Assembly (NCBI GenBank): GCA_965227295.1
Contig: OZ245742.1
Coordinates: forward strand, 224,001-288,000
Length of the DNA stretch: 64,000 nt
Direction: 5' to 3'
Source: Leptonemataceae bacterium
GTDB taxonomy: Bacteria > Spirochaetota > Leptospiria > Leptospirales > Leptonemataceae
Shown: positions 1 to 64,000 of the stretch, one piece after another
Layout of the letters: each line of letters begins with the position of its first letter
How positions within the stretch are numbered: the first letter of the stretch is position 1
The notes under the pieces: generated by a model
The model's database searches: none
Told to the model about the DNA's origin: nothing
What the model saw: the letters and a program-made list of their open reading frames with translations, nothing else
Made by a program: the position numbers and the translations under genes

Positions 1-238
1 CATCTGCCTGGAGAATAACGACAAAGGCAAGGTCACTCCGTCGTTGATCGACATGAACCTGCCGGCGGTCATGGACAACGCCGAGGAACCGACGCCCGAA
101 GGCATCCGCGCGGCGGTAGAAGGCGGGGACGTGGTCAGCTATACCGCCGAGGACAACTACGGCGGCGCGCCGGACGGCGGTTTCTCCTGCACGGGCTTCA
201 AGGCCAAAGGCGTACCCGTGGAGGGCCTCGGAATCTAA
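1..238 (+). CDS. C-terminal end of a protein truncated by the window edge; probably the parallel beta-helix partner of the SO2930-type cytochrome
   Basis: Frame 2 is open from the window start (ICLENNDKGK...GLGI*). Identity inferred only from position upstream of an SO2930-like gene. Confidence 0.5.
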   Translation, partial: ICLENNDKGKVTPSLIDMNLPAVMDNAEEPTPEGIRAAVEGGDVVSYTAEDNYGGAPDGGFSCTGFKAKGVPVEGLGI

Positions 239-250
239 CCTGCCCCTTTT

Positions 251-290
251 GTACCTTAGAGGCGCGGAGAATTTTGCGCCTCTAAGGTAC
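251..290. terminator. Perfect 15-bp inverted repeat (stem-loop) between the first two genes
   Basis: GTACCTTAGAGGCGC (251-265) / GCGCCTCTAAGGTAC (276-290). No U-tract on +, so it may be an mRNA stabiliser or processing hairpin rather than a terminator. Confidence 0.5.
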
Positions 291-304
291 CTGGAAGGAT
301 TCGA

Positions 305-1414
305 ATGATTTTTACCATGAGATACATTGCCACCATTACACTATTCGCCACGACCCTCGCCTGCTCCACATCTCACAAACCGGATCCGAACGCAAAGCCG
401 ATCCCGATCCACAAGAATCTTTCGGCCTACGGTTTGTTCCAGGACATGAGCGAACCGGGCGGGCAGCCGGCCGTGGTCGCCGGGGCCGTGGTCTACGACT
501 TAAACACGGCCCTGTTCTCCGACTACGCCCTGAAGCATCGCTCGATCCACATTCCCGAAGGCAAGGCCGCGATCTATCGCGATCCGGACGTCTTTGATTT
601 TCCCGTGGGTACCGTGATTACGAAAACGTTTTCGTTTCCGAAAGATTTTCGCGAGCCCGCCAGAGATGTGAAGCGCATCGAAACGCGGCTGTTGATCCGC
701 CAGCCCGACGGCTGGGTCGCCGTGCCGTACGTCTGGAACGATGAACAAAGCGAGGCAACCACGGCCTTCGGCGGCCGCAAGATCGACATGGCCTTCATCG
801 ATGAAAACGGCGAAACAGTGGAGTTCCAGTACGCCGTGCCGGCGAAGAACCAATGCGCAACCTGCCATCATATGTACGCAGGCGAAGATGCACGCACGCA
901 GGTGATTACGCCCATCGGCCCGAAGGCGCGTCACATCAATCGCACTTACGCGTACGAAGACGGCGAAGAAAACCAGATCGAACGCCTGGCGCGCCTGGAA
1001 AAACTCACCGGCCTGCCCTGGCTCGGCAGTCCGCCGGCCCTGCCGCGCATGGACGACGAAAGCGTACCCGTCGCCGATCGTGCCCGGGCCTACATGGACA
1101 TCAACTGCGGTCACTGCCACAACGTGAACAGCTCCGCCGGCATCAACTCCAGGCTGATCTTAGATTATCATGAAGCTGACTTAACGAACCTGGGTGTCTG
1201 CAAGATGCCCGGTTCCGCCGGCAAGGGCGGCGGCGGCCTGACGTACGACGTCGTTCCCGGTGAGCCGGAGAAATCCATTCTCTACTTTCGCACCGCCACC
1301 ACGGATCCCGGCGCTATGATGCCGCAACTCGGTCGGGCCCTGGCCCACGAGGAAGGGGCGCAGTTGATCTACGAATGGATCAAAGGCATGGAGAGCCGGA
1401 ACTGCGATAACTGA
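305..1414 (+). CDS. SO2930-family diheme c-type cytochrome lipoprotein
   Basis: Two CxxCH motifs (CATCH, CGHCH); LFSDYA.K.R, FPVGTVITKTF, IETRLL and MMPQLGR motifs; signal peptide ending LAC. Confidence 0.85.
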   Translation: MIFTMRYIATITLFATTLACSTSHKPDPNAKPIPIHKNLSAYGLFQDMSEPGGQPAVVAGAVVYDLNTALFSDYALKHRSIHIPEGKAAIYRDPDVFDFPVGTVITKTFSFPKDFREPARDVKRIETRLLIRQPDGWVAVPYVWNDEQSEATTAFGGRKIDMAFIDENGETVEFQYAVPAKNQCATCHHMYAGEDARTQVITPIGPKARHINRTYAYEDGEENQIERLARLEKLTGLPWLGSPPALPRMDDESVPVADRARAYMDINCGHCHNVNSSAGINSRLILDYHEADLTNLGVCKMPGSAGKGGGGLTYDVVPGEPEKSILYFRTATTDPGAMMPQLGRALAHEEGAQLIYEWIKGMESRNCDN

Positions 1415-1475
1415 AAGCAGCCCTGGTTATGTGCTTGTCTCCGGACGGCCGACGTGTCGTTCTGAGACAAGCACG

Positions 1476-2828
1476 ATGAAAGAATTCTTGCAATTCCACG
1501 TTCGCTTTGCGCTTTCTTTTTTTCGCCGGGCGAAGCGTCTCTCCGCCGGCGAGCTGGGCGAAGATTTCGTGCGCTCCTCGTACCTTGAGATCTATACGGT
1601 CCTGCGTTATCTTTATCTGTTTTTGCCGTTCATCTTCACGCCCTTCGTCATATTCGACCTCTACATGCACTTCGTCCTGGGCAGCGACAACATGCGGTTG
1701 CTGGTCTTCAACGCGTTGTTCTACGTCGCGCTCTTTACCATGCTCATCGCCATGAGCATGACGCCCCTGCATACCGGCGAGCGCGCGGTGCGCATGCTGA
1801 AATTCGTCTGCCGCGCGGCGGCGCTTGTCCTCGCGTGCAGCGGCGCGGTACAATCCGTCACGATTCTGAAAGGCAGCAACGACCTTTCGATCTTTACGGT
1901 GGCGGTACTCGGCGTAGCGGTAACGATGCGTTTTCCGGACGCCACGCGGCTGTTCATTTACGGCGCCTGTTATTCGATCCTGTACGGATACATGTGGCTC
2001 GGCAACCACTTCGATTCGGTGCTCTTCCAGAACTCGCTCTTCGTTTTAATGATCGCTCTGATCTTCGACCGCGTTTCGTACTTCGCCTCCGCCAACAACT
2101 TTCTGAAGACCCGGCGCATCTTAGAGCTCAACGACCTGCTGGTCGAAGAGGATCTGAACAAGAGCCACATGCTGGGCATCGCCATCCACGATCTCAAGAG
2201 CCCGCTCTCCGGCATCGCCGCGACTTCGCGCCTGCTCAAAGAAAATCCCGACGACTTTCCGCCGGAGGAACGCCGCGAGATTCTGGAAGAGATAGAGGCC
2301 TCGGCGCATCGTTTGTTCGGCAACGTGGAACAGCTTGTGAATCTCGCGTCCCTCAACGCCAGCGATGCCCGACCCACCAGCGATGCCTTCGACGCCGGCG
2401 AAATGATTCGCGAGACCGTACGCAATCATTCCTACCAGGCCTCGTTCAAGGACATCACCATTTACACGAAGTTCGCCCGGAACGTACTGCCGCTCAAGTC
2501 CGATCGCGCTCTCGCCTCGCGCATTCTCGACAATCTACTTTCCAACGCGATCAAGTTCTCCCCGCCCGAGTCCAGCGTATGGGTGCGCGCCGACCGGAAC
2601 GATGCGGAAAAACAACTGACCTTCGAGGTGATCGACGAAGGACCCGGTTTTTCCGCCGGCGACAGGGAACGACTCTTTACTCCGTACAAACGTTCAGCGA
2701 GCGGCGGCTTAGGATTGTACCTGGCGAAGCAACTCTGCGACAAGTTGGGCGGTGAACTCGAACTGGCGGCGGAGAGCGGCGACGAGATCGGCGCGCGCTT
2801 CGTGGTCCGACTGCCGGATTTAGGCTGA
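1476..2828 (+). CDS. Membrane sensor histidine kinase
   Basis: About 6 TM helices; H-box AIHDLKSPL, N-box NLLSNAIKFS, G1 DEGPG, G2 GGLGL. Start set at ATG 1476. Confidence 0.9.
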   Translation: MKEFLQFHVRFALSFFRRAKRLSAGELGEDFVRSSYLEIYTVLRYLYLFLPFIFTPFVIFDLYMHFVLGSDNMRLLVFNALFYVALFTMLIAMSMTPLHTGERAVRMLKFVCRAAALVLACSGAVQSVTILKGSNDLSIFTVAVLGVAVTMRFPDATRLFIYGACYSILYGYMWLGNHFDSVLFQNSLFVLMIALIFDRVSYFASANNFLKTRRILELNDLLVEEDLNKSHMLGIAIHDLKSPLSGIAATSRLLKENPDDFPPEERREILEEIEASAHRLFGNVEQLVNLASLNASDARPTSDAFDAGEMIRETVRNHSYQASFKDITIYTKFARNVLPLKSDRALASRILDNLLSNAIKFSPPESSVWVRADRNDAEKQLTFEVIDEGPGFSAGDRERLFTPYKRSASGGLGLYLAKQLCDKLGGELELAAESGDEIGARFVVRLPDLG

Positions 2829-2830
2829 TC

Positions 2831-3547
2831 TTACATTAAGATCTTACGCAGCACGTTATACCGGGATCGGGAGCACGGCACCTCGTGAGAGTCGTCCATG
2901 ATCACGGTATACGTGTTGTTCTTCCCGCGGACGATGCGGCTGATTTCCGCCAGGTTCACAATGCAGCTCCGGTGCGAACGAAAAAAGTCCGAGTTCAGTT
3001 CTTCCATGAGGGAGTCGAGGGTCCGGCGCACCCGTTCCACCTCGCCGCCCTTAAGGTGTATGTCCGTGAAGTTACCGTCGGCTTCCAGGTAGAGAATGTC
3101 GCGAAAACGGAGGAGCTGGATTTGCCCGTCCGTTTTGATCGGCAGGCTGTTCTTCTGAAAGCCGCCGCCGTTTTGGGCGGCCTGCTTCATGCGTGCCACC
3201 GCGGTGAAGAAACGCTCGCGTGAAAACGGCTTGGCCACGAAGTCCACGACGCCGTGATTGAAAGCCTCGACGGCGCTCCGGGTGTCGGAGGACACGATGA
3301 TCGTATAAAAGCCGTTCTTTTCCGGTTGCCGGAGAATCTCAAAGCCGCTTTCGCCCTTGAGATTGATGTCCAGGATCAACAGATCGATGGCGTTCTCCTG
3401 CACGTAGCAGAGCGCCGGCGTCGCCTGTTCGAAAAGCGAGAACTGCACCGGTTGCGGGCGAAAGGCGTCCCGACAAAAATGCTGCAACGCCCGCGCCGTC
3501 AGCCGATCGTCCTCGGCGATGACGACCTTTACCGGCGAATCATTCAC
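2831..3547 (-). CDS. LytTR-family response regulator
   Basis: Receiver (AEDD, ILDINL, KPF) plus LytTR domain (ILYLEADGN, FFRSHRSCIVN). GTG start with GAGAAGGA SD, overlapping the ankyrin gene stop. Confidence 0.9.
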   Translation of the reverse strand: MNDSPVKVVIAEDDRLTARALQHFCRDAFRPQPVQFSLFEQATPALCYVQENAIDLLILDINLKGESGFEILRQPEKNGFYTIIVSSDTRSAVEAFNHGVVDFVAKPFSRERFFTAVARMKQAAQNGGGFQKNSLPIKTDGQIQLLRFRDILYLEADGNFTDIHLKGGEVERVRRTLDSLMEELNSDFFRSHRSCIVNLAEISRIVRGKNNTYTVIMDDSHEVPCSRSRYNVLRKILM

Positions 3548-4313
3548 AGCCGTCCTTCTCCGTAACTTGCGCCGGCGGATTCTTAGCGGCAGGTTCCAAC
3601 ATGGCGCGGATCTCTGCAAAGTCCGCGGCCTGGGGCGAGCCTTTTACACGCTCCGGGCTGAGGCGTTCGCCGATGGTGCGCCCTTCTTGATCTTTCAGCC
3701 CGGCGTGGGCGCCGGAACCGAGCAGGATTTTCACGACATCCACGCGCGCTTTCAGGCCCGCGGCGAAGAGCGGCGTCTCGCAAAACTGATCGCGAGCGTT
3801 GGCATCGGCACCGGCGGTGAGCAGTTGTTTCGTGGTGCCGCTTTCCCCGGCGGCGGCGGCGTAATGCAACGGAGTCCGTTCGAATTGATCGCTTCGATCG
3901 ACGTCGGCGCCCCACTCCAGGTACAGCGCAAGCAAATCCTCGCGACCGTTGCCGGCCGCCCAGGAAAGCGGCGTGCGCCCGCGGTTGTCCGGAACCTCGA
4001 CGCCGGCGGGCTGCGCCACGGCGCCCTGCATTTGTTTGTAGAGATAGCGCACGAGCTCCGGCTGTGCTGCTTTGCTCCGCGCGGCCAGGGCGAGAGCGTT
4101 GTTCCCCAGGCTGTCCTGCGCGCGCACCTGGGCCCCCCGCTCCTCCAGGTACTTCCGAACCTCGGCGAATTGCCCCTGGCGTACCGCCTCCAGATACAGC
4201 TCGTTCACACCGGCGGTGGTACCCACGGGACGCGGCTCCGGTTTTGCCTCACGTTCGCCGTGGCAACCCGCAAGAAAGATCATAAAAAATAACAAGAAAA
4301 TCAAACTACGCAT
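3540..4313 (-). CDS. Ankyrin-repeat lipoprotein
   Basis: Lipobox FLAG-C; ankyrin repeats GNNALALAA, GRTPLSWAA, ERTPLHYAA, CETPLFAAG. Confidence 0.85.
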   Translation of the reverse strand: MRSLIFLLFFMIFLAGCHGEREAKPEPRPVGTTAGVNELYLEAVRQGQFAEVRKYLEERGAQVRAQDSLGNNALALAARSKAAQPELVRYLYKQMQGAVAQPAGVEVPDNRGRTPLSWAAGNGREDLLALYLEWGADVDRSDQFERTPLHYAAAAGESGTTKQLLTAGADANARDQFCETPLFAAGLKARVDVVKILLGSGAHAGLKDQEGRTIGERLSPERVKGSPQAADFAEIRAMLEPAAKNPPAQVTEKDGCE

Positions 4314-4360
4314 GGAACGCTCCAGAGTATAAGGGTCGGCGGGATAGTTGCAACAAAGAA

Positions 4361-4390
4361 ATCGCCGGCGAGGCACACCCCGCCGGCGAT
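4361..4390 (-). terminator. Probable intrinsic terminator of the esterase gene
   Basis: ATCGCCGGCG / CGCCGGCGAT stem, followed by TTCTTTGTT on the minus strand, about 40 nt after the stop at 4430. Confidence 0.6.
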
Positions 4391-4429
4391 AAAAGAGATT
4401 TCATGATTGTTCAGAGTTCGTTGAGAGGC

Positions 4430-5758
4430 TTACAGCGCGCCGTTGATCAGCGGCGCCACGATCTGCATACCGGGGTCTTCCGCGTTGTAAGCGTTCTCCG
4501 GTTCTACGATGCGCACCTGCTGGTTGTTGCCGACAAAACGATCCAGGAACTGATCCATGCCGACGAACTCGCTGTAGCACTTGTAGGTCTGACCCCAGGG
4601 CCATTCCAGGTACTCCCACCAGTGGCGTTTCTTTTCCATTTGAGAGCACGCGTGCGCGCCGATGAACGTGATGATCGTCGAGCAGTGTGACTCGTTGAGC
4701 TGGCGTTCCCAGGGTACGAAGTAGCTGTAGTTCGGATACTGGGACAGCTCGTTGAACAGCGCGTACTGGTCTTCCAGCCACTTCTCGTAAATGACGCTGT
4801 CCGGGGTCAGGCCGCCGTTCTCGCCGAAGAAACGCTGGTACGAATAGCGCGAGTAGTTGAAGTCACGCAGGTAGCCGGTGTAGGAGAGCTGGTCGTTCGG
4901 GAATTCCTGGGCCAGCATGCGGTTGATGCTGCCGAAGTCGTTCGGATCGAACGTGGCCGGCAGTTGATCGAAGACCGTGTCGAGATCCCAGGCCGCACGG
5001 ATGGTATCGTGCAGGGGACGCGAGTTGTAGTTCGAATTCGGCGCCAGGTGAATAGGGCCGGAGTCGTTGATCGCGTATCCCTTCGCCGGATTCACGATGC
5101 GGCGGATTTGGTAGTAACCCGCGGAGGTCGCCGTACCGCCGGCCGAGTAACCGGTAATGACAAGTTTCTGTACGTTAGGGAATTTCTGTTTCGTGTAGTT
5201 GGCCGCCGCCAGGGTGTTGTTGTAACCGGCGTGGTTCCAGACCAGCGGCGGTTCCTGACCGGTGGGGTCGGTGTAGGTTACCGTCTTGTTGCCGACGTGC
5301 ACGTCACCGGTGCAGTACGGAAGATAGACGACGTTCCAGCCCTGGGTCACGAGATCGGTCGAAGACCGACCGGGCAGACCCGGGTCCTTGCCGTTCACCA
5401 GCGGTGATACGTACTGCGGGACGAGCCCGTCCATGTAATCCGCCGGGATGCCGTTGCGGTTGGCCACGCCCAGAATGCCGAGACGACCGCTGCAACCTTC
5501 GTAGTCCCAGCATGCGCCGCCGCCTTCCATAAGAAACAGGACATTGGGGCTACCGGTATCGTGGACGAAGAACCGATACTGCGAACCGTTACCACACACG
5601 GTCCCGGGCAATTCTACGGTCTCCCAATTGTAATCGTTGCCGCCGTCGACGAGTCCTTCAATCAATGCATTCAGGACCGCCTCGGCGCGTAGTTGCGTGA
5701 ACGGCACTGCCGCCATCGCTGCCACGGCGAAAAACGCCGCGAATTTCCATTTTTTCAT
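4430..5758 (-). CDS. Secreted pectinacetylesterase-family (alpha/beta) hydrolase
   Basis: Signal peptide; [23 protein letters not shown] and nucleophile elbow GYSAG; GGAGGAG SD before ATG 5758. Confidence 0.85.
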
Positions 5759-6040
5759 AATGAACACTCCTCCGAAATGGTGAAAGGAGTTTATGGCGTC
5801 CCCCGCCGGCGCGCCAGCAACGTGTGATCGATGGTCACTTACAGTACGTGAACGGTATGGCTTCTTTTGGCTTCGCAAGGACTCACCAGGCTTACTAAAG
5901 ATTATCAACTATGGAGAAATCTTACCGCATACCGTTCACCCCGGCGTTGGAACCATCCGTCCCGCGCAAGTTGCGCATCGCATTCGGCCGTCCTATCATC
6001 CGCCTACACCAGTTTGAGTTGATACACACAGGAAGAGTTT

Positions 6041-6691
6041 ATGCGTCCCTTAAAGAAAGAATACCGTACTTACCTACTCGTCGGCGTGGCCTGCACGGCC
6101 CTCGTCGCGACGATCATCCTCGCGCTCAGTGCCGGCGAACATCCGCGCGAGAGCGCACAGTCGAACGCCGGCGGACAGGATTCTACAGCCCCGGCCTGGG
6201 CCCCCTGGACCGGCGCCGGCGAACTCGGCGAAACGGAACCCCTGCCCGGCGAAGAAGCGGCCCCGGAGTACGCCGACGTCGATCTCGTAGCCGCCCGCCG
6301 CGCCATGCCGGACAATCTGTACTGGAAGTTCGCGTCTCCCCTGGACCCGCAGCAGGACGCCGAAGCCCTCAAACAACGCCGCGCCGAACAAAAACGCATC
6401 AACGAACTCTACGGTCGCGTGAACGCCAACGTCGCACCGGAAGAGGACATCCGCTCGTACTACGCGTTCGAGAAAAAGAAATCCGAAGACTACATTCAGT
6501 TTATGCAGTACCTGCTGCGCGAGTACGGCGAAGGCCTCGCGCCGAAAACGATGCAAATGCTCGGCCTGGGCATTAAGATGCACAAGCATAAGCTGGAGCG
6601 CTTGCCGATCGACCTGCAACGTTCGCTGGACCGACGCGCAGAGTACAAGAAAGGCAAAGAGGCCTGGCTGGCGGAGAAAGCTTCGCAGTAA
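6041..6691 (+). CDS. Hypothetical protein with N-terminal membrane anchor and helical C-terminus
   Basis: Hydrophobic N-terminal helix, acidic linker, charged helical domain; typical codon usage. Confidence 0.7.
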   Translation: MRPLKKEYRTYLLVGVACTALVATIILALSAGEHPRESAQSNAGGQDSTAPAWAPWTGAGELGETEPLPGEEAAPEYADVDLVAARRAMPDNLYWKFASPLDPQQDAEALKQRRAEQKRINELYGRVNANVAPEEDIRSYYAFEKKKSEDYIQFMQYLLREYGEGLAPKTMQMLGLGIKMHKHKLERLPIDLQRSLDRRAEYKKGKEAWLAEKASQ

Positions 6692-6780
6692 GAAAAAAAG
6701 CGCGCAACGATTCGCACGTTTCGATTGTTACCTCTCCAGATCGACTTGACCGGAACGACGGAACGTGCGAAGATCCAGCC

Positions 6781-7359
6781 ATGACCGCGCTCGTAGACAA
6801 TGAGCAGCCGTTGTATCACGGCCGCCGGGTTACGTTCGAAGAATACCTCGCCCTCGAACCCGACGGATACCGGTACGATATGATCGACGGAGTGCTCTAC
6901 TTGAAACCAGCGCACAACTGGAGGCACGGCGAACGTCAGGTTCGCGTGGGTTCCATCATTCAACACTATCTCGACGCCCATCCCATCGGACGGGTCTTCA
7001 ACGAAACCGACGTCTATCTGCACGACGGCAACGACGACATCGTGCGCCCGGACATTTGCGTCGTGAAGCACGATCGTTTGCACTTCCTCAAGGAAGTCCA
7101 CATCGATGGTCCGCCGAATCTGGTGGTCGAACTGCTCTCGGATCGCACGGCAAAGCGAGACCTCGGTACCAAAGCCGATCGTTATCTCGGCGCCGGCGTT
7201 CAGGAGTACTGGATCATCGATCCGCGGGTGGATTCCATGCAGGTCTGGTTCGCGGAGGACAAACAAGGACAGCCCCGTTGGCGCAAGATCGTCGACTCCC
7301 GCGTCGAAAGCGCCGTGTTACCGGGACTCGTCCTCGAGCCCGGCCGCGTCTTTCGATGA
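6781..7359 (+). CDS. Uma2-family PD-(D/E)xK endonuclease-like protein
   Basis: VTFEEYL, RYDMIDG, VRPDICVV, PNLVVELLS, GVQEYWIIDP motifs. Confidence 0.9.
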   Translation: MTALVDNEQPLYHGRRVTFEEYLALEPDGYRYDMIDGVLYLKPAHNWRHGERQVRVGSIIQHYLDAHPIGRVFNETDVYLHDGNDDIVRPDICVVKHDRLHFLKEVHIDGPPNLVVELLSDRTAKRDLGTKADRYLGAGVQEYWIIDPRVDSMQVWFAEDKQGQPRWRKIVDSRVESAVLPGLVLEPGRVFR

Positions 7360-8004
7360 ATCCACCCATCGTCGATCCAGCACCAGTGTCTCAGCAATTC
7401 TGTCGTGTAACGCCTGCCGCCGCGCATCAGAGAACATCATCCAAAGACTCACCGGCCATATCGGTAACGCAATGAAGCGCACCACAAAACGTGCGGTGGC
7501 TCTGGAGATCGTCAGGCGTCGACCGTAACGATCCGAGACGATCAAACTGAACAACAACTTACCCGGCGTCGCGCAAAACCGTGAGCTTTCCATTCGTGCA
7601 TGATACAGCCATACGGCCGTCAGCCCGCCCTGCAGGAGAAACAACATGTACATAAAATACAGTTGAGGGCGATGCGACTGGATGGCCATAGGGCCGAAAA
7701 TACTGAGCACTCCAAATACGAGGAGAAACAGTACTACGAACGGATTCGACTCCGACAATTCTAAGACCCGCAGAAGATAAAACAGCAAGCTTACGACCAG
7801 TTTGCCGAGGAGTAGCAGTCCTTCGAACAAGAAGTAAACGACCGCGATCCCGGCCAGGAAACAGATCGCGGCCCCGAAGAGATCGATGATAAACGCCGCG
7901 CAGCGACGGATGGCATCCGCGTGATATAAATGCGCCAGTTGATCCGGCGCCGCGACGTACGGCGATCGCGGTTCTCGCGCGATCACCGTCGACTCTGGAT
8001 TCAC
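7318..8004 (-). CDS. RDD-family membrane protein
   Basis: RR.AAFIID, ATPGK and RQALHDRIAET motifs; GTG start. Confidence 0.8.
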   Translation of the reverse strand: MNPESTVIAREPRSPYVAAPDQLAHLYHADAIRRCAAFIIDLFGAAICFLAGIAVVYFLFEGLLLLGKLVVSLLFYLLRVLELSESNPFVVLFLLVFGVLSIFGPMAIQSHRPQLYFMYMLFLLQGGLTAVWLYHARMESSRFCATPGKLLFSLIVSDRYGRRLTISRATARFVVRFIALPIWPVSLWMMFSDARRQALHDRIAETLVLDRRWVDSSKDAAGLEDESR

Positions 8005-8005
8005 C

Positions 8006-8587
8006 TCAACTCCGCGTATCGTGGCGCGGCAACGCCGACGCGTGGCGATGCGGAGCGGCCATCTCGTCCTCGTGATAGTCCGCGGGCACGCGATACAACA
8101 CGAGCGTACCGGCGATGAAGTCGTGCAACGCCTGTTTGCGCGAAGAGAACGCCGCCATAATGTATCCTACGAAAAACGTAAGACCGGTGATGAACTTCGA
8201 AAAGTACCGCGCGGTGGCGCGTTCAAACGTAATGCGCCGGCCGTGTTTGTCGGAGACGACGATGCCCAGAGCCATCTTGCCGAGCGTCGCGCTGTTCACG
8301 GAGCTTTCCATTAACGCGAAGTACAACCAGCCCGTCCAGAGCGATAACAGGTTACCGACGGAGGCCATAATGATCAGGAAGCCGGCGCCGCCCTTCAAGT
8401 ACGTGAGGATCCCGTCTGCATCGGCCTCCGCCGCAGCGCCGCCGATCAAAGGCAATAGCAGAAGAAACGGCAGGGCCAGGATGGCACCCAACACCATATT
8501 GATCACGCTGACGACCATCGAATCAATGATGAGAGCAAAGAAGCGGCGCCAGAAGCCGGCCAGGTAAACACTGCGCTGAGAAGTCAT
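8006..8587 (-). CDS. RDD-family membrane protein
   Basis: AGFWRRFFALIID, ATLGKMALGI, KQALHDFIAGT. Confidence 0.9.
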   Translation of the reverse strand: MTSQRSVYLAGFWRRFFALIIDSMVVSVINMVLGAILALPFLLLLPLIGGAAAEADADGILTYLKGGAGFLIIMASVGNLLSLWTGWLYFALMESSVNSATLGKMALGIVVSDKHGRRITFERATARYFSKFITGLTFFVGYIMAAFSSRKQALHDFIAGTLVLYRVPADYHEDEMAAPHRHASALPRHDTRS

Positions 8588-8690
8588 ATTATGTCCTGTA
8601 AACGATCTTTCCGTTTATGAAACACTCCACGGTGTTTCCACAACATGCAGGTACCCGCAGGAAGTTAATGAGTCAATAAATATTACTGAC

Positions 8691-9386
8691 TCAACTTGCC
8701 GGTTCGCCGTCGGGTCCCTGTTCCCAGAGCAATTGAATCGAATCGCCGTCGTGAATCTCTTCGAGCGAAAGATACTCCGGCCCGAAGAACTCCACCAGGC
8801 GCATCATGATCATGTTCGTCTGCACGAAGAAGTGAACCCGATCGTCGTCCTTCACACTGACACGCACCAGGCGGATCTCGCCGAAGTTCTGCACGTATCC
8901 CGGAACCTTTTGCAAGAAGTAGTCGAGGTCCATGAGGATGCCGCCGGTCTCGTTGCCCTCGGGAAGTTGAAAGACCTTCGGCTGCGTGGTGGCGAGGGCC
9001 CGCAGGAACTGGCGCTGGACCCGCGGCAAAAAGCGAGACGCCAGGTTCATGAGATCCACCGTACTGCTCGATGGGTCCCGCATGCGGAAGCGGTGCAGAT
9101 CCAGAAAGACCTGACTGCGCCGGGTATCGCGCACGCGGAACTGCGCCTCGATTCCGACACGGCGATAGCCCATGGTGGACAGGCGGTGGTCCGTATCCGG
9201 AAGATAGATGCCCTGAAACATGACGAGCCCCTGCACGGACGTAACCGTCAGCGACTCGAGATTACGGCGACGCTCCACGACGTACTTCTGCAAGACCGGC
9301 TTCAGCGCTTCGAGGGAGAGTACGACCTTGAACATCCGCCCGTAGAGCGGGTTCGCGAACTCGTTGATGTCGTTGAGCCACTGCAC
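8691..9386 (-). CDS. Hypothetical protein
   Basis: 231-aa ORF with genome-typical codon usage; no motif recognised. Confidence 0.6.
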   Translation of the reverse strand: MQWLNDINEFANPLYGRMFKVVLSLEALKPVLQKYVVERRRNLESLTVTSVQGLVMFQGIYLPDTDHRLSTMGYRRVGIEAQFRVRDTRRSQVFLDLHRFRMRDPSSSTVDLMNLASRFLPRVQRQFLRALATTQPKVFQLPEGNETGGILMDLDYFLQKVPGYVQNFGEIRLVRVSVKDDDRVHFFVQTNMIMMRLVEFFGPEYLSLEEIHDGDSIQLLWEQGPDGEPAS

Positions 9387-9533
9387 GAATTCCCGCTCCG
9401 TGAAACGAAAGATGCGTCCGGTCGAGAATGACGGGGCGTCATTCGGCGTCCAGAAATCCTTGTATCGTCGAGAAGATCGTTCGTCTCGTTAAGAAAAGGT
9501 TGTCATCCTGAAGGCAGACGCTCTCTTCCAGTC

Positions 9534-10535
9534 ATGAAAGTCGCCGTTCTGGGTTCCGGAAGTTTCGGTACCGCTCTCGCCTCCATCCTCGCCACAAAAT
9601 CCTACGATGTCACCATCTGGACGCGCCGCGAAGAACTCGCCGCGGATATCAACGAGCGCCACGAGAATACAAAGTACCTGCCCGGCCTCGAACTCCCGCC
9701 GAACGTAAAGGCCGACACGGACATCGGCCGCACCCTGGCCGGTGCCGAAATGGTGGTCGTGGCGATTCCGGCCCAGCAGATCGGCGGCGTCATGAAGGAA
9801 CACGGCGGCCTGCTGCCGGAGAACGTGCCCATCGTCTCGGCGGCGAAGGGCATCGAAGAGGGTCGCCTGCGTCTGGTCTCGGAGATCCTCGAAGAGGAAC
9901 TACCCGAAAAGCACCACGCCCACCTCAGCTATCTTTCCGGACCGAGCTTCGCCAAAGAGATGATCCAGGGCATACCGACCGCGGTCAGCATTGCCTCGCA
10001 CAACGAGGAGACGGCGAAGGCCGTCCAGCACGCCTTTCACACCGGCTTTTTTCGAACCTACTGGACGCCGGACGTCATCGGCGTGGAAGTCGGCGGTTCG
10101 CTGAAGAACGTCATCGCCATCGCCGCCGGGGTCAGCGACGGCCTGGGCTTCGGTTTGAACACCCGGGCCGCCATCATCACCCGGGGTCTCACGGAAATCA
10201 CCCGCCTGGGCAAGGCCAAGGGCGCGGATCCCATGACCTTCCTGGGCCTCGCCGGCATGGGCGACCTCGTGCTCACCTGCACCGGCAACCTCAGCCGGAA
10301 CCGGACCGTCGGCATGAAGCTCGGCGAAGGCAAGAAGCTCAAGCAGGCTCTGGACGAAATGAACCAGGTCGTCGAGGGCGTGTACACCGCGGAGTCCGCC
10401 TACCAGTTGAGCCGGAAGCTGAATGTGGATATGGCCATCACGCGCGAGGTTTACCGGTTATTATATGAAGACAAGGAGCCGCTTCAGGTGACGAAGGATC
10501 TCATGGGCCGCGAACTCAAGCGCGAGGGCATCTGA
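9534..10535 (+). CDS. gpsA: NAD(P)H-dependent glycerol-3-phosphate dehydrogenase
   Basis: [49 protein letters not shown]. Confidence 0.97.
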
Positions 10536-10692
10536 GCGCCTCCCTCCAACCCGCGGATACCTTAAGAATTACTAAAAGTATGTGTAGAAAAAACGGGATT
10601 TCGTGCTTGCCGCCGGCTTCGGGATGCGGTAGATTCGCCGAAGATTCTGTGTCAGACAGATTCGCCGGGTTTTCCCCGGCCTGCATCTGCCC

Positions 10693-12258
10693 ATGCGCCG
10701 CGCCACATCTCGTTCAGCGCTCCTTGCGCCCGCGCCGGTTTCCGGATCGCTCCTCATCCCTGCTCTCGTAGCGCTCTTCGCGGCGCTGCCCCTGGGCCCG
10801 ACCGACCTGCGCGCGGACGTCATCGGCGATCGCGAGCTGGGAACACTCCAACCGGGCCCGGCCGGCAATACGGCCTATCGCAGTTCCGGCCTGGACCCGG
10901 AGTATCCGCAGGGCACTCTCACGGTTCAGCTCAGCGAACAACCGAATCAGGTGTTCCGTCTGCTCGTCGAAGGAACAGGCCCCCGGCAGTCGGACCTGGG
11001 CCTCCGCGTGGGGGATCAAACGTTCGACCAGGACCTCCAGGGAGACTACCGCCGGGAAAGCGTGCTGCTCCAGGGCGGGCGCACGCACACGGTCCAGATC
11101 TTTCAAATCAACCAGTCACCGGCCGACATCAAGCTTCGCATGCGCCTCGAACGCCTGGAGCCGCAAGGCCTCGTTCGGGATCAGCCGCGTGGCGCGAGCG
11201 TGGACGCGCAGCAACCTTCGGCCTTCTTCGTATTTGATCATCCGGCACCCGGACCGCTCACGCTGACTCTCGAAAGCGACGCGGAATCACGGACGGAGCT
11301 TACCGCTGTCCTCCTGCAGCCGGACGGGCACATCGTCCTCCGCGACGAGGACGAAGACCGCGATCCCCACAACGAAATCGTCCTCCTCCCCGAGGCCCCC
11401 GCCGGCCGCTACTACGTGGAAATCCGGCGCCGGGTCCTGTGGTCTCGTCGGCAGACTGGCCAGGCGGGCTTTCGCGTTTCCTACCACAACCGCCTGTTAG
11501 AAGTGGAGAGCAATCTTCGCGTGGCGGAAATGGAAGGACAGGAGCCGACGGAAGACCCAGGCGAGGCCGACGAGGAGTCCGGCCATTTGCGATCCATTGC
11601 CCATGTCGTACCGGGGGAGGACTTCCTGCCCGGCCGCAAGATTCAAGGCCGTCTCGACCGGCGCAATCCGCGCACGTTTCACCGCGTGAACGTGGAGGCG
11701 GAACGCCCGCTGCTCATTGATGTGAGGGCGGAATTGGGCGACCTCATGTTGATTGTGCGCGGGCCGTTTGAGTACCGCGCGGACTTCGACGCCGGCAAGG
11801 AACCGGGCCGGGAAATCGTAGTCCTGCCGTTTGCCGGGGAGTATCAAATCCTGGTGCAGTCCTCGGACCCCGAGGAAGATCGCACCATTCCGTACACCGT
11901 TCGGACGGCCGTGCTCAATCCGCGGGAACTCAAGGCCGGCCAGAGCGAAGAACAGAACATCGGCCTGCACGAGCCCGGCCTGTATCGCTTCACGGTGGGC
12001 TACAACTTCCCGGTGCTTGTCAACGTCCGCGGCCGCAAACCCGCGGATCTCTTTCTAACGATCTTCGCACGCAAGAGCGACGGCAGCATCGAAGTCCGCA
12101 ACCAGGACGCCGACGAAAACGGCCGAACCGGCGATGAACTGGTGCGCATCACATCGTCCGGCGAATTTTACATTATGGTCCGCCAGGGTTCCGGTCGACT
12201 GCGAAACATCTCGTTCGAGATCCAGCTCGATGAGAACCCCGTGCTCTCCGCGCCTTGA
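10693..12258 (+). CDS. Secreted protein with repeated PPC-like beta-sandwich domains
   Basis: Signal-like hydrophobic segment; about 4 repeats ending in G.Y.I/V.V motifs (AGRYYVEI, AGEYQILV, SGEFYIMV). Start uncertain. Confidence 0.6.
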   Translation: MRRATSRSALLAPAPVSGSLLIPALVALFAALPLGPTDLRADVIGDRELGTLQPGPAGNTAYRSSGLDPEYPQGTLTVQLSEQPNQVFRLLVEGTGPRQSDLGLRVGDQTFDQDLQGDYRRESVLLQGGRTHTVQIFQINQSPADIKLRMRLERLEPQGLVRDQPRGASVDAQQPSAFFVFDHPAPGPLTLTLESDAESRTELTAVLLQPDGHIVLRDEDEDRDPHNEIVLLPEAPAGRYYVEIRRRVLWSRRQTGQAGFRVSYHNRLLEVESNLRVAEMEGQEPTEDPGEADEESGHLRSIAHVVPGEDFLPGRKIQGRLDRRNPRTFHRVNVEAERPLLIDVRAELGDLMLIVRGPFEYRADFDAGKEPGREIVVLPFAGEYQILVQSSDPEEDRTIPYTVRTAVLNPRELKAGQSEEQNIGLHEPGLYRFTVGYNFPVLVNVRGRKPADLFLTIFARKSDGSIEVRNQDADENGRTGDELVRITSSGEFYIMVRQGSGRLRNISFEIQLDENPVLSAP

Positions 12259-12264
12259 ATTTTG

Positions 12265-12388
12265 ACTCCGAGGTCCCGAGAGGCAAGATGAAATTTTCAT
12301 CATGCTGAACTTCGCGCTCATCGCCGAACGCCGTTCTACGGAAGCAGGCCCTCCCCGTCTTTCTCCTCGGTATCTCGGTCCTCGGAGT
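12265..12388. repeat. Intergenic element with terminal inverted repeats (family A)
   Basis: Begins ACTCCGAGGTCCCGAG and ends CTCGGTCCTCGGAGT; the same ends recur at 17113 and 62292. Confidence 0.75.
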
Positions 12389-12487
12389 CATTCCCCGATT
12401 ATGTCCCCGGTTTAGCCGATATTCCTCGATCCTTAGAAAAAAACTATTGCGACGTGGGGAAAGAGTGCATAAATCTGGCGCAGCGAC

Positions 12488-14410
12488 ATGACGGCCTCCT
12501 CTAATACACCGGCGAAATCATCCCTGCGTTTTTCGTTCGCATTTAAACTGGCCCTTGCCTTCGCGCTCCTCGTTACCATCGCAACCGGCGGTAGTATGAT
12601 CTGGGTCTACCAGCAGACTCGCTCGCTCGTCATCGAGCAGATGCGCAACCGCCTCAAAGACATCGGTCGAACGGGCACGTTCCTCTTCGAACAACAACAT
12701 CGTCAGGATCTGCGCAAGCTCCTGGACATCGTTCACGAGAACATGGAGTTCTCGAATACGCCGGAACAGGCGGCAATCCTGGCCGACGAAGAACAGGGCA
12801 CCTACGAATCCCTGCCGCCGGAGTTATCTTCGAAAGTTATGGAGAGCCCGGAGTTCCAGCGCGTCGTTACGGCACTACGGCAAATCCGCGAAGGCTCACG
12901 CTGGCACGTCCGCCCGCTCTACGACATCCCGGCCCTGGACATCATCCGCGCCGAACAGGAAGATCTGCCGAAAGACGAGCAGGACTTTCCGACTCTGGAG
13001 TACATCTATCTCCTCGCCGAAGTACCCGGCTATCCGAAAGAGCAGTACATCATGTATCTTGCCGATTCGGACTACCTGCCCGTGGACGCCGACGGCGACG
13101 GCGCGTACGACGGCGACGACGACTACGAAGGCAATCCCATCGCGAACCTGACGCCGCCGCTCACGGAAGAAATGCACATGGGTTTCTCCGGCGAGGCCGT
13201 CTCCGAGAAAACGTTTACCGAGGACCAGTGGGGTGACGTCGTCATCTCCGGTTACGTTCCGATCCTGGACGCTCAGGGCAACGTGCTTGCAGTCCTCGGT
13301 ATGGACTATAACGCGAAGAGTGACGCCAACCGCATCAGCGATCTGCTGCAGTTCTCCATCGCCACGACGGTGGTGGTGTTCATCCTGGCCATCGGCATGT
13401 CGATCCTCATGGCGCGGCTCTTAACTCGTCCTATTAAGAAGTTACAGGAAGGCGCCGAACGCGTGGGCGACCGGGACTTCAGTACCCAGGTAGACGTGCG
13501 GTCTCGAGACGAGCTCGGCGTGCTCGCGAAGTCGTTCAACTCCATGGTAACCGAGATCCGCGAGTACGCGAACAACCTGGAAGAACTAAACGCCGCCTAC
13601 GAACGTTTCGTGCCGCAGGAGTTTCTGCGGCAAATGGGCCAGAACAACATCATCGATGTAAAACTCGGCGATCAGGTCATGCGCGAGATGACCATTCTCT
13701 TTTCGGACATCCGTTCGTTTACAACGCTCTCGGAAACGATGACGCCGAAGGAAAACTTCGACTTCCTGAACGCCTATCTACAACGGGTATCCCCGCTCAT
13801 CCGGACACACCAGGGTTTCATCGATAAATTCATCGGCGACGCCATCATGGCGCTGTTTCCGGAGAATGTGAGGAACGCCGTGGACGGCGCCATCGACATG
13901 CAGGCGGAACTCCGCTCGTTCAACGATGCGCATCCCGACGCCCCGCCCATTCGCATCGGCATCGGGCTGCACACGGGCAACCTCATGCTCGGTACCATCG
14001 GCGAAGAACGGCGCATGGAAAGCACGGTGATTTCGGACGCGGTGAACACGGCCTCCCGCCTGGAGGGCCTCACCAAAAGCTTCGGCGCGAACATCCTGAT
14101 CAGCGAGTACTCCATCAACATGATGCACCAGGAGAATCACAGTTTCTCCTCTCGCTACCTGGGCAAGGTGCGGGTCAAAGGCAAACGCGCCTCGGTGAAC
14201 GTCTTCGAAATCCTGAACGCCGACGCCCCGGACCTCATGGACCGCAAGCTGAAGACCAAAGAACGCTTCGAAGAAGCCATTGCCCTGTTCCAGCAGGGCA
14301 AGTTCGGCGACGCGGCGCGGATCTTCCGCGAAGTGATCGACGCCAACGAACTGGACTCCGCCGCCCGGGCTTATGTCGACCGCTGCGAACGGATCTCCAC
14401 CGATCTCTAA
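12488..14410 (+). CDS. Membrane class III adenylate/guanylate cyclase with HAMP domain
   Basis: 2 TM helices, HAMP (RSRDELGVLAKSFNSM), RFVP, ILFSDIRSFT, DKFIGDAIMA, GIGLHTG, DAVNTASRLE, VKGK. Confidence 0.95.
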   Translation: MTASSNTPAKSSLRFSFAFKLALAFALLVTIATGGSMIWVYQQTRSLVIEQMRNRLKDIGRTGTFLFEQQHRQDLRKLLDIVHENMEFSNTPEQAAILADEEQGTYESLPPELSSKVMESPEFQRVVTALRQIREGSRWHVRPLYDIPALDIIRAEQEDLPKDEQDFPTLEYIYLLAEVPGYPKEQYIMYLADSDYLPVDADGDGAYDGDDDYEGNPIANLTPPLTEEMHMGFSGEAVSEKTFTEDQWGDVVISGYVPILDAQGNVLAVLGMDYNAKSDANRISDLLQFSIATTVVVFILAIGMSILMARLLTRPIKKLQEGAERVGDRDFSTQVDVRSRDELGVLAKSFNSMVTEIREYANNLEELNAAYERFVPQEFLRQMGQNNIIDVKLGDQVMREMTILFSDIRSFTTLSETMTPKENFDFLNAYLQRVSPLIRTHQGFIDKFIGDAIMALFPENVRNAVDGAIDMQAELRSFNDAHPDAPPIRIGIGLHTGNLMLGTIGEERRMESTVISDAVNTASRLEGLTKSFGANILISEYSINMMHQENHSFSSRYLGKVRVKGKRASVNVFEILNADAPDLMDRKLKTKERFEEAIALFQQGKFGDAARIFREVIDANELDSAARAYVDRCERISTDL

Positions 14411-14550
14411 GTTCGCTTCAGTTGAATCTAATAAGTCGGCCCGGAGCTAACACGGTGTCGGCGGCTTACGTCACGTAAGTGATTTTCCTCTGTCATCCCG
14501 TGCGTTCCTCTTTGTGGTTGACCCGCCTCTCTCCGGCAAGAAGCTGGAGC

Positions 14551-15228
14551 ATGCCCTCATCCTCACGACGGATTGCCGCGTTTTACGATGTGGACGGGAC
14601 CCTGGTCGACTCGAACATCGTCTACGCCTATCTCTACTACGCCCTGCGCCTGCCGAAGATCTCGGATCGCCTGAAGCGCATCTCCCGGGCCGCGCTGCTC
14701 TCGCCGGTGTACATCGCCGCGGAGCTGTTCAATCGCTCGGCCTTTAACAGGTTATTTTACGCGAACTACAAGGGCCTGCCCTTCGAACGCCTGCGGCTCA
14801 TGGGTCGCGAGGTGGCCGAAAAGGCTTTTATTCCGCATCTCTATGCCGACGCCCGGAGTCGCATTCGCACGGCAAAGGAACAGGGCATCGTGCAGGTGAT
14901 CGTCTCCGGCGCTCTGGATTTGGTGATGGAGCCCTTCGCCGCGGAGCTGGGCATCGACCACGTCATCGCCAACCGCCTGGAGTTTCAGGACAACGTCGCG
15001 ACGGGGCGGTTGCTGCCGCCGGTCCTGGCCGGCGAAGAAAAACGCAAGGCGGTCCAGACCTTCGCGCGGGAAAACGACATTGATCTTTCGCTCTCGTACG
15101 CCTTCGGCGATTCAAAAGCGGACCTGGGCATGCTTGAGTCGGTGGGTTTTCCGTGCGTGGTGAACCCGGGCAAGAACCTGGAAAGCATCGCCGCCGAACG
15201 CGGCTGGACGGCGTTGGCTTTTTCGTGA
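14551..15228 (+). CDS. HAD-IB (SerB-like) hydrolase; ElbB-like
   Basis: FYDVDGT, IVSG, K, AFGDSKADLGML, VNP motifs; GGAG SD before ATG 14551. Confidence 0.9.
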   Translation: MPSSSRRIAAFYDVDGTLVDSNIVYAYLYYALRLPKISDRLKRISRAALLSPVYIAAELFNRSAFNRLFYANYKGLPFERLRLMGREVAEKAFIPHLYADARSRIRTAKEQGIVQVIVSGALDLVMEPFAAELGIDHVIANRLEFQDNVATGRLLPPVLAGEEKRKAVQTFARENDIDLSLSYAFGDSKADLGMLESVGFPCVVNPGKNLESIAAERGWTALAFS

Positions 15229-15238
15229 AGGGGATGCG

Positions 15239-15377
15239 ACTCCGAGGAACGAGGGAACGTGGGAACGTGGGAACGTGGGAACGTGGGAACGAGAATAGAA
15301 AGAAGGCACTCATAACGAACAGCCACCAGGATACGATAGCTCTCCGAAAAATCCTCGGTGCCTCGGCGCCTCGGTGT
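15239..15377. repeat. Family A element variant containing an 8-bp tandem repeat
   Basis: ACTCCGAGG left end; (GGGAACGT)x4 plus GGGAACGA at 15253-15292; right end CCTCGGTGCCTCGGCGCCTCGGTG. Confidence 0.75.
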
Positions 15378-15389
15378 TGAAAATCTTTT

Positions 15390-17099
15390 ATGGCAGAAAC
15401 GCAAGATACAGTTCCCGACATTGAACAGGACCCCACGCAGCACGTCGCGGAGATCCAGACGCGCATCACCGATCACTTCGATCGCGCGCGCTCGTACACC
15501 CCCGGCGACGGTGAGGAAGATCCGGAGGTCGTGTACATCGACGAGACGTCGGCGAAGCGCGTCGTCTGGTCCGGTGAGGATTTGATCGAACTCGATCTCC
15601 CCGTGGGTACGCGCGTTGTGTACTCCAAAGAACCCATGCGCGGGTTGCGCGACGTGCGCGGCGCCATTCGTTACGCGCTCAAACATCCGGAAAAGATGCA
15701 ACCGCTCCCGCAGTTGCTCAAGGCCGGCATGAAAGTTACGATCTGCGTGGACGACATTTCGCTGCCGCTGCCCATGATGGCGAAACCCGATCTGCGGCAA
15801 CTCATGCTCGAAGAAGTACTGAGCATGCTCGCCGACGCCGGGGTGGACGACTTTCACATCATCGTGGCCACGGCCTTTCATCGTCGCATGACGCCCGGCG
15901 AAATCCGCCGCATGGTGGGCAACGACATCTACGAGAAGTACCACCCGCAGCGGCTCTACAATCACGACGCCGAAAAACCCGGCGGCATGAAATGGATGGG
16001 ACATACCGAATCCGGCGAAGCGGTGATGATCAACCGTCGCGCGGCGGAGAGCGATCTCATCGTCTACGTAAACATCAACTACGTTCCCATGAACGGCGGA
16101 CACAAGTCCGTGGGCACCGGCCTGGCCGGTTATCATACGCTGCGCGAGCACCACGACCCCGAGGTCATCGCGGCGTCGAATTCGTATATGGATCCCGGCA
16201 AGTCGGCCCTGGCCGACGCGAACCGGCGCATCGGTAACTTACTCGAAGACAAACTTAAGATCTTCCACATCGAGTCGGCGCTGAACAACCGCACCTTCGC
16301 GCCGCCGCTGGAATTTCTGTCCCGCAACGAGGACAGCTATTCCTTGCTGGACCGGCAAATCCTGCGCGCCACCCAGGCCACGTTGAAACGTCTGCCGCCG
16401 CCCGCGAAACGCCGCATTTTCCGCCAGGTGCCGGCCCCCTACGAGTGCATCGCCGTGCACGCCGGCGAGGTCGACCGCGTGCACGATAAGATTCTGCGCA
16501 TCTCCCGCAAACAGTACACCATCAACGTCAAGGGCCAGGCGGACATTCTGCTGCTCGGCATTCCGTTTACGTCGCCGTACAGCGTAAACAGCATTCTGAA
16601 CCCGCTGCTCGTCCAGGTGATGGCCCTCGGTTATCTGTATCATCTCTACGAAGGCGGCGTTCCCCTCCTGCGCGACGGCGGCAGTTTGATCTTGTTTCAC
16701 CCGTGCCGCGACGAGTTCGATCCGCGCTTTCATCCGAGCTACATCGAGTTCTTTAATCGGCTGCTGCCCGAGAGCACGGACTCCCGCTACTTACAAAAGA
16801 AGTACGAGGTGGAGTTCGCGAAGAACCCGGAGTACATCGAGTTGTACCGTCACGGCTACGGCTATCACGGCGTACATCCGTTTTACATGTGGTACTGGGG
16901 CGAGAGCGGTCGGCGAAAGGTCGGCCAGGTGATTGCCGTGGGCGCCGAGCACCCGCACGTCCCGGAACGCATGGGCTGGGAGAACGCCGCGTCCTTCGAA
17001 GAGGCGTTAGCGATGGCGAAGTCCGCAGAGGGCATGCCGGCAAAGCCGCAAATCACGCTGCTGAAACAGCCGCCCATCGCGATTACGAAGTTGATATAA
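15390..17099 (+). CDS. LarA/DUF2088 lactate-racemase-superfamily protein; ElbC-like
   Basis: VTICVDDIS.P, ATAFHRRMT, YNHDA, INRRAAESDL, GGHKS motifs typical of the LarA N-terminal domain. Confidence 0.8.
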   Translation: MAETQDTVPDIEQDPTQHVAEIQTRITDHFDRARSYTPGDGEEDPEVVYIDETSAKRVVWSGEDLIELDLPVGTRVVYSKEPMRGLRDVRGAIRYALKHPEKMQPLPQLLKAGMKVTICVDDISLPLPMMAKPDLRQLMLEEVLSMLADAGVDDFHIIVATAFHRRMTPGEIRRMVGNDIYEKYHPQRLYNHDAEKPGGMKWMGHTESGEAVMINRRAAESDLIVYVNINYVPMNGGHKSVGTGLAGYHTLREHHDPEVIAASNSYMDPGKSALADANRRIGNLLEDKLKIFHIESALNNRTFAPPLEFLSRNEDSYSLLDRQILRATQATLKRLPPPAKRRIFRQVPAPYECIAVHAGEVDRVHDKILRISRKQYTINVKGQADILLLGIPFTSPYSVNSILNPLLVQVMALGYLYHLYEGGVPLLRDGGSLILFHPCRDEFDPRFHPSYIEFFNRLLPESTDSRYLQKKYEVEFAKNPEYIELYRHGYGYHGVHPFYMWYWGESGRRKVGQVIAVGAEHPHVPERMGWENAASFEEALAMAKSAEGMPAKPQITLLKQPPIAITKLI

Positions 17100-17112
17100 C
17101 GAAGAAATTTTC

Positions 17113-17242
17113 ACTCCGAGGACCGAGGATACGAGGGAAAAGAAAGAAGAAGAGTAAAAGCAAAAACGAAGACATTCATAGCCGAAAACGACTAACACAC
17201 ACTGTCCCTCGCAAAAAACCTCGGTCTCTCGGTCCTCGGAGT
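17113..17242. repeat. Intergenic element with terminal inverted repeats (family A)
   Basis: ACTCCGAGGACCGAG ... CTCGGTCCTCGGAGT with an A-rich interior. Confidence 0.8.
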
Positions 17243-17267
17243 TCATCTTCCTCTCCAGAGCAATACT

Positions 17268-20261
17268 ATGGCGAAATCAAAGAAAACCTCATCAAAATCC
17301 AGAACGAAGTCCGTCGAAGACATGTCGGTCGAAGAACTGCGGGCCGCCCTCGCCGAACGCGAGCAGGCGTCCCGCGGCAACGGCACTGCAGCAACGTCCG
17401 TTAGCCGTTCTTCACAAAGTTCTACGCAGGAACTCTTTAGCGTAATCCACACGCTCCACGGCAAAAAGATCTTCATGATCGGCGGCACCGGCTTTCTCGG
17501 CCGGGTGATGCTTTACATGTTCCTGAAATACGTGCCGGGCATTGAGCGCATCTATCTGTTGATTCGCCCCACCCACGGCCGCACCGGCGATGATCGCCTT
17601 ATGCGGGAAATTCTGGAATCGCCGGTGTTCACCGAGGCCGGTGCCGGCAGCGACGAGGAGGCCCGCTTTTTTCGCGAGCAGGCCCGGGCAAAGATCACCG
17701 TCGTCGAAGGCGACGCCTCCCGCCCCGGCCTGGGGCTGAGTGAGGAAGACGCGGCAATGGTTTGTCGCGAAGCGGACGCCGTTTTTAATACCGCGGGCAA
17801 CGTGGAGTTTAACCCGCCGCTGGATCTTTCGCTGAACGCAAACGCCATTGCCACGAAAGAAGTCCTGGACTTCACCGAAACCACGCAGTGCAAGAAGTAC
17901 CTCCACGTGTCCACGTGTTACGTCGCCGACCGCGCGCTGCATCCGGACTTCGCCCCGGAAGAAATCGTGCTGGATCGCGTCGTCGGATCGTCGGGTAACG
18001 AGGTGCGCATAGATGTCGAACAAGAACTCCAGGATGCCCGCGACGTTGTGGCTCGTACGAAGCAACGCTACGACGATCCGGACAGCCTGAACGAGTACCG
18101 CGACAACGCCCGCCGGGAACTGCGGCGCATGGGTCGCGAGGACGTTTCCGATCGTCTCATCGAAAAGACCGCGAAGAATTTACGCACGCTGGCCATGCGC
18201 GAAGAACTGGTGCGCATCGGTCGCGAGCGCGCCGAACGTTTGAATCGTCCGAACGTGTACACGTATACGAAGACCCTGGCCGAACTGCTCGTGAAGTCCC
18301 GGGAGGATAAGATCGAGTACACCATCGTACGGCCGTCTATCGTGGAGACGTCGCTCAAACATCCGTTTCCCGGCTGGAACGAGGGCATCCAGGGCTCGGC
18401 ACCGTTGATCTACATGGTATATCGCGGCCACCGCATGCTGCCGTCGTTCTCGGACGAGCCGGGCGAGCGCCGGGAGGCGACGCTGGACATCATCCCCGTA
18501 GACCTGGTCGCCGCCGGTTCCACCCTGGCGTTGTGCGCCCTGCTCCGCGGCGAGCAGAAAGACGTCTACCAGCTCGCCGCCGGTCCCATCGACACGCCGA
18601 TCACCCCGAACGTTCTACTAAATATAGTTCAACATAACTTAAGAAACCGCTCGAACGAGTCCGAAATTTTCGCCGGCCTGGGCGGATGGCTGCGACGTAA
18701 CCTCCAGGCGTACCCGGTTACGAAGAAGACGTTCCGGCGCTTCAGCTCTCCGCGAACGTTACAGGTCCTCACGAACTTCCGCGATCGCCTGGAACGTTTT
18801 CGCAGCAAACGTAACCTGCCCGGCCCGGGCTCGGACATTCTTCAGAAAGTGCAAACCACGGTGGAACGTTTCTACCAGCTCTCGTACATGAAGAACCGCA
18901 TCTTCTCGGAGTTTCTGCCGTTCATGAATCACGGCTATCCGGTCTTCCAGAACCGCAACGGCATTGATCTCTACAAGCGCTTGCCGGAGAACGAACGCGA
19001 CCTGTTCTACTTCGATCCGCCGGACATCGACTTCATCGATTACATGGAAGGGCTGCACATGGAAGCGGTCTTCCAGTGGGTGTTTCCGGTATTGGATAAA
19101 CGTTTCAAGGCCATCACGAGCATCGGCAAAGACGCCGGGAAAAACAAGGACGACGGGGACGCCCGCACGTTGCTGGACGCCATGCGGGCCGCACTAACTG
19201 CTGACGATCTGGAATTTACGGATCGCCTGCACCTGCTCCGGCGCACCATGCGGGATCGGCGTCGCGCCCGGGGCGAGTCCGCGAAAAAGAGCGACGCCGG
19301 CATCGAAAACACACCGGCGGAAAAGGATCCCGGCAGCGCCGTAAGCTGGCTCGAAAGTCACCTGCAAAAACTGGCGGGGCGAACCGACATCATCAAAAAT
19401 CTAAAAGACGAGTCCGATGATTACCTGGAACGCGTGAGCAAACACCTCGAGTTTTTGACCGGCACCAACGTAACGCCGGCTACGCTGAAGGACCTCGGCT
19501 CGGTGTCGAAGATCGCCCGCCACCTGGATCGTTATCGTGAAGACCAGGGCCGCACGGGCGGCGGTCGCTTTGAACTTCCGAAAGACGGCGTGGACGTGCC
19601 GCGCTGGCTTGCCGATCCCACGAGCGATTTTCTCTACGGCCTCCAAATGTGGTTTTACCGTAACGTAATGCAGGTGAAGATTACGGGGCAGGACAACGTA
19701 CCGCTCAACAATCACAACGTCATCGTCGTCGCGAATCACGCCTCGCACCTGGACTACGGCCTTGTGTGGTTCAGCCTGGGCGAGTACGCCCGGGACATGG
19801 GCATCCTGGCCGCCCGCGATTACTTCTTCGATCGTTTCTGGAAGTCCACGTTCTTCGGCAACTTTCTGAACCTGGTGCCCATCGAACGTTCGGACAATGC
19901 CAGTTATTCCCGCGCACTCAAACACGCGGTGAAGTATCTGGAAAAGGGCGGGCCGCTGTTGATTTTTCCGGAGGGCACACGCTCGAAGGACGGCCGCATG
20001 AAACCGTTCCGCCACGGCCTCGGCTGGCTGGTCCAACACACCGGCGCCGACGTCCTGCCCCTGCGTCTATACAACACGCACGTCGCGCTGCCCAAGGGCA
20101 AAACCGTCGTCCGCTCGACGGACCTCCGCGTACACATCGGCAAGCTGGTCTCCTACGATACCCTCGCCGAGGAAACGCAGGCGTATTCGCCGACGAAGAC
20201 GTACGCGCACATCGCGAAACGCCTGGAAGAAGCGGTCCGGGACATTCACGATCACGATTGA
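17268..20261 (+). CDS. Fatty acyl-CoA reductase (extended SDR) fused to a PlsC-type acyltransferase; ElbD-like without the adenylation domain
   Basis: GGTGFLG, HVSTCYV, YTYTK, VRPSIV, PFPGW, DIIPVD (FAR); NHASHLD, LIFPEGTRS (acyltransferase). Confidence 0.9.
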   Translation: MAKSKKTSSKSRTKSVEDMSVEELRAALAEREQASRGNGTAATSVSRSSQSSTQELFSVIHTLHGKKIFMIGGTGFLGRVMLYMFLKYVPGIERIYLLIRPTHGRTGDDRLMREILESPVFTEAGAGSDEEARFFREQARAKITVVEGDASRPGLGLSEEDAAMVCREADAVFNTAGNVEFNPPLDLSLNANAIATKEVLDFTETTQCKKYLHVSTCYVADRALHPDFAPEEIVLDRVVGSSGNEVRIDVEQELQDARDVVARTKQRYDDPDSLNEYRDNARRELRRMGREDVSDRLIEKTAKNLRTLAMREELVRIGRERAERLNRPNVYTYTKTLAELLVKSREDKIEYTIVRPSIVETSLKHPFPGWNEGIQGSAPLIYMVYRGHRMLPSFSDEPGERREATLDIIPVDLVAAGSTLALCALLRGEQKDVYQLAAGPIDTPITPNVLLNIVQHNLRNRSNESEIFAGLGGWLRRNLQAYPVTKKTFRRFSSPRTLQVLTNFRDRLERFRSKRNLPGPGSDILQKVQTTVERFYQLSYMKNRIFSEFLPFMNHGYPVFQNRNGIDLYKRLPENERDLFYFDPPDIDFIDYMEGLHMEAVFQWVFPVLDKRFKAITSIGKDAGKNKDDGDARTLLDAMRAALTADDLEFTDRLHLLRRTMRDRRRARGESAKKSDAGIENTPAEKDPGSAVSWLESHLQKLAGRTDIIKNLKDESDDYLERVSKHLEFLTGTNVTPATLKDLGSVSKIARHLDRYREDQGRTGGGRFELPKDGVDVPRWLADPTSDFLYGLQMWFYRNVMQVKITGQDNVPLNNHNVIVVANHASHLDYGLVWFSLGEYARDMGILAARDYFFDRFWKSTFFGNFLNLVPIERSDNASYSRALKHAVKYLEKGGPLLIFPEGTRSKDGRMKPFRHGLGWLVQHTGADVLPLRLYNTHVALPKGKTVVRSTDLRVHIGKLVSYDTLAEETQAYSPTKTYAHIAKRLEEAVRDIHDHD

Positions 20262-20296
20262 CCGCGAGCGCGGTCCTGCTATGAAAGGTTCGCATC

Positions 20297-20677
20297 ATGA
20301 GCATCAAAGCCCTGATTGCCGACGATGATCCCGATGCGATCGCCCTGCTCGGCACGCATCTTCAAAAGTTCGGCATCGACGTACACGCCACCGAGAACCC
20401 GCGCGAGGCGGTGGATTTTTACAAGAGCCTGGGGCCGGACGTGGTGTTCATGGATATCGGCATGCCGTTCCCGGGCGGCTTCATTGCCGTCGAAAACATC
20501 CGTCACGCCGCGCGCACGTTGAAACGCAAGGTCGTGATCATCATGTATACGGCGTCCAGCAAACCCGAGGACGTCAAGAAGGCACAGACCTTCGGCGCCG
20601 ACGACTATTTGCTCAAGCCCGTCACGGCGGACATGATCCGTGAAAAGCTGAGGCGTTTTTTCCCGAAGCTCGCTTAA
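20297..20677 (+). CDS. Single-domain response regulator (CheY-like)
   Basis: IADDD, FMDIGMP, MYTA, YLLKP. Confidence 0.9.
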   Translation: MSIKALIADDDPDAIALLGTHLQKFGIDVHATENPREAVDFYKSLGPDVVFMDIGMPFPGGFIAVENIRHAARTLKRKVVIIMYTASSKPEDVKKAQTFGADDYLLKPVTADMIREKLRRFFPKLA

Positions 20678-21804
20678 GGCACTCGCATGCGTTCCTGGAT
20701 GGCCGGGCGCACCGTTTCCACAATCTCGTAGGCCTTCGGCGAGCCCCGCAAGCCCAGGTACGCACCGAAGACTGCATAGTAACCGTACTCGTGGTCGATC
20801 CAGGGATAATAACCGAACAGACCCGGACTGGAGTTCCGCACAACCCTGCCGTTCTCACGCTCCACCCAGTTGCCCAGGGCGTAGTGATACGCGTCCCGAC
20901 CCAGGCGGTCCGCCGGTGAATAGCCGATCGTATCGCCGCCTTCGACGTGGTCCCGCAACATCTCCCGCACAAGCCGCGCGCTCAAATAACGACGCCCGTC
21001 CCGGGCACGGCCCTCGTTGGCGACGGCATGCAGGAACTGCGCGTAATCGTGCATGGAAATGGAAAGGCCGCCGGCGATGCGTGCGTTCGTCGAGCTCTTA
21101 ACTCTGCTCGGCCATACCTTAGTGTAATAGACGCTCTCCGCTTCCACCGCAAAGAAATCGCGGAACTCCGTGTCGTACAGCTCGTGCCAGGATTTCCCGG
21201 AGGCCCGCTCCGCCATGCGGCCGCCCACGGTCATGTGCGTGCCGCCGTAATCGAAGACCGTCCCCACCGGATGGTCCAGGCCTTGCGCCTGGTATTGCGC
21301 GTAGATCTCCTGCACGCACTGACCGAGGCTCAGGTCCGTGTTGCCCTGACAGTCGGCGTCCCGAAAGAGGCCGGTCTGGAAGGACAGGGTATGGCGCAGG
21401 GTGATGTTTCCCGCCGGCCCGGCCCAGGCCTTTCCACTAATATCGTCTTTCAGAAACTTAGATGCCTTCGCATCGAGGCTGATCACACCGCGGTCCACCA
21501 AACGCAGCATCACCGCCGCCGAAATCCACTTGGACGCCGAGGCCACGGGAATGGCGTGGTTTTCGCTCAGATTACCCGGGAAATCGGCGAAGAGCAACGT
21601 GCCGTCGCTCCGAAAGACGAGCAGGCCGACGTCCTCAGAGTGTCTCTGCGCCGCCTCGCGAAAGATCGGCCGCAGGCTTTCCCAGCGCGCGTCGAAAGCC
21701 CGGCCTTCGCCGTACTCCGACGATACGGGCGGATAGTCCGGCGCGGTACTGCACGCCATGAAAGCCGCAACGAACAGCAATGAAAAACGATGGCAGGGAA
21801 TCAT
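20674..21804 (-). CDS. Beta-lactamase-family serine hydrolase, lipoprotein
   Basis: SxxK (SASK), ITLRHTLS..TGL, PVGTVFDYG, YALGNW; signal peptide ending MAC. Confidence 0.85.
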   Translation of the reverse strand: MIPCHRFSLLFVAAFMACSTAPDYPPVSSEYGEGRAFDARWESLRPIFREAAQRHSEDVGLLVFRSDGTLLFADFPGNLSENHAIPVASASKWISAAVMLRLVDRGVISLDAKASKFLKDDISGKAWAGPAGNITLRHTLSFQTGLFRDADCQGNTDLSLGQCVQEIYAQYQAQGLDHPVGTVFDYGGTHMTVGGRMAERASGKSWHELYDTEFRDFFAVEAESVYYTKVWPSRVKSSTNARIAGGLSISMHDYAQFLHAVANEGRARDGRRYLSARLVREMLRDHVEGGDTIGYSPADRLGRDAYHYALGNWVERENGRVVRNSSPGLFGYYPWIDHEYGYYAVFGAYLGLRGSPKAYEIVETVRPAIQERMRVP

Positions 21805-21827
21805 GTGCAGGAAATATCATCGTCCCG

Positions 21828-22316
21828 ATGAGACGGCAATCACTAATGCTCGCAATTTTGCTTGCCCTGCTATGCGGCTCCGGCTGCCATCCCACCGTGG
21901 AAGCGCAGCCGAAGGACGAATCCTGCCTGGAGCGCTGGAATGTCGAAGGGCATTCCGACAACAAAGAAAACATCGCGCAAAACGAACTCTTCGCGGAGCT
22001 GAATCGCGGCTCGGCGCTTCGAAACGCTCCCACGCAAAATCTCGGGCGGCTGAGCGCCCTGGGGCTGAAACACTTCGCGGAAACGCCGCGCACGCTCGTC
22101 GCTTATCTCATCGAGGCGCAGATCATCGAAACGTTTGCGCACATCGAATCGAAGCTGTGCCTCTTTGAAGAAAGCCGCGACGGTGACGTTTACACGGCCC
22201 GCGTCCGCGGAACGCACATCTACTTTACGAATCAACGCAACGAGGACCCGCTGGCCTTCGCGGTTCGCGTGAACCTGAAAGACGGCGGCATCCTCTTAGA
22301 ACACGAGGACGGCTAA
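21828..22316 (+). CDS. Hypothetical lipoprotein
   Basis: Signal peptide ending GSG-C; 162 aa. Confidence 0.6.
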   Translation: MRRQSLMLAILLALLCGSGCHPTVEAQPKDESCLERWNVEGHSDNKENIAQNELFAELNRGSALRNAPTQNLGRLSALGLKHFAETPRTLVAYLIEAQIIETFAHIESKLCLFEESRDGDVYTARVRGTHIYFTNQRNEDPLAFAVRVNLKDGGILLEHEDG

Positions 22317-23404
22317 GCCCGGTCGACACCGCCGAGACGATCCTGGCTTTGCCGCTGCATCATCCAGCCCGGGTACTCCATCGGCAGGGCGGAGACCTCG
22401 TCGAGTTGCTTGAGTTCTTCTTCGGTTAACGTAATCTCAGTCGATGCTAAGTTGTCTTCGAGTTGTTCCACGGTCTTCGCGCCGATGATAACGCTGGTGA
22501 CCCAGGGCTGATGCAGCAGCCAGGCCAACGCGATGCGCGCCACCGAACAGCCGCGGCTCTCCGCCATGGGGCGCATGACATCGACGCAGTCAAAGGCACG
22601 GTCTTTGTCCACCGGCGGGAAGTCGAAGTTCGCACGCCGCGCCCCATCGGGGCCGGAGCCTTCCCGGGAAAACTTGCCGGAGACCAGGCCGCCGGCCAGG
22701 GGCGACCACGGTAGAATGGCAAGGTCCTGATCCCGCGCGAGAGGCACCACTTCGCGTTCCAGGTCCCGGCCGGCAATGCTGTAGTACATCTGCAACGAAG
22801 CGTAGCGCGCGAAACCGAGGGCATCCGAAATCGAGAGGGCCTTCATAATCTGCCAGGCCGCAAGATTGCAGAGGCCGATGTAACGTACCTTACCGGACTT
22901 CACGATGTCGTTCAATGCTTCCAGGGTTTCTTCGAAGGGCGTCAGTGGATCGAAGCCGTGGATTTGGTACAGATCGATGTACTCCAGTTGCAGGCGCCGC
23001 AGGCTGTCGTCCACGGCATGCATGAGGTGCTTGCGTGAAAGTCCGTTGATGTTCGGCACGGATTCGCGACGATCGGCAGCGGCCTGCTCCGCGGCGGAAG
23101 GATTCGGCCCCGGACGATCCGACAGCCGACCGTGAGCCTTCGTGGCGATGACGATTTCATCCCGGCGCAACCCCAGGTTCTTAATGGAGGCACCGAGGAT
23201 CTCCTCGGACCATCCGGAAGAGTATACATCCGCGGTATCGATAAAATTTACGCCGCCGTCAATGCAACGTTGAATCAAAGCGTCGGCTTCCGCCTGGCTT
23301 TGTTTGCCGATGCCCTTCCAGAAGCCGGTGCCGCCAAAAGTCATTGTGCCGAAACAAATTTCCGAAACCACCAGGCCGGTGCGTCCGAGGGTCGTGTATT
23401 TCAT
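22313..23404 (-). CDS. Aldo/keto reductase
   Basis: LGRTGL.VSEICFGTM, FIDTADVY, IATK, IDLYQIH, PWSPLAGG. Confidence 0.95.
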   Translation of the reverse strand: MKYTTLGRTGLVVSEICFGTMTFGGTGFWKGIGKQSQAEADALIQRCIDGGVNFIDTADVYSSGWSEEILGASIKNLGLRRDEIVIATKAHGRLSDRPGPNPSAAEQAAADRRESVPNINGLSRKHLMHAVDDSLRRLQLEYIDLYQIHGFDPLTPFEETLEALNDIVKSGKVRYIGLCNLAAWQIMKALSISDALGFARYASLQMYYSIAGRDLEREVVPLARDQDLAILPWSPLAGGLVSGKFSREGSGPDGARRANFDFPPVDKDRAFDCVDVMRPMAESRGCSVARIALAWLLHQPWVTSVIIGAKTVEQLEDNLASTEITLTEEELKQLDEVSALPMEYPGWMMQRQSQDRLGGVDRA

Positions 23405-23548
23405 AGAAACAGTTGACGGAAGTCTTCCCGGAGCTTCAATCAATTTATGAAAACCCGCATCTTCTTCCTCTCAATTTTGGCGACGCTGCTCCTGTTCTGT
23501 GTTTCGTGCGGCTCGCCTGCCCGCAGTAACGCTTGCGGATGATCTTCC

Positions 23549-25012
23549 GTGCCGCGCTTCATCTCCGGAATCCTTCACGCATACCGGCACGCGCCGTTCC
23601 TGGACTACCAGCGAGCCGCCTTTCAGCTCGCTCTGTTCAGTATCACCGCGCTGGCCCTGGGCATGCTCTCTGTTCAGGTCGCCTGGTTCAGCCCCCGCTC
23701 CGATCCGGGCTTCGGCGCGGTGTTGGTGGGACTCCTGGTGTTGATGATCGGCCTGATGGAGTTGCTCCGTCGCGGTCACGCACGCTTCACGGCCCACGCT
23801 TATCTGTTTTTGATCTTCTCGATCATTACCATCGATACCGTCGTTCGCCCCGGAGTCCTGCACGTACGCATGGACAACACGGCGCTGTTCATCATGACCC
23901 TCACCTGCGTTTCCATGCTCACGAGCGCCCGGGGCACGCTCATCTACGCCGGCATGATCCTCGCCGTTTTTCTAGGCTTCGTCACCATGACCCCGGGCAT
24001 GGAACAGTTCCCCCGGCTGATCTTTATCAGCTACGTTACGGATTCCCTGGTCGGTATCATCGCCACCACGGTGATCTCCCTCGTTTTTCTGGATATGACC
24101 GGCCGGGCGCGCCAGATCGCGGAAACCCTTAACACGGTACTCACCAAAGAAGTGGAGATCCGCCGCGCGGAACTGAAAGGCACCCGGGAAGAAGTGGAAC
24201 GGGCCAACGATTCCTTAATTGACGCGAACAAAAACTTAAGCGAAAGCCGGGAACGCATTCTCGGCGAGGTCCGCCTGGCGGCCCGCCTGCAACGCCATGC
24301 CCAGCCGGCGGAACCGCCGCCACTGTCCGGTTGGGATCTCAGCTTCGCCTTCGAACCGCTCGGCGAAATCTCCGGTGATTTCTTCGACGTCTACGAAAGC
24401 GAAGGCCGCCTGGAAGGCATCGGTCTCTTCGACGTCAGCGGGCACGGGGTCAGTTCCGGCCTGATCACCGTTCTCGCGCGACAGGCGGCGGCCCATCACT
24501 TTCGCCGCGGCCGGCGGGCAAATCTCAATCTCGTCGCCCAGGCCCTGAACGCCGAACTCATTCGCGGCATGGACCGCACGAACTATTATCTTACAGGCAT
24601 CCTGCTCCGCGTGAACGAAGATGCGCTGGAATTCGTGAACGCCGGCCATCCGGACCTGTTGCTGCGACGGGCCTCCGGCGCAGTGGAAGTATTGGACGTC
24701 CCCGAGGAGGAACGCGGCTTCATGCTCGGCATGCGCATGCTGCGTTGCGCCTATCCCGTACGGCGTTTTCGCATGGAGCCGGGCGATTCGCTGCTGTTGT
24801 ATACGGACGCGCTGACGGAGAGCGCGAGCGTTCTGCCCTCGGGCGCAGCCGAACTCTACGACGCCCGGCGCCTGAAGGCGGCCTTGGCCGCGGCACCGCG
24901 GGACGTCGGAGCCGAGGCTGAGCTGGAGTACATTCTAAACGATCAACGCGAGTTTCTCGGCCATCGCAAGTACGAGGACGATCTCACCGCCGTGATCATT
25001 AAGAAGACGTAA
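23549..25012 (+). CDS. Membrane PP2C/SpoIIE-family protein phosphatase
   Basis: TM region, coiled coil, SGDFFD, DVSGHG, NAGHP, YTDAL.E, EDDLT. Confidence 0.9.
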   Translation: MPRFISGILHAYRHAPFLDYQRAAFQLALFSITALALGMLSVQVAWFSPRSDPGFGAVLVGLLVLMIGLMELLRRGHARFTAHAYLFLIFSIITIDTVVRPGVLHVRMDNTALFIMTLTCVSMLTSARGTLIYAGMILAVFLGFVTMTPGMEQFPRLIFISYVTDSLVGIIATTVISLVFLDMTGRARQIAETLNTVLTKEVEIRRAELKGTREEVERANDSLIDANKNLSESRERILGEVRLAARLQRHAQPAEPPPLSGWDLSFAFEPLGEISGDFFDVYESEGRLEGIGLFDVSGHGVSSGLITVLARQAAAHHFRRGRRANLNLVAQALNAELIRGMDRTNYYLTGILLRVNEDALEFVNAGHPDLLLRRASGAVEVLDVPEEERGFMLGMRMLRCAYPVRRFRMEPGDSLLLYTDALTESASVLPSGAAELYDARRLKAALAAAPRDVGAEAELEYILNDQREFLGHRKYEDDLTAVIIKKT

Positions 25013-25014
25013 GC

Positions 25015-26451
25015 ATGCTGCTCCTGATTCTCGACACGCTCGGTTACCTGGCACGCCGTTCACATCGCGCCCTGCTGCGTTCGTACCAGGACGCCGGCTT
25101 CGCCCGGCGTTATCGCGCGAACTTCCAGATGGTAACTTTCGCCATTACCATCTTTGCGCTGAGTACCGTGATTCTCGAGGATCGCATTGTGGGCGGCTTC
25201 TGGCGCTGGAGCGTCGTCGCCCTGCAAATTCCCGGTCTGGCCCTGACCATTCTGCTCGCCCTTCTGCTGCACCGCGGTTACGCACGATACACCGGCCACG
25301 CCTATCTGTTCATGATCGCCGGCGTCATCTGGGGCGACATGCTCTTTCGTCCGGCGGAGCGCCTGGAATCGCACATGGATAACGCCTACCTGGCCATCGC
25401 CGTGCAGTTTACGATCCCGATGTTCTGCGGGCGGGCCGGCATCGTTTTCCACAACAGCGTAACGTTGATTTTGTTTTTGATTTTCCTGAACGTGCGTACC
25501 GAGTTCGACGCCCTCCCGCCGGGAGTGCACCTCAGCTACGCCTTCAACACCGGCGTCAGTATGGTGATGGTCGCTTTTCTTTCGATCATGTTTGTTCGCA
25601 CCATCGAACGTTCCCGGGAAGTGACGGAGGAGTCGAATCGCATTCTCGAAGAACAGGTGCAGATGCAGACCGAACAATTGCGCGTGGCCCTGGAAGAAGT
25701 CCGCCAGACCAACGAATACTTGAGCGAGATCAACCGGGAACTGGAGGCGAACCGCCGGGAGATGCAGGACGAACTGCACATCGCCGCCCGCGTGCAACAA
25801 CAGGTGCTGCCCTCCGCGGCTCCGACGAAGCTGAACGGATGGGAGGCGGCCATCAGCACGGCGTCGCCCGGCGCGGCGGCCGAAGGTGATTTGCGCATCA
25901 GCGGAACGGCGCTGGACTTCTTTACCCGCCGCGAAGAACTCGAGGGCGTCTATCTCTTCGATTCGGGAATGGATACCGTGAGTTCGGGCATTGCCACGCT
26001 CCTGATCCGTGCGGCCATGTTTCGCGGCCATCGCAATCACCGCCACGAACATCCGCGCCGGGTCCTGGAAGAGACCTACGAAGAGATCCGCGGCGACCTA
26101 ACTTTTAGTGAAGGTACCTTTACGGGTAACTTTGTTCGTTTCAGCAGCGGCCGCATGCGCCACGCGGGCAGTGGCGACGGCGGCCTGCTCGTACGTCGCA
26201 GCACGGGCACGCTCGAAGCGCCGGACGAGCACGAGCACGCATTGCTCGATTCCGGCGACGTCCTGCTGTTGTATTCCCCGGCGCAGTTCCCCGGAGCAGC
26301 CCTGGCCTCACCGCCGGCTCAGGCCCTGGGGCGATTGTCTCCAAACACCCCGGTGCCGGAACTCCTGGCCGCCCTGGTCGCCGATCCCGGGATCGCGCGA
26401 AAAAGTCATCGCAATCGAGAGCCGCTGCTGATCATCCTTCGAAAGACGTGA
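25015..26451 (+). CDS. Degenerate SpoIIE-like paralog (probable pseudophosphatase)
   Basis: Same TM plus coiled-coil layout (ELHIAARVQQQVLP), but the metal-binding motifs are replaced (SGTALD, DSGMDT, YSPAQ, REPLL). Confidence 0.7.
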   Translation: MLLLILDTLGYLARRSHRALLRSYQDAGFARRYRANFQMVTFAITIFALSTVILEDRIVGGFWRWSVVALQIPGLALTILLALLLHRGYARYTGHAYLFMIAGVIWGDMLFRPAERLESHMDNAYLAIAVQFTIPMFCGRAGIVFHNSVTLILFLIFLNVRTEFDALPPGVHLSYAFNTGVSMVMVAFLSIMFVRTIERSREVTEESNRILEEQVQMQTEQLRVALEEVRQTNEYLSEINRELEANRREMQDELHIAARVQQQVLPSAAPTKLNGWEAAISTASPGAAAEGDLRISGTALDFFTRREELEGVYLFDSGMDTVSSGIATLLIRAAMFRGHRNHRHEHPRRVLEETYEEIRGDLTFSEGTFTGNFVRFSSGRMRHAGSGDGGLLVRRSTGTLEAPDEHEHALLDSGDVLLLYSPAQFPGAALASPPAQALGRLSPNTPVPELLAALVADPGIARKSHRNREPLLIILRKT

Positions 26452-27227
26452 GGTATTCGCTCCAAACAAGCCTGCTATTTTCGGCGCTGCTCCTCTGCTG
26501 CACTCCGCAAGCACGGCCGCCCGGGCTGATTGTCTACGCCGCGGCCAGTTTGAGTGACGCCCTGCCCGTCGCGGCCGCAGCGTATCCCGAACGCGACGGG
26601 GCGAAGATCGTTTTTAACTTCGCGGCTTCAGGTACATTGGCCCGCCAGATTCTCGCCGCCGGCCGCGACGGCGTATTCATCAGCGCGGACGCGCACTGGC
26701 TGGACGCGGTGGAGAAATCCGGCGGACTGGAGGACGATTCACGCACCGTGGTCTTGCGCAATCGATTGGTGTTGGTGGTACGCGACGGTACACCCTTCCT
26801 GGATGCCGGAGAACTGTGCCGGCGCGAACGATTCCCCTTTACGAAGATTGCGATCGGCGATCCGGAGTACGTGCCCGCGGGACGCCACGCACGGCGCTGG
26901 CTCGAAAGCATCCGTTGCTCCGGCAATGATGTGTCCCTGTGGCAACGCTGGACTGAAGAGCAACGCCTGTACCCGGCCGCCGACGTACGCGCGGCCCTGG
27001 CCTTTGCGCGGGCCCGGAGCCGCGGGGCCGCAGTCGTCTATCGGACGGACTACCTGAGCGCCCGGGATGAACTCACGCTCCTGCATACCGTGCCCGCGGG
27101 TATTGTCGATGTGACCTACGAGGCCGCCGTCTTGCGCGACTCCCCGCCGACGGCCCGAAGGTTCCTGGTTTTTCTGAGGAGCCCGGCGGCACAGCAGGTG
27201 TTCGCTGCGGCGGGCTTCGGCCCTTAG
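26448..27227 (+). CDS. modA: Molybdate ABC transporter substrate-binding protein
   Basis: VYAAASL.DA, FNFAASG.LARQI, FISAD, IAIGDP..VPAG, VYRTD. Confidence 0.9.
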   Translation: MRYSLQTSLLFSALLLCCTPQARPPGLIVYAAASLSDALPVAAAAYPERDGAKIVFNFAASGTLARQILAAGRDGVFISADAHWLDAVEKSGGLEDDSRTVVLRNRLVLVVRDGTPFLDAGELCRRERFPFTKIAIGDPEYVPAGRHARRWLESIRCSGNDVSLWQRWTEEQRLYPAADVRAALAFARARSRGAAVVYRTDYLSARDELTLLHTVPAGIVDVTYEAAVLRDSPPTARRFLVFLRSPAAQQVFAAAGFGP

Positions 27228-27259
27228 TTTACTTTGTAAGATTTTACTGAGATGATATT

Positions 27260-27934
27260 ATGAGTACCCTCATCCTCAGCATCGTATGGGATACCCTCTG
27301 GCGGGCCTTGCTCGCGGTCGTGCTGGTGTCCGCGGTCGGCACTCCCATCGCCTACATTCTGGCGCGCTTCGATTTTCCCGGCAAGACCGCGCTCACCGCG
27401 CTCATCAGCCTGCCGTTGGTACTGCCGCCCACGGCAGTAGGTTATCTCCTGCTGCGCCTGCTCGCCGACGACGGATTGCTGGGACGCGACAGTCTGGGTT
27501 TTGATCCGGGCATCCTCTTTACCTGGAAGGCCGTGGTCCTGGCCGGCAGCATCATGTCGTTTCCGCTTTTCGTACGCACCGCCCGCGTCGGCTTCGAGGA
27601 CGTGCCGCCGCGCCTGGAAGCGATGGCCCGCAGCCTCGGTTACGGTTTTGTACAAACTTTCAGGGAAATCACATTACCACTCGCCGCCCGCGGCCTCACG
27701 GCGGCGACGGTGCTCGCGTTCACCCGCGCGGTGGGCGAGTTCGGCGCAACGATCATCATCGCCGGCAACATCCCCGGCGAAACCCGCGGCCTGGCCTCGG
27801 CCATCTACAGCGCCGAACAGGCGGGGCGGGAAGATCAGGGCGCACTGTTGCTGCTCGCGGCGCTGCTGCTTGGTTTCGCGGCGGTCTTCGTAACGGAGTG
27901 GTTGTCCCCCGCGCGACGGAGCAACACAACGTGA
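27260..27934 (+). CDS. modB: Molybdate ABC transporter permease
   Basis: [31 protein letters not shown]. Confidence 0.93.
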
Positions 27935-28584
27935 CGCTTGCCATCCTGGAGATGCATCTGCGCATTGCGCTGGATCGTTTTACGCTGGAAGTGCGGCACG
28001 ACGTTCGTCGACGTACTACGGGCATCTACGGACCGTCCGGTTCCGGCAAGACGACCTGGCTCGAAGCCCTGGCCGGTTTGCGGCGCATCGACGACGGCCT
28101 GGTCCGTTTTCAGGGCACGACCTGGTACGAAGCCGCCGCGCGCATTCACGTACCTCCGGAAAAACGCCGTATCGGCTACGTGCCCCAGGACGATCTGCTC
28201 TTTCCGCACTACGACGTGCGGCGCAATCTCAGCATGGCAACGCATCGCGCCCGTTCAGGGTCCGAAGAACTTCTGAAGGAAACGGTTGCGGCCCTGGAGA
28301 TCGACGCGCTGTTGGATCGTCGCGTACAGGAACTTTCGGGCGGCGAACGGCGGCGCGTGGCCCTGGCGCGTGCGCTCTGCTCGGATCCGCAACTCCTGTT
28401 GCTGGACGAACCGTTCGCCTTCCTGGACCAGGCGTTGCGCCGACGCATCCTTACGTACTTGCTGCAGGTACGTGAACGCTTTGCCGGGCCGATCATCATC
28501 GTCTCGCACCAGGCCGACGAACTCCAGGAACTCTGTGACGAACTCGTGCACCTCGCACACGGCCGGATCGTGGAGAAGTTATAG
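27931..28584 (+). CDS. modC: Molybdate ABC transporter ATP-binding protein (short, no TOBE domain)
   Basis: [40 protein letters not shown] overlap with modB. Confidence 0.9.
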
Positions 28585-28662
28585 TTCCGTAACCACGGCC
28601 GGCCAGGCCCCGCGCCGGTCAGCAAGATGAGATGATTCGCCGGACGCAAGATCGGCGGGCCC

Positions 28663-28950
28663 TTACTTCACCAGATCCTGGTACTCCGGATGACGCTTGA
28701 GATACACGGGAACATACGGGCACGTGGGCACGATCTTCATTTCATTTTCCCGCGCAAACTCGAGGGCTCCTTTCACGACCTTCGCGGCCAGGCCGCCGCC
28801 GCGTTCTTCCGACGGCGTAAACGTGGAGACAAGATCCAGGGTTTTTTCGTCCGGCTTACGATACTGCACGTAAGCCGGCCCGTGGTCGGTATCCAGGCTG
28901 AAACGCTGTTTATCCTCATCGTGGACGACTTCGGTACCGGTGATGCTCAT
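28663..28950 (-). CDS. Small GNAT-family acetyltransferase (YjdJ-like)
   Basis: RGGGLAAKVV and IVPTCPYV motifs; 95 aa. Confidence 0.85.
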   Translation of the reverse strand: MSITGTEVVHDEDKQRFSLDTDHGPAYVQYRKPDEKTLDLVSTFTPSEERGGGLAAKVVKGALEFARENEMKIVPTCPYVPVYLKRHPEYQDLVK

Positions 28951-28997
28951 GGGTTATAAGATAACGGAGTCCTTCGGTCGCGCACAGGAAAGATATC

Positions 28998-29798
28998 TCA
29001 CAACTTTTCTGAAAACACCAGCTCGTAGTCCTTCTTACCGCGCAGGTGAACGCCCAACCACTGTCGTCCGTCTTTGACGATGAACGTCTTGGACTTCACC
29101 CAATCACCGGTATTCACGATGCGCACCTCTTCCATGCACAGAAAATCATGGGTGTGGCCGGAAACCAGGACGCGGTGTCCCTGCTTCGAAAGGCGTGAGA
29201 GACGTTCGTAATGGCGCAGCTTCTCGTCCGGCGTGGCCGGATCCATGCGGTTCAGGTGTTCATCGTAGAACGCTTCCATTACGTGAAAGAAGCGCGGAAT
29301 GAACAGCGCGAGAATGTGCAGGATGCGCAGTCCCAGGATGTTCAACATCCAGGTGATTTTATTGTACTGGCCCTGATGACCGTGGAGTACCACGAGTTCG
29401 TCGTCCTCGTAGACCTCACAAACATCGTAGCGGCGCTTCTTTAAGTATCGTTCCAGCTCGAAGTCCAGGGCCATGGTGAACGAGGTGGTGTCGTGATTGC
29501 CGACGATGTACACCTTCTCCGCTCCCTTCGCGGCGATCTTATCCAGGCGATCGAAGAGTTTGTTGAAACGCTTGCGAACCTTTTTGTCCCGGCGAATGCG
29601 TACGCTGGCGTCGAAGAACCAGTTTTCGATGATATCACCGACCAGGAAGATCTTACGAAAACGAATCCCGCGCTTGCGCAGGTGATAGAGCATGCCGATG
29701 AGTTCGCGATGAAAATGATTCTTAACCTTCTTGTTCAGAAGATAGTGGATATCCGAGAGGAATAAGGCGTCGTAGGTCTTGTTCTTCGGAAACTTCAC
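28998..29798 (-). CDS. Calcineurin-like metallophosphoesterase (LpxH-like)
   Basis: SDIH, VGDI, GNHD, LHGH, SGHTH, NTGDW; GTG start overlapping the upstream stop. Confidence 0.85.
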   Translation of the reverse strand: MKFPKNKTYDALFLSDIHYLLNKKVKNHFHRELIGMLYHLRKRGIRFRKIFLVGDIIENWFFDASVRIRRDKKVRKRFNKLFDRLDKIAAKGAEKVYIVGNHDTTSFTMALDFELERYLKKRRYDVCEVYEDDELVVLHGHQGQYNKITWMLNILGLRILHILALFIPRFFHVMEAFYDEHLNRMDPATPDEKLRHYERLSRLSKQGHRVLVSGHTHDFLCMEEVRIVNTGDWVKSKTFIVKDGRQWLGVHLRGKKDYELVFSEKL

Positions 29799-30994
29799 GA
29801 GGATGCGCTTTCGGCGAGGATGCGGCGTCCGCGTTCCAGAACGGCGAGTTTGCTGAGCAGACCGTCGCGATCGGCGTAGCAGCCCTGTACGTGGCGGCGA
29901 CAGCCGTTCGAACACGCGGTGCGGCCGTGCAGCACGCGGCGGTTGTCGACAATGTAGAGCGTGCCGGGCCGCATGGGAAACTGAATGTGATAGTGCGGAT
30001 CTTCCAGCATGGCCGCGAAGGTTCGGTACGCTTCATAGAACGGTATCATGAGATCGTCCGGCACGTCAAACGGTTCGGTGGATCGATGGTTAAAACACAC
30101 GCCCTGCACGTTTCCGGAACGCGGATCCAGTTCGATGAGCGGGCGCGACGCCGAAAGCACGGTGTCCCGGTCGGCGAAGGTGAAGCGCACCGGCAGAGTC
30201 GCGAGCAGACTGAACAGTTCCGGCGCGCGGCGACGCAGGTCCCCGGCCACACGAAAGCCGTCGGTCAGCGTCGTCCGACCACCCTCCGCATCGTCGGCGG
30301 CGTTTTCGATGCAGTGCATGAGTTGTAACGACGGCACCGGGTCCCGGTAGGGATTGTCCGTGTGCGGGCGTAGCCAGAGATTCGTGAAGGCCAGGTTGTT
30401 CGGCTCTTCCAGGACGTGCTCATCAAAAATGCGGCCGTAGTTGGTCTGGCGGACGTAGCCGAAGCGCGCAACAATCTTCAGGACAAAACCCGGCGTTACC
30501 GGTACATCTTCCAGCACGGCAAAGCCGTACGCGCGCACGGCGGCCAGCCAGCCCTGCAGGGCCTCGTCGTTGTGCATGAACTCACCGTAGTTCAGCGCCG
30601 GCAGGCCGTCGGCCCAATCTTCCGCGGTCCAGGTACGTAGCGCTGCTGACGGCGACTCCGTTTCGGTGTGCCGTTTTTTTGCCCGGACGTGCTCCCGCAA
30701 CCAGTCCGCCCGAAAACGACTTACGTGGTGATCGAAAGACCAGCGCACGGAAACGGTGCCGTCCTCTTCGAGACGGACGTCCGCCGGGGCGACGTCGAGC
30801 GGGAAGTCCGTGACCGCGCTGATGCGCTGGCCGTTGCCGGGATGCCGGAGCGCCGGACAATTGTCCCGCAGCCACACGTAATGGAATTCGCCGACCTTTC
30901 CGTCCGCCCAGGTGACCTGGAGCGTGCGCGGGCCGGGGGCGACATCGCGAATGGGCGAGGCCGCAACGGATTGGGCTGTGACGGAAGGTTCCAT
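29795..30994 (-). CDS. Gamma-butyrobetaine-hydroxylase-like TauD/TfdA dioxygenase
   Basis: N-terminal WLRDNC domain; HTDNPY, DGF, DNRRVLHGR, GCYAD. Confidence 0.9.
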   Translation of the reverse strand: MEPSVTAQSVAASPIRDVAPGPRTLQVTWADGKVGEFHYVWLRDNCPALRHPGNGQRISAVTDFPLDVAPADVRLEEDGTVSVRWSFDHHVSRFRADWLREHVRAKKRHTETESPSAALRTWTAEDWADGLPALNYGEFMHNDEALQGWLAAVRAYGFAVLEDVPVTPGFVLKIVARFGYVRQTNYGRIFDEHVLEEPNNLAFTNLWLRPHTDNPYRDPVPSLQLMHCIENAADDAEGGRTTLTDGFRVAGDLRRRAPELFSLLATLPVRFTFADRDTVLSASRPLIELDPRSGNVQGVCFNHRSTEPFDVPDDLMIPFYEAYRTFAAMLEDPHYHIQFPMRPGTLYIVDNRRVLHGRTACSNGCRRHVQGCYADRDGLLSKLAVLERGRRILAESASS

Positions 30995-31131
30995 GGGCCG
31001 GGGGAAGCTCGACGTTATGTCGCATTTTTGCGAGAGTCGTCAACTGGTTTTCGGGGGATCGGAGCGAGTCGGAAGAAAAGACGACACATAATGTCTAACC
31101 ACCGGGCACACCGGGGGAGAAATCATTGAAA

Positions 31132-31264
31132 GGGGGAGCTTCGCTCCCCCTGGCTACGACCCGCGTCGCTGCGCGAACGCACTGCGAATCGCGCTACGCG
31201 CGACCGGGCCACCCTCCGGGCAGCCCTTTCGCAGTGCTCGCGGTTCTCCGCCACCCCCTCGGTG
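31132..31264. repeat. Structured ~130-bp intergenic repeat (family B), copy 1
   Basis: GGGGGAGC..CGCTCCCCCTGGCT.CGACC.GCGTCGCT.CGCGAACGC ... GCTCGCGGTTCTCCGCCACCCCCTCGGTG, shared with 47101-47229. Confidence 0.8.
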
Positions 31265-31324
31265 CCGACACCCTCTCCGCGTCCTCAGCATCCCGGCGGT
31301 GAAGAGTCTTCCGAGCCGCGCAGG

Positions 31325-32182
31325 TTAACCCTGCTGTGCCTGGTAGACGCAGGCCTCGGCGGCCAGGCGGGCGCCAAGATACGTCCACACGGGTAAAAGA
31401 TCGATGCCCGTGGCCGCAGCACCGGTGGCGCTGTCGGCGATGTTCGCCACGGCGGCCCCGCTGGGCAGAATGCCCTTGATCTTCTCCGTAATGGGACCGG
31501 TGTAATCCTTGGCCTGGGCGACATAGCCGTCCAGGGTACCGGAGAGTTGCCCCATGACGCCCTGGGCCTGCTGGATGGCGTCGGCCCCGGCGAAGCCGCT
31601 GAACTTCGAGGCAATGTCGTTTTCTTTGCTGTTCATGAGCTTCTGAATGAGCCCGGCTCCGGCCTCGGCCAGGTTATCCGAGAACGGCAGGGCGATCTCA
31701 CCGATGCCGTAAAAGATGGCGGCCTCGCGGCCGGCCGGAAGGTTCTGGAAGGTGGAAACTTTCGTCGTGACGTCGCCGGGAATGAGTTTGTAGATCATGT
31801 AGGCGAGGCCGATGCCTTTCAGCGCCGCGTCGGTAGCCTGCTCCTGATCGCTCTCGAACGTGCGCTTTTTTGAGCCGCCGCCGCCGAAGATCGACAGCAG
31901 GTTTTTTACACCGGCGTAACCGGCAATGAGCTTATCGCTGGTGTCCAGGGCGCCGGCGGTCCACAGGGCCTTCTCCACGTCCTCGGTACCCGCAATCTCT
32001 TTGGCCTTCGCCGCGAGATCCGGGCCGCCGCCGGGGGCCACGCGCTCCGCGGCCTCTTCGATGGTTTTGTAGGCCTTGAATTCCGGCGCGAAGGGGACGG
32101 CACCGAACATGGTACTGCATAGTTTTACGGAAAGATCGCCTTCGTTGTATTCTGCGAGTTTGCTCTCGAGCTTGCTGGACAT
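31325..32182 (-). CDS. Hypothetical soluble protein, paralog of the C-terminal domain of 32362-33594
   Basis: Shared blocks DL.VKLC..F..PFAP.F, RTFE.D..QA.DAA.K, E.ALPF.DNL.E.GA, ADSATGA.ATG.D..P...LGARLAAEA. Confidence 0.8.
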   Translation of the reverse strand: MSSKLESKLAEYNEGDLSVKLCSTMFGAVPFAPEFKAYKTIEEAAERVAPGGGPDLAAKAKEIAGTEDVEKALWTAGALDTSDKLIAGYAGVKNLLSIFGGGGSKKRTFESDQEQATDAALKGIGLAYMIYKLIPGDVTTKVSTFQNLPAGREAAIFYGIGEIALPFSDNLAEAGAGLIQKLMNSKENDIASKFSGFAGADAIQQAQGVMGQLSGTLDGYVAQAKDYTGPITEKIKGILPSGAAVANIADSATGAAATGIDLLPVWTYLGARLAAEACVYQAQQG

Positions 32183-32361
32183 GGAATGCTCCTGTATTGC
32201 GTGAAGTAGTTCGACAATAACATCCACGGCCGCGCTAATCTGTAAAACAAAAATCAGTTCGCGAATTCGCAGGAAATATCTTGATCTATTTACGCAAACC
32301 TTTCGAAGTTCGTAAACGCAGCGAGTGCTGATATTCGTACAGGCGAGAAGGAGATAAAACT

Positions 32362-33594
32362 ATGGCGCTGACTTCCCGTGGAACCGGATGGGAGATCTTA
32401 CAAACGTGGTACGTGCTTTTGACGCTGCCGTTCGGCCTCTTGAGCTGGGCCGCGTTCTTCTACACCGGCTTTCGTGCCGGTCGCTGGAAGTGGTACGCGG
32501 CGGGCCTCTTCTACCTCGTCTGGTTCGTGGCGTTCATTTATTTGACCGACCGCTATCCCTCCGAGGAAGACCGCGCGAACGTCCCCTGGTTCGACGGTTT
32601 CATGTGGGGTTACATGTTGTCGTGGATCGGATCGATCATTCACTCGCTCATCATTCGCAAAGAATTTCTGCTGCACCTGGACGCCCGCTCCACGAAGAAA
32701 GAGCAGAAGACCGATCACATGAAGTCCGCCGTGCAGGCGCAGTACGGGCTCTCCGGCAATCGCGTGGACGAGATGCTCGTCGAGTTCAAAGAAGACGATC
32801 TCACCGTAAAACTCTGCGGCGCGTTGTTCAGCGTCATGCCCTTCGCCCCGGACTTTCGCTTTTATCATAACCTGCGCGGTGCGACGGATCGTGCCGGCGG
32901 GGACGACCAGGTCTACGAACGCGCGAAGATGCTCGCCACCCGCGACGAATTCGCCGGCGCCACGAAGGTCGTGCGCGGCCTCGACATGGTGGACTCCGGC
33001 CTGGGGATTTATACGGGCTTCAAGAACGTTTACGAACACGTAAAAGAGAAAGACCGCCCGCGCACCTTCGAAGCGGACCCGCAGCAGGCCGCCGACGCCG
33101 CGGTAAAGTTACTCGGCATCGCGTACATGGTCGCGACGCTCTTTCCCGGCGGCGTCAGCGAGAAGGTATCGCAGTTTTTGCAAACGAAAGCCGGCAAAGA
33201 GTTAGCGATCTACTACGCCGGCGTGGAAGTGGCCCTCCCGTTTACGGACAATCTCATGGAAGGCGGCGCCGATCTCGTGGATCGCATCCTGGCCGCGCAA
33301 CCGGGCGATGTCGAACAAAAGTTCGCGGAGTTTTCCGGCGGCACGCCCCTCGACGACGCGCGGCCGGTACTCATGCAACTTAAGGATCAGATCACCGGGC
33401 TCTTATCCCAGGTGAAGATGTACGTGGATCCACTGACCGAACGTGTAAAAACGTTCGTGCCCCAGGCCATGAACGTCGCCGACTCGGCCACGGGAGCAGT
33501 CGCGACGGGACTCGATATGATGCCGACGTATCGTTTCCTCGGTGCGCGGCTGGCGGCGGAGGCGGCCGTGTTGCGGGCGCAGCGGGGGGAGTGA
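32362..33594 (+). CDS. Hypothetical protein: 3 TM helices plus domain paralogous to 31325-32182
   Basis: AAGGAG SD; hydrophobic N-terminus; shared blocks as above. Confidence 0.8.
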   Translation: MALTSRGTGWEILQTWYVLLTLPFGLLSWAAFFYTGFRAGRWKWYAAGLFYLVWFVAFIYLTDRYPSEEDRANVPWFDGFMWGYMLSWIGSIIHSLIIRKEFLLHLDARSTKKEQKTDHMKSAVQAQYGLSGNRVDEMLVEFKEDDLTVKLCGALFSVMPFAPDFRFYHNLRGATDRAGGDDQVYERAKMLATRDEFAGATKVVRGLDMVDSGLGIYTGFKNVYEHVKEKDRPRTFEADPQQAADAAVKLLGIAYMVATLFPGGVSEKVSQFLQTKAGKELAIYYAGVEVALPFTDNLMEGGADLVDRILAAQPGDVEQKFAEFSGGTPLDDARPVLMQLKDQITGLLSQVKMYVDPLTERVKTFVPQAMNVADSATGAVATGLDMMPTYRFLGARLAAEAAVLRAQRGE

Positions 33595-33618
33595 GGGCGC
33601 GCCCCCGCCTTCACGAAC

Positions 33619-34671
33619 TCACGAACGCTCGCGAATGTAGGCGACTGTATCCCGCAGCGTAACTTCCGGTGAACGCGGGTTAAACCCCAGTTCCCGCTCC
33701 GCCCGCGACGATTCGATGTACCAGAAGTAGTTCGCCATGTCGGCGGACACCGGATCGACGCCGTCCACCGGGGATTTCGCCCGGCCTCCGGAACCGCGAT
33801 CCACGAAGCGCGCGAAACCGGAGAGCAAACGTGCGCCGGCTACGGAAAGCTTCGGGTGTAGCTCCACGTTCGGCGCCTTCACACCGCTGATGCGCTCCAG
33901 CAGATTCATGTACTCCCGAAACGGCAGGTTGGCCGCGCCGAGCAACCAGGTACGATACGGGCCGCCGTTCTCGCCGTCGGTCTTAACTTTTTTCGATGGA
34001 ATCTTAGCCGCCGCCAGGCTTGCCGCGGCAATGTCCCGGGCATCCACGAAGGAAAGCCCCCCCGCGGGAATGCCCGGGATACCGCGATCGAGGAACTGCT
34101 TCACGTCGCCGGTGCTCGAGAACTCGGCGTCCCCCGGCCCCAGGGCGAGACTCGGCCGCAGAATCGACAGCGTGCGCTCGTGTTCCCGGGACCAGGCAAT
34201 GGCAAGTTTTTCCTGGTAGATTTTGGATGAATAGTACGGCCAGCGGAGCGCCGGTTCGAGAGCGTAGGGTGCGTCATCGTCCACCGGTCGGGGTTTCTCG
34301 GAAATGCCCACGGTGCCGCTCGTGGACATGAGCACCACGCGTTCCACGCTTGAGTCCAGAACGGCGTCGAGGAGTCGGCGCGTCCCGTCCACGTGCAACA
34401 TCATCATGCGTCGACGCGACCCGGCGTCGTCGCTGCGATGGACGGCCCCGGCGAGATGAAACAACACGCTTGTTTCGCGCAGGAATTGCGCCAGGTCTTC
34501 GGCGTTCGTAAGATCGCCGCGCACGTACTCCAGGCGTTCGTCGCCCGCAAACTCGTCGATGCGACGACCGCTGCTCGTTAAGATGCGCACCCGCGCGTCG
34601 TCTTCCGCGAGCAGACATCGCACCAGTTCGCGTCCGATGAATCCGTTGCCGCCTGTGACTGCATATATCAT
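33619..34671 (-). CDS. NAD-dependent epimerase/dehydratase (extended SDR); possibly ElbE-like
   Basis: VTGGNGFIG, FHLAG, MSTSG, YYSSK (YxxxK), FVDARD. Confidence 0.85.
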   Translation of the reverse strand: MIYAVTGGNGFIGRELVRCLLAEDDARVRILTSSGRRIDEFAGDERLEYVRGDLTNAEDLAQFLRETSVLFHLAGAVHRSDDAGSRRRMMMLHVDGTRRLLDAVLDSSVERVVLMSTSGTVGISEKPRPVDDDAPYALEPALRWPYYSSKIYQEKLAIAWSREHERTLSILRPSLALGPGDAEFSSTGDVKQFLDRGIPGIPAGGLSFVDARDIAAASLAAAKIPSKKVKTDGENGGPYRTWLLGAANLPFREYMNLLERISGVKAPNVELHPKLSVAGARLLSGFARFVDRGSGGRAKSPVDGVDPVSADMANYFWYIESSRAERELGFNPRSPEVTLRDTVAYIRERS

Positions 34672-34684
34672 ATCAACATCCCAC

Positions 34685-36346
34685 TTAAAGTTGGTCCCGC
34701 ACGTAGCGCGCGTACCGTAGCCCGCTTTCATAGAGAATCATGAAAATCGTATAGCTCATGAGCGCGGACAAAAAGGCATGCAACGTTTGCTGGTACTCGA
34801 TGAAGCGCGTGACGCTGTAGCTGTGCGTCATGGCCACCGCCACGATCACCGCCCCGGCGCACACTGCCAGGACCAAAACGTCACGTACGAGCACGACGAG
34901 CACCGCGTCGCGCAGAAAGATGGGGCCGTACCTCCGCAGCCAGGCCGCGCCAATCAGCGCGACACCGGAGAAAAATAACAGCCAGCGCCCGAAGTACGCC
35001 GCGTCCAACAACGTACGCATCCCGGCCGTAAACGGCGGCGCCGCCGGCACCGGATGCACGAAGTCCGTCGCGGCCAGCTCCGCGCTGCGCTCACAGAATT
35101 TCGCCAACCGCGTCCCGGACGCACAACCGCGTTCCGCACACATTTGATCGCACACGAACGTATCGTACGTATGACGCCGAACCTTCTCGTTATCTACAAG
35201 TCGATCTTCCGCAAAGAAAAACCGCAGTTCGTTCACGACTCGCCGCGCGTAACGCCCCGGCTCCGCCCACAGTGCGCGCCGGACATAGTCCCGGTAGACG
35301 TCCGCCACGCGCTCCGGCGGATACTTCTCGGACAAAAAGCTTGAGTCATAGCGGTCGTCGTAGATCAGGATCTCCGGATTGTAACCGGTCAGAGGAAAGC
35401 CGCCCGCCGGATGAGCCCGGCCGCCGGAAACGCGGCGCAGTAATTCCTTAAGTTCTTCTCGATTTATGTTTATCGTTTGCGAGTGTTCCAGGTCTTCGCG
35501 CAGCAGCGGCTCGATGGCCGCGGCATTAAAGGCAAAGAGCATCTGCGACGCATACATTTTTGAGGCGGGGTCCTTCGCGGCCAGGTGGCGTTCCGGCAGG
35601 AGGATTATGCCGGCGGCGAGCACGGCGCCCAGGAGGACCGGCAAGAGCGGCCTGGTCTCGAAGCGCAACCCTGGTTCGTCGGCGGTTCCGGGACGCACGA
35701 CGGCAACCACCCCGACCAGAGACAACACCGCCGGAACAAGAAAACCCAGAGACGGCTTGATCACGTACCCCGCGCAGGCCAGCAACATCATCCACAGACA
35801 TTCGGCGTAAAAGCGCGGAGAACCCCGGCCGCGTGCATCCAGGGCCGCGTTGTAAGCGATGAACCGCCCGAGAAAGAACACCAGCGCGCTCAGATAAAAG
35901 ACCGCGAACGCCTCGGTGAGAGCCGTGTACTCGTAGTAGATCAAAGAAGGCGAGAGCGCTGTCACGCTGACTACGGCGAGACCCAGGCCGCGATGTACGA
36001 GAGCGGGAACCAACCGCGCCCCCGGCTCACGGTAGCGTTCCCACGCTAACATTAATAAAATACAACCTGACAATCCCAGGCAGCGCTGAATGACGGTGAG
36101 GGTACCGAAATCCCCCGCGGCCAGAGCGGCGGCCACAAAGAGTCCATAACCGTACGGGCGGGCGTTCCGATGTCGAAACTCTCCCTGCTCCAATAAATCC
36201 AGGGCCGGCAGAATGTAGCCGGTGCTGTCCGGTTCCAAAAAGGGCGTCGCTACCGGGGACAGCCGCATGCCGGCGCCGAACAGGAGCAGCACGGCCACGG
36301 CCGCGAAGTAGCCGTAGCCGACCCACTGGACCATTCTGCGTTTCAC
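34685..36346 (-). CDS. Polytopic membrane protein (possibly GT-C glycosyltransferase-like)
   Basis: About 11-12 hydrophobic segments; PDS.GY, RPYGY, LTE motifs. Function is inference. Confidence 0.6.
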   Translation of the reverse strand: MKRRMVQWVGYGYFAAVAVLLLFGAGMRLSPVATPFLEPDSTGYILPALDLLEQGEFRHRNARPYGYGLFVAAALAAGDFGTLTVIQRCLGLSGCILLMLAWERYREPGARLVPALVHRGLGLAVVSVTALSPSLIYYEYTALTEAFAVFYLSALVFFLGRFIAYNAALDARGRGSPRFYAECLWMMLLACAGYVIKPSLGFLVPAVLSLVGVVAVVRPGTADEPGLRFETRPLLPVLLGAVLAAGIILLPERHLAAKDPASKMYASQMLFAFNAAAIEPLLREDLEHSQTININREELKELLRRVSGGRAHPAGGFPLTGYNPEILIYDDRYDSSFLSEKYPPERVADVYRDYVRRALWAEPGRYARRVVNELRFFFAEDRLVDNEKVRRHTYDTFVCDQMCAERGCASGTRLAKFCERSAELAATDFVHPVPAAPPFTAGMRTLLDAAYFGRWLLFFSGVALIGAAWLRRYGPIFLRDAVLVVLVRDVLVLAVCAGAVIVAVAMTHSYSVTRFIEYQQTLHAFLSALMSYTIFMILYESGLRYARYVRDQL

Positions 36347-37122
36347 GAGGACTGGTCCTCCGAAAACCGGAGGCGGCAGGACAGCGCGCGCAGCTCCAGG
36401 CTCACGGCACGAATGCGCAGCATGGACTCATCGCGCAGCTCCACGACGAAGCCGCTGCTCGTTGTTGTCGTAACAGCTTCCATCACACCGCCCGGCCATG
36501 CTCGTTCAAAGCGCAGGCCCGGCGACGTCACGCTTTTGAAGTCGACCCAGCCGTGGCGCGCATCGTAGGTGAAGCCCAGGTCCCGCGCCGGTTGATACTC
36601 TTCGTCGTACAGTCGCAGTCGCCTTAACTGTAACCGGGCGCAACTTTGTCGAACCGGCACGAACGACAGCAGCCCTGGCTCCACGGCTTGCTGTAACTCA
36701 AAACGCACGGTGAACCAATCGTCCTCCACGGCGATGCTTGTCTCGGTCGTCTGTAGCGGCCCGTACCGGCGCTGCCCGGACGGCGTCGCCGCTGGCTGCA
36801 CTTCGGCGTACTGAAAGATGGCGGATTCGGAATAATCCAGCGTGCGCGCGGCCCACCAGCGCGCGCCGAGCACGACGCCGACAATCAATGCAATGCCCGT
36901 CACTGTCGTCGCCCACAACCGGCGTCGGTCGCGGCGGCGCTCTTCCGGGCCGCGATTTTCCCGGCGCCGGCGAACATAAGCCTCGTTCGCGGCGTGCCAC
37001 TGCGCCCAGGCTTCCGGCGGTACACCGTCGCCGCGGCCGTCCCGGCGCAGGACCTCGGCGCGGCGCAGGACCTCGGCGCGGCGCAGCGCAAGGCGGCGCT
37101 GCTCCAGTTCCGCCCGGGTCAT
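36343..37122 (-). CDS. Hypothetical single-pass membrane protein
   Basis: Arg-rich N-terminus, one TM helix, beta-rich C-terminus; GTGA overlap with the next gene. Confidence 0.55.
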   Translation of the reverse strand: MTRAELEQRRLALRRAEVLRRAEVLRRDGRGDGVPPEAWAQWHAANEAYVRRRRENRGPEERRRDRRRLWATTVTGIALIVGVVLGARWWAARTLDYSESAIFQYAEVQPAATPSGQRRYGPLQTTETSIAVEDDWFTVRFELQQAVEPGLLSFVPVRQSCARLQLRRLRLYDEEYQPARDLGFTYDARHGWVDFKSVTSPGLRFERAWPGGVMEAVTTTTSSGFVVELRDESMLRIRAVSLELRALSCRLRFSEDQSS

Positions 37123-37321
37123 AGACAATTTTTGCTTTTCTTGCACTATATTTAACGCGCACTTCCGGTCGTCGTCGGCACGAGCTGAGCCGGGACCGGG
37201 GGTACTGATGAGCGCTGCCGTTTCTTTTCGCGAGCATTTTTCCCGGATGCCGCGCATTACACCGTGTCAGCCCGAGGATCGGGCTTGACCGGGAACTTCG
37301 CGCCGGGCACGTACCGATAAC

Positions 37322-39004
37322 GTGCGCACCTGGATCGTGTTGTTCTTCGCTCTGCGGATGCTCGTCATCTCGGCGATCGTCTACAACGTAACGCGGTTTC
37401 TGCCGACGGACCTCAGGTCCAGGCTCCGCTATCGGCGCACGCTGCACGGCGCGCGCATGCTGGCGAGTTTCTGTCTGCGTCGCGGCGGCATCTTCCTCAA
37501 GGCCGCGCAGTACTTCTCCACCATCTCGAATCTTTTCGACGCCGAGTTCACCGAGATCTTCGCCGGCGTTCCCGATCGCGCGGAGCCCCAGCCGTACGAA
37601 AAAGTCCGCTATCGTTTTCGCGCGGAGTTCAACGCCGATCCCGAGGAACTCTTCCTGGAATTCGACCGGCGTCCGCTGGCGGCGGCATCCCTGGGACAGG
37701 TTCACGTGGGCCGGATCAAAGACGGTCGCAAGGTCGCCGTGAAGTTCTTGCATCCGAAAATGGAAAGTCTCATTCGCCGGGACCTGCGCGCGCTGAAGTA
37801 CGCCGTCGCGCTCATCCGCTGGTTCTACGGTCATCTCGATTTCCGCGGACACCTCAACGAATTCTCCAACATGATCCAGATGGAGATCGATTATCAGAAC
37901 GAGGCCGAAAACATGCGGCGGGTTCGAGACAACTTCGAGGATGACCCGCGCATCATCGTGCCGGCGGTCATCGACGAACTGAGCCGGTCCACGGTCCTCA
38001 CCACGGAGTACATTGAGGGCATTCCCATTTCGAAGATCGATCAGCTCGATCGTTACGGCGTGGATCGCCGCGCGGTGACCGAACTGCTCGTCGAGGCCTA
38101 CTCGCGCATGATCTTCGAGCATCGCTTTTATCATGCCGATCCCCACGCCGGTAACATCTTCGTGCTCACCGCCGACGCCCTGCATCCGGAGCGCCTGGCC
38201 TTCGTGGACTTCGGCGCCACCCAGATGGTCACCGAAACCATGATGGACACGATGCAGCGGGCCATTGAGATCATGCGGGCCCGGGACATTCAGGCTCTGG
38301 TTCAGTTAGCTTTCGATGCGGGGATCTTAAGGGACGACGCCGACCGCGAGACCTACACGAACCTTACGGAGTTGATCTACGCGCGGCACAGTTCGTTTAA
38401 GCTGGACGAACACTATCGCATCAACCCCGTGCGTTTCGGCCGCATCATCAAGGTCCGGGACCTGGCCGGTGTCGGCCTGCGCCTGCGCGAACTGATCGCC
38501 CAGATTAAGTTACCGCGAAAGTACATTTACCTGGGGCGGACGCTTACATTGATTCTATCTCAGGCCCAGCGCCTGGACGAACGCGTAAACGTCTTTCGCA
38601 CCGCCCGCCCCCACGTGGATCGTTACCTGGGTCTCAAGCGCCGCGGCATTGCGGCGTACTTACGAAAGCGCGGCTGGTCGAAGTTTCTCGATCGGTTGCA
38701 GAATCCCGCGGCGGTGGCGGTGGAAGCCTACGGTTCCACGGGCGCGTTACAAAACGAACGCGAGCGCGCGCGACTGTATTACAGCCTGGGCCAGCAGGCT
38801 TTGTTCTCGGCACTCGGCCTCGGCTTTGCCGGTCTCGGCGTCTGGCTGCAGTTGCAAATCGGCACCGCGGACTTCACGGCGGGTGCGATGATCATCATCG
38901 GCGGCGCGGGACTCGAGGTTTGGGCGGAACGTTGTTTTTATGCGGCCGGGGCGTGCTTTGCGTTTGTGTTGTATCGCATGTGGCGGAGTCGCCGAACACG
39001 ATAG
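37322..39004 (+). CDS. AarF/UbiB (ABC1) atypical kinase family protein
   Basis: GGIFLKAAQ, PLAAASLGQVH, VAVK, EIDY.NEA, HADPHAGN, FVDFG; C-terminal TM helices. Confidence 0.92.
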   Translation: MRTWIVLFFALRMLVISAIVYNVTRFLPTDLRSRLRYRRTLHGARMLASFCLRRGGIFLKAAQYFSTISNLFDAEFTEIFAGVPDRAEPQPYEKVRYRFRAEFNADPEELFLEFDRRPLAAASLGQVHVGRIKDGRKVAVKFLHPKMESLIRRDLRALKYAVALIRWFYGHLDFRGHLNEFSNMIQMEIDYQNEAENMRRVRDNFEDDPRIIVPAVIDELSRSTVLTTEYIEGIPISKIDQLDRYGVDRRAVTELLVEAYSRMIFEHRFYHADPHAGNIFVLTADALHPERLAFVDFGATQMVTETMMDTMQRAIEIMRARDIQALVQLAFDAGILRDDADRETYTNLTELIYARHSSFKLDEHYRINPVRFGRIIKVRDLAGVGLRLRELIAQIKLPRKYIYLGRTLTLILSQAQRLDERVNVFRTARPHVDRYLGLKRRGIAAYLRKRGWSKFLDRLQNPAAVAVEAYGSTGALQNERERARLYYSLGQQALFSALGLGFAGLGVWLQLQIGTADFTAGAMIIIGGAGLEVWAERCFYAAGACFAFVLYRMWRSRRTR

Positions 39005-39410
39005 TCGCAAAAGGCGCGAATCCGTATCCGCCCCGCGGATAGAGCGGGGCTCCGGGGTGCGAATTCGCTTCCTGGATCTTTACGACGAAGACGCCGTTCG
39101 GTGCGCCGTACCACATTCCCCGGCATGACCTCCGTTCGTCAGTTGGAACCAGCCGTCCCCATACAAGGCTTAATGTACACTCACCGCCACTTACACCACG
39201 ATCCGGGGCGTCCGCGAACAACCGATACATTTCTGGTAGTTCAAGAGCTGCAGTTCGCTACCGCCGTCGTGAGAAACATGGAGTAAGTTGCAGTATAGTG
39301 AAGGGGATTTTTTGGCTACAGCTTTGCGGGAGTTGTGGATTTTCGTTTTGTTAAGAATGCTGCGTTCGACCCGGGACGCTGCTTATGCGACTCAGCTACC
39401 GCAACGTGAC

Positions 39411-40247
39411 TCACGAATCACGCAACGCGCGGTTCAGATTCCCGCTCACAAAGCCGCCGAGATCCAGCGCCACGTGCAAGAAGCCGAGCTTGCGTAATTC
39501 CGCGACGACCTTCACGCGGGTTTCAGGCTCCACCAGGCGCGGCACATCGTCCTCGCGCACTTCAATGCGCGCCGTTTGATCGTGATGGCGCACGCGAAAT
39601 TCTTTGAATCCCAACGCGAACAACACGTTCTCCGCGCGCTCGATCTGTGAAAGTTTTTCGACGCTCACGGACATGCCGTACGGAATGCGCGACGCCAGAC
39701 ACGGCGAGGCGGGTTTGTCCCAGATGCGCAGATTGCGCGCGCGGGCCAGAGCGCGCACGTCTTCTTTCGTGAGGCCCAGCTCCAACAACGGCGAACTCAC
39801 CGCGGCTTCTTTGGCCGCGAGCATGCCGGGACGATGATCGCCGGCGTCGTCGGCGTTCGCACCGTTCACCACGACCAGCGGCTCCGGGCCGCGCCAATCG
39901 TTCTTCACGGTGCGCAAAATTTGATACAGCTCCGTTTTGCAATGATAACAACGATCCCCGGCGTTCGCGACGTAGCCCGGTCGTTCGATCTCGTGCGATT
40001 CCACGAAACGATGCGGGGCGCCGATCTCGGCCGCGATCTCCGCGGCGATGCGGCGTTCCCGCTCCGGCACGGCGGCGGAGAGCGCGGTCACTCCCAGCAC
40101 GTTTTCACGGCCCAGGGCCTCACAGGCGGCCAGCAACACGAAGGCACTGTCGATGCCGCCGGAGTACGCAACGATCACTCCGCCGTACTCACGAAACCAG
40201 GCGAGCAGTTCTGCGTAGCGCTCTTCTGTTGTGACGATGCGATTCAT
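39411..40247 (-). CDS. larE: ATP-dependent sulfur transferase for nickel-pincer cofactor synthesis
   Basis: PP-loop AYSGGIDS, RCYHCK, D..DHRPG, KPASPCLASRIPYG, FRVRHH. Confidence 0.93.
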   Translation of the reverse strand: MNRIVTTEERYAELLAWFREYGGVIVAYSGGIDSAFVLLAACEALGRENVLGVTALSAAVPERERRIAAEIAAEIGAPHRFVESHEIERPGYVANAGDRCYHCKTELYQILRTVKNDWRGPEPLVVVNGANADDAGDHRPGMLAAKEAAVSSPLLELGLTKEDVRALARARNLRIWDKPASPCLASRIPYGMSVSVEKLSQIERAENVLFALGFKEFRVRHHDQTARIEVREDDVPRLVEPETRVKVVAELRKLGFLHVALDLGGFVSGNLNRALRDS

Positions 40248-40275
40248 GTTTGCGACAGTTGCCGGCGCACTGCTT

Positions 40276-41526
40276 TCAGGAAAGCCGTCGGCGTGCCGCC
40301 TCAAGCGCGGCGGCGTGCACCTCTTTCAGGGCGACGCCGTGTTCATCGGCGCGGCTCGCGCAATCATCGTACTCCGGCGCAAGATTGTAAACAGATTCCC
40401 GGGCCGCGTCGCGGCCGACCTTCACGCGGATGCTTCCGTACGCGGTCTCCACAACGATCGTTTCGCGCTGCAACTTACGCCGCTCCACGATTTCCCGGCG
40501 CACGCCGATGGTCGTCGTCTCGCGAAAGAGGACCTCCAGTACGGCGTCTTCATCTCCGGGCACGCACAACAAACTCAGCACCACGCCGGGACGATTCTTT
40601 TTCATCAGTACCGGGGTGCTCCAGACCTCCAGGGCCCCGGCGGCGTACAGGGCATCCACGGCCCGCCCGATCCATTGCGGACTGCTGTCGTCTAAGTTGC
40701 ACTCAAATCGTGTTACGATATCACCGAGGAATTGCTTCGTAGTTGCGGAGGATGCGGCAACGCCGATCGTAACGCGCAGGAGATTGGGCACATCCAGCGC
40801 ATGTTCTCCGGCGCCGTAGCCGATGTCATCGATGGACTGCAACGCCGGCAGCGCGCCGAAGATCGACTCCACGCCGGCCGCCCGGCCGAGTTCGGTGAAT
40901 GCCGCCAACAACGCCGCACCCGTGGGCGTCGTGAGTTCCTTTTGAATTTCGGAGGAATACACCGGCGCTCTGGCCGTGCGCAACAACGCCGCCGTGGCCG
41001 GCGCGGGGACCGGCATGAGTCCGTGACGACAGCGCACGGTACCGCTCCCCGTGTTGATCGCCGAGGCATGCACGCGCTCCACGCCCAGTTGTTCGAGACC
41101 GATCCAGGTCCCGCAGATGTCGACGATGGCGTCGACGGCGCCGACCTCGTGAAAGTGGATGCGATCCACCGTGGTGTTGTGAATCGCCGCCTCCGCCTCG
41201 CCGAGCAGTCGGAACGTGCGCAGGGCGTACCGCTTTACGTACTCCGACAGGGCGCTACCGCGAATGATTTTTTCAATGTCGCCCAGGCCGCGGTGGGGAT
41301 GGTGTTCATCACAGTGTACTTTCACCCGCGTTCCTGAGATGCCGTGCTCGACGATCTTTTCGCTTTCGATCTTCCAGCCGGAGACGCCCAGGGCACGTAA
41401 CTGCTCTTCCAGGTAAGTTAGCGACAAGCCGGCGTCGATCAGAGAGCCGAGCACCATGGAGCCGCAGATGCCGGCGGGACAGTCGAAGTAGGCGATGCGG
41501 CTTGTGCTATTCATACTGTGATTCAT
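40276..41526 (-). CDS. larC: Nickel-pincer cofactor nickel insertase
   Basis: AYFDC.AG, short His patch EHHPHR, HFHEVGAVDAIVD, PVPAPAT, ELTTPTG, MKKNRPG, ETTTIGVR, PEYDDC; single unsplit ORF. Confidence 0.93.
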   Translation of the reverse strand: MNHSMNSTSRIAYFDCPAGICGSMVLGSLIDAGLSLTYLEEQLRALGVSGWKIESEKIVEHGISGTRVKVHCDEHHPHRGLGDIEKIIRGSALSEYVKRYALRTFRLLGEAEAAIHNTTVDRIHFHEVGAVDAIVDICGTWIGLEQLGVERVHASAINTGSGTVRCRHGLMPVPAPATAALLRTARAPVYSSEIQKELTTPTGAALLAAFTELGRAAGVESIFGALPALQSIDDIGYGAGEHALDVPNLLRVTIGVAASSATTKQFLGDIVTRFECNLDDSSPQWIGRAVDALYAAGALEVWSTPVLMKKNRPGVVLSLLCVPGDEDAVLEVLFRETTTIGVRREIVERRKLQRETIVVETAYGSIRVKVGRDAARESVYNLAPEYDDCASRADEHGVALKEVHAAALEAARRRLS

Positions 41527-42305
41527 GGGACCGGTGCCTCGCTGATCGTCGCCGCCAGGTAACCGGCGCCGAAGCCGTTGTCGATATTCACCACGGCCAC
41601 GCCCGGCGAGCAACTGTTGAGCATGGCAAGCAACGCACTGAGTCCGCCGAAGGCAGCGCCGTAGCCCGTGGATACCGGCACCGCAATCAACGGCGCGCGC
41701 ACGAGCCCGGCGATGACCGACGGCAACGCCCCGTCCATGCCGGCGCAGACCACGAGCACCCGTGCCGCACGCAGGCGATCCAGGTTCGCCAGCGTGCGAT
41801 GGAGTCCGGCCACGCCGACGTCGTAGATGCGTTCGACACGTCGGCCGAAAACCTCGGCGGTAACCGCTGCTTCTTCGGCGACCGGTACATCCGAAGTTCC
41901 GGCCGCGGCCACGCAGACTAGGCCGGAGCGCTCGTCCACGGGACGCCGCCTGCCGACTAACATCATTCGCGCGTCAGTTAGATGTTCCGCGTTCGGGGCG
42001 ACTTCGAGGATCGCGGCGGCGTGTTCGGGCTGCACGCGACTGACCAGGACCAGTTCCTCCTGCTCGCGAAATACCTGTACGATCCGCGCAACCTGGGCCG
42101 GAGTTTTGCCCTCGCACAGAATCGTCTCCGGATAGCCGCGACGACGGGAGCGGTCGGTGTCGATGCGGGCAAAGCCCAGGTCCGTGAATCCGGGATCCGC
42201 CGCGGACGACTGCGGCAGGCCGGCAAGTTCTTGCAGGGCCGCGTTCACGTCGCTGCGACCGGCGGCGACGTCGTTCAGGAGCTTGCGCAGTTCATCGGTA
42301 TTCAT
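41523..42305 (-). CDS. larB: Nickel-pincer cofactor carboxylase/hydrolase
   Basis: AGTSDVPVAEEA, DVGVAGLHR, AGMDGALPS, AMLNSC, VVNIDNGFGA. Confidence 0.95.
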   Translation of the reverse strand: MNTDELRKLLNDVAAGRSDVNAALQELAGLPQSSAADPGFTDLGFARIDTDRSRRRGYPETILCEGKTPAQVARIVQVFREQEELVLVSRVQPEHAAAILEVAPNAEHLTDARMMLVGRRRPVDERSGLVCVAAAGTSDVPVAEEAAVTAEVFGRRVERIYDVGVAGLHRTLANLDRLRAARVLVVCAGMDGALPSVIAGLVRAPLIAVPVSTGYGAAFGGLSALLAMLNSCSPGVAVVNIDNGFGAGYLAATISEAPVP

Positions 42306-42317
42306 GCGTAAATCTGA

Positions 42318-43118
42318 CTAACTTCCGCTGAATTGCGGTTTACGTTTTTCCAGGAAGGCGCGCACGCCCTCCTCGTAGTCCGCGCTCTTGAAACAGGCCT
42401 CCGCCGCTTCGCTGACGGTTGCGGCGTCGGGCCCGCCCGCGCCCGCGGCATGACGCACGGAAAGCTTCGCGGCTTTCACGGTGAGCGGAGCGTTCGCGGC
42501 AATGCGTCGCGCGTACTTCGCCGCGTACTCGAAGAGCTCGTGGTTCGCCACGCGCCGGTGAATCAAACCCAGGCGCAGGGCTTCTGCGCTGTCGTAGACG
42601 TTCGCGGTGAAAAGCATTTCGCGGGCCGCCCCGGCGCCGAGCTCCTGGACGAGACGCCGGGTATTCGCGGCGCCGTACGCAAGGCCGAGCTTCGCCGCCG
42701 GAATGCAGTACTGCGAATCGTCCGAACCAATGCGCAGGTCCGCCGACAGAATGATGGCGCAACCACCGCCGAAACAAAAGCCGCGCACCGCGGCGATTAC
42801 GGGTTTCGTGCTTTCGCGCAGGGATCGCAGGGCGGCATCGGTGACGGCGTCGTAACGCTTCGCGCCTTCGGCCCCCTGGCGAATGCTTTCGAATTCCGAG
42901 ATATCGGCGCCGGCGGCGAAGGCCTCCTCTCCGGCGCCACGAATCAGAATACTCCGCACCGCGGGATCGGAGTCGAGTTCGTGGACGGCGTCCGTGAGGT
43001 CGCGCCACATCTGTAGCGACATGGCGTTGCGTTTCCCGGCATGGTCGATGATCAAACGAGCGATACGCGCATCATCCTGCTCATCGCGCTCAACAACAAT
43101 GCGACCGCCCGCGCTCAT
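42318..43118 (-). CDS. Enoyl-CoA hydratase/isomerase family protein
   Basis: KRNAMS, FAAGADI, GFCFGGG, DYEEGVRAFLEKRKP; real start ATG 43118 (ATGA overlap). Confidence 0.9.
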   Translation of the reverse strand: MSAGGRIVVERDEQDDARIARLIIDHAGKRNAMSLQMWRDLTDAVHELDSDPAVRSILIRGAGEEAFAAGADISEFESIRQGAEGAKRYDAVTDAALRSLRESTKPVIAAVRGFCFGGGCAIILSADLRIGSDDSQYCIPAAKLGLAYGAANTRRLVQELGAGAAREMLFTANVYDSAEALRLGLIHRRVANHELFEYAAKYARRIAANAPLTVKAAKLSVRHAAGAGGPDAATVSEAAEACFKSADYEEGVRAFLEKRKPQFSGS

Positions 43119-43759
43119 AGACCGCCGAACTCGACGGCCACACCGCATAGCGCAACAATCACCCCGGCCGCCGCGTGACCATAGCGGGCGAGACCCCGGG
43201 CAAACGAAGCGTTGCCACTGAAACGCGCGAGGCTGAAGGTCGCCGGCACGATGATGACCAGCATCGTTGCAAGGGTCGTGAGTGTGAACGCGCTGACCGC
43301 ACCGATCGCGGCCGTGAGTCCTTCGACGCCGCCCGCGTACATTACGAAGGGAATCAGCGGTTCGCACGGTCCGAAGAAGAATATCAAAAATAGACTGATG
43401 CCCATGAGCGAAATGCTCGCACTCTCTTCGCCGTTGTGACGGCGCGCGCGGTACAGACCCCAGAGGGCGTAGACCGTGCCGGCGAAGATCAGCGCCCAGG
43501 CAGCGATGCCGGCCCGGGTTTCGTCGATGTACAAAAGATCTCCGAGACTGCGGCCGAGGGCGAGGCCGCCGATGCCGAGCAGGACGGCGGTAAAGGCGTG
43601 GGCCAGACCGCAGAGTACGGTGAAGACGACGGTCCGGCGCACGTTCCAATTCCGCGCCCGGGCGAGGGCGATGAACGGCAGGTAGTGATCGGGACCGAGG
43701 ACGGTGTGCAGCACGCCGGTACCGGCGGCGGCGAGGCTTAGTGCAAAGATGGATTCCAT
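43115..43759 (-). CDS. Nickel/cobalt transporter-like membrane protein (UreH/NiCoT-like)
   Basis: H-x4-D-H motif (HTVLGPDHYLPF), GLAH, GPCEPLIP; 6 TM helices; upstream of larBCE. Confidence 0.7.
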   Translation of the reverse strand: MESIFALSLAAAGTGVLHTVLGPDHYLPFIALARARNWNVRRTVVFTVLCGLAHAFTAVLLGIGGLALGRSLGDLLYIDETRAGIAAWALIFAGTVYALWGLYRARRHNGEESASISLMGISLFLIFFFGPCEPLIPFVMYAGGVEGLTAAIGAVSAFTLTTLATMLVIIVPATFSLARFSGNASFARGLARYGHAAAGVIVALCGVAVEFGGL

Positions 43760-43797
43760 AGATTTTGTTTACTAACTATTTCCCGTTGTGTATTAAT

Positions 43798-44619
43798 TTA
43801 TGAGAGCGTGCCGAACTTCGCGCGGAACTCGTCCCTGGAAAGGCCGCTGGCCTTCCACTCGCGTTCGAAGCGATCGCGGCGGGACTCGTACTCCTCGCTC
43901 AGAGGAATCTCCAACCGGGCTATGGTTTCGCCGTAGCGGCGGCTGGAGTAGAGCGCGAAGTGATGACGATCGATGCCGGTCTGATCCAGCAGAATGCCCA
44001 CGAGGGTGAGTCCCATGCCGGCGCCCTCGGTCTCGTCGCCGTGGGCCAGGTAGAACTGCATGAGGTCGGTGAAGTCCTGGGCGTCGCGGAACTTCGTGCG
44101 GATGCGCTCCTCTTCCACGGGCCACAATGTGAACACGTTCTTGACCTTGATCTTCAGCGCCTGAAAGGGCTCGTAGTAAAACGTAATCGTCACCGGAAGA
44201 TTGTACTCCCGAAACAGCGGCTTGTAATGGCGGATGCGTTTTTCGGGCAGGTTCTTTTTGAATACGACCATGCCTTCTTCGTATTGTTGCGGGTCCAGCG
44301 GGTCGAGGCCCAGTTCGTCGAAGATGATGCGCTTGAGGTTCGCCTTGCCCGCGTTCATTACGAGTTCTTTCAGCGACGTGTAGAGAATGTCGAGCAGGTC
44401 GGGACGATTGAAGCGCGCGAGGATGCGACTCACGATGATATGCAGGGCCTGCTCGCCGGCGTCGGAAAGATAGTAGGTTACGAGAGAGATGGCCTTGTTC
44501 GAGGCCAGCGCCTGATCGACGAGGGCCGTCAGCTCTTCCGCGGGTTGCCGGGCCAGGGCGTCGGCACGGTTTCGCAGGGCTTCCAGTCGCTCCTTTCCGT
44601 TCGCCCCCGCCCCGGACAT
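43798..44619 (-). CDS. Conserved hypothetical protein with HATPase-like motifs
   Basis: KELVMNAGKAN (N-box-like) and EGAGMGL (G2-like). Confidence 0.6.
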   Translation of the reverse strand: MSGAGANGKERLEALRNRADALARQPAEELTALVDQALASNKAISLVTYYLSDAGEQALHIIVSRILARFNRPDLLDILYTSLKELVMNAGKANLKRIIFDELGLDPLDPQQYEEGMVVFKKNLPEKRIRHYKPLFREYNLPVTITFYYEPFQALKIKVKNVFTLWPVEEERIRTKFRDAQDFTDLMQFYLAHGDETEGAGMGLTLVGILLDQTGIDRHHFALYSSRRYGETIARLEIPLSEEYESRRDRFEREWKASGLSRDEFRAKFGTLS

Positions 44620-44634
44620 GCGCAGTACCGCGCG

Positions 44635-46242
44635 TTACACGCGCGCGGCCTCCTGTTCACGCTGGTATTCAATGTACTCGTCGTAGGTGCAGAGCTTATC
44701 GAACGCGCCGCCGCCGTCTTTGAACTCGATGACGCGGTTGGCCACAGTGTTGCTTAGTTCGTGGTCGTAACTTGTAAACAGGATGACGCCGGGGAATTCG
44801 ATCATGCCCTGGTTGAGGGCCGTGATGGATTCCAGGTCCAGGTGGTTCGTGGGTTCGTCGAAGATCAAAAGATTGGCGCCCGAGAGCATCATGCGGGAGA
44901 GCATGCAGCGAACCTTTTCGCCGCCGGACAGTACGCTGCATTTCTTCAGGGCTTCGTCGCCGGAGAACAGCATGCGTCCCAGAAAACCGCGGATGTAGCC
45001 TTCGTCCTGATCTTTGGAGTACTGGCGCAACCAGTCGACGAGGTTCAGATCTTTCTCGAAGTACTCATCGTGGTCTTTCGGAAAATAGGCCGGGGTGATG
45101 GTGACGCCCCATTTGAACTCGCCGGCGTCCGCTTGCTCTTCTCCCATGAGAATTTTAAAGAACATGGACTTCGCAAGGCCGTCGTCGCCGACGAAGGCGA
45201 TCTTATCTTCCTCACGCACGCGAAAGCTCACGTCCTTGAACAACTCCACCCCGTCCACGGTTTTGGACAGGCCGTCCACCGTGAGGATATCGTTGCCCGG
45301 ATCGCGTTCGGGTTTGAAGTTGATGTACGGGTACTTGCGCGACGAAGGTTTGATGTCGTCGATGGTGATCTTTTCCAGCAGCTTCTTGCGCGAGGTGGCC
45401 TGTTTGGACTTGGAGGCGTTGGCACTGAAGCGGGCGATGAACTCCTTGAGTTCTTTGACCTTATCTTCTTTCTTTTTGTTTTCGTCTTTGCGCTGCTGCA
45501 TGGCGAGCTGCGACGAAAGATACCAGAAGTCGTAGTTGCCGACGTAGATCTGCATTTTGCCGAAGTCCAGGTCCGCGATGTGCGTGCATACGCGGTTCAG
45601 GAAGTGGCGGTCGTGGGAAACGACGATCACGGTGTTCTTGAAATCGTAGAGGAACTCTTCCAGCCACACGATGGAACTCACGTCCAGGTGGTTCGTGGGT
45701 TCGTCCAGCAGCAGGATGTCCGGATTGCCGAAGAGGGCCTGCGCGAGCAACACGCGGACCTTGTCGTCGTCTTCCAGCTCCTTCATGAGCTTCGCGTGCA
45801 TAGCCTCTTTGATGCCCAGGCCGGTCAGCAGCGTGGCCGCCTCGGACTCGGCTTCCCAGCCGCCGAGGTCGGCGAACTGCTCTTCCAGTTCCGCGGCGCG
45901 GATGCCGTCCTCGTCGGACATGTCGGCTTTGGCGTAGATCGCATCGCGCTCTTCCATGATGGCGTAGAGATCTTTGTGGCCCATGATGACGGTCTTCAGG
46001 ACCTCGAAGTCGTTGTACTCGTAGTGGTTCTGCTTCAGCACGGCCATGCGCTGATCGCCGGGGATGAGGACCTCGCCGGAAGTGGGCTCCTCGACGCCGG
46101 AGAGGATTTTGATGAAGGTGGACTTGCCGGCGCCGTTCGCGCCGATGAGGCCGTAGCAATTGCCGGGCGCGAACTTGAGATTGACGTTCTCGAAGAGGGT
46201 GCGCTGGCCGTATTTGAGGGTGAGGTTCTGTACGTTGATCAC
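44635..46242 (-). CDS. ABC-F family ATPase (YbiT/YkpA-like)
   Basis: Two ABC domains, no TM; GANGAGKST, LDEPTNHLD twice, SANASKSKQATSRKK linker, LSGGE. Confidence 0.93.
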   Translation of the reverse strand: MINVQNLTLKYGQRTLFENVNLKFAPGNCYGLIGANGAGKSTFIKILSGVEEPTSGEVLIPGDQRMAVLKQNHYEYNDFEVLKTVIMGHKDLYAIMEERDAIYAKADMSDEDGIRAAELEEQFADLGGWEAESEAATLLTGLGIKEAMHAKLMKELEDDDKVRVLLAQALFGNPDILLLDEPTNHLDVSSIVWLEEFLYDFKNTVIVVSHDRHFLNRVCTHIADLDFGKMQIYVGNYDFWYLSSQLAMQQRKDENKKKEDKVKELKEFIARFSANASKSKQATSRKKLLEKITIDDIKPSSRKYPYINFKPERDPGNDILTVDGLSKTVDGVELFKDVSFRVREEDKIAFVGDDGLAKSMFFKILMGEEQADAGEFKWGVTITPAYFPKDHDEYFEKDLNLVDWLRQYSKDQDEGYIRGFLGRMLFSGDEALKKCSVLSGGEKVRCMLSRMMLSGANLLIFDEPTNHLDLESITALNQGMIEFPGVILFTSYDHELSNTVANRVIEFKDGGGAFDKLCTYDEYIEYQREQEAARV

Positions 46243-46477
46243 GATCTACCTGCTTGCCGCCCGAACGATTTACAAATTACAGCGAAGATGGAAGACACGG
46301 GGACCGGGCGGGCTTTCACGGGATTCGTGACCACATTTTATGAGACGCCGCCCGGGTCGAGAATCTTACAACGTCCATTCTCTTCTATAGTTACAGTGTC
46401 TTTTCTACGATCCCGGGCGGAATCCGCCAGCGGTTTTTGCGGGCCCTGTCCGGCCTTCCCGACGGCGGCTGCGACGC

Positions 46478-46867
46478 CTACGCGCCGCGGATGGCGGCCA
46501 CGGTCTCGGCGAACTCGGCGTCGCTTAATTCCAGGCGCGGTCCGGTGAAGTTCGTGTCGCTCAGTTGATCGAGGGGGATCAGGTGAATGTGCACGTGCGG
46601 GACTTCCAGGCCCACCACGGCCATGCCGACCTTACGGCATTCGATGGCCGCGTCGATCTTCCGCGCCACACCGGCCGCGAACTTATGCAGGGCGGCCAGT
46701 TCGTCTTCGGGCATGTCGAAGATGTAATCGACCTCGCGCTTCGGCACGACCAGGGTGTGTCCGCGTTTCAGCGGCTTCACGTCGAGAAAGGCGATGTGCG
46801 CCTCGTCCTCGGCGATCTTGTGGCACGGGATTTCGCCGGAGATGATTTTGGTGAAGATGGTGGGCAT
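46478..46867 (-). CDS. HIT family nucleotide hydrolase
   Basis: IFTKII.GEIP, GHTLVVPK, VPHVHIHLIP. Confidence 0.95.
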   Translation of the reverse strand: MPTIFTKIISGEIPCHKIAEDEAHIAFLDVKPLKRGHTLVVPKREVDYIFDMPEDELAALHKFAAGVARKIDAAIECRKVGMAVVGLEVPHVHIHLIPLDQLSDTNFTGPRLELSDAEFAETVAAIRGA

Positions 46868-47100
46868 GGTACGATCTGCGCCGCCCCGGATTGTGAGGTA
46901 AATCTTTTTTGGGCGTGTCCCTCCGCGCTTCGGGGGCTGGCGAAAACTCCCATACGACAGGCCAGTTATCGGAAAGTGACATCTATAGAACGCAGGGCTC
47001 TTTGCGTCAGGGATCGGAAGAGTTGCGCCGGAAAGCGGACGCCAGTGTCGGGGCTGACCAATAAGTGGCCTGCCAGGAAAGATAAGGCATTCATTTTAGT

Positions 47101-47229
47101 GGGGGAGCTCCGCTCCCCCTGGCTCCGACCTGCGTCGCTACGCGAACGCCCGGGCCTCGCCTTCGGCGACCGGCTCACCCTCCGGGCAAGCCTGGCCCGG
47201 GCTCGCGGTTCTCCGCCACCCCCTCGGTG
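47101..47229. repeat. Structured ~130-bp intergenic repeat (family B), copy 2
   Basis: Near-identical ends to 31132-31264 with a re-paired internal stem. Confidence 0.8.
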
Positions 47230-47551
47230 TGCAGCATCCGTTCGCGACTCGTTCTTAAATATGGGCAATAATCCGGCGTCGGCTTGTGCTCCGGCAAGGC
47301 GAGTCGCTACACTCGCGGCGAGGCACCCAAAAAGTCTTGCTTTAATTTTATCATGATTTCAAGCCAAAAATCGCAACGCTAACTTACAGTGCAGTAGTGC
47401 TTGTATGGGCGTCTCCCTCCAATCGCTAACGCGAAGAGCCGAACACATTCGCACCCGATCAGTCCACGTTTCTTTTCATTCTTCCCTCGGCTCCTCGGTC
47501 CTCGGAGTAAATTCTTCTTCCCACCCACGCCGCCGATCGATACGATCCACC

Positions 47552-49441
47552 GTGCGCGCCCTCATCATTCGTGGAACGTTTGCCGCCCTGTTGCTCATCT
47601 CCGGTTGCTACACCGGCATGCTGAACACCGGCGGCAACGTCGTAACGATTACGCCCGATCGACCGCTGCATCCGCCGCTGACGATGCCCGAGGGCAAAGC
47701 GCTCACGGTGACGGGCAGCCTGGGCGAATTCCGGCGCGTGCACTTTCATTACGGCCTGGACTTTTCAACGGGCGGCCAGGTGGGATTGCCGGTGCACGCC
47801 GTCGAGGACGGCATCGTGCGGCGGGTAATGTTCGGGCGCTACGGCATCGGCAACGCGCTGTGGATCGAACATCCGAACGGCTTAGTTTCCAAGTACGGAC
47901 ACTTAGACGGCTTCGCGGAGAGCCTCCTCGCACACGAGAGCTTCGCACCGATTCTGGACTCGATCCGGCTGCGAAAAGAATTCAGCCATCATCCTTCGAA
48001 GGATGCGGCGCCCGTCGTAAAACGCGGCGATGTGATCGCGTACTCCGGCGAAACCGGCGTAGGTTATCCGCATTTGCACTTTGAGTTACTGGAAGGCGAC
48101 GGGCGCACGACGATCAATCCCCTGCTCTACGGCCTGGAACTGCCGGACACCACGCCGCCGGAGTTACTGGAGATCGTCCTGGAACCGGCGGCGCCGACGT
48201 CCCGCATCAACGGCAGGTACGAAACGCTGAGCATTCCGCTACAGCCCGGTGCCGTCAGCGAAAGCGAGCAGCGCCGTACGCGCACGTTCGTCCCGCATCC
48301 GGGCGATCGGCGTAGGCCGGCGGCTCCGGGAACGGCGAATGATCCGGTCGTCGTGGCCGGGGCGGTGCAGGTCAAAGTGGCGGCCTACGACCCTTCCGAA
48401 TCCGGCGGCCGCTCGCGGCTCTCCTTAACCTCCGGCGATCTTACATTAGATGCGCAGCGCATCTTCGAGTTTCGCTTCGATCGCCTGCCCTGGATGCCGC
48501 AGCGGCGCCATCTGTTGTTTTACGATCTGGAACGCACGAAACTCCGCGGCGGCGCCGAGTACATGCAACTCTTCTACGAACGCCTGAACCGTGAGCTGCC
48601 GTTCATTGACAGCACCGAGCGCGGCATCGTCACCCTGCCGGCGCGCGCATCGAAGGTTCTGCACGAGCTGCGCATCAACGGCGCGGATGCCGCCGGCAAT
48701 CGATCGACGGTTACGTTAAGACTGCGCCGGGACGGCAGCGAGCATCCGCCGGTCGCCGCACCGGAGCCGAATACCTTTGCCGGACGCACTACGGATCTTA
48801 CGAGCGAAGACGGGGCCTTGCGCTTAACTTTCGGCGAGCGCGCCTTATTCGAAGATCGGCGTTTCTTCATTCAGCGCGGCCGGGTATCGCCGGCGCTGCC
48901 GAAGGGCCTGCGGCCGTTGTCGTTCGCGTACGGCGTGGGCCCGGCGTATTTGAATTTCCTGGACGGCTTCGACGGCGAGATTCGCACGGCCGTGCTTTCG
49001 AAGAAGGCATCCGCGTACATCGTCGCCGGCCGGCGCGCCATTCCCCTCATGAAACCGGGCGCCGAACGCATCGACGATCCGAACGGCGATACGAAGGCCA
49101 GGGCGTTGTATCGCTTCACGGCCCACAACACCGGTTACTTCGCCGTCATTGAAGACAACGCGCCGCCGGAGTTTCTTAAGATGCGGCGAAATTCATTTAG
49201 CGGCGAGTTTCGTATTTTTCTGAAACCCCGCGACGTGGGCAGCGGGATTGATTACGAAAGCCTGCGCGTGACGGTGGACGGGATTGTCTGCGCGACGGAC
49301 CACGATCCGGATTACGATCATGTGGAGGTGTTTTTTCCGGAGCACATTTATAAACGCGGGGCGCATGTGCTGCGGGCGGATGTGATGGATCGCGCGGGGA
49401 ACAAGGCGGCGACGTTGGTGTGGCGGTATCGGGTGCGGTGA
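47552..49441 (+). CDS. M23 family metallopeptidase lipoprotein
   Basis: H-x3-D (HYGLD), YGHL, SGETG, PHLHFE, INPL; GTG start with lipobox ISG-C. The upstream ORF extension runs through a repeat. Confidence 0.88.
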   Translation: MRALIIRGTFAALLLISGCYTGMLNTGGNVVTITPDRPLHPPLTMPEGKALTVTGSLGEFRRVHFHYGLDFSTGGQVGLPVHAVEDGIVRRVMFGRYGIGNALWIEHPNGLVSKYGHLDGFAESLLAHESFAPILDSIRLRKEFSHHPSKDAAPVVKRGDVIAYSGETGVGYPHLHFELLEGDGRTTINPLLYGLELPDTTPPELLEIVLEPAAPTSRINGRYETLSIPLQPGAVSESEQRRTRTFVPHPGDRRRPAAPGTANDPVVVAGAVQVKVAAYDPSESGGRSRLSLTSGDLTLDAQRIFEFRFDRLPWMPQRRHLLFYDLERTKLRGGAEYMQLFYERLNRELPFIDSTERGIVTLPARASKVLHELRINGADAAGNRSTVTLRLRRDGSEHPPVAAPEPNTFAGRTTDLTSEDGALRLTFGERALFEDRRFFIQRGRVSPALPKGLRPLSFAYGVGPAYLNFLDGFDGEIRTAVLSKKASAYIVAGRRAIPLMKPGAERIDDPNGDTKARALYRFTAHNTGYFAVIEDNAPPEFLKMRRNSFSGEFRIFLKPRDVGSGIDYESLRVTVDGIVCATDHDPDYDHVEVFFPEHIYKRGAHVLRADVMDRAGNKAATLVWRYRVR

Positions 49442-49776
49442 GCGTTTCGTTTTTTGCGCGATACGCCCCATACACCAGGCGTGAGCGATGCGCAGGGTCG
49501 CGCGCCAGCGCGAGTCTCGCGCCCTCGCGAGACCGAAGCGAAGCGGAGCCCGGAGCAGCGCGACGGCCCGCCGCCTCAGAGGGGAGTGATCAAACAGCGG
49601 CCCGACCAGCGGGCCTTGTTGGCAGCCGCGGGCCGGCACGCCCAAATCAAATATTTTATGGAACGCGGAGGCGAATCAATTGAAATAGAATCGCGTGGTG
49701 AAATCTTTTCTAAGATTCACTGATACCATCTTTAAGATATTCGACAACGACTGCACGCAACGACAATCACCAGGTT

Positions 49777-50988
49777 TTACACCGCCACCCCCACATACTT
49801 CGCCCGCGGTCGAATCAGCAGCCCGCTCTCATACTGCTCCATGGCATGCGCAATCCAGCCGGCCGCACGCCCGGCCGCAAAGATCGCGAGACCGGCCCCC
49901 GGCGGTAACATCAACACACGGCACATTAGCGCCAACCCGAAGTCGACCGTGGGATAATCCATCAACGTCCGCCGCACATATTGAACGAGCGAACGCGCGC
50001 GGCGCACCTCGGCGTGACCGGGAAACGCGGCGGCACAGAGATCGATCAACGCACGGCCGCGCGGGTCGCCGTCGGGATACAGCGGATGACCGAAGCCGGG
50101 CACAGACTCGCCGCGACGCAGGATTTTCTGAATCGTTTCCGGCCCGCCGTGTTCGGCGACGGCGTCGAGAAACTCGATCGTACGCTCCGTAAGCAAACCG
50201 TGGCGCGGACCCGACAACGCGGCGAGGCCGGCGCATACGGCCTGGTAAATGCCGGCCCCGCCGGACGCGACGCAGCGCACGGTGAACGATGAAAGATTCA
50301 ACTCGTGATCCGCCATGAGCACGAGCGCCGCGTTCAGCATCGACTCCGCCCGCTGTCGCCCGCTGCGCACCCATGCCGACGCCAGCGCGCCGGCCAGACT
50401 CCCGTTCGGTTTCGTTTCTAATGTAAGATAAATACACATTAACCGAAGCAGGCGCGCGCCCACCAAACGCACGGAGGCTGCTTCCGTGCGATACGCGGCG
50501 GGATCCCGAGACCCGGCGGCCACGAGCATCATCCGGCACCGATCCATCGGTGTAAGCTCTGCGGCCTGTTGTAGATGGCGCTCGCTCCGCCGCGATAATC
50601 GCGGCCAGACCTCGCGCGCGAACAGATCGCCGTCCGCCTGCCAGAGAAACGCCGCCACCGTTTCGAAGTCCTCGTCGCGCAGATCCAGAACGTTGCGCCC
50701 GCGATAGTAGAGCGCGCCGTCGGCGATGCAACTGATCGACGACTCCAACACCGGCTGGCCCCAGGTCAACGCGGTGCCGGCAGTGCGCCCGGGCCGCATT
50801 CGTTCTTCCCGGCGTAGCTTCAGTCGTTCCACGTCTTCGCGACGGTAGCGGCGGCTGCGATCCCCCCGGCCGCCCGGCTCCGAATGCAGGTGCCCGCGAC
50901 TGACGTAGGCGTAGATCGTCTCGACTTCCACGCCCAGAAACCGCGCGGCTTCGTGGGCGGTGAGATACGACTTGATGGATCCGTCCAT
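49777..50988 (-). CDS. HTH (MerR/excisionase-like) domain fused to a citrate-synthase-like domain
   Basis: YLTAHEAARFLGVEVETIYAYVSRG; ADHELN.S.F, GPRHG, PGFGHPLY, TVDFGL, RPRAKY. Confidence 0.88.
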   Translation of the reverse strand: MDGSIKSYLTAHEAARFLGVEVETIYAYVSRGHLHSEPGGRGDRSRRYRREDVERLKLRREERMRPGRTAGTALTWGQPVLESSISCIADGALYYRGRNVLDLRDEDFETVAAFLWQADGDLFAREVWPRLSRRSERHLQQAAELTPMDRCRMMLVAAGSRDPAAYRTEAASVRLVGARLLRLMCIYLTLETKPNGSLAGALASAWVRSGRQRAESMLNAALVLMADHELNLSSFTVRCVASGGAGIYQAVCAGLAALSGPRHGLLTERTIEFLDAVAEHGGPETIQKILRRGESVPGFGHPLYPDGDPRGRALIDLCAAAFPGHAEVRRARSLVQYVRRTLMDYPTVDFGLALMCRVLMLPPGAGLAIFAAGRAAGWIAHAMEQYESGLLIRPRAKYVGVAV

Positions 50989-51008
50989 ATATGGACAGAC
51001 TAATCAAC

Positions 51009-51028
51009 ATTGACCGGCTTGCGTCAAT
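51009..51028. promoter_or_regulatory. Putative operator between the divergent citrate-synthase genes
   Basis: ATTGAC-N8-GTCAAT inverted repeat in the 73-bp divergent spacer. Confidence 0.45.
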
Positions 51029-51061
51029 CGGTTATTCTTCGAAGCGAAACAGGAGAACACC

Positions 51062-52225
51062 ATGAACGCAAACACCCTCACCGCTCCCGCCCCGTCGCAA
51101 TACCGCCCGGGCCTCGAAGGCGTCGTCGCCGCCCGCACGCGACTGTCCCGGGTCGACGGCGTGGCCGGTCGTCTAACCATCGCCGGCTACGAGTTAGAAG
51201 ACTTCGCCCATCGAGCAACCTTCGAAGAGACCCTGCATCTTCTCTGGCACGATCGTCGCCCGGCTCCGGATAACCGGCAGCATTTCAGCGAACAATTGCG
51301 CGCGGCGCGACACTACACGCCCCGCCTGCGCAGGATTTTAGACGAAGCCGTGGACGGCGGCGCTCCGCTCATCGACGTCCTGCGCGTGGGTTGCGCGGCG
51401 TTGTCCGTCGACGCCGGGACCCCGGAACCCGCCGGCGATGCGGAGCGGATTGTAGCGACGTTGCCGTTGATCATCGCTCATGCCGAGCGGCGCAAGCGCG
51501 GCCTCCGCGTTCCGGCACCGCGCGACGACCTCGACCAGGCCGAGAACTTTCTCTACATGTTGGATGGTCACTACAGCGAGAATCTTCCGCGCCGCGCCCG
51601 GGCGTTACACACCTACTGGAACGCCGTCGTGGATCACGGGCTGAACGCCTCGACGTTTACGGCGCGGCTTATCATCAGCACGCGCTCGGACGTGGTCTCC
51701 GCGGTGACGGGGGCGATCGGCGCGTTGAAAGGTCCACTGCACGGCGGAGCGCCGGGGCCGGCGCTGGACATGGTCTTCGAGATCGGCACGGCTGAACGCG
51801 CCGAAGCTTACATTCAACAGAAGTTAGACCGGGGTGAACGTTTGATGGGCTTCGGCCATCGCATCTATCGCGTGCGCGACCCGCGGGCGGACGTGCTGGC
51901 CCGGGCCGCGGCGGAGTTGTATCGCGGGCATCCGGAGCTGGAGTCGTTGTACACTCTCGCGCTGCATGTAGAGCAAACTGCGTTGCGCATCTTACACAAA
52001 CGCAAACCGGAGCGCGTGTTGCAGACGAACGTGGAGTACTACACGGCGCTGTTGCTGCACGGTATCGGCCTCGCGCCGGAGTTGTTCACGCCGGTATTCG
52101 CAGCGGGGCGGGCGGGCGGATGGACGGCCCACTGCCTGGAGTACCTCGCCTCCGGGGAACGCATCCTGCGGCCGGCGTCGGAGTACGCGGGCGCCGAAGG
52201 CCGGCGCTGGGATGCCGGGGTCTGA
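51062..52225 (+). CDS. Citrate/methylcitrate synthase family protein
   Basis: PGLEGV, DHGLNASTF, GPLHGGA, MGFGHRIY...DPR, NVEYY; AGGAG SD. Confidence 0.92.
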   Translation: MNANTLTAPAPSQYRPGLEGVVAARTRLSRVDGVAGRLTIAGYELEDFAHRATFEETLHLLWHDRRPAPDNRQHFSEQLRAARHYTPRLRRILDEAVDGGAPLIDVLRVGCAALSVDAGTPEPAGDAERIVATLPLIIAHAERRKRGLRVPAPRDDLDQAENFLYMLDGHYSENLPRRARALHTYWNAVVDHGLNASTFTARLIISTRSDVVSAVTGAIGALKGPLHGGAPGPALDMVFEIGTAERAEAYIQQKLDRGERLMGFGHRIYRVRDPRADVLARAAAELYRGHPELESLYTLALHVEQTALRILHKRKPERVLQTNVEYYTALLLHGIGLAPELFTPVFAAGRAGGWTAHCLEYLASGERILRPASEYAGAEGRRWDAGV

Positions 52226-52345
52226 ACTTGCGAACGAGAGGTTTCTTCCGGGCACGGCGACAGTCGCTCTAAAATCCGAATAAAAAACATGGGAACGAAT
52301 TCGGAATCCTTGACAGACGCTGCCCGGCATTGAGCCTCAGACATT

Positions 52346-53851
52346 ATGTCTCGCCTGGCCGAGATTTTTTCCCCCGCGAATACGGCCGGACTACTGCCGA
52401 ATAATCCCTGGCTCGCTCTCTTCCAGAAGAACGACTGGCCGGAGTATCTCCAGCTCATCGCCCTGCTCTACGACGCCGTCGAAACGGACGGCCCGCGCGT
52501 GGAGTACGACCTCGCCCGGATCATCATCGAACACTTCTACGAAGATCGCGATCCTGACAGCCGGGTACAAAAAGCGAGTCAGTTCTATCGCATGGCCGTC
52601 GACGAGTTGGAGATCTTACGCGAGATCTACAGCAACACCGGCGAGCGATTGGTAATCGCCACGCGCAACGGAAAAAATCTTTTGCGCATCTGCGAAGAAC
52701 TCATCCGTAGCCGCCGCCGTTTTTCCGGCACGGGAGCGGACGTCATGCTCGGCGCACTCAACGAACTTCTGTTGTATCGTCATCCGATTCCGTTACAGGA
52801 TGCGATTGCGCATCACCAACAGCGCATCGCGGAGTACGAACAAGACATGGACCGCATGCGCCGGGGCGGCGTACAGGCCAGTGAGTTTCTCGGCGACGGT
52901 TCTTCGCCGGAAGAACTCTTCGTGCAGGCCGAAGAAGCGGCCCGGCAGATTCTCCTCGCCGGTGAAGACATCAAAGACGCCATCGAAACGGCGCGCCGGG
53001 ATCTGGCGCAGAGCTACCGCAATCCGGAGTTCTCGGCGGGCCAGGCCATCCAGCACGTAGCTGACTTTCATGTTAAGTTACGGAGTAGCCCCGAGTATGC
53101 GAGCTTTCGGCGCGCAAGCGATCTGCTGTCGTTCATCGACGGATTGGGCGGACGCTTTCGCGAAAAGGACGTCTCGCATATCTTTTTTCTACTGGGATCG
53201 CGCGGCACCGTGCCGAAAGATCTTCTGCACAGTAGCGATCTTCGCCGTTTCTCGGATCGCTTCGCCGGTCTGGAACGAGAAATCGCCGCGAAGATCAGCG
53301 AACAGTTGAACATCCTGCGTGTTCAGGTGCATTACGTTCTGGAAAACACGGGCGGTCGCGCGCAGGCGGACCTGAGCGAATGGATGGCGCTGATGAGCAA
53401 CGCCGGCACCGCGGCCCTCGACTTTCTCGGCCGGGAAAGACTGGAGTACAATGTCGGCCTCGACGTCGACATTGGGCCGGTGCAACCGAATCCGCTGGAA
53501 GTCGAGTTCGACGTGACAGCGTATCGCCCGGAGCGCAACGAACTGAACGAGGACGAATGGCGACGGATGCACGAGCTCCTGCTCTCCACGGAAGAAGCGA
53601 CCATCGGTCGGGTCGTCGAGCGCATGCGGGACTATCTTTCGCGCAACGGATCGGTTCGGCTTTCGGAATATCCGATCGAGTCGGGCATACCGGAAATTTA
53701 CATTCTGTCGAACATTGAATCCTACGCGGACGATATCCGTTCCGAGTTTCTAAACTACGCGGACATCGCCTTTCATTCGAAGGCCGGCGCCGAATTCATT
53801 GTTCAGGACCTCGCCGACCGCCGGTTTTCGTTCATGGAGCAGGCATCGTGA
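52346..53851 (+). CDS. jetA: Wadjet JetA (DUF3375-like kleisin)
   Basis: 501-aa helical protein, first of a 4-gene overlapping operon containing an SMC ATPase and a TOPRIM nuclease. Confidence 0.75.
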   Translation: MSRLAEIFSPANTAGLLPNNPWLALFQKNDWPEYLQLIALLYDAVETDGPRVEYDLARIIIEHFYEDRDPDSRVQKASQFYRMAVDELEILREIYSNTGERLVIATRNGKNLLRICEELIRSRRRFSGTGADVMLGALNELLLYRHPIPLQDAIAHHQQRIAEYEQDMDRMRRGGVQASEFLGDGSSPEELFVQAEEAARQILLAGEDIKDAIETARRDLAQSYRNPEFSAGQAIQHVADFHVKLRSSPEYASFRRASDLLSFIDGLGGRFREKDVSHIFFLLGSRGTVPKDLLHSSDLRRFSDRFAGLEREIAAKISEQLNILRVQVHYVLENTGGRAQADLSEWMALMSNAGTAALDFLGRERLEYNVGLDVDIGPVQPNPLEVEFDVTAYRPERNELNEDEWRRMHELLLSTEEATIGRVVERMRDYLSRNGSVRLSEYPIESGIPEIYILSNIESYADDIRSEFLNYADIAFHSKAGAEFIVQDLADRRFSFMEQAS

Positions 53852-54534
53852 CGACGAACGCATCTGAGTTTGAAAAACCTGGCTCCGCCGTCGAGCCCGA
53901 CCTGGCGTTGGCAGGCATCATTCGCGGCTGTCTCTCGCGACGCTTCATCCTGCGATCCGAGCGCCAGAAACTCTTTCTCTCCATTGTCGAACAACGGGGC
54001 GACCTCAGCGATTACTTCAGCCGGATGGGTGCCCGGCTCGTCGTCGACGAAGGCCTGGGCATCGCCTATCTCCAGTCCCTGCCGGAACACGACGAGGACA
54101 TCGACTACCGTCTGGGCCGAACGAAACGCCTGAGCGCGCTCGAAACTCTGTTGCTCTTCGTGCTGCGCTGGTATCGTAACAACTACTTCTTCGGCGACGG
54201 CGAGGCGGACATGGAGATGCCCGTCATCGACGTCGAACGCATCCGCGAAATGCTCGAAGAGTACAAGCCGGCGAAAGCCGAGCGCGCCTTCGAACAAAAA
54301 CTGAAACGTGCCATCGATAATTTCAGCGATCTAAAAATCTTACTGAAGACCGATCATCCCGAACGCTTCGCCGTCTCCCCCGTCACCGACGTCCTGCTGC
54401 CCGCCGACGGCATTGAACGCTCGCTGAACCGGGCCCGTGATTACTTCGCGTCCACGACGCAAGACGAAGCAGATGCACCGTCTTCGGACGAAGACAATGC
54501 GAATCCCGACGCGAACGCGGATTTGGACTCTTAA
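53848..54534 (+). CDS. jetB: Wadjet JetB (DUF4194-like KITE subunit)
   Basis: DYFSRMGARLVVDE..GIAYL and RLSALETLLLFVLR motifs; GTGA overlap with jetA. Confidence 0.82.
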   Translation: MTTNASEFEKPGSAVEPDLALAGIIRGCLSRRFILRSERQKLFLSIVEQRGDLSDYFSRMGARLVVDEGLGIAYLQSLPEHDEDIDYRLGRTKRLSALETLLLFVLRWYRNNYFFGDGEADMEMPVIDVERIREMLEEYKPAKAERAFEQKLKRAIDNFSDLKILLKTDHPERFAVSPVTDVLLPADGIERSLNRARDYFASTTQDEADAPSSDEDNANPDANADLDS

Positions 54535-54547
54535 CAGGAACCCCGGT

Positions 54548-57500
54548 TTGAACGCGAACAACAACGGAAAGACCGAGAAGAACGGGCATCACGGAAATCG
54601 CCCGGTCAACATAAGCCTCGGTTACACGTTGCAGCGCGTCGAAACTCTCGACTGGGGCAACTTACGCGGCTGGCAGCCCATTGAACTGAGTCTCGCCGAC
54701 GGCGGCTCGCGCCTGTCGTTGATCGCGGGCATCAACGGCTCCGGTAAGTCCACCATCATCGACGGCATCATGACGGTGCTGCTCCCGTTCAAGCAGCTCC
54801 TGCAACTCGGCGTGACCCACGACTTCGAAGAAGGCCGGTCCGGTTCTCGGAACGTCGATGACTACCTGCTCGGCAAACACGCGGCGACGGGCGGTGATGC
54901 CGTCGAAGACGATCAGGTCTACAGCCGCGACACCGGCGTTTCGTGCATTCTCCTGGTCTTTCGGCACAACGAAAATCCCGAACGCTGGCTGAGCCTGGCG
55001 CGCGTGTGGTGGTACGCCGGTCGCAAGATCCGCGAAGATTCAGCGAATATCATCGCCCGGGAAAATCTGACGATCGGTGCGAGCGACGCGCGCACGCCGG
55101 AAGACGAGGGCGGCGGCCTCTTTCAAACGCCGCGACTCAGTCTGTGCGACGATGCCGGTCACATGTTCGCGAGTCTCGCCGCCATGAAGCGCGGCCTGCC
55201 GCAAAAGAGCGACCGCATTCAGGTCTTCGACCGCGTGAACCAGTACTTCGAAACGCTGCGCAAGTATCTCGGCGGCGTCAGCAAAGAAGATCTGCGCATG
55301 CTCAATCGCGCCTTCTACATGAAGTCCATCGGCCACATCGACCGCTTCATTCGCGAGCACATGCTCACCGAGATGGAGCACGAATCGATTCACTCTTTGA
55401 TTCAACATGTCAAGCAGGCCGCGGAGATTTCCCGGGACATCGCCAGAAGCGAAGAGCGCGTCGTAGCACTCAAGGTGATCACCGGCAACCTGCGCACGTT
55501 TCGCGAACACCAGATTCGCATCGAAGCATGCCGGCTGGAAATTCGACTCCTGCGAATCTACGAAAAATGGGCGGAACGCCGGGACATCGAACTCGAACTG
55601 ACGAAACTGGGGCACGGCATCGAGACGGCGGAGGCGCAGCTCCCCGGACTTCGGCAACGCGTGGATGATGCCGAACGGGAGTCCAACAAACTCCAGCAGG
55701 AGCTGAACGCCAGCGAAGGCATCCTGCGCCTGGAACGCCTCAAGGACGATCGCAAGAATCTCGAGAAAGACATGAATCTCATGCGCCGGGAGCGCGAGAC
55801 CGTGGAAGAACGCTGCGTTCGTCTCGGACTGGAGCGGCCGAAATCCTTCGAGGGGCTGCCCGCGTTCCGGGAGGCCGTGAAAGAAGTTCGTAGCGGCCTG
55901 GTAAACGAGGCCGCGGAATTTGCGGCACATCAAAAACAGGTGCACATCCGCGAAGGCGAGCTACGCACGGAGACGGAACGCGTACGCGGTGAGATCGAGT
56001 TTCTCTCGAAGAACCGCACCGTCATCGATGAGCAGACCTACCGGATAAAAACGCGCTGCTTCGAGGAACTCGGCTTAAGTAATACGGATTTGATGTTTGT
56101 GGGCGAGCTCATTCGCGTGAAAGCGGACGCCCATCAGTACCGCCGCGCGGTGGAATCGGTGCTCGCCCCCATCTCTCGCAACCTGCTCTGCGCTCCGCAT
56201 TGCCTGGACGATGTCACCGAATGGTTGAATCGCACGCAGCTCCGCCGCACCGTCGTAATGAAGCGCATCCGATCGGAAGAACTCGAGGCCCGGCCGGCGG
56301 AGAAGGCCGCAAAGGATTCCATCCTGAATCGCATCGAGCTGCGACCGCGCGAAGACCATCCGTTCTACGACTATCTCTGGAACTGGTTGCGCGCGGAGTT
56401 TTATCATCGCGTCGTCGGCGTCGAAGAACTCCGCAGCAGCGTCGACCGCGCGGTTACCGTCGAAGGCCTGGTAAAATCGGACCGCCGGACGCAACGAAAG
56501 TACAAAGAAAAGCTGGAGTACAGTTTAGGCTGGGACAGCCGGGAACGCCAGGCAGAACTCGTCCGGAATTTGAACGCGCTCCAACGAGAAGACGAGCAGA
56601 TTCGCGCGGAAAACGCCGCCCTTGAAGAACGTCGGCGGGACCTGTCCGCCCGGGAACGCGATGCGGACGATTTGCTCAAAGAAGCCCACGAATACCTCGG
56701 TCTCCCGGAGCACGAAGAACGCTATGTCCGGCTGGAACAGGAAATCCTCGTTCTGGAACGAGACGACACGGATTTGAACGCCCTGCGGGAACTTGCCGAA
56801 GAAAGCAAACGCCGCTACGGCATGCGACAACGCGAATTGGTCCAGCTCGAACAGAACCTCGAACACGATCAGCGGAACCGGGAGAAGCTGACAAACGAAC
56901 GCGCGGATCTGGAATCGATCATCAATGATCGCCTGGGAGTTCCCCCGGAAGGAGATCGGCGGCCGCTCCGCGAGGCGGTCCCGGACTGGGAGGAGCGTCT
57001 TAAGTCTATTCAGCAAATTCTTAGTGTAAAGAATCTACAGGTTCACGAATACGAACGCGAGATTGAATCGGAGATCAACAGCCGCACGCTGAGTCGCAAC
57101 AATACGCACGTCCGGGATCGCTTGAAAAACTACCAGGAGGATCATCACGATCCGAATTTGCCGGCAGACTTTCATCCCGAAACCGTCACCGTGGACGGCA
57201 TCGATCGTTTCCTGGAAGCGTGGAACGAAGCCCTGGAACGCCTGGAATCGACCGGACTGCCGGCCGCTCGCGAAAAATGGACGCGCTTTTACAATGACAC
57301 GCTCATCGACGCCATTAAGGCCGCCGTCAACGAAATCCGCACGCAGCAACGCGAAGTCGAAACGAACATCGCCAGCATCAACTCGGTGCTGCGCGGGGTG
57401 GACTTCGAACGTCTGCCGGAGGGCAATCGTTATCTTAAGATCGAGGCGCAACGCAGCAACGATACCCGCGTCCGTCGTTTTCTGAAAGACGTCAAAGAAG

Positions 57501-58132
57501 TCGAGGGTGTTCTCGCCGGAGATATTCGCGGTCTCGGAGCGTCCGAAAACGCAAAACAAACGATGGCGGTGCTGGAACCGTTCGTCGAAAGCCTGACGGA
57601 AGATCCGAATTATCAGGCCTACGTCGTCGACGTGCGCAATCATCGCACGTTCCAGGTGCACTCGCTGCGCCGCAATCCCGACGGCGAAGACGTAGTCGTC
57701 GAACGCTTTGCGGGCGCGCGGACGGATTCCAAGTCGTCGGCGCAGACCGCGCAGCTGGCGTACACTCTGCTCGCGTCTTCGCTGGCGTATCGTTTTCATT
57801 TTCATACGCCGGCGCGCGGGCAGGACAGCTTGCGGCTGATCATCCTCGACGAGTTCACGAGCAAGTTCGATAACGAGAAACCCCACGACGTCATTCGCCT
57901 GCTGACCGACATGGGCTTCCAGGCCCTGCTGGTAAGTCCGCTGGACAAGGCCGATCTCCTGGCCGAGCACATCAATCGGCTGGTCTTCGTGTTCAAGGTT
58001 TCGGCCGAGGAATCCAAGGCGTATTCGCATCCGATTCGTTCACGCAAAGACTACGATCGCCTCATGGAAAATGCCAGGCAAATCATGCGTGCCGGGCAAC
58101 CGGCTGGAACCGAGCGAAATGCGGGAGCGTAA
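54548..58132 (+). CDS. jetC: Wadjet JetC SMC-like ATPase
   Basis: Walker A GINGSGKST, long coiled coils, hinge (FVGELI), signature-like KSSAQ, LAYTLLASSLAY, Walker B LIILDE. Start uncertain (TTG 54548 after AGGA; frame open from 54437). Confidence 0.9.
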   Translation: MNANNNGKTEKNGHHGNRPVNISLGYTLQRVETLDWGNLRGWQPIELSLADGGSRLSLIAGINGSGKSTIIDGIMTVLLPFKQLLQLGVTHDFEEGRSGSRNVDDYLLGKHAATGGDAVEDDQVYSRDTGVSCILLVFRHNENPERWLSLARVWWYAGRKIREDSANIIARENLTIGASDARTPEDEGGGLFQTPRLSLCDDAGHMFASLAAMKRGLPQKSDRIQVFDRVNQYFETLRKYLGGVSKEDLRMLNRAFYMKSIGHIDRFIREHMLTEMEHESIHSLIQHVKQAAEISRDIARSEERVVALKVITGNLRTFREHQIRIEACRLEIRLLRIYEKWAERRDIELELTKLGHGIETAEAQLPGLRQRVDDAERESNKLQQELNASEGILRLERLKDDRKNLEKDMNLMRRERETVEERCVRLGLERPKSFEGLPAFREAVKEVRSGLVNEAAEFAAHQKQVHIREGELRTETERVRGEIEFLSKNRTVIDEQTYRIKTRCFEELGLSNTDLMFVGELIRVKADAHQYRRAVESVLAPISRNLLCAPHCLDDVTEWLNRTQLRRTVVMKRIRSEELEARPAEKAAKDSILNRIELRPREDHPFYDYLWNWLRAEFYHRVVGVEELRSSVDRAVTVEGLVKSDRRTQRKYKEKLEYSLGWDSRERQAELVRNLNALQREDEQIRAENAALEERRRDLSARERDADDLLKEAHEYLGLPEHEERYVRLEQEILVLERDDTDLNALRELAEESKRRYGMRQRELVQLEQNLEHDQRNREKLTNERADLESIINDRLGVPPEGDRRPLREAVPDWEERLKSIQQILSVKNLQVHEYEREIESEINSRTLSRNNTHVRDRLKNYQEDHHDPNLPADFHPETVTVDGIDRFLEAWNEALERLESTGLPAAREKWTRFYNDTLIDAIKAAVNEIRTQQREVETNIASINSVLRGVDFERLPEGNRYLKIEAQRSNDTRVRRFLKDVKEVEGVLAGDIRGLGASENAKQTMAVLEPFVESLTEDPNYQAYVVDVRNHRTFQVHSLRRNPDGEDVVVERFAGARTDSKSSAQTAQLAYTLLASSLAYRFHFHTPARGQDSLRLIILDEFTSKFDNEKPHDVIRLLTDMGFQALLVSPLDKADLLAEHINRLVFVFKVSAEESKAYSHPIRSRKDYDRLMENARQIMRAGQPAGTERNAGA

Positions 58133-59293
58133 ATGATAGATGAGATCGAGAAACTTTTCGATCTTGAATCTTATCTCGATCGAGCTGAAAAAGACTTCTT
58201 GTTAAACGGCCGGGAAGAATTTCGGTTCTCCTTGCGTTTTACGCGGCGCGTGAAAGCCGGTCACGATCGCTTCGAAAAAGAAATTCGCGCCTTTGATTTT
58301 CTGCGCTTAGACTACGGTCGCACCGTTCGCAGCGGTCATGTGCGCGTCGGACGTATCAGCGAGATTGCCTTCGACATCGAAGACCTGCTGCGCCTGCGGC
58401 CGGAGTTACGTGTTGTGCGGCGGGCGTTTCTACAGGCATTCGATACGTCGTCGGCTTCCGCGGTGCGCACCTACGTGCAAAACAATTACGCGTTATGCCG
58501 GCGCAAGTTCGAAGTACTGCCGGACTGCGTTGATGTGCTCGAGTACCTGTTCGCGCATCGCGAATCCGTTCGCGGCCGGTACTGCCGGCAAATCCCGCAC
58601 GGAAAATCTACCAAGCTGATTGGACGGGAAGCGCTACTCCTCGGACTCTACGAAGCCGTACGACGCGAGCGCAGCGAAAATTCCGACGGCAATCAGCAGG
58701 CACTGAAAATTCGGTGGAGCGATTTCGTTGCCGACTTTGATCTGAGAACGAAGCCGGCGGCCTTTCTCTTCTGGGCATCCCGGCTTCGCATCGACGGACA
58801 TGCCATCGAAAATTTCGACGCGCTTCTGAGTGACGAAAATATTGATCGATTAACCTTTCCGGAAGTAAAGTTTGCGCTGATCGTAGAAAACGAAGAGACG
58901 TTCTACAGCGTTCGAGACGCCCTGCGAGATTTTTCGGCTCCGGCAGTGTTGATTGCCGGCGGCGGCGCGGCCGTCGGCGGCGCCGGTTTTCTCGCCGGGG
59001 TGCTGCAAGCCCGCCCGCATTATTACTGGGGCGACATGGACGCCTCCGGCTACGAAATCTTTCACGGCGCACGAAGCGTGTTTCCCGCATTGGAACCGCT
59101 GCTGATGAATCATGAAAGCCTGCGTCGCTACGAAAGTGTCACGCAGCAAGTCGCTCCAGTGAACCCCAGAACGGCGCGGGTTCCGCTCCTGGATTCCGAG
59201 TACCGCCGGGTGTGCCGGGACGGGTTGCGCATCGAGCAAGAGCACATTGCCATCGAAGACCTTCTTCAAATCCTCGAAGAATCGCTGCGCTGA
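58133..59293 (+). CDS. jetD: Wadjet JetD TOPRIM-fold nuclease (DUF2220-like)
   Basis: LIVENEETF, YYWGDMD.SG, LLM, RIEQE motifs. Confidence 0.88.
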   Translation: MIDEIEKLFDLESYLDRAEKDFLLNGREEFRFSLRFTRRVKAGHDRFEKEIRAFDFLRLDYGRTVRSGHVRVGRISEIAFDIEDLLRLRPELRVVRRAFLQAFDTSSASAVRTYVQNNYALCRRKFEVLPDCVDVLEYLFAHRESVRGRYCRQIPHGKSTKLIGREALLLGLYEAVRRERSENSDGNQQALKIRWSDFVADFDLRTKPAAFLFWASRLRIDGHAIENFDALLSDENIDRLTFPEVKFALIVENEETFYSVRDALRDFSAPAVLIAGGGAAVGGAGFLAGVLQARPHYYWGDMDASGYEIFHGARSVFPALEPLLMNHESLRRYESVTQQVAPVNPRTARVPLLDSEYRRVCRDGLRIEQEHIAIEDLLQILEESLR

Positions 59294-59322
59294 CGGCGGA
59301 AATCAATCATCGCGTTGGATCT

Positions 59323-59916
59323 TCAATCCACCTCGAACATCTCCGCCCCCTCCGGCCCCACGTTCCACGCCGTCGCACGCTCCTCTTCTAACAGTAATCG
59401 CGCAGAAGTTACGACGCACGCCGCCGTCGTCGTAATGACCGGCAGAAAACCGTCGCCCTCGCACGTCGCCTGGCCGGGCACGTCCTCGGAGTCCACGACG
59501 AACTCACTGTCCGGCCGCACCGCGGCGAAGCTGCCGTCCGCGGCGAGACCGGCGTGAATGCAGGCGATGCCGTGTGCACGCACGAACTCCTGCACGAGCA
59601 ACCGCGATTCCGCGTTATCGAAACATTCGATGACCAGGTCCCGGCCGCCGAGCAACGTCTCCACATTCTCCGGCGCAAGCCGCACGGAATAATCCTGCAA
59701 CTTGCGGCCGAAGAAATTCTGGAACTGCATCTTGAGCGCGACGGCCTTGTTCTTGCCGACCATGGGCTTCACGAACCACTGCGACACCAGGTTCTTCGTC
59801 TCCACACGATCGAAGTCCACGACGGAAAGATCCGCGGCGAGCCCGCGCGCCGCGTAAACGACGTGCGAACCCAGGGCCCCGCCCCCGCAGACAATGATGT
59901 TCTTCGCAGCGCTCAT
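59323..59916 (-). CDS. Minimal ThiF/E1-like adenylyltransferase
   Basis: CGGGALGS, VDFDRVE.KNL, VGKNK, ECFDN..SR; candidate catalytic Cys in ATCEG; no CxxC zinc pairs. Confidence 0.9.
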   Translation of the reverse strand: MSAAKNIIVCGGGALGSHVVYAARGLAADLSVVDFDRVETKNLVSQWFVKPMVGKNKAVALKMQFQNFFGRKLQDYSVRLAPENVETLLGGRDLVIECFDNAESRLLVQEFVRAHGIACIHAGLAADGSFAAVRPDSEFVVDSEDVPGQATCEGDGFLPVITTTAACVVTSARLLLEEERATAWNVGPEGAEMFEVD

Positions 59917-59919
59917 TGC

Positions 59920-60174
59920 TTAACCTGCGCCGAACGGAACTTTAGGCCGAATCACGTAACGCGTTTCCCGACCGCGGCCCGCGCGAAAGCGGTCGATCAC
60001 GAAATGATCGAACGCACCCGACGGCACATTCCCGGCGCGGATGCCCGGAACTTCACCGGCACGCACGGCTTCTTCGGCAATGCGGCGGATCGTTTCATCG
60101 TGCACGTTGTCTTCCAGTTCCACCGGGTAGTTGCCCGACTGGCCGTTGTATGTAATGTTCAGAATCACTTTCAT
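59920..60174 (-). CDS. Small ubiquitin-like (beta-grasp) protein candidate
   Basis: 84 aa; beta-beta-alpha-beta-beta pattern by eye; C-terminus RPKVPFGAG; lies between JAB and E1; GAGG SD before ATG 60174. Confidence 0.7.
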   Translation of the reverse strand: MKVILNITYNGQSGNYPVELEDNVHDETIRRIAEEAVRAGEVPGIRAGNVPSGAFDHFVIDRFRAGRGRETRYVIRPKVPFGAG

Positions 60175-60196
60175 CTTACATGTACCTCGAAAGAGT

Positions 60197-60550
60197 TCAC
60201 GAGCGCCCGAACGAAAGTTCGCGCAGCGTCTCAAGCCACCACGGCGCATCTTTGCGCACACGATTGCGACCCCGGCAACCCCACCGGCTCAAATAGCCGC
60301 TTCGCGTAACCACAGACCAATGAAACTTAAGCCCCGTGGCCGCCTCCACCGCTTCCATCGTCGTGCGGTCCTCCTCCGAAAACCGCAGCATCTCACCGGG
60401 ATGCGTATGCACAATCTCGGCAATGTCCGCGCGGTGTTCCCAGATCGTTTCCCAGCGCTCCCGGGCGTCCGGAATCGCCGCTTCGCTGCCGTAGTAGATC
60501 CTTAAGATCGTACCGGCTTTTGTTAAAATAAAACACACCTCGCGCATCAC
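60197..60550 (-). CDS. JAB/JAMM (MPN+) metallopeptidase
   Basis: Exact H-x-H-x7-S-x2-D motif (HTHPGEMLRFSEED) and an N-terminal Glu (REVC). Confidence 0.85.
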   Translation of the reverse strand: MMREVCFILTKAGTILRIYYGSEAAIPDARERWETIWEHRADIAEIVHTHPGEMLRFSEEDRTTMEAVEAATGLKFHWSVVTRSGYLSRWGCRGRNRVRKDAPWWLETLRELSFGRS

Positions 60551-60556
60551 ACAAAC

Positions 60557-61471
60557 TCAGCCGCGGCGATACACATGCAGTTGATGCGTGGCGATGGCCT
60601 CGCGCACCGCCGACGGCAGACTCGACAGATTCAACTCCTGGTCCGCCCCGTCGAGACAAATCCCCGCGTCGAGAATCTGCAACGTCGCGCGATCCACGAC
60701 GCACTCGTACTTCTCGCCGCCGAAGCGGTACTTCACGATCGCCTGGTCGCCGCCCTGGCTGCGCCAGTCCACCAGCTCCGCGCCGGTGTGCGCGAGGGCC
60801 GCAATGACACGATCATCGAACGTCTCGTCGCGGCGACGACGATCGCGCACGAGTTCTTCCAGCTCACGTTCCGCGACGGCGCGACGCTCGGCCTCGCGAC
60901 GCAGGTACGCTTCTTCTTCGGCACGCAACCGGGCGAGCTCCGCCGCCTGGTGTTGCAGTTCGCGATCGAAGACCGCGGCCGCGTACGCGCTCGCGAGCGA
61001 AGGCACCACGCCTTTTACGTGATCGATGCCGCGGCCGTCGCGATGTACGCTGCCTTCTTCAAAGGCGTCGCGCACCTGACCTTCGGCTTCGCTCTCGAAA
61101 CCGATGCCGGTAAAAATGTAGTGCCCGTCGTACCACACCCGCGCGGTGATCGGGGCGAAACGTTCCGGCGGTTCGTTCGCATCGATGCCGAAGATGTTTT
61201 TCTGAAACGTATCCCCGACGAAGCGGCCGTTATAAAAGTGACCGCTGACTTCTTTGAGATCCGCATGATCTTCCAGCGCCGTTCGCGCCGTGTCTTCGTC
61301 GAGGGCCTCCGCGACTTCCACGAAGCGGCCCTGTTCGCGGAAACGATACCAGCCCGGCGCCGGTCGTTCTTTCAGGCGATACGCGCGCTCCGCGTCACAC
61401 ACCCGGTCGCCGCCGAAGTACGGCAACACCAGTTCGCGATCGCCGCCCTGTAGAAATGCGCGATAGTCCAT
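60557..61471 (-). CDS. Hypothetical protein: beta-rich N-terminus, coiled coil, C-terminal domain with E2-like GICL motif
   Basis: Start ATG 61471 (MDYRAF), 304 aa; QILDAGICLDG near the C-terminus; first gene of the JAB-Ubl-E1 run. Confidence 0.7.
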   Translation of the reverse strand: MDYRAFLQGGDRELVLPYFGGDRVCDAERAYRLKERPAPGWYRFREQGRFVEVAEALDEDTARTALEDHADLKEVSGHFYNGRFVGDTFQKNIFGIDANEPPERFAPITARVWYDGHYIFTGIGFESEAEGQVRDAFEEGSVHRDGRGIDHVKGVVPSLASAYAAAVFDRELQHQAAELARLRAEEEAYLRREAERRAVAERELEELVRDRRRRDETFDDRVIAALAHTGAELVDWRSQGGDQAIVKYRFGGEKYECVVDRATLQILDAGICLDGADQELNLSSLPSAVREAIATHQLHVYRRG

Positions 61472-61635
61472 AAACGATCTCTGTAACAGAGGCACGCGAG
61501 TGCGAAACAGTTTTTTCCTTCGCAGGAAAATTCCGGATTCGAACCGGAACGGTGGACAACCGTTTGCTCCCATAGCAAATCTCAAATGCTTGTTACTGTA
61601 ATTCCGATTGCATGCCTCTATTGCAGAGATCGTTT
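61472..61635 (-). ncRNA. Structured tRNA-mimic RNA, copy A (Y-RNA/Yrl-like candidate)
   Basis: About 26-bp closing stem; core 61491-61616 with D-like arm, T arm TCCGG-TTCGAAT-CCGGA and a GCGA tetraloop hairpin; 5' and 3' blocks shared with copy B. Confidence 0.75.
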
Positions 61636-61642
61636 CGGTGGA

Positions 61643-61802
61643 GAACAGCGCCGGGGATGGGCACGCGAGTGCGATGCAGTTTCGTTTGGTTACGTGACCG
61701 GAATCGAACCGGCTCCTCAAGATTAGAAGTCTTGTGCTCTACCTGTGAGCTACACATGCTTGTAACTGCGCTCCGATTGCATGCCCATTCCCGGGGCTGT
61801 TC
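61643..61802 (-). ncRNA. Structured tRNA-mimic RNA, copy B, containing a tRNA-Arg(UCU)-like cloverleaf
   Basis: About 24-bp closing stem; cloverleaf at 61687-61759: GCTC-ACAGGTA-GAGC, CAAGA-CTTCTAA-TCTTG, GCCGG-TTCGATT-CCGGT, 5-bp acceptor stem, then CCA. Confidence 0.8.
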
Positions 61803-62081
61803 GTCGTTTTCCCTTCTCATCTATTTTGCGCGCGTTCTTTGCAAGATCGGAGCGGTTTTTTCTGCGCCGTCCTTGAAAAACAAGAACGCCCACCCGCCTG
61901 CCGCGCCCGGTTCATCGGCCCGTTTTCGCACCTCATCAACGGTTCGCCGAAACCTCAACCAGCCTCCTATCTCGCAACTCGCGGACACACCGTCCGCATT
62001 CCTCGCAACTGATCATTCCTCCCGTCCGCCCTCGCGGACATTCCTTTTAACATGTTAAAATAACAGGACCGCAGGCGGCCC

Positions 62082-62125
62082 AAAAACGAAAAAACCCTCC
62101 GATGCGCGTGCATTCCGGAGGGTTT
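62082..62125 (-). terminator. Intrinsic terminator, probably conditional (attenuator)
   Basis: Minus strand AAACCCTCCG...CGGAGGGTTT followed by TTTCGTTTTT. Confidence 0.8.
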
Positions 62126-62159
62126 CGTGGAATCGAAACGGGTCTTTCGCCGCATCAAC

Positions 62160-62261
62160 TTACACCACAGACCCTCCCGGCATCTTGCCGCAGTCCTCAT
62201 TCGTTTTCCGATGTAAACTTACAGGTCGCATCATCGTGCCTTTCGAGGTTATGAGACGCAT
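62160..62261 (-). promoter_or_regulatory. Putative leader peptide ORF of the attenuator
   Basis: 33 aa (MRLITSKGTMMRPVSLHRKTNEDCGKMPGGSVV*); alternative starts at 62234/62231 after AAAGG; its last codons contain GGAGGGT, complementary to the terminator 5' arm. Confidence 0.5.
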
Positions 62262-62291
62262 GGTTCCGTAAAATTGTTTCAAAAAATTTTT

Positions 62292-62404
62292 ACTCCGAGG
62301 CCCGAGGTACCGAGAAAAAAGAAAAAGGAGGGTGATCATAACCCGCTTGCATGCAGACTACAATCACCCTCCCCAAAAAAACTCGGACCCTCGGTCCTCG
62401 GAGT
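62292..62404. repeat. Intergenic element with terminal inverted repeats (family A)
   Basis: ACTCCGAGGCCCGAGG ... CTCGGTCCTCGGAGT. Confidence 0.8.
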
Positions 62405-62417
62405 CCAACTTCTTAAC

Positions 62418-64000
62418 TCAGTACGGCTTCGTCAGCAACTGAGTCCGCAGCACTTCCTCGACGAGAGACAGCTTGCCGCTTTTCAGCGGTTGCGCCTTCA
62501 GGATCGCCTGAAGACTGCGCTGCACCTGGTAGACGTCCGAAAACTGATCGACGTCCACTTCCGTGTACGGCAACTTCATCTCCACGGCCGCCTTGCGCAC
62601 CGTTTCGCCGCGCGACCACGCCACGTTGACAATGTGCGCGAACGCCGAGACATCGAAGCCGCAATCACGAAACGCCTTCGCGAACTCCGCGCCGGACTCA
62701 CCGGCCTCGTCACCGACGGCGAAGACGATCAGGTCCGCGCCGTCCGGAATCGTAACACCGGACTGCTTCAGCGCACGCACGCCGGAGCCGTAGACCGTGC
62801 CGCCGCCCGCTTCGATGCGCGAGAGCATGTGCTCCACGCCGCGCCGCGACGGATGACGCAAACGCAACACGGTGCCCACGGTATCAAAGGCGACGACGTG
62901 CAGTTTCTCCGGCTCGAAGCCCTGCAAAATTCCCGCGAGCGCCTCTTTCGATTTCTCGATGGCGCCGGACATCGAAGCCGACGTGTCGATCAAGAACACG
63001 ATGTGGATGTCCGCGTCTTCCGTCGCTGCGTCCACAGCCTTCTTGACGGCGCCGTCCGCCGCATCTTCCAACGCTGCGACGTTCTCGCGGTTACGCACGT
63101 TCTTTGCGATGTTGCGCGCCCGCTGATCGTCCAGATTCTTAAGTGCATCCTGCCAGCGCTTACGAATCTCCTCGTGCTTCAACAACCCCAGGTCCTCCAG
63201 CGTCGGCGTGAGAATCGCGAGATCCCGATCCGACACACCGCCGGCTTCCAGTACAGCGACGAAGATCGCCGGACTCAGGCCGATCTCCGGCGGCAGCATG
63301 CCCGTGACCTGCTTGTAACCGAGCTGTTTGTCCACGATCAGCGCACAGATTTCCGCTTCGCTCTTGTTTTCGAAAGAAAGGCTCTCGCGATTCAACTCGC
63401 CCAGGCCCACGCTACGGTGACCCTGTTCGTGCTGCTTCTGCGGCCAGTTCAAAATCTCGAAAAAGCGCTGCGACTCCGGCTTGTATCCGACCATGCGCGC
63501 CAGGTTCTTCACCGTCTTCGCGTAACCGGCCTTCTTCAGGCCCTCGAGCAACTGAATGTTCATCTCGCGGAAACGCAGCCAGTCTTCCACGGCCTTGTAA
63601 TAACGGCCCGTAAACGGCTTGCGTTTCTGCACATTGCCGAAGCCCAGTTCCTTGTTGATCGCGACAACGCCAGGCAACGACAATACGTCGCCGATACGCG
63701 CAATCATCTTCGGCGAAAGCATCTTCGCCGAGCCGCGCTCATAGGTCTTCAGCATGGCCTCGCCGACTTCTCGAAAGTCGTCGTCGTGAAACAGCAGTTC
63801 GCGTTTGCCGTTGTTCTCGTCGAACACCGGTTCGCCGCTGCGGTTCTGCACGAGCATGAACGCCGCGCACACGACCTTAATATCCCGCCACGTGGTCTTA
63901 GTCGCCACGTAGGACGCGAGCCGGGCCGCGAGTTCCTCGTTCACCTTGTAAATGTCCGCGATCGTGCCGTAGACCTGCACGATGGCGTGTTCGTTCGGCC
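62418..64000 (-). CDS. vWA-domain protein with large helical N-terminal region (TROVE/Ro60-like architecture); 5' end outside the window
   Basis: MIDAS DTSASMS ... GGT ... VGDE in the C-terminal ~195 aa; basic helical N-terminal region; frame open to the window edge. Confidence 0.8.
   Translation of the reverse strand, partial: PNEHAIVQVYGTIADIYKVNEELAARLASYVATKTTWRDIKVVCAAFMLVQNRSGEPVFDENNGKRELLFHDDDFREVGEAMLKTYERGSAKMLSPKMIARIGDVLSLPGVVAINKELGFGNVQKRKPFTGRYYKAVEDWLRFREMNIQLLEGLKKAGYAKTVKNLARMVGYKPESQRFFEILNWPQKQHEQGHRSVGLGELNRESLSFENKSEAEICALIVDKQLGYKQVTGMLPPEIGLSPAIFVAVLEAGGVSDRDLAILTPTLEDLGLLKHEEIRKRWQDALKNLDDQRARNIAKNVRNRENVAALEDAADGAVKKAVDAATEDADIHIVFLIDTSASMSGAIEKSKEALAGILQGFEPEKLHVVAFDTVGTVLRLRHPSRRGVEHMLSRIEAGGGTVYGSGVRALKQSGVTIPDGADLIVFAVGDEAGESGAEFAKAFRDCGFDVSAFAHIVNVAWSRGETVRKAAVEMKLPYTEVDVDQFSDVYQVQRSLQAILKAQPLKSGKLSLVEEVLRTQLLTKPY

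Follow-up and report, generated by a model that had tools for sequence, protein, structure and literature searches.

The minus strand at the end of the window (the whole analysed stretch of 64,000 nucleotides) raises the question of what a vWA protein, tRNA-like RNAs and a ubiquitin-like (Ubl) conjugation cassette do in a single run of genes. The parts were listed in an earlier note on this DNA, and all of them were found in place:

59323..59916, minus strand: E1, ThiF/MoeB-type, 197 aa (Pfam ThiF, E 1.1e-20)
59920..60174, minus strand: putative Ubl, 84 aa, C-terminal end ..VPFGAG
60197..60550, minus strand: JAB/JAMM metallopeptidase, 117 aa (Prok-JAB profile and motif)
60557..61471, minus strand: GICL protein, 304 aa (start placed by homologues)
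61482..61636, minus strand: RNA2 (R1 covariance model, 78.3 bits)
61651..61804, minus strand: RNA1 (R1 covariance model, 105.6 bits)
62080..62225, minus strand: structured leader or small RNA (fold energy; GC-rich hairpin and U-run at its end)
62327..62397, minus strand: two terminator-like hairpins (consensus scan; position directly 3' of the vWA stop)
62418..64000 in the window, continuing to window-equivalent 64217, minus strand: predicted Ro60-like vWA protein (genome ORF)

Modules of this kind are rare and have spread horizontally; the present locus is one example. They combine six elements: a divergent ring protein that resembles Ro60 and carries a vWA domain, between one and five small RNAs in tandem, the GICL protein, a JAB peptidase, a Ubl and a minimal E1. 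Chance does not account for the arrangement, since the whole set is found again in dozens of unrelated contigs. A full-text literature search, with Burroughs & Aravind 2016 outside its scope, yielded no paper pairing a Ro-like protein, tRNA-like RNAs and a Ubl cassette, in line with the earlier statement that no characterised system joins the two.

Protein components

The vWA gene is truncated by the window end (overrun 217 nt); its full length in the genome is 599 aa, window-equivalent 62418-64217. The protein matches Pfam VWA_CoxE/VWA_2. Unlike Ro60, it is missed by the Pfam TROVE model. A Foldseek search with the AlphaFold model (pLDDT 91.2) returned Ro60/TROVE chains as top matches (550-617 columns, E 1.4e-7 to 2.6e-6), and VIA-align against Ro60 resulted in Z 13.1-13.4 over 419-434 residues. 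In fold, the two agree moderately (TM 0.41-0.54, rmsd 5.6-6.1 Å), and the vWA domain, with Z about 15 when aligned by itself, contributes to the score. Residues D411, S413, S415, T474 and D503 are invariant. The protein is predicted to comprise a TROVE-fold N-terminal part and a vWA domain whose MIDAS motif is complete; the Ro60 match spans the whole protein. This predicted fold agrees with the Ro/TROVE-like character proposed earlier.

Terminator-like hairpins with U-runs lie 3' of the vWA stop at 62385-62397 and 62327-62372. Taken alone the consensus scan is weak, because it found 8 sites in the region against 5.6 expected. An additional hairpin with a U-run occurs near 62085-62130. The leader RNA (62080..62225) folds with -53.8 kcal/mol (z -2.52); it had no Rfam match below E 4 and no match to the R1 covariance model. 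Both the terminators and the structured leader of the earlier reading were thus recovered.

The GICL, JAB, Ubl and E1 genes are separated by 6, 22 and 3 nt, and the spacing reported before was correct on re-reading of the sequence. A longer GICL ORF of 387 aa overlaps the RNAs; the homologues begin at MDY, which gives 304 aa. All 148 homologues are named "hypothetical protein", and no sequence match was found in Pfam, NCBIfam, PADLOC, PHROG or PDB. The model (pLDDT 85.5) comprises a pair of OB-like barrels, a helix of 70 residues, a small β domain and a conserved C-terminal tail, whose residues 271-304 have a pLDDT under 50. Cys272 (DAGICL) of the small β domain is universally kept, also in an acidobacterial variant that lacks the otherwise conserved Cys257 and His228. 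Fold searches gave weak matches only, none with a UBC/E2 fold; an E2 role of this protein is not supported by these searches.

The 84-aa protein has the expected motifs and is probably a ubiquitin-like protein, with no family match and no PDB sequence match. In an alignment of 27 sequences Gly82 (..RPKVPFG) is invariant and is followed by 0-11 variable residues, Ala-Gly in the window copy. The Ubl ends exactly at Gly in three close loci without JAB (L008, L009 and L075) and in a JAB-less acidobacterial variant; the fourth JAB-less close locus (L029) has no Ubl gene. JAB matches Prok-JAB slightly below the 25-bit cut-off (23.5 bits, E 5.3e-5), and its HSHPx7SxxD motif is intact and kept in homologues. 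The E1 consists of the adenylation domain alone. Across 30 sequences the Gly-rich loop, D34, D36, K57, D100, N101, R105 and C152 (GQATCEG) are invariant. The E1 scores best against ThiF/MoeB models, though far under the cut-off of each, and the PADLOC E1-E2 models match through their E1 part only. These motifs support the three earlier assignments.

An E1 adenylation domain, a Gly-ended Ubl and a JAB packed in one operon resemble BilABCD, CBASS Cap2/Cap3 and Bub (available excerpts of PMC11601596, PMC10557695, PMC10097602). Compared with these systems as excerpted in PMC11601596, the E1 here is short (197 aa) and carries neither a fused E2 nor additional domains, the window locus contains no UBC-fold E2, the only candidate Cys carrier is the GICL protein with its unrelated predicted fold, and the cassette is joined to a ribonucleoprotein (RNP) and RNAs. 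PRTRC (NCBIfam TIGR03736) is likewise a small mobile cassette with an E1 of the ThiF family. The window E1 is a weak match to it (E 4.5e-9), but scores 36 against a cut-off of 144.75, and neither ParB nor any other PRTRC protein matches.

Structure and variation of the tandem RNAs

The core of RNA1 (61691-61759) scores as a tRNA (Rfam 53 bits; ARAGORN Arg-tct) and is the third tRNA-Arg(tct)-like gene of the genome. This native-order module comprises a D arm, an anticodon arm (loop CUUCUAA) and a T arm; CCA is absent, and the acceptor stem is defective, with mismatches. The single-sequence fold of RNA1 has a basal stem and three arms. RNA2 (fold z -2.91) has a T arm with an additional hairpin 3' of it; its D region is degenerate, and a hairpin with a 5-nt loop takes the place of the anticodon arm. 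It corresponds to the "last copy" type, as judged from the RNAs that stand last at other loci.

The tRNA-like module is borne on a basal stem common to the RNA copies and supported by covariation: of 28 pairs, 20 have changes on both sides, and 96.4% of cells are paired. None of 500 shuffles reached the observed values, except for the count of further pair types (reached in 43), and slid controls were 30-49% paired. RNA copies at related loci occur in native or circularly permuted order, and permuted copies give sub-threshold YrlA matches (31.8 and 19.6 bits). RNA1 and RNA2 belong to a new RNA family with a Y-RNA-like basal stem and a tRNA-mimic module, consistent with the earlier tRNA-mimic claim.

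Variation in the RNA peaks at the anticodon triplet. The pairwise difference there is 0.585 versus 0.148 across the other 55 core columns, a value reached by none of 53 three-column windows, and the 38 native-order copies carry 16 different triplets. Relaxed constraint, as opposed to selection, could account for this variability.

The available excerpts of PMC4201824 describe bacterial Ro60 (Rsr) with Y RNAs in the Salmonella rsr-yrlB-yrlA-rtcB-rtcA operon and as Deinococcus Rsr/Yrn1. The present locus shares with these a ring-type TROVE and vWA protein followed by at least two tandem small RNAs with a tRNA-like domain and then effector genes, the pairing of the 5' and 3' ends into a basal stem, and the occurrence of both native-order (Yrn1-like) and permuted T-arm/acceptor-hairpin/D-arm (YrlA-like) layouts. 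However, the RNAs of the present module fall below the Rfam YrlA gathering score (31.8 vs 69 bits). Unlike Y RNAs, they have retained a complete anticodon arm, in which the triplet varies. The published GNCGAAN0-1G motif was not seen in them. The effector genes here encode GICL, JAB, Ubl and E1, whereas those of the Rsr operon encode the RtcB ligase and the RtcA cyclase (PMC4201824, excerpted).

Linkage and neighbourhood

Gene order is conserved, and linkage was counted among 86 close loci. The vWA gene is present in 17 of 18 loci with >2800 nt upstream, and at least one RNA copy in 45 of 45 with at least 200 nt upstream, spanning three phylum-level labels. For 30 loci with >1800 nt downstream the counts are 26 (JAB), 29 (Ubl) and 29 (E1). 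The neighbourhood survey proposed earlier thus shows the vWA gene and the RNAs occurring with the Ubl cassette almost without exception. In 31 complete vWA-GICL gaps we found 0 RNA copies in 2 loci (with one copy upstream of vWA), 1 in 3, 2 in 8, 3 in 12, 4 in 4 and 5 in 2. Distant variants retain Ubl, RNA, vWA, GICL and E1. The module is patchy (13 loci in a species-genome scan); in the phylum of the window it occurs in 1 of 401 genomes, the window's own.

Related loci are constantly accompanied by a tRNA array and not by defence genes. The 150 flanking tRNAs are without exception encoded on the operon strand, and the arrays include unusual tRNAs. The jumbo phage Rctr197k encodes all five proteins between two tRNA arrays, with the vWA gene directly 3' of a 31-tRNA array. 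The window copy has no tRNA array nearby, and its second RNA is degenerate. The arrays of related loci and of the phage are long, co-directional and supernumerary, some beside HNH endonuclease genes, as in described tRNA arrays, for which the excerpted accounts mention neither a Ro-like protein nor Y-like RNA or Ubl genes among the companions. Arrays of the related loci differ from those in the excerpts by an encoded CCA and a GUGC T-loop.

Proposed mechanism and alternatives

Computation shows which parts are present, how strictly they are linked and how the RNAs are structured. We propose that an RNP of the Ro/Y type, carrying tRNA-shaped RNAs as bait, is coupled to the activation and conjugation of the Ubl and acts in a tRNA-centred conflict; we consider the chances for and against this reading to be even. 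By analogy to Ro60 with Y RNAs, the Ro-like protein would bind the common basal stem. The tRNA-shaped modules, with their constant body and hypervariable triplet, may act as bait or adaptor for factors recognising tRNA anticodon loops. The OB-like barrels of the GICL protein could contact RNA, and its long helix could pair two copies. JAB would trim the variable tail of the Ubl and expose Gly82, which E1 would adenylate, and the Ubl would then be handed via Cys152 of E1, Cys272 of the GICL protein or both to a target. We place the module in a tRNA-centred conflict because it travels with mobile tRNA arrays and has a jumbo-phage copy; tRNA supply might be protected, surveyed or counter-defended, rather than the module being a host-only anti-phage system. 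Sensing of tRNA damage, as put forward in the earlier note, would be a further conjecture.

A dedicated host anti-phage defence seems unlikely. In this reading the RNP would sense infection, e.g. cleaved tRNA or a factor of the phage, and the Ubl would be attached to phage proteins as in Bil. The earlier note had inferred a defence role from the adjacent Wadjet system, and JetABCD does directly adjoin the operon in the window, as in a defence island. The rare, patchy distribution and the defence function of E1, JAB and Ubl sets in Bil and CBASS (PMC10557695, PMC10097602, excerpted) point the same way. However, among 82 flanking proteins (from 21 related loci, together with three genes of the L014 variant) only 8 match PADLOC at E<=1e-5, mostly through generic domains, and none is a Wadjet gene. 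The steady neighbour is the tRNA array, and the complete protein set in a jumbo phage weakens a purely host-defence reading; the inference from Wadjet is weak. Quality control or maturation of array tRNAs, with the Ro-like ring handling misfolded tRNAs, the Y-like RNAs gating it and the Ubl cassette merely regulating turnover of the RNP proteins, is distinctly improbable. Ro60 does bind misfolded RNAs and is gated by Y RNAs (PMC4201824, excerpted; PDB 1yvp, 2i91, 9nep), and the same-strand arrays of unusual tRNAs and the phage vWA gene after its array would fit. This leaves the hypervariable triplets unexplained, and the full Ubl, E1 and JAB set is retained without a nearby array, as in the window.

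JAB, Ubl and E1 sets also serve sulfur transfer in CysO/Mec+ and QbsE/QbsD. Here, E1 would thiocarboxylate the Ubl (cf. ThiS, MoaD, TtuB, CysO) for thiolation of the tRNA-like RNAs or array tRNAs, and JAB would trim like Mec+, in place of protein conjugation. The bare ThiF/MoeB-type adenylation domain and the tRNA context, which is consistent with TtuB/TtuC, favour this reading, but we regard it as highly doubtful: sulfur carriers typically end in Gly-Gly, whereas this one ends in Phe-Gly, and the operon and its recurrent neighbours yielded neither a rhodanese domain nor a PP-loop ATPase nor any other sulfur-acceptor enzyme. That the RNAs are ordinary or decaying tRNA-island genes unrelated to the protein genes is barely credible. 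RNA1 is accepted as a tRNA by Rfam and ARAGORN and arrays are common at related loci, but this reading is already contradicted by the structure and locus counts: the copies share a covarying, non-tRNA basal stem, they have neither CCA nor a 7-bp acceptor stem, some are circularly permuted, and the RNA holds the same position at every one of the 45 loci.

Organization and linkage of the operon

The operon occupies 59323–64000 on the minus strand and comprises, in the order of transcription, the vWA gene, a gap with two RNAs, and the genes for the GICL protein, JAB, Ubl and E1.

Components of the operon (all on the minus strand)
vWA gene: ends 217 nt beyond the window; complete in the genome (599 aa)
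Intergenic stretch from the vWA to the GICL gene: 946 nt
61651–61804: RNA1
61482–61636: RNA2
GICL protein: 304 aa, with the motif DAGICL
JAB peptidase: 117 aa, Prok-JAB
Ubl, candidate ubiquitin-like protein: 84 aa, ending in ..VPFGAG
E1, ThiF-type: 197 aa, ThiF

The last four genes are separated by 6, 22 and 3 nt, in agreement with the earlier note. A reading of the GICL gene as a 387-aa ORF was dropped. Upstream of the vWA gene an acyl-CoA dehydrogenase-like gene is located on the opposite strand. At the other end, a complete Wadjet set (JetABCD, 52346–59293, plus strand) ends 29 nt short of the stop codon of E1. JetB and JetD gave family matches (DUF4194/MksE and JetD_C, respectively); JetA and JetC were assigned from position and size. 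The earlier note had taken this adjacency as a hint of a defence role; at none of the other loci examined does a Wadjet set adjoin the operon.

A pattern scan with one genome per species yielded 13 loci labeled Verrucomicrobiota, 'delta proteobacterium', Terriglobales or Pyrinomonadaceae, and a metagenome scan added 78 loci. Linkage was counted by tblastn with the proteins of the window in 86 close loci. The vWA gene was present in 17 of the 18 loci with more than 2800 nt upstream (exception L020) and at least one RNA copy in all 45 loci with at least 200 nt upstream. For the 30 loci with more than 1800 nt downstream, Ubl and E1 were each found in 29 (exception L029) and JAB in 26 (exceptions L008, L009, L075 and L029). 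The association of the vWA gene and the RNAs with the Ubl cassette, as proposed from the window, thus holds in other genomes. At L029:4363–8189 the GICL gene is the last of the operon; a reverse-transcriptase-like ORF is located downstream, possibly as an insertion. The module is rare: in a survey of 401 genomes of the window's phylum, the vWA protein was present in the window's own genome alone.

Two arrangements deviate from that of the window. In two deltaproteobacterial loci the distance between the vWA and GICL genes is 25–32 nt and a single RNA is located upstream of the vWA gene. The Pyrinomonadaceae (acidobacterial) variant, L014:2636–9560 and also L015 and L090, keeps a Y-like RNA, a GICL-like protein, E1 and a 66-aa Ubl ending in ..AVYG; its counterpart of the vWA protein is shorter, with 482 aa (TROVE/vWA, hhalign probability 99.7%). 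It is devoid of JAB, and an HSP90-like ATPase and a 392-aa protein are added after E1.

Behind E1, the deltaproteobacterial loci contain a radical-SAM gene that matches viperin models weakly (L011:10624–11883, L012:10360–11625). The rsr operon is controlled by RtcR, and a sigma-54 activator 3.5 kb upstream (L011:338–2317) recalls this control.

The tRNA-like RNAs

We aligned RNA1, RNA2 and the tRNA-like genes adjoining the vWA gene in eight related loci. The alignment revealed conserved, mutually pairing flanks, and RNAalifold gave a basal stem, a 2-bp element and a second helix, which together surround the D, anticodon and T arms. Twenty of the 28 pairs stay paired despite changes on both sides. 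In this structure 96.4% of the cells are paired, compared with 30–49% in slid controls. In none of 500 shuffles did the share of paired cells, the counts of changes on both sides or the covariation score come up to the observed value, whereas the count of further pair types did so in 43. A search of the window and 92 loci with R1, a covariance model of these RNAs, resulted in 172 matches, some of which are ordinary tRNAs fitting the tRNA-like core. Full-length matches are arranged in tandem upstream of the GICL gene, with scores in the window of 105.6 bits for RNA1 and 78.3 bits for RNA2. A comparison of copies across loci distinguished four kinds on a single scaffold.

Kinds of RNA
Kind 1: native order (D, anticodon, T)
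Kind 2: circularly permuted (T arm, capped acceptor-like hairpin, D arm, anticodon arm)
Kind 3: native order, with the T arm followed by an additional hairpin; in every case the copy adjoining the GICL gene
Kind 4: short form without tRNA parts

In the window, RNA2 represents the 'last copy' kind, with the extra hairpin after the T arm, in degenerate form. PMC4201824 describes YrlA with the permuted order and Yrn1 of Deinococcus with the native order; the permuted copies of related loci share the arm order of YrlA and the native copies that of Yrn1. Permuted copies from locus L018 scored 31.8 and 19.6 bits with the Rfam YrlA model (RF02553), below its gathering score of 69. In the window, where the permuted kind is absent, this model had no match at E ≤ 10. 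Like Y RNAs, the RNAs adjoin a Ro-type gene, contain a tRNA-like domain and have 5′ and 3′ ends that pair in a stem. With more than 100 copies, the RNAs constitute a new family.

RNA1 could also be read as a working tRNA-Arg. Its core is scored as a tRNA by Rfam (53 bits) and called Arg-tct by ARAGORN. The acceptor stem is mismatched in the Rfam alignment, CCA is missing, and the genome holds two further tRNA-Arg(tct) genes. Throughout the RNAs the 5′ strand of the acceptor region is constant and the 3′ strand varies without compensation. In place of a seven-pair acceptor stem with CCA and a body fitting the anticodon, as in decoding tRNAs, we observed one near-constant body with 16 anticodons. 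The reading of RNA1 as a working tRNA-Arg was dropped.

The anticodon triplet itself is the most variable part of the core. The 38 native-order first copies combine a near-constant anticodon stem with 16 different triplets. The mean pairwise difference, calculated from 26 distinct sequences with one row of another kind left out, is 0.585 for the triplet vs. 0.148 for the other 55 core columns and 0.30 for the other four loop positions. None of the 53 core windows of three adjacent columns equals the value of the triplet. This variation is at odds with decoding tRNAs, the bodies of which match their anticodons, and fits either diversifying selection or absent constraint at exactly those three bases.

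Two further stretches of the window were inspected. Between the vWA gene and RNA1, a structured stretch (62080–62225, minus strand; fold z −2.52) contains a strong hairpin with a U-run at its end and matches neither Rfam nor R1. A 94-nt 'tRNA-Arg(gcg)' of ARAGORN at 39290–39383 (plus strand) is not reported by Rfam at the gathering score and is probably a false call.

The Ro60-like protein and the Ubl cassette

At the sequence level the vWA protein matches the families VWA_CoxE and VWA_2, and the TROVE model of Pfam gave no match at E ≤ 10. A search of 1.84 billion representatives gave 245 relatives, most of them with 590–650 aa. With a profile of 42 relatives, Ro60 chains are reached via the vWA part alone (E = 1.7e-4), and two TROVE chains appear at E = 0.3. 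An AlphaFold model built from the same 42 relatives (pLDDT 91.2) shows a helical-repeat ring followed by a vWA domain, i.e. the fold and domain order of Ro60. In a Foldseek search of the PDB with this predicted model, the ten best matches were all Ro60/TROVE structures (487–617 columns, E = 1.4e-7 to 2.6e-6, TM 0.33–0.54), among them Xenopus and human Ro60 and a 'Trove domain' entry; Ro60 of Thermus phage phiLo and Deinococcus Rsr were placed lower. A superposition by VIA-align resulted in Z-scores of 13.1–13.4 for Ro60/TROVE chains (419–434 aligned residues, rmsd 5.6–6.1 Å), the sole chains to span both halves of the model, and of about 15 over about 165 residues for vWA-only chains. The MIDAS motif (DxSxS...T...D) is complete, with D411, S413, S415, T474 and D503 invariant or nearly so in the 42 relatives. 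Since the Ro60 matches extend over the whole length of the model, the TROVE part is not seen by sequence and the MIDAS motif is invariant, we call the protein Ro60-like in its domain order and predicted fold and do not class it as a family member by sequence.

E1 and JAB are recognizable by sequence. E1 matches ThiF of Pfam with E = 1.1e-20, and its nucleotide-binding residues and Cys152 are invariant. JAB matches Prok-JAB with E = 5.3e-5 and 23.5 bits, slightly below the cut-off of 25, and the motif HSHPx7SxxD is found in the window and in the homologues. The Ubl had no match in Pfam, NCBIfam, PADLOC or PHROGs, and a profile search of the PDB gave nothing below E = 0.3; in the ESM Atlas it met unnamed clusters alone (scoring 0.92), some of them viral. 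All Ubl homologues contain ..RPKVPFG with an invariant Gly, followed by 0–11 unrelated residues. In the Ubl-bearing loci that lack JAB (L008, L009, L075 and the Pyrinomonadaceae variant) the protein always ends exactly at the Gly, which argues, from the sequences, that JAB may trim the Ubl tail; Gly-ended forms also occur in some JAB-bearing loci.

The GICL protein had no match in Pfam, NCBIfam, PADLOC or PHROGs, nothing below E = 0.3 in a PDB profile search, no usable match in the ESM Atlas, no relative in a pattern search of IMG/VR and no match in plasmids. Its model (pLDDT 85.5) shows a pair of OB-like barrels, a small β-domain and a helix about 70 residues long. Foldseek found nothing at E ≤ 0.001 in the PDB, where weak OB/S1-type rows alone appeared, or in the viral BFVD library. 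In a wide VIA-align search the best Z-score was 5.6, with the double OB of Mpa at 5.4 and 4.7, and the C-terminal domain gave NTF2/VirB8-like matches at Z 4.5–5, all within background. A UBC match is absent from the fold searches, in which the Cys-bearing tail is modeled at a pLDDT under 50. Residues 271–304 are the most conserved stretch, and Cys272 is the sole residue of the GICL motif kept in all variants. A Cys-His-Asp triad was rejected, as the distant variant has kept neither His228 nor Cys257. A complex prediction for E1, Ubl(1–82) and GICL(221–304) returned a score of 0.00 ('no answer'), which is evidence neither way.

Several known systems come into question for this cassette. With Bil, CBASS Cap2/Cap3 and Bub the operon has in common the adenylation domain of E1 and the HxH...S..D motif of JAB, and its candidate Ubl has a conserved terminal Gly with removable tails. 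Its E1 matches the E1–E2 models of PADLOC over the E1 half alone, and no operon gene has an E2 match in Pfam, NCBIfam or PADLOC. A PRTRC system is disfavored by the score of E1 with PRTRC_ThiF of NCBIfam (36 bits vs. a cut-off of 144.75), and searches with NCBIfam for ParB and the other PRTRC A–F proteins gave no matches. Sulfur carriers of the ThiS/MoaD type end in Gly-Gly, whereas the carrier of the operon has Phe-Gly; no sulfurtransferase or acceptor enzyme was found in the operon or among the recurrent neighbours.

tRNA arrays, a phage copy and a possible mode of action

ARAGORN located 150 tRNA genes in 91 loci, all on the strand of the operon; CCA is encoded by 122 of them, and the T-loop is GUGC in 86. 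Co-directional arrays of unusual tRNAs flank the operon (L003:3500–5112, L008:3073–5835, L009:2833–5443, L065 and others). These tRNAs have an encoded CCA, a GGUGCRA T-loop (with G in place of the normal U at position 55) and D-loops that lack the usual GG. None of the 86 tRNAs in the window's genome is of this type. Two long, oppositely oriented tRNA arrays with ordinary T-loops are located there about 4.3 Mb from the operon (G000:C1:4547528–4559530).

Phage records were searched by tblastn, since no pattern could be scanned with so diverse a vWA alignment. The single matching record is the 197-kb Virus Rctr197k (KX853510.1). Directly after an array of 31 tRNAs it encodes a vWA relative (identity 37%, covering 98% of the query), and an unannotated GICL relative (L094:8935–9882) overlaps the vWA stop codon. 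Relatives of JAB, Ubl and ThiF are found further on, followed by 11 more tRNAs. The tRNAs of this phage have ordinary T-loops. In the record the vWA relative is a misc_feature only, and an opposite-strand CDS, Rctr197k_234, is annotated over the GICL homologue. Because of the phage copy and the tRNA arrays we argue against a host-only defence role.

Computation shows the parts and how they are linked, the structure of the RNAs and the tail pattern of the Ubl, and from these we propose the following mode of action. Ro60 proteins bind Y RNA and misfolded RNA; the Ro-like protein would bind the basal stem of the RNAs, the tRNA-shaped modules of which would serve as bait or adaptors. E1 would activate the trimmed Ubl, and Cys272 of the GICL protein would carry or receive it. 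The module as a whole may act in a conflict over tRNA. It is conceivable, if rather unlikely, that it is a programmable bait: a battery of tRNA mimics on the Ro-like ring, with anticodon loops diversifying under selection, would trap or detect anticodon nucleases or other tRNA-binding effectors, and Ubl tagging would be the answer. In a bolder form of this proposal E1 would load the Ubl onto the RNA itself, in an aminoacylation-like ester, and not onto protein. A programmable bait of this sort, if real, would for the first time connect surveillance by RNA mimics with Ubl signalling in bacteria and phages.

The module bears on the purpose of bacterial Ro60/Y RNA particles and on the reason for their imitation of tRNA. 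Where the known Rsr operon has genes for RNA repair, it has a ubiquitin-like tagging kit, and its tRNA mimics are multiplied and differ in their anticodons. It makes testable what binds the anticodon loops, which targets are tagged and whether a non-UBC protein can be the Cys carrier, and it is a candidate companion of mobile tRNA arrays and of the tRNA sets in jumbo phages. Among main texts of the literature we found no paper on the combination of a Ro-like protein, tRNA-mimic RNAs and a Ubl, which Burroughs & Aravind 2016 (NAR 44:8525) or supplementary files may mention; text on the TROVE domain is absent from PMC7159879. A preprint on Asgard viruses reports a Ro60 gene and ThiF genes in one virus and draws no link between them. 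A jumbo-phage survey treats ROT/TROVE proteins that have a tRNA-like partner as platforms for RNA repair.

Among the flanking proteins, 8 of 82 have PADLOC matches, mostly to generic domains. An SPFH/Band 7 protein recurs in six loci and a 218–220-aa protein of no family in five, both on either side of the operon.

Loci with the SPFH and/or the 218–220-aa recurrent genes
L005:571–2131
L008:10447–11247
L013:4034–5131
L026, L031 and L088

Follow-up and report, generated by a model that had tools for sequence, protein, structure and literature searches.

A role in phage defence has recently been demonstrated for ubiquitin-like conjugation in bacteria. In CBASS, Cap2 is a fused E2 and E1 and Cap3 is a JAB protein; the E2 part of Cap2 lacks the HPN motif, and the enzyme uses the C-terminus of another protein. 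Bil and Bub are later-described bacterial operon systems built around a ubiquitin-like protein (Ubl). Several systems that combine a Ubl, an E1 and a JAB work without any E2, among them the sulfur carriers and the conjugation systems of Urm1, SAMP and TtuB. Sulfur carriers end in Gly-Gly, and trimming of their tails by a JAB is known for the CysO/Mec+ and QbsE/QbsD pairs; Uba4 is the activator of Urm1 in tRNA thiolation. In the Atg8/Atg4/Atg7/Atg3 system a Ubl precursor is cut to the Phe-Gly end with which Atg8 terminates, and is handled by a non-canonical E1 and a divergent E2. Ro60 consists of TROVE and vWA domains and is paired with Y RNA or a tRNA-like RNA.

Prokaryotic operons containing Ubl, JAB, E1 and E2-like genes were described by Iyer, Burroughs and Aravind (2006), and in the accessible text of that paper (Table rows 6c-6d) they include E2-like proteins that lack the classical His. 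The available portion of Kaur et al. (2020) deals with vWA-MoxR-FtsH ternary systems to which Ubl systems are joined, with RING E3 proteins and Ubl-E2 fusions, an architecture that differs from that of the cassette described below. The available part of Altae-Tran et al. (2023) mentions three systems associated with tRNA arrays, in which RNase R, RNase H and an exonuclease occur, and the ThiF protein in the accessible part of the Methanoperedens ECE paper is unrelated to the cassette. No paper describing the cassette was found; the supplementary figures of Altae-Tran et al. (2023), which lay outside the coverage of the search, could bear on priority.

The window analysed here, a stretch of 64,000 nucleotides, carries on its minus strand a cassette that runs in the order vWA protein, tRNA-like gene, a protein without a family name (referred to as X), JAB metallopeptidase, 84-residue Ubl and 197-residue E1 (Table 1). 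X, JAB, Ubl and E1 follow one another at intervals of 6, 22 and 3 bases, the first of these being the distance from the stop codon of X to the start of the JAB gene. The vWA gene is truncated by the end of the window; its full product of 599 residues is encoded at L015:4419-6218 (minus strand). The cassette is present as a single copy in its own genome. We read X as the cysteine-bearing third enzyme of this Ubl cassette, a Cys-dependent partner of the E1 and the Ubl, and would place the probability of this reading at about 0.5. Converging on the cassette from the opposite strand is a complete type I Wadjet system, JetABCD (52346-59293, plus strand), of which JetB, JetC (1.3e-141) and JetD are strong in PADLOC; its first gene, encoding 501 residues in the position of JetA, gives no JetA match.

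Table 1. Positions of the cassette features in the window, and of phage loci in which other genes are interleaved with the cassette.
Feature	Position	Strand	Evidence or remark
vWA-domain protein, first cassette gene	62418..64000, on to 64217	-	Pfam VWA_CoxE 7.7e-07, VWA_2 5.4e-06
tRNA-like gene, called tRNA-Arg (TCT)	61687..61758	-	Rfam tRNA 53 bits; ARAGORN; between vWA gene and X
X	60557-61471	-	ORF, 304 aa from ATG; adjoins JAB gene; no family name
X N-terminal beta-rich domain	61022..61471	-	residues 1-150; strands in 13-123 (AlphaFold2)
X long helix, probable coiled coil	60791..61003	-	residues 157-227; AlphaFold2 pLDDT 81-98
X C-terminal Cys domain	60560..60790	-	residues 228-304; four strands, DAGICLxGxD loop, helix
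Cys272 codon, candidate thioester acceptor	60656..60658	-	Cys invariant in family alignments
JAB/JAMM metallopeptidase, 117 aa	60197..60550	-	Pfam Prok-JAB 5.3e-05, 23.5 bits; cut-off 25
Putative ubiquitin-like protein precursor, 84 aa	59920..60174	-	ends RPKVPFG then AG
Minimal E1-like adenylating enzyme, 197 aa	59323..59916	-	Pfam ThiF PF00899, 1.1e-20
Phage loci with interleaved genes	L026:5650-9759, L029:9219-13008, L030:4498-5070, L032:10033-15081, L033:13666-15958		

X is a real gene and not a chance ORF, since a word-indexed search returns 148 homologues at E <= 0.001 (typical length 274 residues) and 1,055 cluster representatives, 597 of them at E <= 1e-10, are recovered at the same threshold with a profile of its last 95 residues. 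A longer reading frame from a TTG at 61720 was set aside because it would run into the tRNA-like gene; M1, D2 and Y3 of the MDY start are each kept in at least 90% of 30 aligned homologues. The AlphaFold2 model of full-length X (mean pLDDT 83.7) agrees with the build that the initial annotation had proposed, namely a beta N-terminal region, a coiled coil and a beta-rich C-terminal end with a helix. The length of the long helix differs between homologues. In the C-terminal domain four strands (within 232-269) are followed by a helix (287-294), and a second model of this domain alone, made from 150 diverse sequences (pLDDT 76.7), contains a helix, four antiparallel strands, a short ICL strand and a further helix. 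Both models place Cys272, which lies in the stretch LQILDAGICLDG (residues 264-275), 3 residues past strand 4. The loop at 271-282, which begins at the Cys, is of low confidence in the full-length model, and the Cys loop is the lowest-confidence part of both.

The relatives of X are mainly verrucomicrobial, as judged from contig titles and the few source names given. In full-length members of the family (about 300-380 residues) the Cys domain is C-terminal, and shorter fragments are also listed. The initial annotation had named conservation of the Cys as a check on its proposal, and Cys272 proves to be invariant in 30/30, 12/12 and 150/150 sequences of successive alignments; its equivalent is also found in a plasmid homologue. 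Across the 150 aligned sequences the only invariant columns are Gly270 and Cys272, both in the DAGICLxGxD loop, no His or Asn of the C-terminal domain is conserved, and the family alignments contain no second conserved Cys near Cys272. C257 and two His of X are invariant among close relatives and are lost in more distant members. A zinc site formed by H228, C257, C272 and H299 was considered and ruled out, as L007, L009 and L012 have other residues in place of H228, C257 and H299. With no conserved His there is no Cys-His pair left, which argues against a Cys-His protease of the papain type. Pfam, NCBIfam, PADLOC and PHROG hold no family for X, 36 diverse representatives of the family all stay below the curated Pfam cut-offs, and the ESM Atlas gave no usable match. 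On the evidence of these sequence searches the C-terminal domain of X is a family without annotation and so far undescribed.

The loci used to judge gene linkage were gathered through the C-terminal motif of X only; 13 of them come from species genomes, 10 from viral contigs and 44 from metagenomes. Where at least 1,800 bases are available downstream of X, the E1 is found in 28/30 loci, the Ubl in 29/30 and the JAB in 26/30. In the two loci without an E1, inserted genes place JAB and Ubl more than 2 kb from X and little contig remains past the Ubl. The order of the cassette genes is identical in the bacterial loci and in all 10 viral contigs; each of the latter contains vWA, X, JAB and Ubl, and nine of the ten contain the E1 as well, the remaining contig (L027) ending too early.

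Reduced forms of the cassette also occur. X and E1 are adjacent, and neither Ubl nor JAB was found, in two Pyrinomonadaceae genomes that contain the vWA gene (L012:4895-6470 and L013) and in the metagenomic locus L077. On the Dolichospermum plasmid NZ_CP051207.1 (L080:2671-4352) X and E1 are present and vWA, Ubl and JAB were not found; the X of this plasmid is annotated as a hypothetical protein beside a ThiF gene and ends in SGICLSG. Searching plasmids by tblastn with the E1 gives two records, one of which is an X and E1 pair, and searching them with the JAB gives no match; a tblastn search of deposited phages with X gives two records. These bare adjacent pairs mark X and E1 as the irreducible evolutionary core of the cassette, which is how an E1 and the thiol partner that belongs to it should behave. 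The vWA protein of L012 ends in Gly (…PERKG). A 91-residue ORF upstream in L012 was considered as a hidden Ubl and rejected, being unlike a Ubl on inspection.

In 27 of the 28 loci whose sequence extends at least 2,500 bases upstream of X the vWA gene is found. This association is consistent with X being an adaptor or scaffold that would link E1 and Ubl to the vWA protein, and perhaps to RNA, or a substrate modified by the Ubl, Cys272 then being modified, redox-active or structural. The predicted build of X, with two barrels, a helix of 70 residues and a small domain, would likewise suit a scaffold, and its C-terminal domain is as similar to the N-domains of DsbC/G and to VirB8-like domains as it is to E2s. 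However, a structural Cys is rarely the sole invariant side chain in 150 diverse sequences, and X keeps its E1 on the Dolichospermum plasmid, where vWA, Ubl and JAB were not found. We consider an adaptor role unlikely.

The reading of X as a third enzyme of the cassette raises the matter of its relationship to E2 proteins, as the initial annotation regarded X as a highly divergent E2-like enzyme whose Cys accepts the Ubl from the E1. The E2 family models of Pfam (UQ_con and Prok-E2_A to E) do not match X at E <= 1, the E2 models of NCBIfam and PADLOC do not match it either, and the X-family profile finds no E2 among PDB sequences. Searches with Pfam, PADLOC and NCBIfam reveal no other E2 candidate within the cassette. 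Prok-E2_B is found in 0/151 genomes of the phylum, the control genomes being likewise without a match, and the PADLOC Cap2 model PDLC00847 detects ordinary ThiF regions only, in 8/301 genomes. No HPN occurs anywhere in the sequence of X, as had been noted at the outset, and the motif is missing from the family consensus as well; this weakens the case for a classical E2 and not that for an E2-like protein, since several prokaryotic E2-like families also lack a conserved His. The resemblance between ICLD and the UBC motif, which the initial annotation had quoted, comes down to 4-5 letters with S, D or E after ICL, and taken alone does not rise above chance.

Structures were compared as well. At E <= 0.001 Foldseek returned no match for the full model of X in the PDB, or for the domain model in the PDB and BFVD. 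Comparing the C-terminal domain with known structures gives scores of 4.5 and 3.7 for FANCL, 4.4 for Ubc9 (80 aligned residues, r.m.s.d. 4.0), 4.3 for Ctf19-Mcm21 (RWD), 4.2 for each of Spc24/25, UBE2E1 and the Tsg101 UEV domain, 4.1 for residues 7-148 of Cap2 (PDB 7to3, which we take to be Cap2 and which appears in both the structure comparisons and the E1 sequence comparisons) and 4.0 for a BRISC subunit. When full-length X is compared, no E2 is among the matches listed, and the C-terminal domain fits Sec3, VirB8-like, PepSY, cystatin and NTF2 domains and the dimerization domains of DsbC/G equally well or better. The domain has the common arrangement of a helix on four strands, in which helices 3 and 4 of UBC have no counterpart.

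The existence of Ubl/E1/JAB systems that are free of E2 counts against X being an E2. The proposal of a divergent E2 survives in part. What stands is the Cys as the one conserved side chain (in all 150 sequences), the tie of X to E1 and Ubl across the loci, and the persistence of the X and E1 pair where Ubl and JAB were not found; what does not stand is membership of the UBC/E2 family, for which no model gives a match. That X works like an E2 is to us the likeliest reading, at about even odds; the fold of its small domain is not demonstrably UBC, and X cannot be classed within that family.

The 84-residue protein gives no family match in database searches. It is read as a Ubl because of its position between JAB and E1, its conserved RPKVPFG end and its variable tails, and from these sequence features we infer that it is a ubiquitin-like protein. 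In 43 sequences R76, P77, V79, P80, F81 and G82 of this end are invariant and K78 is nearly so; in L029 the PFG motif is absent from the match to the Ubl. Beyond the Gly the tails are variable, from 0 to more than 20 residues, and 14 of 66 homologues stop at the Gly itself. Across 46 loci, which do not include L029, JAB and tail occur together in 39, JAB without a tail in 3, neither in 4 and a tail without JAB in 0 (Fisher p = 2e-4, a value inflated by kinship and by two near-duplicate phage pairs). This pattern is the signature expected of a precursor that is cut by the JAB, exposing the Gly for adenylation by the E1. The JAMM motif of the JAB protein is intact, HTHPGEMLRFSEED fitting HxHx7Sx2D, and a phage orthologue reaches 30.1 bits to Prok-JAB.

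Across 41 sequences the E1 keeps the glycines of its GxGxxG motif, and also C152, without exception. The solved proteins nearest to it by sequence are Uba4 (1.2e-12), SAE2, MoeB, ThiF and Cap2, and the PADLOC Cap2 models match it at 2.4e-12. Against the PRTRC model TIGR03736 the E1 scores 36 bits, compared with a cut-off of 144.75, and for X, JAB, Ubl and vWA there is no PRTRC match at E <= 1.

The first cassette gene encodes a protein whose N-terminal region of about 400 residues belongs to no family. Its look-alikes in the Atlas are mostly viral, phage-rich vWA clusters, with TROVE and vWA_Ro60 clusters ranked lower (score 0.90-0.92). Among 301 genomes of the phylum one has TROVE; hhalign pairs the vWA protein with that TROVE protein over only 39 columns, where the vWA domain begins, at a probability of 43.6%. 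A protein of about 600 residues with a C-terminal vWA domain, adjoined on the same strand by a small tRNA-like RNA gene, would by analogy recall Ro60; unlike Ro60, none of the seven family members compared matches Pfam TROVE at E <= 5. The likeness to Ro60/TROVE may serve as a lead only. The C-terminus of the vWA protein gave weak Ub-Mut7C matches (E 0.02-0.04) and was considered as a fused Ubl; this was rejected, as hhalign gives a probability of 0.2% against the Ubl family.

The tRNA-like gene upstream of X has a T stem of 4 bp and one mismatch in the acceptor stem. Its body and 5' leader (TTACAAGC) are common to the window and to L002:7530-7602, L003:4678-4751, L006:7862-7934 and L007:7385-7458. 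Among these five elements the anticodons differ (TCT, CAT, AAG, AGA and TGA) and the acceptor stems are imperfect, and tRNA-like elements called Leu or Ser are still without the long variable arm. To judge by their sequences these elements probably do not serve as ordinary decoders, and they may instead be protein-binding or processing elements.

Transfer RNA genes are found around the cassette in general. At least one lies on the same strand in 23 of the 24 loci whose sequence reaches 5 kb or more upstream of X, 17 of these loci have four or more, and the maximum is 19; the four opposite-strand tRNA genes of the searched loci are all in L027. The cassette sits directly 3' of same-strand tRNA arrays in L001, L006, L007, L024-L033, L042 and L073, which comprise bacterial chromosomes and phage contigs, and in the window the array is reduced to the one tRNA-like gene. 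Six of the 10 viral contigs with the cassette exceed 250 kb, the largest being 529 kb, and seven have 12-19 tRNA genes, mostly just upstream of the cassette. The 197 kb phage Rctr197k (KX853510.1, L034) has, in this order, 30 tRNA genes, a vWA-like gene and X, with a ThiF-like gene further on; X is without annotation in the deposited record. Giant phages and the tRNA-array islands of chromosomes are the native setting of the cassette, which makes tRNA or translation the probable sphere of its targets.

Other features of tRNA and rRNA were observed in these genomes. The genome of the window contains 86 tRNA genes, including two large arrays (26 and 15 genes) at C1:4547528-4559530. These arrays are some 4.3 Mb away, and the cassette does not recur in their vicinity. 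Within the window ARAGORN calls a tRNA-Arg (GCG) at 39290-39383 (plus strand) that, at 94 bases, is unusually long for Arg. In L007 a gene for a 23S rRNA intervening-sequence protein (2265-2747, plus strand) lies just upstream of the tRNA array of the cassette, with a DDE transposase nearby.

The genes inserted into phage cassettes serve RNA repair and tRNA modification, and those recognised encode 2H phosphoesterase, ATP-dependent ligase, RNA ligase, SpoU methylase, cytidine/tRNA-type deaminases, NADAR, PP2C, NUDIX, 3'-5' exoribonuclease, MT-A70 and HNH endonucleases. So many RNA enzymes in the neighbourhood could indicate that X is itself another Cys-dependent enzyme acting on RNA or protein, such as a ligase, a transferase or an unusual peptidase, and is merely co-regulated with the Ubl genes; weak Foldseek rows relate its N-terminal domain to nucleic-acid-binding OB, S1 and HIN proteins (E 0.07-0.5). 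We regard this as very improbable, for X has no conserved cofactor or nucleotide-binding motif, Cys272 has no conserved His, Asn or second Cys to work with, and the pairing of X with E1 is too tight for co-regulation alone.

The same setting bears on a sulfur relay, in which the E1 would make a thiocarboxylate of the Ubl, Cys272 of X would carry a persulfide and the sulfur would pass to tRNAs of the array. Such a relay would fit the position of Uba4 as the nearest solved E1, the frequent same-strand tRNA genes and the tRNA and RNA enzymes interleaved in phage loci, and tail-trimming by JAB offers a precedent by analogy with CysO/Mec+ and QbsE/QbsD. However, the Ubl ends in Phe-Gly, as opposed to the Gly-Gly of sulfur carriers, neither the cassette nor the scanned phage inserts contain a rhodanese, a cysteine desulfurase or a PP-loop thiolase, and the E1 falls far under the equivalog cut-offs for ThiF (70.7 versus 159 bits) and MoeB (46.5 versus 449 bits). 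A sulfur relay is thus quite improbable. What the cassette would have in common with CysO/Mec+, QbsE/QbsD, Urm1/Uba4 and TtuB/TtuC is an E1 of the ThiF type, a JAB, the trimming of a small Ubl at its tail and a connection with tRNA; it differs in the Phe-Gly end, in having no sulfur-transfer or thiolase enzyme and in possessing an extra protein, with an invariant Cys, of a new family.

If X is the third enzyme of the cassette, a sequence of steps can be proposed. The JAB would trim the variable tail of the Ubl and expose Gly82, which the E1, by virtue of its family, would adenylate. The activated Ubl would then move, perhaps by way of Cys152 of the E1, to Cys272 of X as a thioester. X, probably a dimer formed through its long helix, might pass the Ubl to a target, and the choice of target might be made by the double-barrel domain at its N-terminus or by the vWA protein. 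A much bolder extension, which we would call a long shot, is that X is an independently invented 'E2' of non-UBC type in an RNA-linked Ubl-transfer machine of giant phages. Here a Ro60-like vWA protein carrying the tRNA-like RNA of the cassette would recruit X through the OB-like barrels of X. Once loaded by the mini-E1, X would attach the Ubl to something associated with tRNA, whether a host anticodon nuclease, a translation factor or even, conceivably, an RNA end, and the tRNA array of the phage would so be protected or controlled.

Among the described systems, the operons of Iyer et al. (2006) are similar in that, in the accessible text, the four roles are united in one tight operon, which includes a JAB and a Ubl that has Gly at its C-terminus. 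The cassette is unlike them in that X falls outside Prok-E2 and UQ_con and has a double-barrel N-terminal domain and a long helix, in the small size of the E1 (197 residues), and in the inclusion of a vWA protein and tRNA genes in the unit, the term 'vWA' occurring 0 times in the accessible text of that paper. The comparison with Atg8 is one of analogy: both would have a Ubl precursor with a tail that is cut, a Phe-Gly end and a non-canonical E1, whereas Atg4 is a Cys protease and the putative processing enzyme of the cassette is a JAMM metallopeptidase.

With Cap2 and Cap3 of CBASS the cassette would share the obligate pairing of an E2-like candidate, X, with an E1, together with a JAB, and the X and E1 pairs without a Ubl may recall Cap2. 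It is unlike type II CBASS in that the PADLOC E1-E2 models align to the E1 only, leaving X without a match, and in that CD-NTase models match none of the five genes of the cassette. If Cys272 carries the Ubl, X would represent a new E2-type family with more than 1,000 unannotated sequence clusters, and tagging by Ubls would be linked to tRNA biology in the conflict between phage and host. The cassette would follow the logic of Ubl conjugation in phage defence, but with a carrier from no described family and mainly on the side of the phage.

What the first reader, a model, noticed from the sequence alone, without database searches (positions are those of the whole stretch)
61687..61759. tRNA-Arg(UCU)-like cloverleaf embedded in copy B with a broken acceptor end
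Seen: near-canonical D arm, a 5-bp anticodon stem with loop CTTCTAA (anticodon TCT at 61725-61727), a T arm and a 3' CCA. Acceptor positions 1-72 and 2-71 mismatch and the module is locked inside a long stem. Inference: it is not a translating tRNA but bait or a sensor for anticodon nucleases (colicin D, for example, cuts tRNA-Arg), or a captured tRNA gene being domesticated. Copy A has lost the anticodon loop and acceptor stem and keeps only the D/T elbow.
Basis: partly seen in the sequence, partly recalled or inferred. Interest (0 to 1): 0.75.

Follow-up and report, generated by a model that had tools for sequence, protein, structure and literature searches.

The report
tRNA-shaped Y-like RNA beside Ro-like gene
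The tRNA-Arg look-alike is real, but it most likely does not work in translation: it looks like one of two tandem Y-RNA-like tRNA mimics that belong to a conserved, mobile gene cassette led by a very divergent Ro60-like protein.

Summary
On the minus strand, 61687-61759 scores as tRNA (Rfam 53 bits against a cut-off of 29; ARAGORN calls Arg-UCU). Acceptor pairs 1-72 and 2-71 are mismatched, and the module sits on a long terminal stem.

It is not the genome's tRNA-Arg(UCU); two ordinary ones exist elsewhere. Its nearest relatives are about 110-nt RNA units in the same place in other loci. There, 1-6 tandem units lie beside a conserved cassette: Ro-like vWA protein, an unknown protein (P0001), a JAB peptidase, a ubiquitin-like protein (Ubl) and a ThiF-type E1. 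This is seen in Verrucomicrobiota and Myxococcota loci.

The stems covary: 14 of 34 pairs changed on both sides, matched by 0 of 500 shuffles. The basal internal loop is invariant. The anticodon triplet is the most variable part, with 12 triplets in 21 orthologues, 9 starting with A34.

The neighbouring protein resembles Ro60 by fold only. Its N-domain alone finds Rsr/Ro60 as the top 3 of 48,161 chains, at Z 9.3-7.2. Pfam TROVE does not match.

Best reading: Y-RNA-like tRNA mimics of a new Ro-like RNP, often placed next to long tRNA arrays and once found in a 197-kb phage. Expression and binding are untested.

The parts
61645..61800 (-). Copy B, whole Y-like RNA: extended terminal stem, conserved internal loop, second helix, apical tRNA-like module
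   Evidence: Fold (z -4.59). Family alignment and pair counts. Model R1 scores it 83.9 bits (it was in the training set).
61687..61759 (-). tRNA-like module of copy B (the finding)
   Evidence: ARAGORN; Rfam RF00005 at 53 bits.
61723..61729 (-). 7-nt anticodon-like loop CUUCUAA; triplet UCU at 61725-61727
   Evidence: These columns are the most variable in the family.
61687..61690 (-). Internal ACCA, starting 7 nt after the T stem
   Evidence: A CCA at the same place is seen in 16 of 22 type-Ia units (read by eye from the alignment).
61773..61780 (-). 5' strand of the conserved basal internal loop (GCAAUCGG), the presumed protein-binding handle
   Evidence: Invariant or nearly so in 22 units. 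Resembles, but does not match, the GNCGAAN0-1G / GGUCCGA Ro-contact motif quoted in PMC4201824.
61664..61672 (-). 3' strand of the handle (GCACUCGCG)
   Evidence: CACUCG is kept in Verrucomicrobiota and Myxococcota units.
61478..61629 (-). Copy A, second Y-like RNA with a degenerate tRNA module; it ends 7 nt before the start codon of P0001
   Evidence: Fold (z -4.84). R1 scores 37.1 bits over its full length. Motifs.
62418..64000 (-). Ro60-like vWA protein gene (599 aa; runs on to 64217, beyond the window)
   Evidence: Pfam finds vWA only. AF2 models. Foldseek top 10 are all Ro60. N-domain alone: Rsr, phage Ro60 and Xenopus Ro are the top 3 of 48,161 chains. hhalign probability 55%.
60557..61471 (-). 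P0001, 304-aa protein of unknown family, always next to the Ro-like gene or the RNAs
   Evidence: No Pfam, NCBIfam, PADLOC, PDB or Atlas match.
60197..60550 (-). JAB/MPN-like peptidase (117 aa)
   Evidence: Prok-JAB at 23.5 bits, E 5.3e-5, just under the cut-off of 25. An HTH...S..D motif is visible in the translation.
59920..60174 (-). Small ubiquitin-like protein (84 aa from the ATG at 60174)
   Evidence: Conserved RPKVPFG followed by 0-8 variable residues in 61 homologues; synteny. The beta-grasp fold was not tested.
59323..59916 (-). ThiF/E1-like adenylyltransferase (197 aa)
   Evidence: Pfam ThiF at 74 bits. PADLOC E1-E2 models match the E1 half. NCBIfam.

Best explanation
The module is the effector end of a Y-RNA-like non-coding RNA, not a decoding tRNA.

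Two such RNAs, copy B and copy A, are encoded in tandem on the minus strand, between a very divergent Ro60-like (TROVE-like plus vWA) protein gene and the P0001-JAB-Ubl-E1 genes.

Each RNA pairs its 5' and 3' ends into a basal stem. That stem carries an invariant asymmetric internal loop, GCAAUCGG opposite CCACUCGCG. By analogy with Y RNAs on Ro60, I infer that this loop is the handle that binds the Ro-like protein.

The apical part of copy B is a nearly complete tRNA shape. It has a D/T elbow, a 5-bp anticodon stem with a 7-nt loop, a shortened acceptor helix and an internal ACCA. I infer that this shape is held out to a tRNA-binding partner, or competes with real tRNAs. It would thereby tether or gate the Ro-like protein and its cassette partners on tRNA substrates.

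Shown here: the structure, its conservation and covariation, its fixed linkage to the cassette, and the cassette's recurrent placement beside long tRNA arrays.

Inferred, not shown: transcription, binding to the Ro-like protein, and the identity of the partner.
For: Architecture matches published bacterial Y RNAs:
- A long stem formed by the two ends, plus a tRNA-like module.
- Several Y RNAs side by side next to the Ro gene on the same strand: one tRNA-like, one a plain hairpin.
- In D. radiodurans they are co-transcribed with a tRNA (PMC4201824, passages and section 9).

Copy B has the D - anticodon arm - T order that the paper describes for Yrn1. Relatives also have the T - closed acceptor - D order of YrlA (types I and II), and short hairpin units (type III).

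Conservation of the family:
- 128 units were found in 43 sources. These came from 133 regex hits, of which 5 lay inside the JAB gene and were dropped.
- All 8 of 8 Verrucomicrobiota genome loci have units between the Ro-like gene and P0001.
- 8 of 10 Myxococcota loci have units just upstream of the Ro-like gene.
- Model R1 finds L011 and L020 units, which were not in its training set, over their full length at 66.8, 62.8 and 51.7 bits.

Covariation:
- 96.0% of cells are paired, and 14 of 34 pairs changed on both sides.
- 0 of 500 shuffles reach this; slid controls give 37-51% paired.
- Copy B itself carries compensatory changes in the basal stem and in 4 of 5 anticodon-stem pairs.

Neighbouring protein:
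- The Foldseek top 10 for the full-length model are all Ro60/TROVE entries (E 2e-8 to 5e-7).
- For the N-domain alone, the top 3 of 48,161 chains are Rsr 2nvo (Z 9.3, 243 aligned), phage Ro60 9l5y (Z 7.8) and Xenopus Ro 1yvp (Z 7.2). The next chain scores 6.4.
- The MIDAS residues D411, S413 and S415 are invariant.

Not a decoding tRNA:
- 12 triplets occur in 21 seven-nt loops, 9 of them with A34, while U33 (17 of 21) and R37 (21 of 21) are kept.
- The genome has two ordinary tRNA-Arg(UCU) genes.
Against: - The Ro60 assignment is weak at sequence level. There is no Pfam TROVE hit and no Ro60 among PDB sequence or profile hits. hhalign against a Ro60 alignment gives probability 55%, E 1.2e-4, over 123 columns. 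The N-domain alone gives Foldseek E 0.016 and TM 0.2-0.3. Z values of 7-9 lie within the range the tool warns about for helical repeats.
- Rfam YrlA (RF02553) does not match the window at E up to 10. It reaches only 22 and 19 bits, against a cut-off of 69, on type-II relatives.
- The published GNCGAAN0-1G motif is not present as such.
- There is no evidence of expression.
- The one phage copy of the cassette shows no Y-like unit by my motifs or by R1 beyond tRNA-core matches. The proteins can therefore occur without these RNAs.
Confidence: 0.6

Rival explanations
1. Bait or sensor for anticodon-loop nucleases. The tRNA-shaped modules are decoys, and their cleavage protects real tRNAs or triggers the cassette. 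This can coexist with the Y-like reading, as the job of the apical module.
For: - Unlike canonical YrlA, which lacks an anticodon loop (10.1101/312249, passages), these units keep a full anticodon arm with the U33/R37 frame. The triplet is the fastest-changing part.
- The cassette sits next to long tRNA arrays in 5 of the 6 Verrucomicrobiota genome loci that have at least 5 kb of upstream flank, and in a phage.
- In the window it lies beside a Wadjet defence operon.
Against: - The variation may be plain lack of constraint.
- No nuclease, ligase or known defence family was found in the cassette.
- UCU is not conserved, so nothing points to tRNA-Arg or to colicin D.
Confidence: 0.15
2. Cis-acting leader or processing element of the P0001-JAB-Ubl-E1 mRNA. 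The structured units would control transcription read-through or translation of P0001, rather than act in trans.
For: - Copy A ends 7 nt before the P0001 start codon.
- Units in relatives end in U-rich tails, like terminators.
- The units are always on the same strand as the cassette and upstream of one of its genes.
Against: - In Myxococcota the units precede the Ro-like gene instead of P0001.
- Up to 6 different units in a fixed order is more than a leader would need.
- The invariant internal loop and the tRNA tertiary-type nucleotides point to a protein-bound, stable RNA.
Confidence: 0.1
3. RNA cofactor or substrate mimic for a tRNA-modifying activity of the cassette, for example a Ubl/E1 sulfur relay like the tRNA-thiolation systems (recalled: TtuB/TtuC, Urm1/Uba4). 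The Ro-like protein would act as a tRNA scaffold.
For: - A Ubl with a conserved C-terminal Gly followed by a variable tail, a JAB peptidase and a ThiF-type E1, with no E2 detected.
- Constant association with tRNA arrays.
Against: P0001 matches no thiouridylase or PP-loop family. The link is by analogy only.
Confidence: 0.08
4. Precursor of a real tRNA-Arg(UCU) that RNase P and 3' trimming cut out of the stem, and that is then charged.
For: - The cloverleaf score is high (53 bits).
- There is an encoded CCA.
- M. smegmatis YrlA is cut by RNase P and receives CCA (PMC4201824).
Against: - Pairs 1-72 and 2-71 are mismatched.
- The CCA is one position out of register.
- D-loop position 20 is U, not the A20 that bacterial ArgRS needs (recalled knowledge).
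- Orthologous units carry 12 different triplets, many with A34.
- Two normal tRNA-Arg(UCU) genes exist.
Confidence: 0.04
5. Decaying tRNA pseudogene or repeat with no function.
For: The acceptor end is broken. Copy A is degenerate.
Against: - Covariation and compensatory changes.
- Conservation across two phyla and in 43 sources.
- Fixed position in a conserved cassette.
Confidence: 0.03

Closest known systems
Deinococcus radiodurans Yrn1 (Rsr-bound Y RNA)
   Same: - Terminal stem formed by the 5' and 3' ends.
- tRNA-like part in the order D-like arm, 5-bp 'anticodon' arm, T arm.
- Encoded beside the Ro gene together with further Y RNAs and a tRNA.
(PMC4201824, passages and section 9.)
   Different: - Yrn1 has a 6-nt loop, no clear D arm and no V region. 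Copy B has a canonical D arm, a 7-nt loop with U33/R37, a 4-nt variable region, a 5-bp acceptor helix and an internal ACCA.
- The partner protein here is not a recognisable TROVE protein.
YrlA of Salmonella and others (Rfam RF02553)
   Same: - Ro-binding stem plus a tRNA-like effector module.
- The type-II relatives of copy B have the same T arm - closed acceptor hairpin - D arm order.
- Tandem arrangement with a hairpin-type Y RNA (YrlB).

   Different: - YrlA lacks an anticodon loop and joins the Ro module through the anticodon stem. Here both unit types keep a whole anticodon arm. Type II is opened at the variable loop instead, and copy B is joined through the acceptor end.
- RF02553 scores are far below the cut-off.
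- The GNCGAAN0-1G motif is not matched exactly.
Ro60/Rsr (TROVE plus vWA) RNPs
   Same: - Helical-repeat N-domain of about 400 aa followed by a vWA domain with MIDAS residues.
- Best structural matches are Ro60 proteins.
- Neighbouring structured RNAs.
   Different: - No Pfam TROVE match.
- Profile-profile probability is only 55%.
- Constant partners are P0001, JAB, Ubl and E1, rather than the rtcB/rtcA genes that neighbour rsr in Salmonella (the rsr-yrlBA-rtcBA operon order is recalled; PMC7790460, abstract seen in the listing, covers only the RtcB/RtcA repair operon and its regulator RtcR).
[quoted passage not shown]
   Same: The cassette lies directly downstream of arrays of 4-33 tRNA genes in several loci and in a phage. 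L-arrays are reported to spread horizontally and to occur in Verrucomicrobia and in phages (PMC8421152, passages).
   Different: Copy B is not an array tRNA. In this genome the large array lies 4.3 Mb away. The passages I read do not mention a Ro-like cassette.

Membership tests
Functional tRNA gene (Rfam RF00005 / tRNA-Arg UCU) | Cloverleaf scoring above the gathering score | tested here: met
   53 bits against 29. ARAGORN calls Arg(tct).
Functional tRNA gene (Rfam RF00005 / tRNA-Arg UCU) | Seven-pair acceptor stem | tested here: not met
   Pairs 1-72 and 2-71 are non-standard. Both strands run on into a covarying stem. Relatives keep only 4 acceptor pairs. Whether processing ever releases free ends could not be tested.
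Functional tRNA gene (Rfam RF00005 / tRNA-Arg UCU) | Anticodon conserved among orthologues and usable for decoding | tested here: not met
   12 triplets in 21 seven-nt loops; A34 in 9 of 21.
Functional tRNA gene (Rfam RF00005 / tRNA-Arg UCU) | Aminoacylation | not testable with these tools
   Needs an acid-urea northern. Position 20 is U, not the A20 identity element (recalled).
Bacterial Y RNA (Yrn1 / YrlA, RF02553) | Long stem formed by the 5' and 3' ends, plus a tRNA-like module with T and D arms | tested here: met
Bacterial Y RNA (Yrn1 / YrlA, RF02553) | Encoded within about 4 kb of a Ro60 orthologue, on the same strand | tested here: inconclusive
   Same strand, about 620 nt from a vWA protein that resembles Ro60 by fold only. 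There is no Pfam TROVE match.
Bacterial Y RNA (Yrn1 / YrlA, RF02553) | Ro-contact motif GNCGAAN0-1G (or GGUCCGA) near the 5' end | tested here: not met
   Copy B has GCAAUCGGA and relatives have AAUCGAAUG. This is similar but not a match to the motif quoted.
Bacterial Y RNA (Yrn1 / YrlA, RF02553) | Score at or above the RF02553 gathering score (69 bits) | tested here: not met
   No hit in the window at E up to 10. 22 and 19 bits on type-II relatives. In the own genome only tandem tRNAs score, at 29-30 bits.
Bacterial Y RNA (Yrn1 / YrlA, RF02553) | Bound and stabilised by the Ro protein | not testable with these tools
   Needs co-purification and a knockout.
Ro60 / TROVE protein (the neighbour) | TROVE domain by sequence profile | tested here: not met
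   Pfam finds vWA families only. PF05731 finds nothing in the genome, while controls ring.
Ro60 / TROVE protein (the neighbour) | Ro-type helical-repeat N-domain by fold | tested here: inconclusive
   Top 3 of 48,161 chains are Ro proteins, at Z 9.3, 7.8 and 7.2 with rmsd about 15 A. Foldseek on the N-domain alone gives E 0.016. hhalign probability 55%.
Ro60 / TROVE protein (the neighbour) | C-terminal vWA domain with MIDAS motif | tested here: met
   vWA at Z about 15. D411, S413 and S415 are invariant.
Prokaryotic Ubl-E1-JAB system (downstream genes) | ThiF-type E1, JAB peptidase, and a small protein with a conserved C-terminal Gly | tested here: met
   ThiF at 74 bits. Prok-JAB at 23.5 bits, just under its cut-off. 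RPKVPFG plus a variable tail in 61 homologues. No E2 was detected; P0001 is unassigned.

The most novel reading that the evidence does not exclude
A mobile tRNA-surveillance module, carried by phages and genomic islands. In it, a divergent Ro-like ring loads arrays of complete tRNA mimics. The anticodon loops of these mimics diversify so that they act as decoys or trip-wires for anticodon-loop nucleases. A linked Ubl-E1-JAB-P0001 branch turns the state of these mimics, or of the tRNAs of the neighbouring long array, into a protein-modification signal. This would be a new kind of RNA-guided arm of the tRNA arms race. It would also be the first Ro/Y-type RNP tied to ubiquitin-like chemistry.
Probability: 0.12. 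Interest if true: 0.85.

Novelty: new variant of a known kind. Interest (0 to 1): 0.62.

Why it matters
Twelve years after their discovery, the tRNA-like halves of bacterial Y RNAs still have no known partner. This family offers a fresh, richly varied set of them:
- three architectures in a fixed array order;
- full anticodon arms with fast-changing triplets;
- an internal CCA.

All of this is locked to a five-gene cassette that standard profiles do not recognise as Ro-related. The cassette travels with long tRNA arrays, and in one case sits in a 197-kb phage.

The family gives direct experimental handles: which protein binds the invariant loop, and what binds the tRNA shape. It also links three open topics, namely Ro/Y RNPs, horizontally spread tRNA arrays, and bacterial ubiquitin-like systems.

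For annotation, it is a warning. ARAGORN and Rfam call these units tRNA genes with odd anticodons (Leu-AAG, Ile-AAU, Ser-AGA and others).

Tried and rejected
- The search for related loci with the single protein P0001 found nothing in genome contigs. The alignment A1 did.
- A1 found nothing in viral contigs.
- A DNA search of 40 relatives found only the window's own genome. A1 in 201 genomes of the phylum likewise found only the own genome.
- P0001 stays unassigned. Pfam, NCBIfam, PADLOC, a PDB profile search and the ESM Atlas gave nothing usable.
- pdb_via on the full-length model was filled by vWA domains and said nothing about the N-domain.
- Sequencing runs: no RNA holder was listed, so expression could not be examined and read laying was not used.
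- The promoter scan found no sigma-70-like site at 61300-62500.
- The idea that copy B is a recent copy of the genome's own tRNA-Arg(UCU) is rejected. Only universal tRNA positions are shared.
- PRTRC membership for the cassette was considered because of a weak PRTRC_ThiF hit (36 bits against a cut-off of 145). I dropped it, because none of the other proteins matches a PRTRC model.
- Papers PMC5062991 and PMC10870794 are not held.
- The eLife 2020 conflict-systems paper had nothing relevant in the passages searched.
Full report
1. What is there

On the minus strand, ARAGORN calls a 72-nt tRNA-Arg(tct) at 61687-61758. Rfam's tRNA model matches 61691-61759 at 53 bits, against a gathering score of 29, with E 1.5e-8 for the window.

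The cmscan alignment shows canonical D, anticodon and T arms. The two outermost acceptor pairs (G1.A72, C2.A71) are flagged as non-standard. An ACCA follows, but it is internal and one position out of register, and the strand runs on.

The 156 nt at 61645-61800(-) fold with both ends paired into a long stem around the module. The energy is -62.8 kcal/mol, z -4.59, and 0 of 200 shuffles fold as well.

A second copy (A, about 61478-61629) lies 169 nt downstream. It shares the same 14-nt and 15-nt stem motifs and a similar fold (z -4.84). It keeps a perfect T arm, but the tRNA finders do not call it.

2. Not a copy of a host tRNA

The genome is 5.94 Mb in one contig, with 86 ARAGORN calls. It has tRNA-Arg(UCU) genes at C1:3633294-3633368 and, inside a large tRNA array, at C1:4547606-4547679.

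The module shares only the universal tRNA positions with them. Its best identity to any own tRNA is 0.70. Its nearest relatives, at 0.71-0.74, are 'tRNAs' that ARAGORN calls in other organisms' loci. Those are the family described below.

3. Gene context

The two RNAs sit in a minus-strand gene row, in this order:
- a 599-aa vWA protein (62418-64217, running off the window);
- an intergenic stretch of about 620 nt with terminator-like hairpins;
- RNA B, then RNA A;
- P0001, 304 aa, with no family match;
- a 117-aa JAB-like peptidase (Prok-JAB 23.5 bits);
- an 84-aa small protein;
- a 197-aa ThiF/E1 (74 bits).

A Wadjet JetABCD operon lies next door on the plus strand.

4. The family

P0001 has 148 relatives at E up to 1e-3, mostly 274-aa metagenomic proteins, and the few that carry a name are from Verrucomicrobia. 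An alignment of 25 of them (A1) recovered 26 loci from genome assemblies and 70 from metagenomes.

The whole row, Ro-like protein - P0001 - JAB - Ubl - E1, is conserved in Verrucomicrobiota and Myxococcota loci.

In all 8 Verrucomicrobiota genome loci, 1-6 tandem RNA units fill the gap between the vWA gene and P0001. A motif census gave 133 hits in 46 sources. I dropped 5 of them (182-194 nt, inside the JAB gene), which leaves 128 units in 43 sources.

The units share their ends: CACGCAAUCGG..GGAAGUYACAAGC at the 5' end, and ACUUCU..CCACUCGCGUG plus a U-rich tail at the 3' end. They come in three designs:
- Type I has the D arm, anticodon arm and T arm in normal order. It is split into Ia (about 110 nt) and Ib (about 128 nt, with an extra 3' hairpin).
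- Type II has the T arm, a closed 7-bp 'acceptor' hairpin, the D arm and then the anticodon arm. This is a circularly permuted tRNA opened at the variable loop.
- Type III is a 70-nt hairpin with no tRNA features.

The common array order is Ia, III, II, II, Ib. Copy B is a type-Ia unit. Copy A resembles a degenerate Ib.

In Myxococcota the same kinds of unit lie just upstream of the vWA gene, with slightly different ends (CCUACACGC ... CACUCGG). They were seen in 8 of 10 loci.

5. Is the structure real?

I aligned 22 type-Ia units, including copy B. A hand-drawn structure of 34 pairs is 96.0% paired. 14 pairs changed on both sides, and 0 of 500 shuffles reach any of the five measures. Slid controls give 37-51% paired.

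Copy B itself carries compensatory changes in three basal-stem pairs, one pair of the second helix and four of five anticodon-stem pairs.

The internal loop between the two basal helices, GCAAUCGG opposite CCACUCGCG, does not vary.

A covariance model of this alignment (R1) finds units of L011 and L020 over its full length at 66.8, 62.8 and 51.7 bits. These Myxococcota units were not used to build it. In the own genome:
- copy B scores 83.9 bits;
- the best real tRNA scores 53.0 bits, through the tRNA core alone;
- copy A scores 37.1 bits over the full length.

Type-II units give 14 of 30 covarying pairs in RNAalifold, including all seven pairs of the closed acceptor hairpin.

6. Anticodons

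The three anticodon columns have the highest entropy of the whole type-Ia RNA.

Of 78 distinct units that could be parsed, 70 have at least 4 of 5 stem pairs.

| Type | Units | 7-nt loops | Different triplets | Other features |
|---|---|---|---|---|
| Ia | 22 | 21 | 12 | U33 in 17/21, purine 37 in 21/21, A34 in 9/21 |
| II | 25 | 19 | 14 | |
| Ib | 23 | 18 | 9 | |

UCU occurs once in type Ia, and that once is copy B.

So the loop frame is kept while the triplet is free or diversifying. This excludes a decoding role. It also removes any special link to tRNA-Arg.

A CCA starting 7 nt after the T stem is present in 16 of 22 type-Ia units (read by eye).

7. The neighbouring protein

Sequence methods see only a vWA domain.

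An AF2 model of the whole protein (pLDDT 79.6) has Ro60/TROVE entries as its 10 best Foldseek matches: human, Xenopus, D. radiodurans Rsr and a Thermus phage Ro60. These have E 2e-8 to 5e-7, 523-622 aligned columns and TM 0.35-0.51.

Because the vWA part could carry that result, I folded residues 1-395 alone (pLDDT 79.1):
- Foldseek is weak there. Ro60 ranks first at E 0.016 with probability 0.92.
- A search of 48,161 representative chains that does not depend on Foldseek puts Rsr 2nvo (Z 9.3, 243 aligned), phage Ro60 9l5y (Z 7.8) and Xenopus Ro 1yvp (Z 7.2) in the top three places. Unrelated repeat proteins follow at 6.4 or less.

Profile-profile comparison with 24 canonical Ro60 proteins gives probability 55%, E 1.2e-4. 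It aligns residues 287-416 collinearly with Ro60 236-378.

Pfam TROVE finds nothing in this genome, while it finds 4 of 151 genomes of the phylum.

I call the protein Ro60-like with moderate confidence, not a Ro60 orthologue.

8. Comparison with published Y RNAs

I read passages of Chen et al. 2014 (PMC4201824), its section 9, and passages of Wang et al. 2018 (10.1101/312249).

Bacterial Y RNAs are described there as follows:
- They pair their ends into a stem that holds the Ro site.
- They lie within 4 kb of rsr, on the same strand.
- They come in sets of at least two per species: one with a tRNA-like module and one a plain hairpin.
- In D. radiodurans they are co-transcribed with a tRNA.

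YrlA has the order T - closed acceptor - D. It lacks an anticodon loop and a free CCA. Yrn1 has the D - 'anticodon' - T order, with a 6-nt loop.

The present family reproduces the overall design and both orientations. It differs in four ways:
- a complete anticodon arm in both types;
- an internal CCA;
- up to six units per locus;
- a handle that only resembles the published GNCGAAN0-1G motif.

RF02553 does not reach its cut-off anywhere.

9. tRNA arrays and a phage

Of the 6 Verrucomicrobiota genome loci with at least 5 kb of upstream flank, 5 have 4-14 ordinary tRNA genes just upstream of the Ro-like gene.

A tblastn of the Ro-like protein against 50,697 phage records gave one hit, the 197-kb Virus Rctr197k (KX853510.1), at 36.7% identity over 98% of the protein. 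In that phage a 33-tRNA array is followed directly by the Ro-like gene and a P0001 homologue. JAB, Ubl and ThiF homologues lie a few kb further on. I saw no Y-like unit there.

Long, horizontally spread tRNA arrays are known from Verrucomicrobia and from phages (PMC8421152, passages). TROVE proteins with 'a tRNA-like partner' are mentioned for jumbo phages (PMC7824862, passage).

The cassette is rare. It was found in the own genome only, among 41 relatives by DNA and among 201 genomes of the phylum by protein.

10. The Ubl branch

In 61 homologues the small protein ends in a conserved RPKVPFG followed by 0-8 variable residues. This is the pattern expected of a ubiquitin-like protein whose tail is trimmed by the JAB peptidase to expose the glycine for the E1. 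No E2 was found. P0001 might fill that role or a target role, but this is not tested.

11. Mechanism, and how sure

I put 0.6 on the following. Copy B and copy A are Y-RNA-like RNAs. Their invariant basal loop binds the Ro-like protein. The tRNA-shaped top of copy B engages a tRNA-binding factor, or competes with tRNAs. This places the cassette's activity on tRNA substrates.

Structure, conservation and linkage are shown here. Expression, binding and the partner are inferred.

The decoy or sensor idea (0.15) is compatible with this, as the job of the top module. A cis-regulatory role (0.10), a cofactor role in tRNA modification (0.08), a real tRNA precursor (0.04) and junk (0.03) follow.

12. 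Is it in print?

Five searches found the Y RNA papers. In the rows listed, none joins Ro60 or Y RNA with ThiF/E1/JAMM, with Verrucomicrobia or Myxococcus, or with tRNA arrays. These statements rest on the listings and on the passages named above.

Burroughs and Aravind 2016 (PMC5062991) and the 2020 Annual Review on bacterial Ro60 (PMC10870794) were not available. They may bear on novelty, as may the unseen supplements of PMC4201824.

I rate the finding a new variant of a known kind.

Noticed in passing
window 51062-59293 (+): A Wadjet-type operon lies directly beside the cassette. It has DUF4194/MksE (53848-54534), an SMC-like 1231-aa protein (54437-58132) and JetD (58133-59293). Two upstream ORFs (51062-52225, 52346-53851) lie just before it: 52346-53851 has no Pfam match and 51062-52225 was not scanned.
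   Followed up: partly
G000:C1:4547528-4559530 (outside the window): A very large tRNA array: about 41 ARAGORN calls in 12 kb, in two inverted blocks with duplicated members. It looks like a horizontally acquired long array. In this genome it is not next to the Ro-like cassette.
   Followed up: no
L107 (phage KX853510.1, 177309-193165): A 197-kb phage carries a 33-tRNA array followed by homologues of the Ro-like protein and P0001. JAB, Ubl and ThiF homologues lie further on. The Ro-like gene is annotated only as a misc_feature 'similar to conserved hypothetical protein'.
   Followed up: partly
window 39290-39383 (+): ARAGORN calls a 94-nt tRNA-Arg(gcg) here, but Rfam does not find it at the gathering score. 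It is probably a false call.
   Followed up: no
L008 8158-8216 and 8447-9244: A partial tRNA-like match (47.7 bits, model positions 7-64) lies just upstream of an SPFH/Band-7 gene, downstream of the cassette. I recall, but could not check, that a tRNA-like RNA linked to Band-7 genes has been described.
   Followed up: no
L025 about 879-1037: A Planctomycetota locus with a distant P0001 relative holds a T arm followed by a D arm. This looks like a permuted tRNA-like unit, which suggests the RNA family reaches further than my motifs (output).
   Followed up: no
window 62327-62372 (-): A 20-bp hairpin with a U tail lies just after the Ro-like gene. It contains GCAUGCAAGCGGG, close to the 5' handle motif of the RNA units. 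It may be a remnant of a unit reused as a terminator.
   Followed up: no
L009 5711-5756: An Acido-Lenti-1 RNA (RF01687, 40.8 bits against a cut-off of 37) sits between two Y-like units in one Verrucomicrobiales locus.
   Followed up: no
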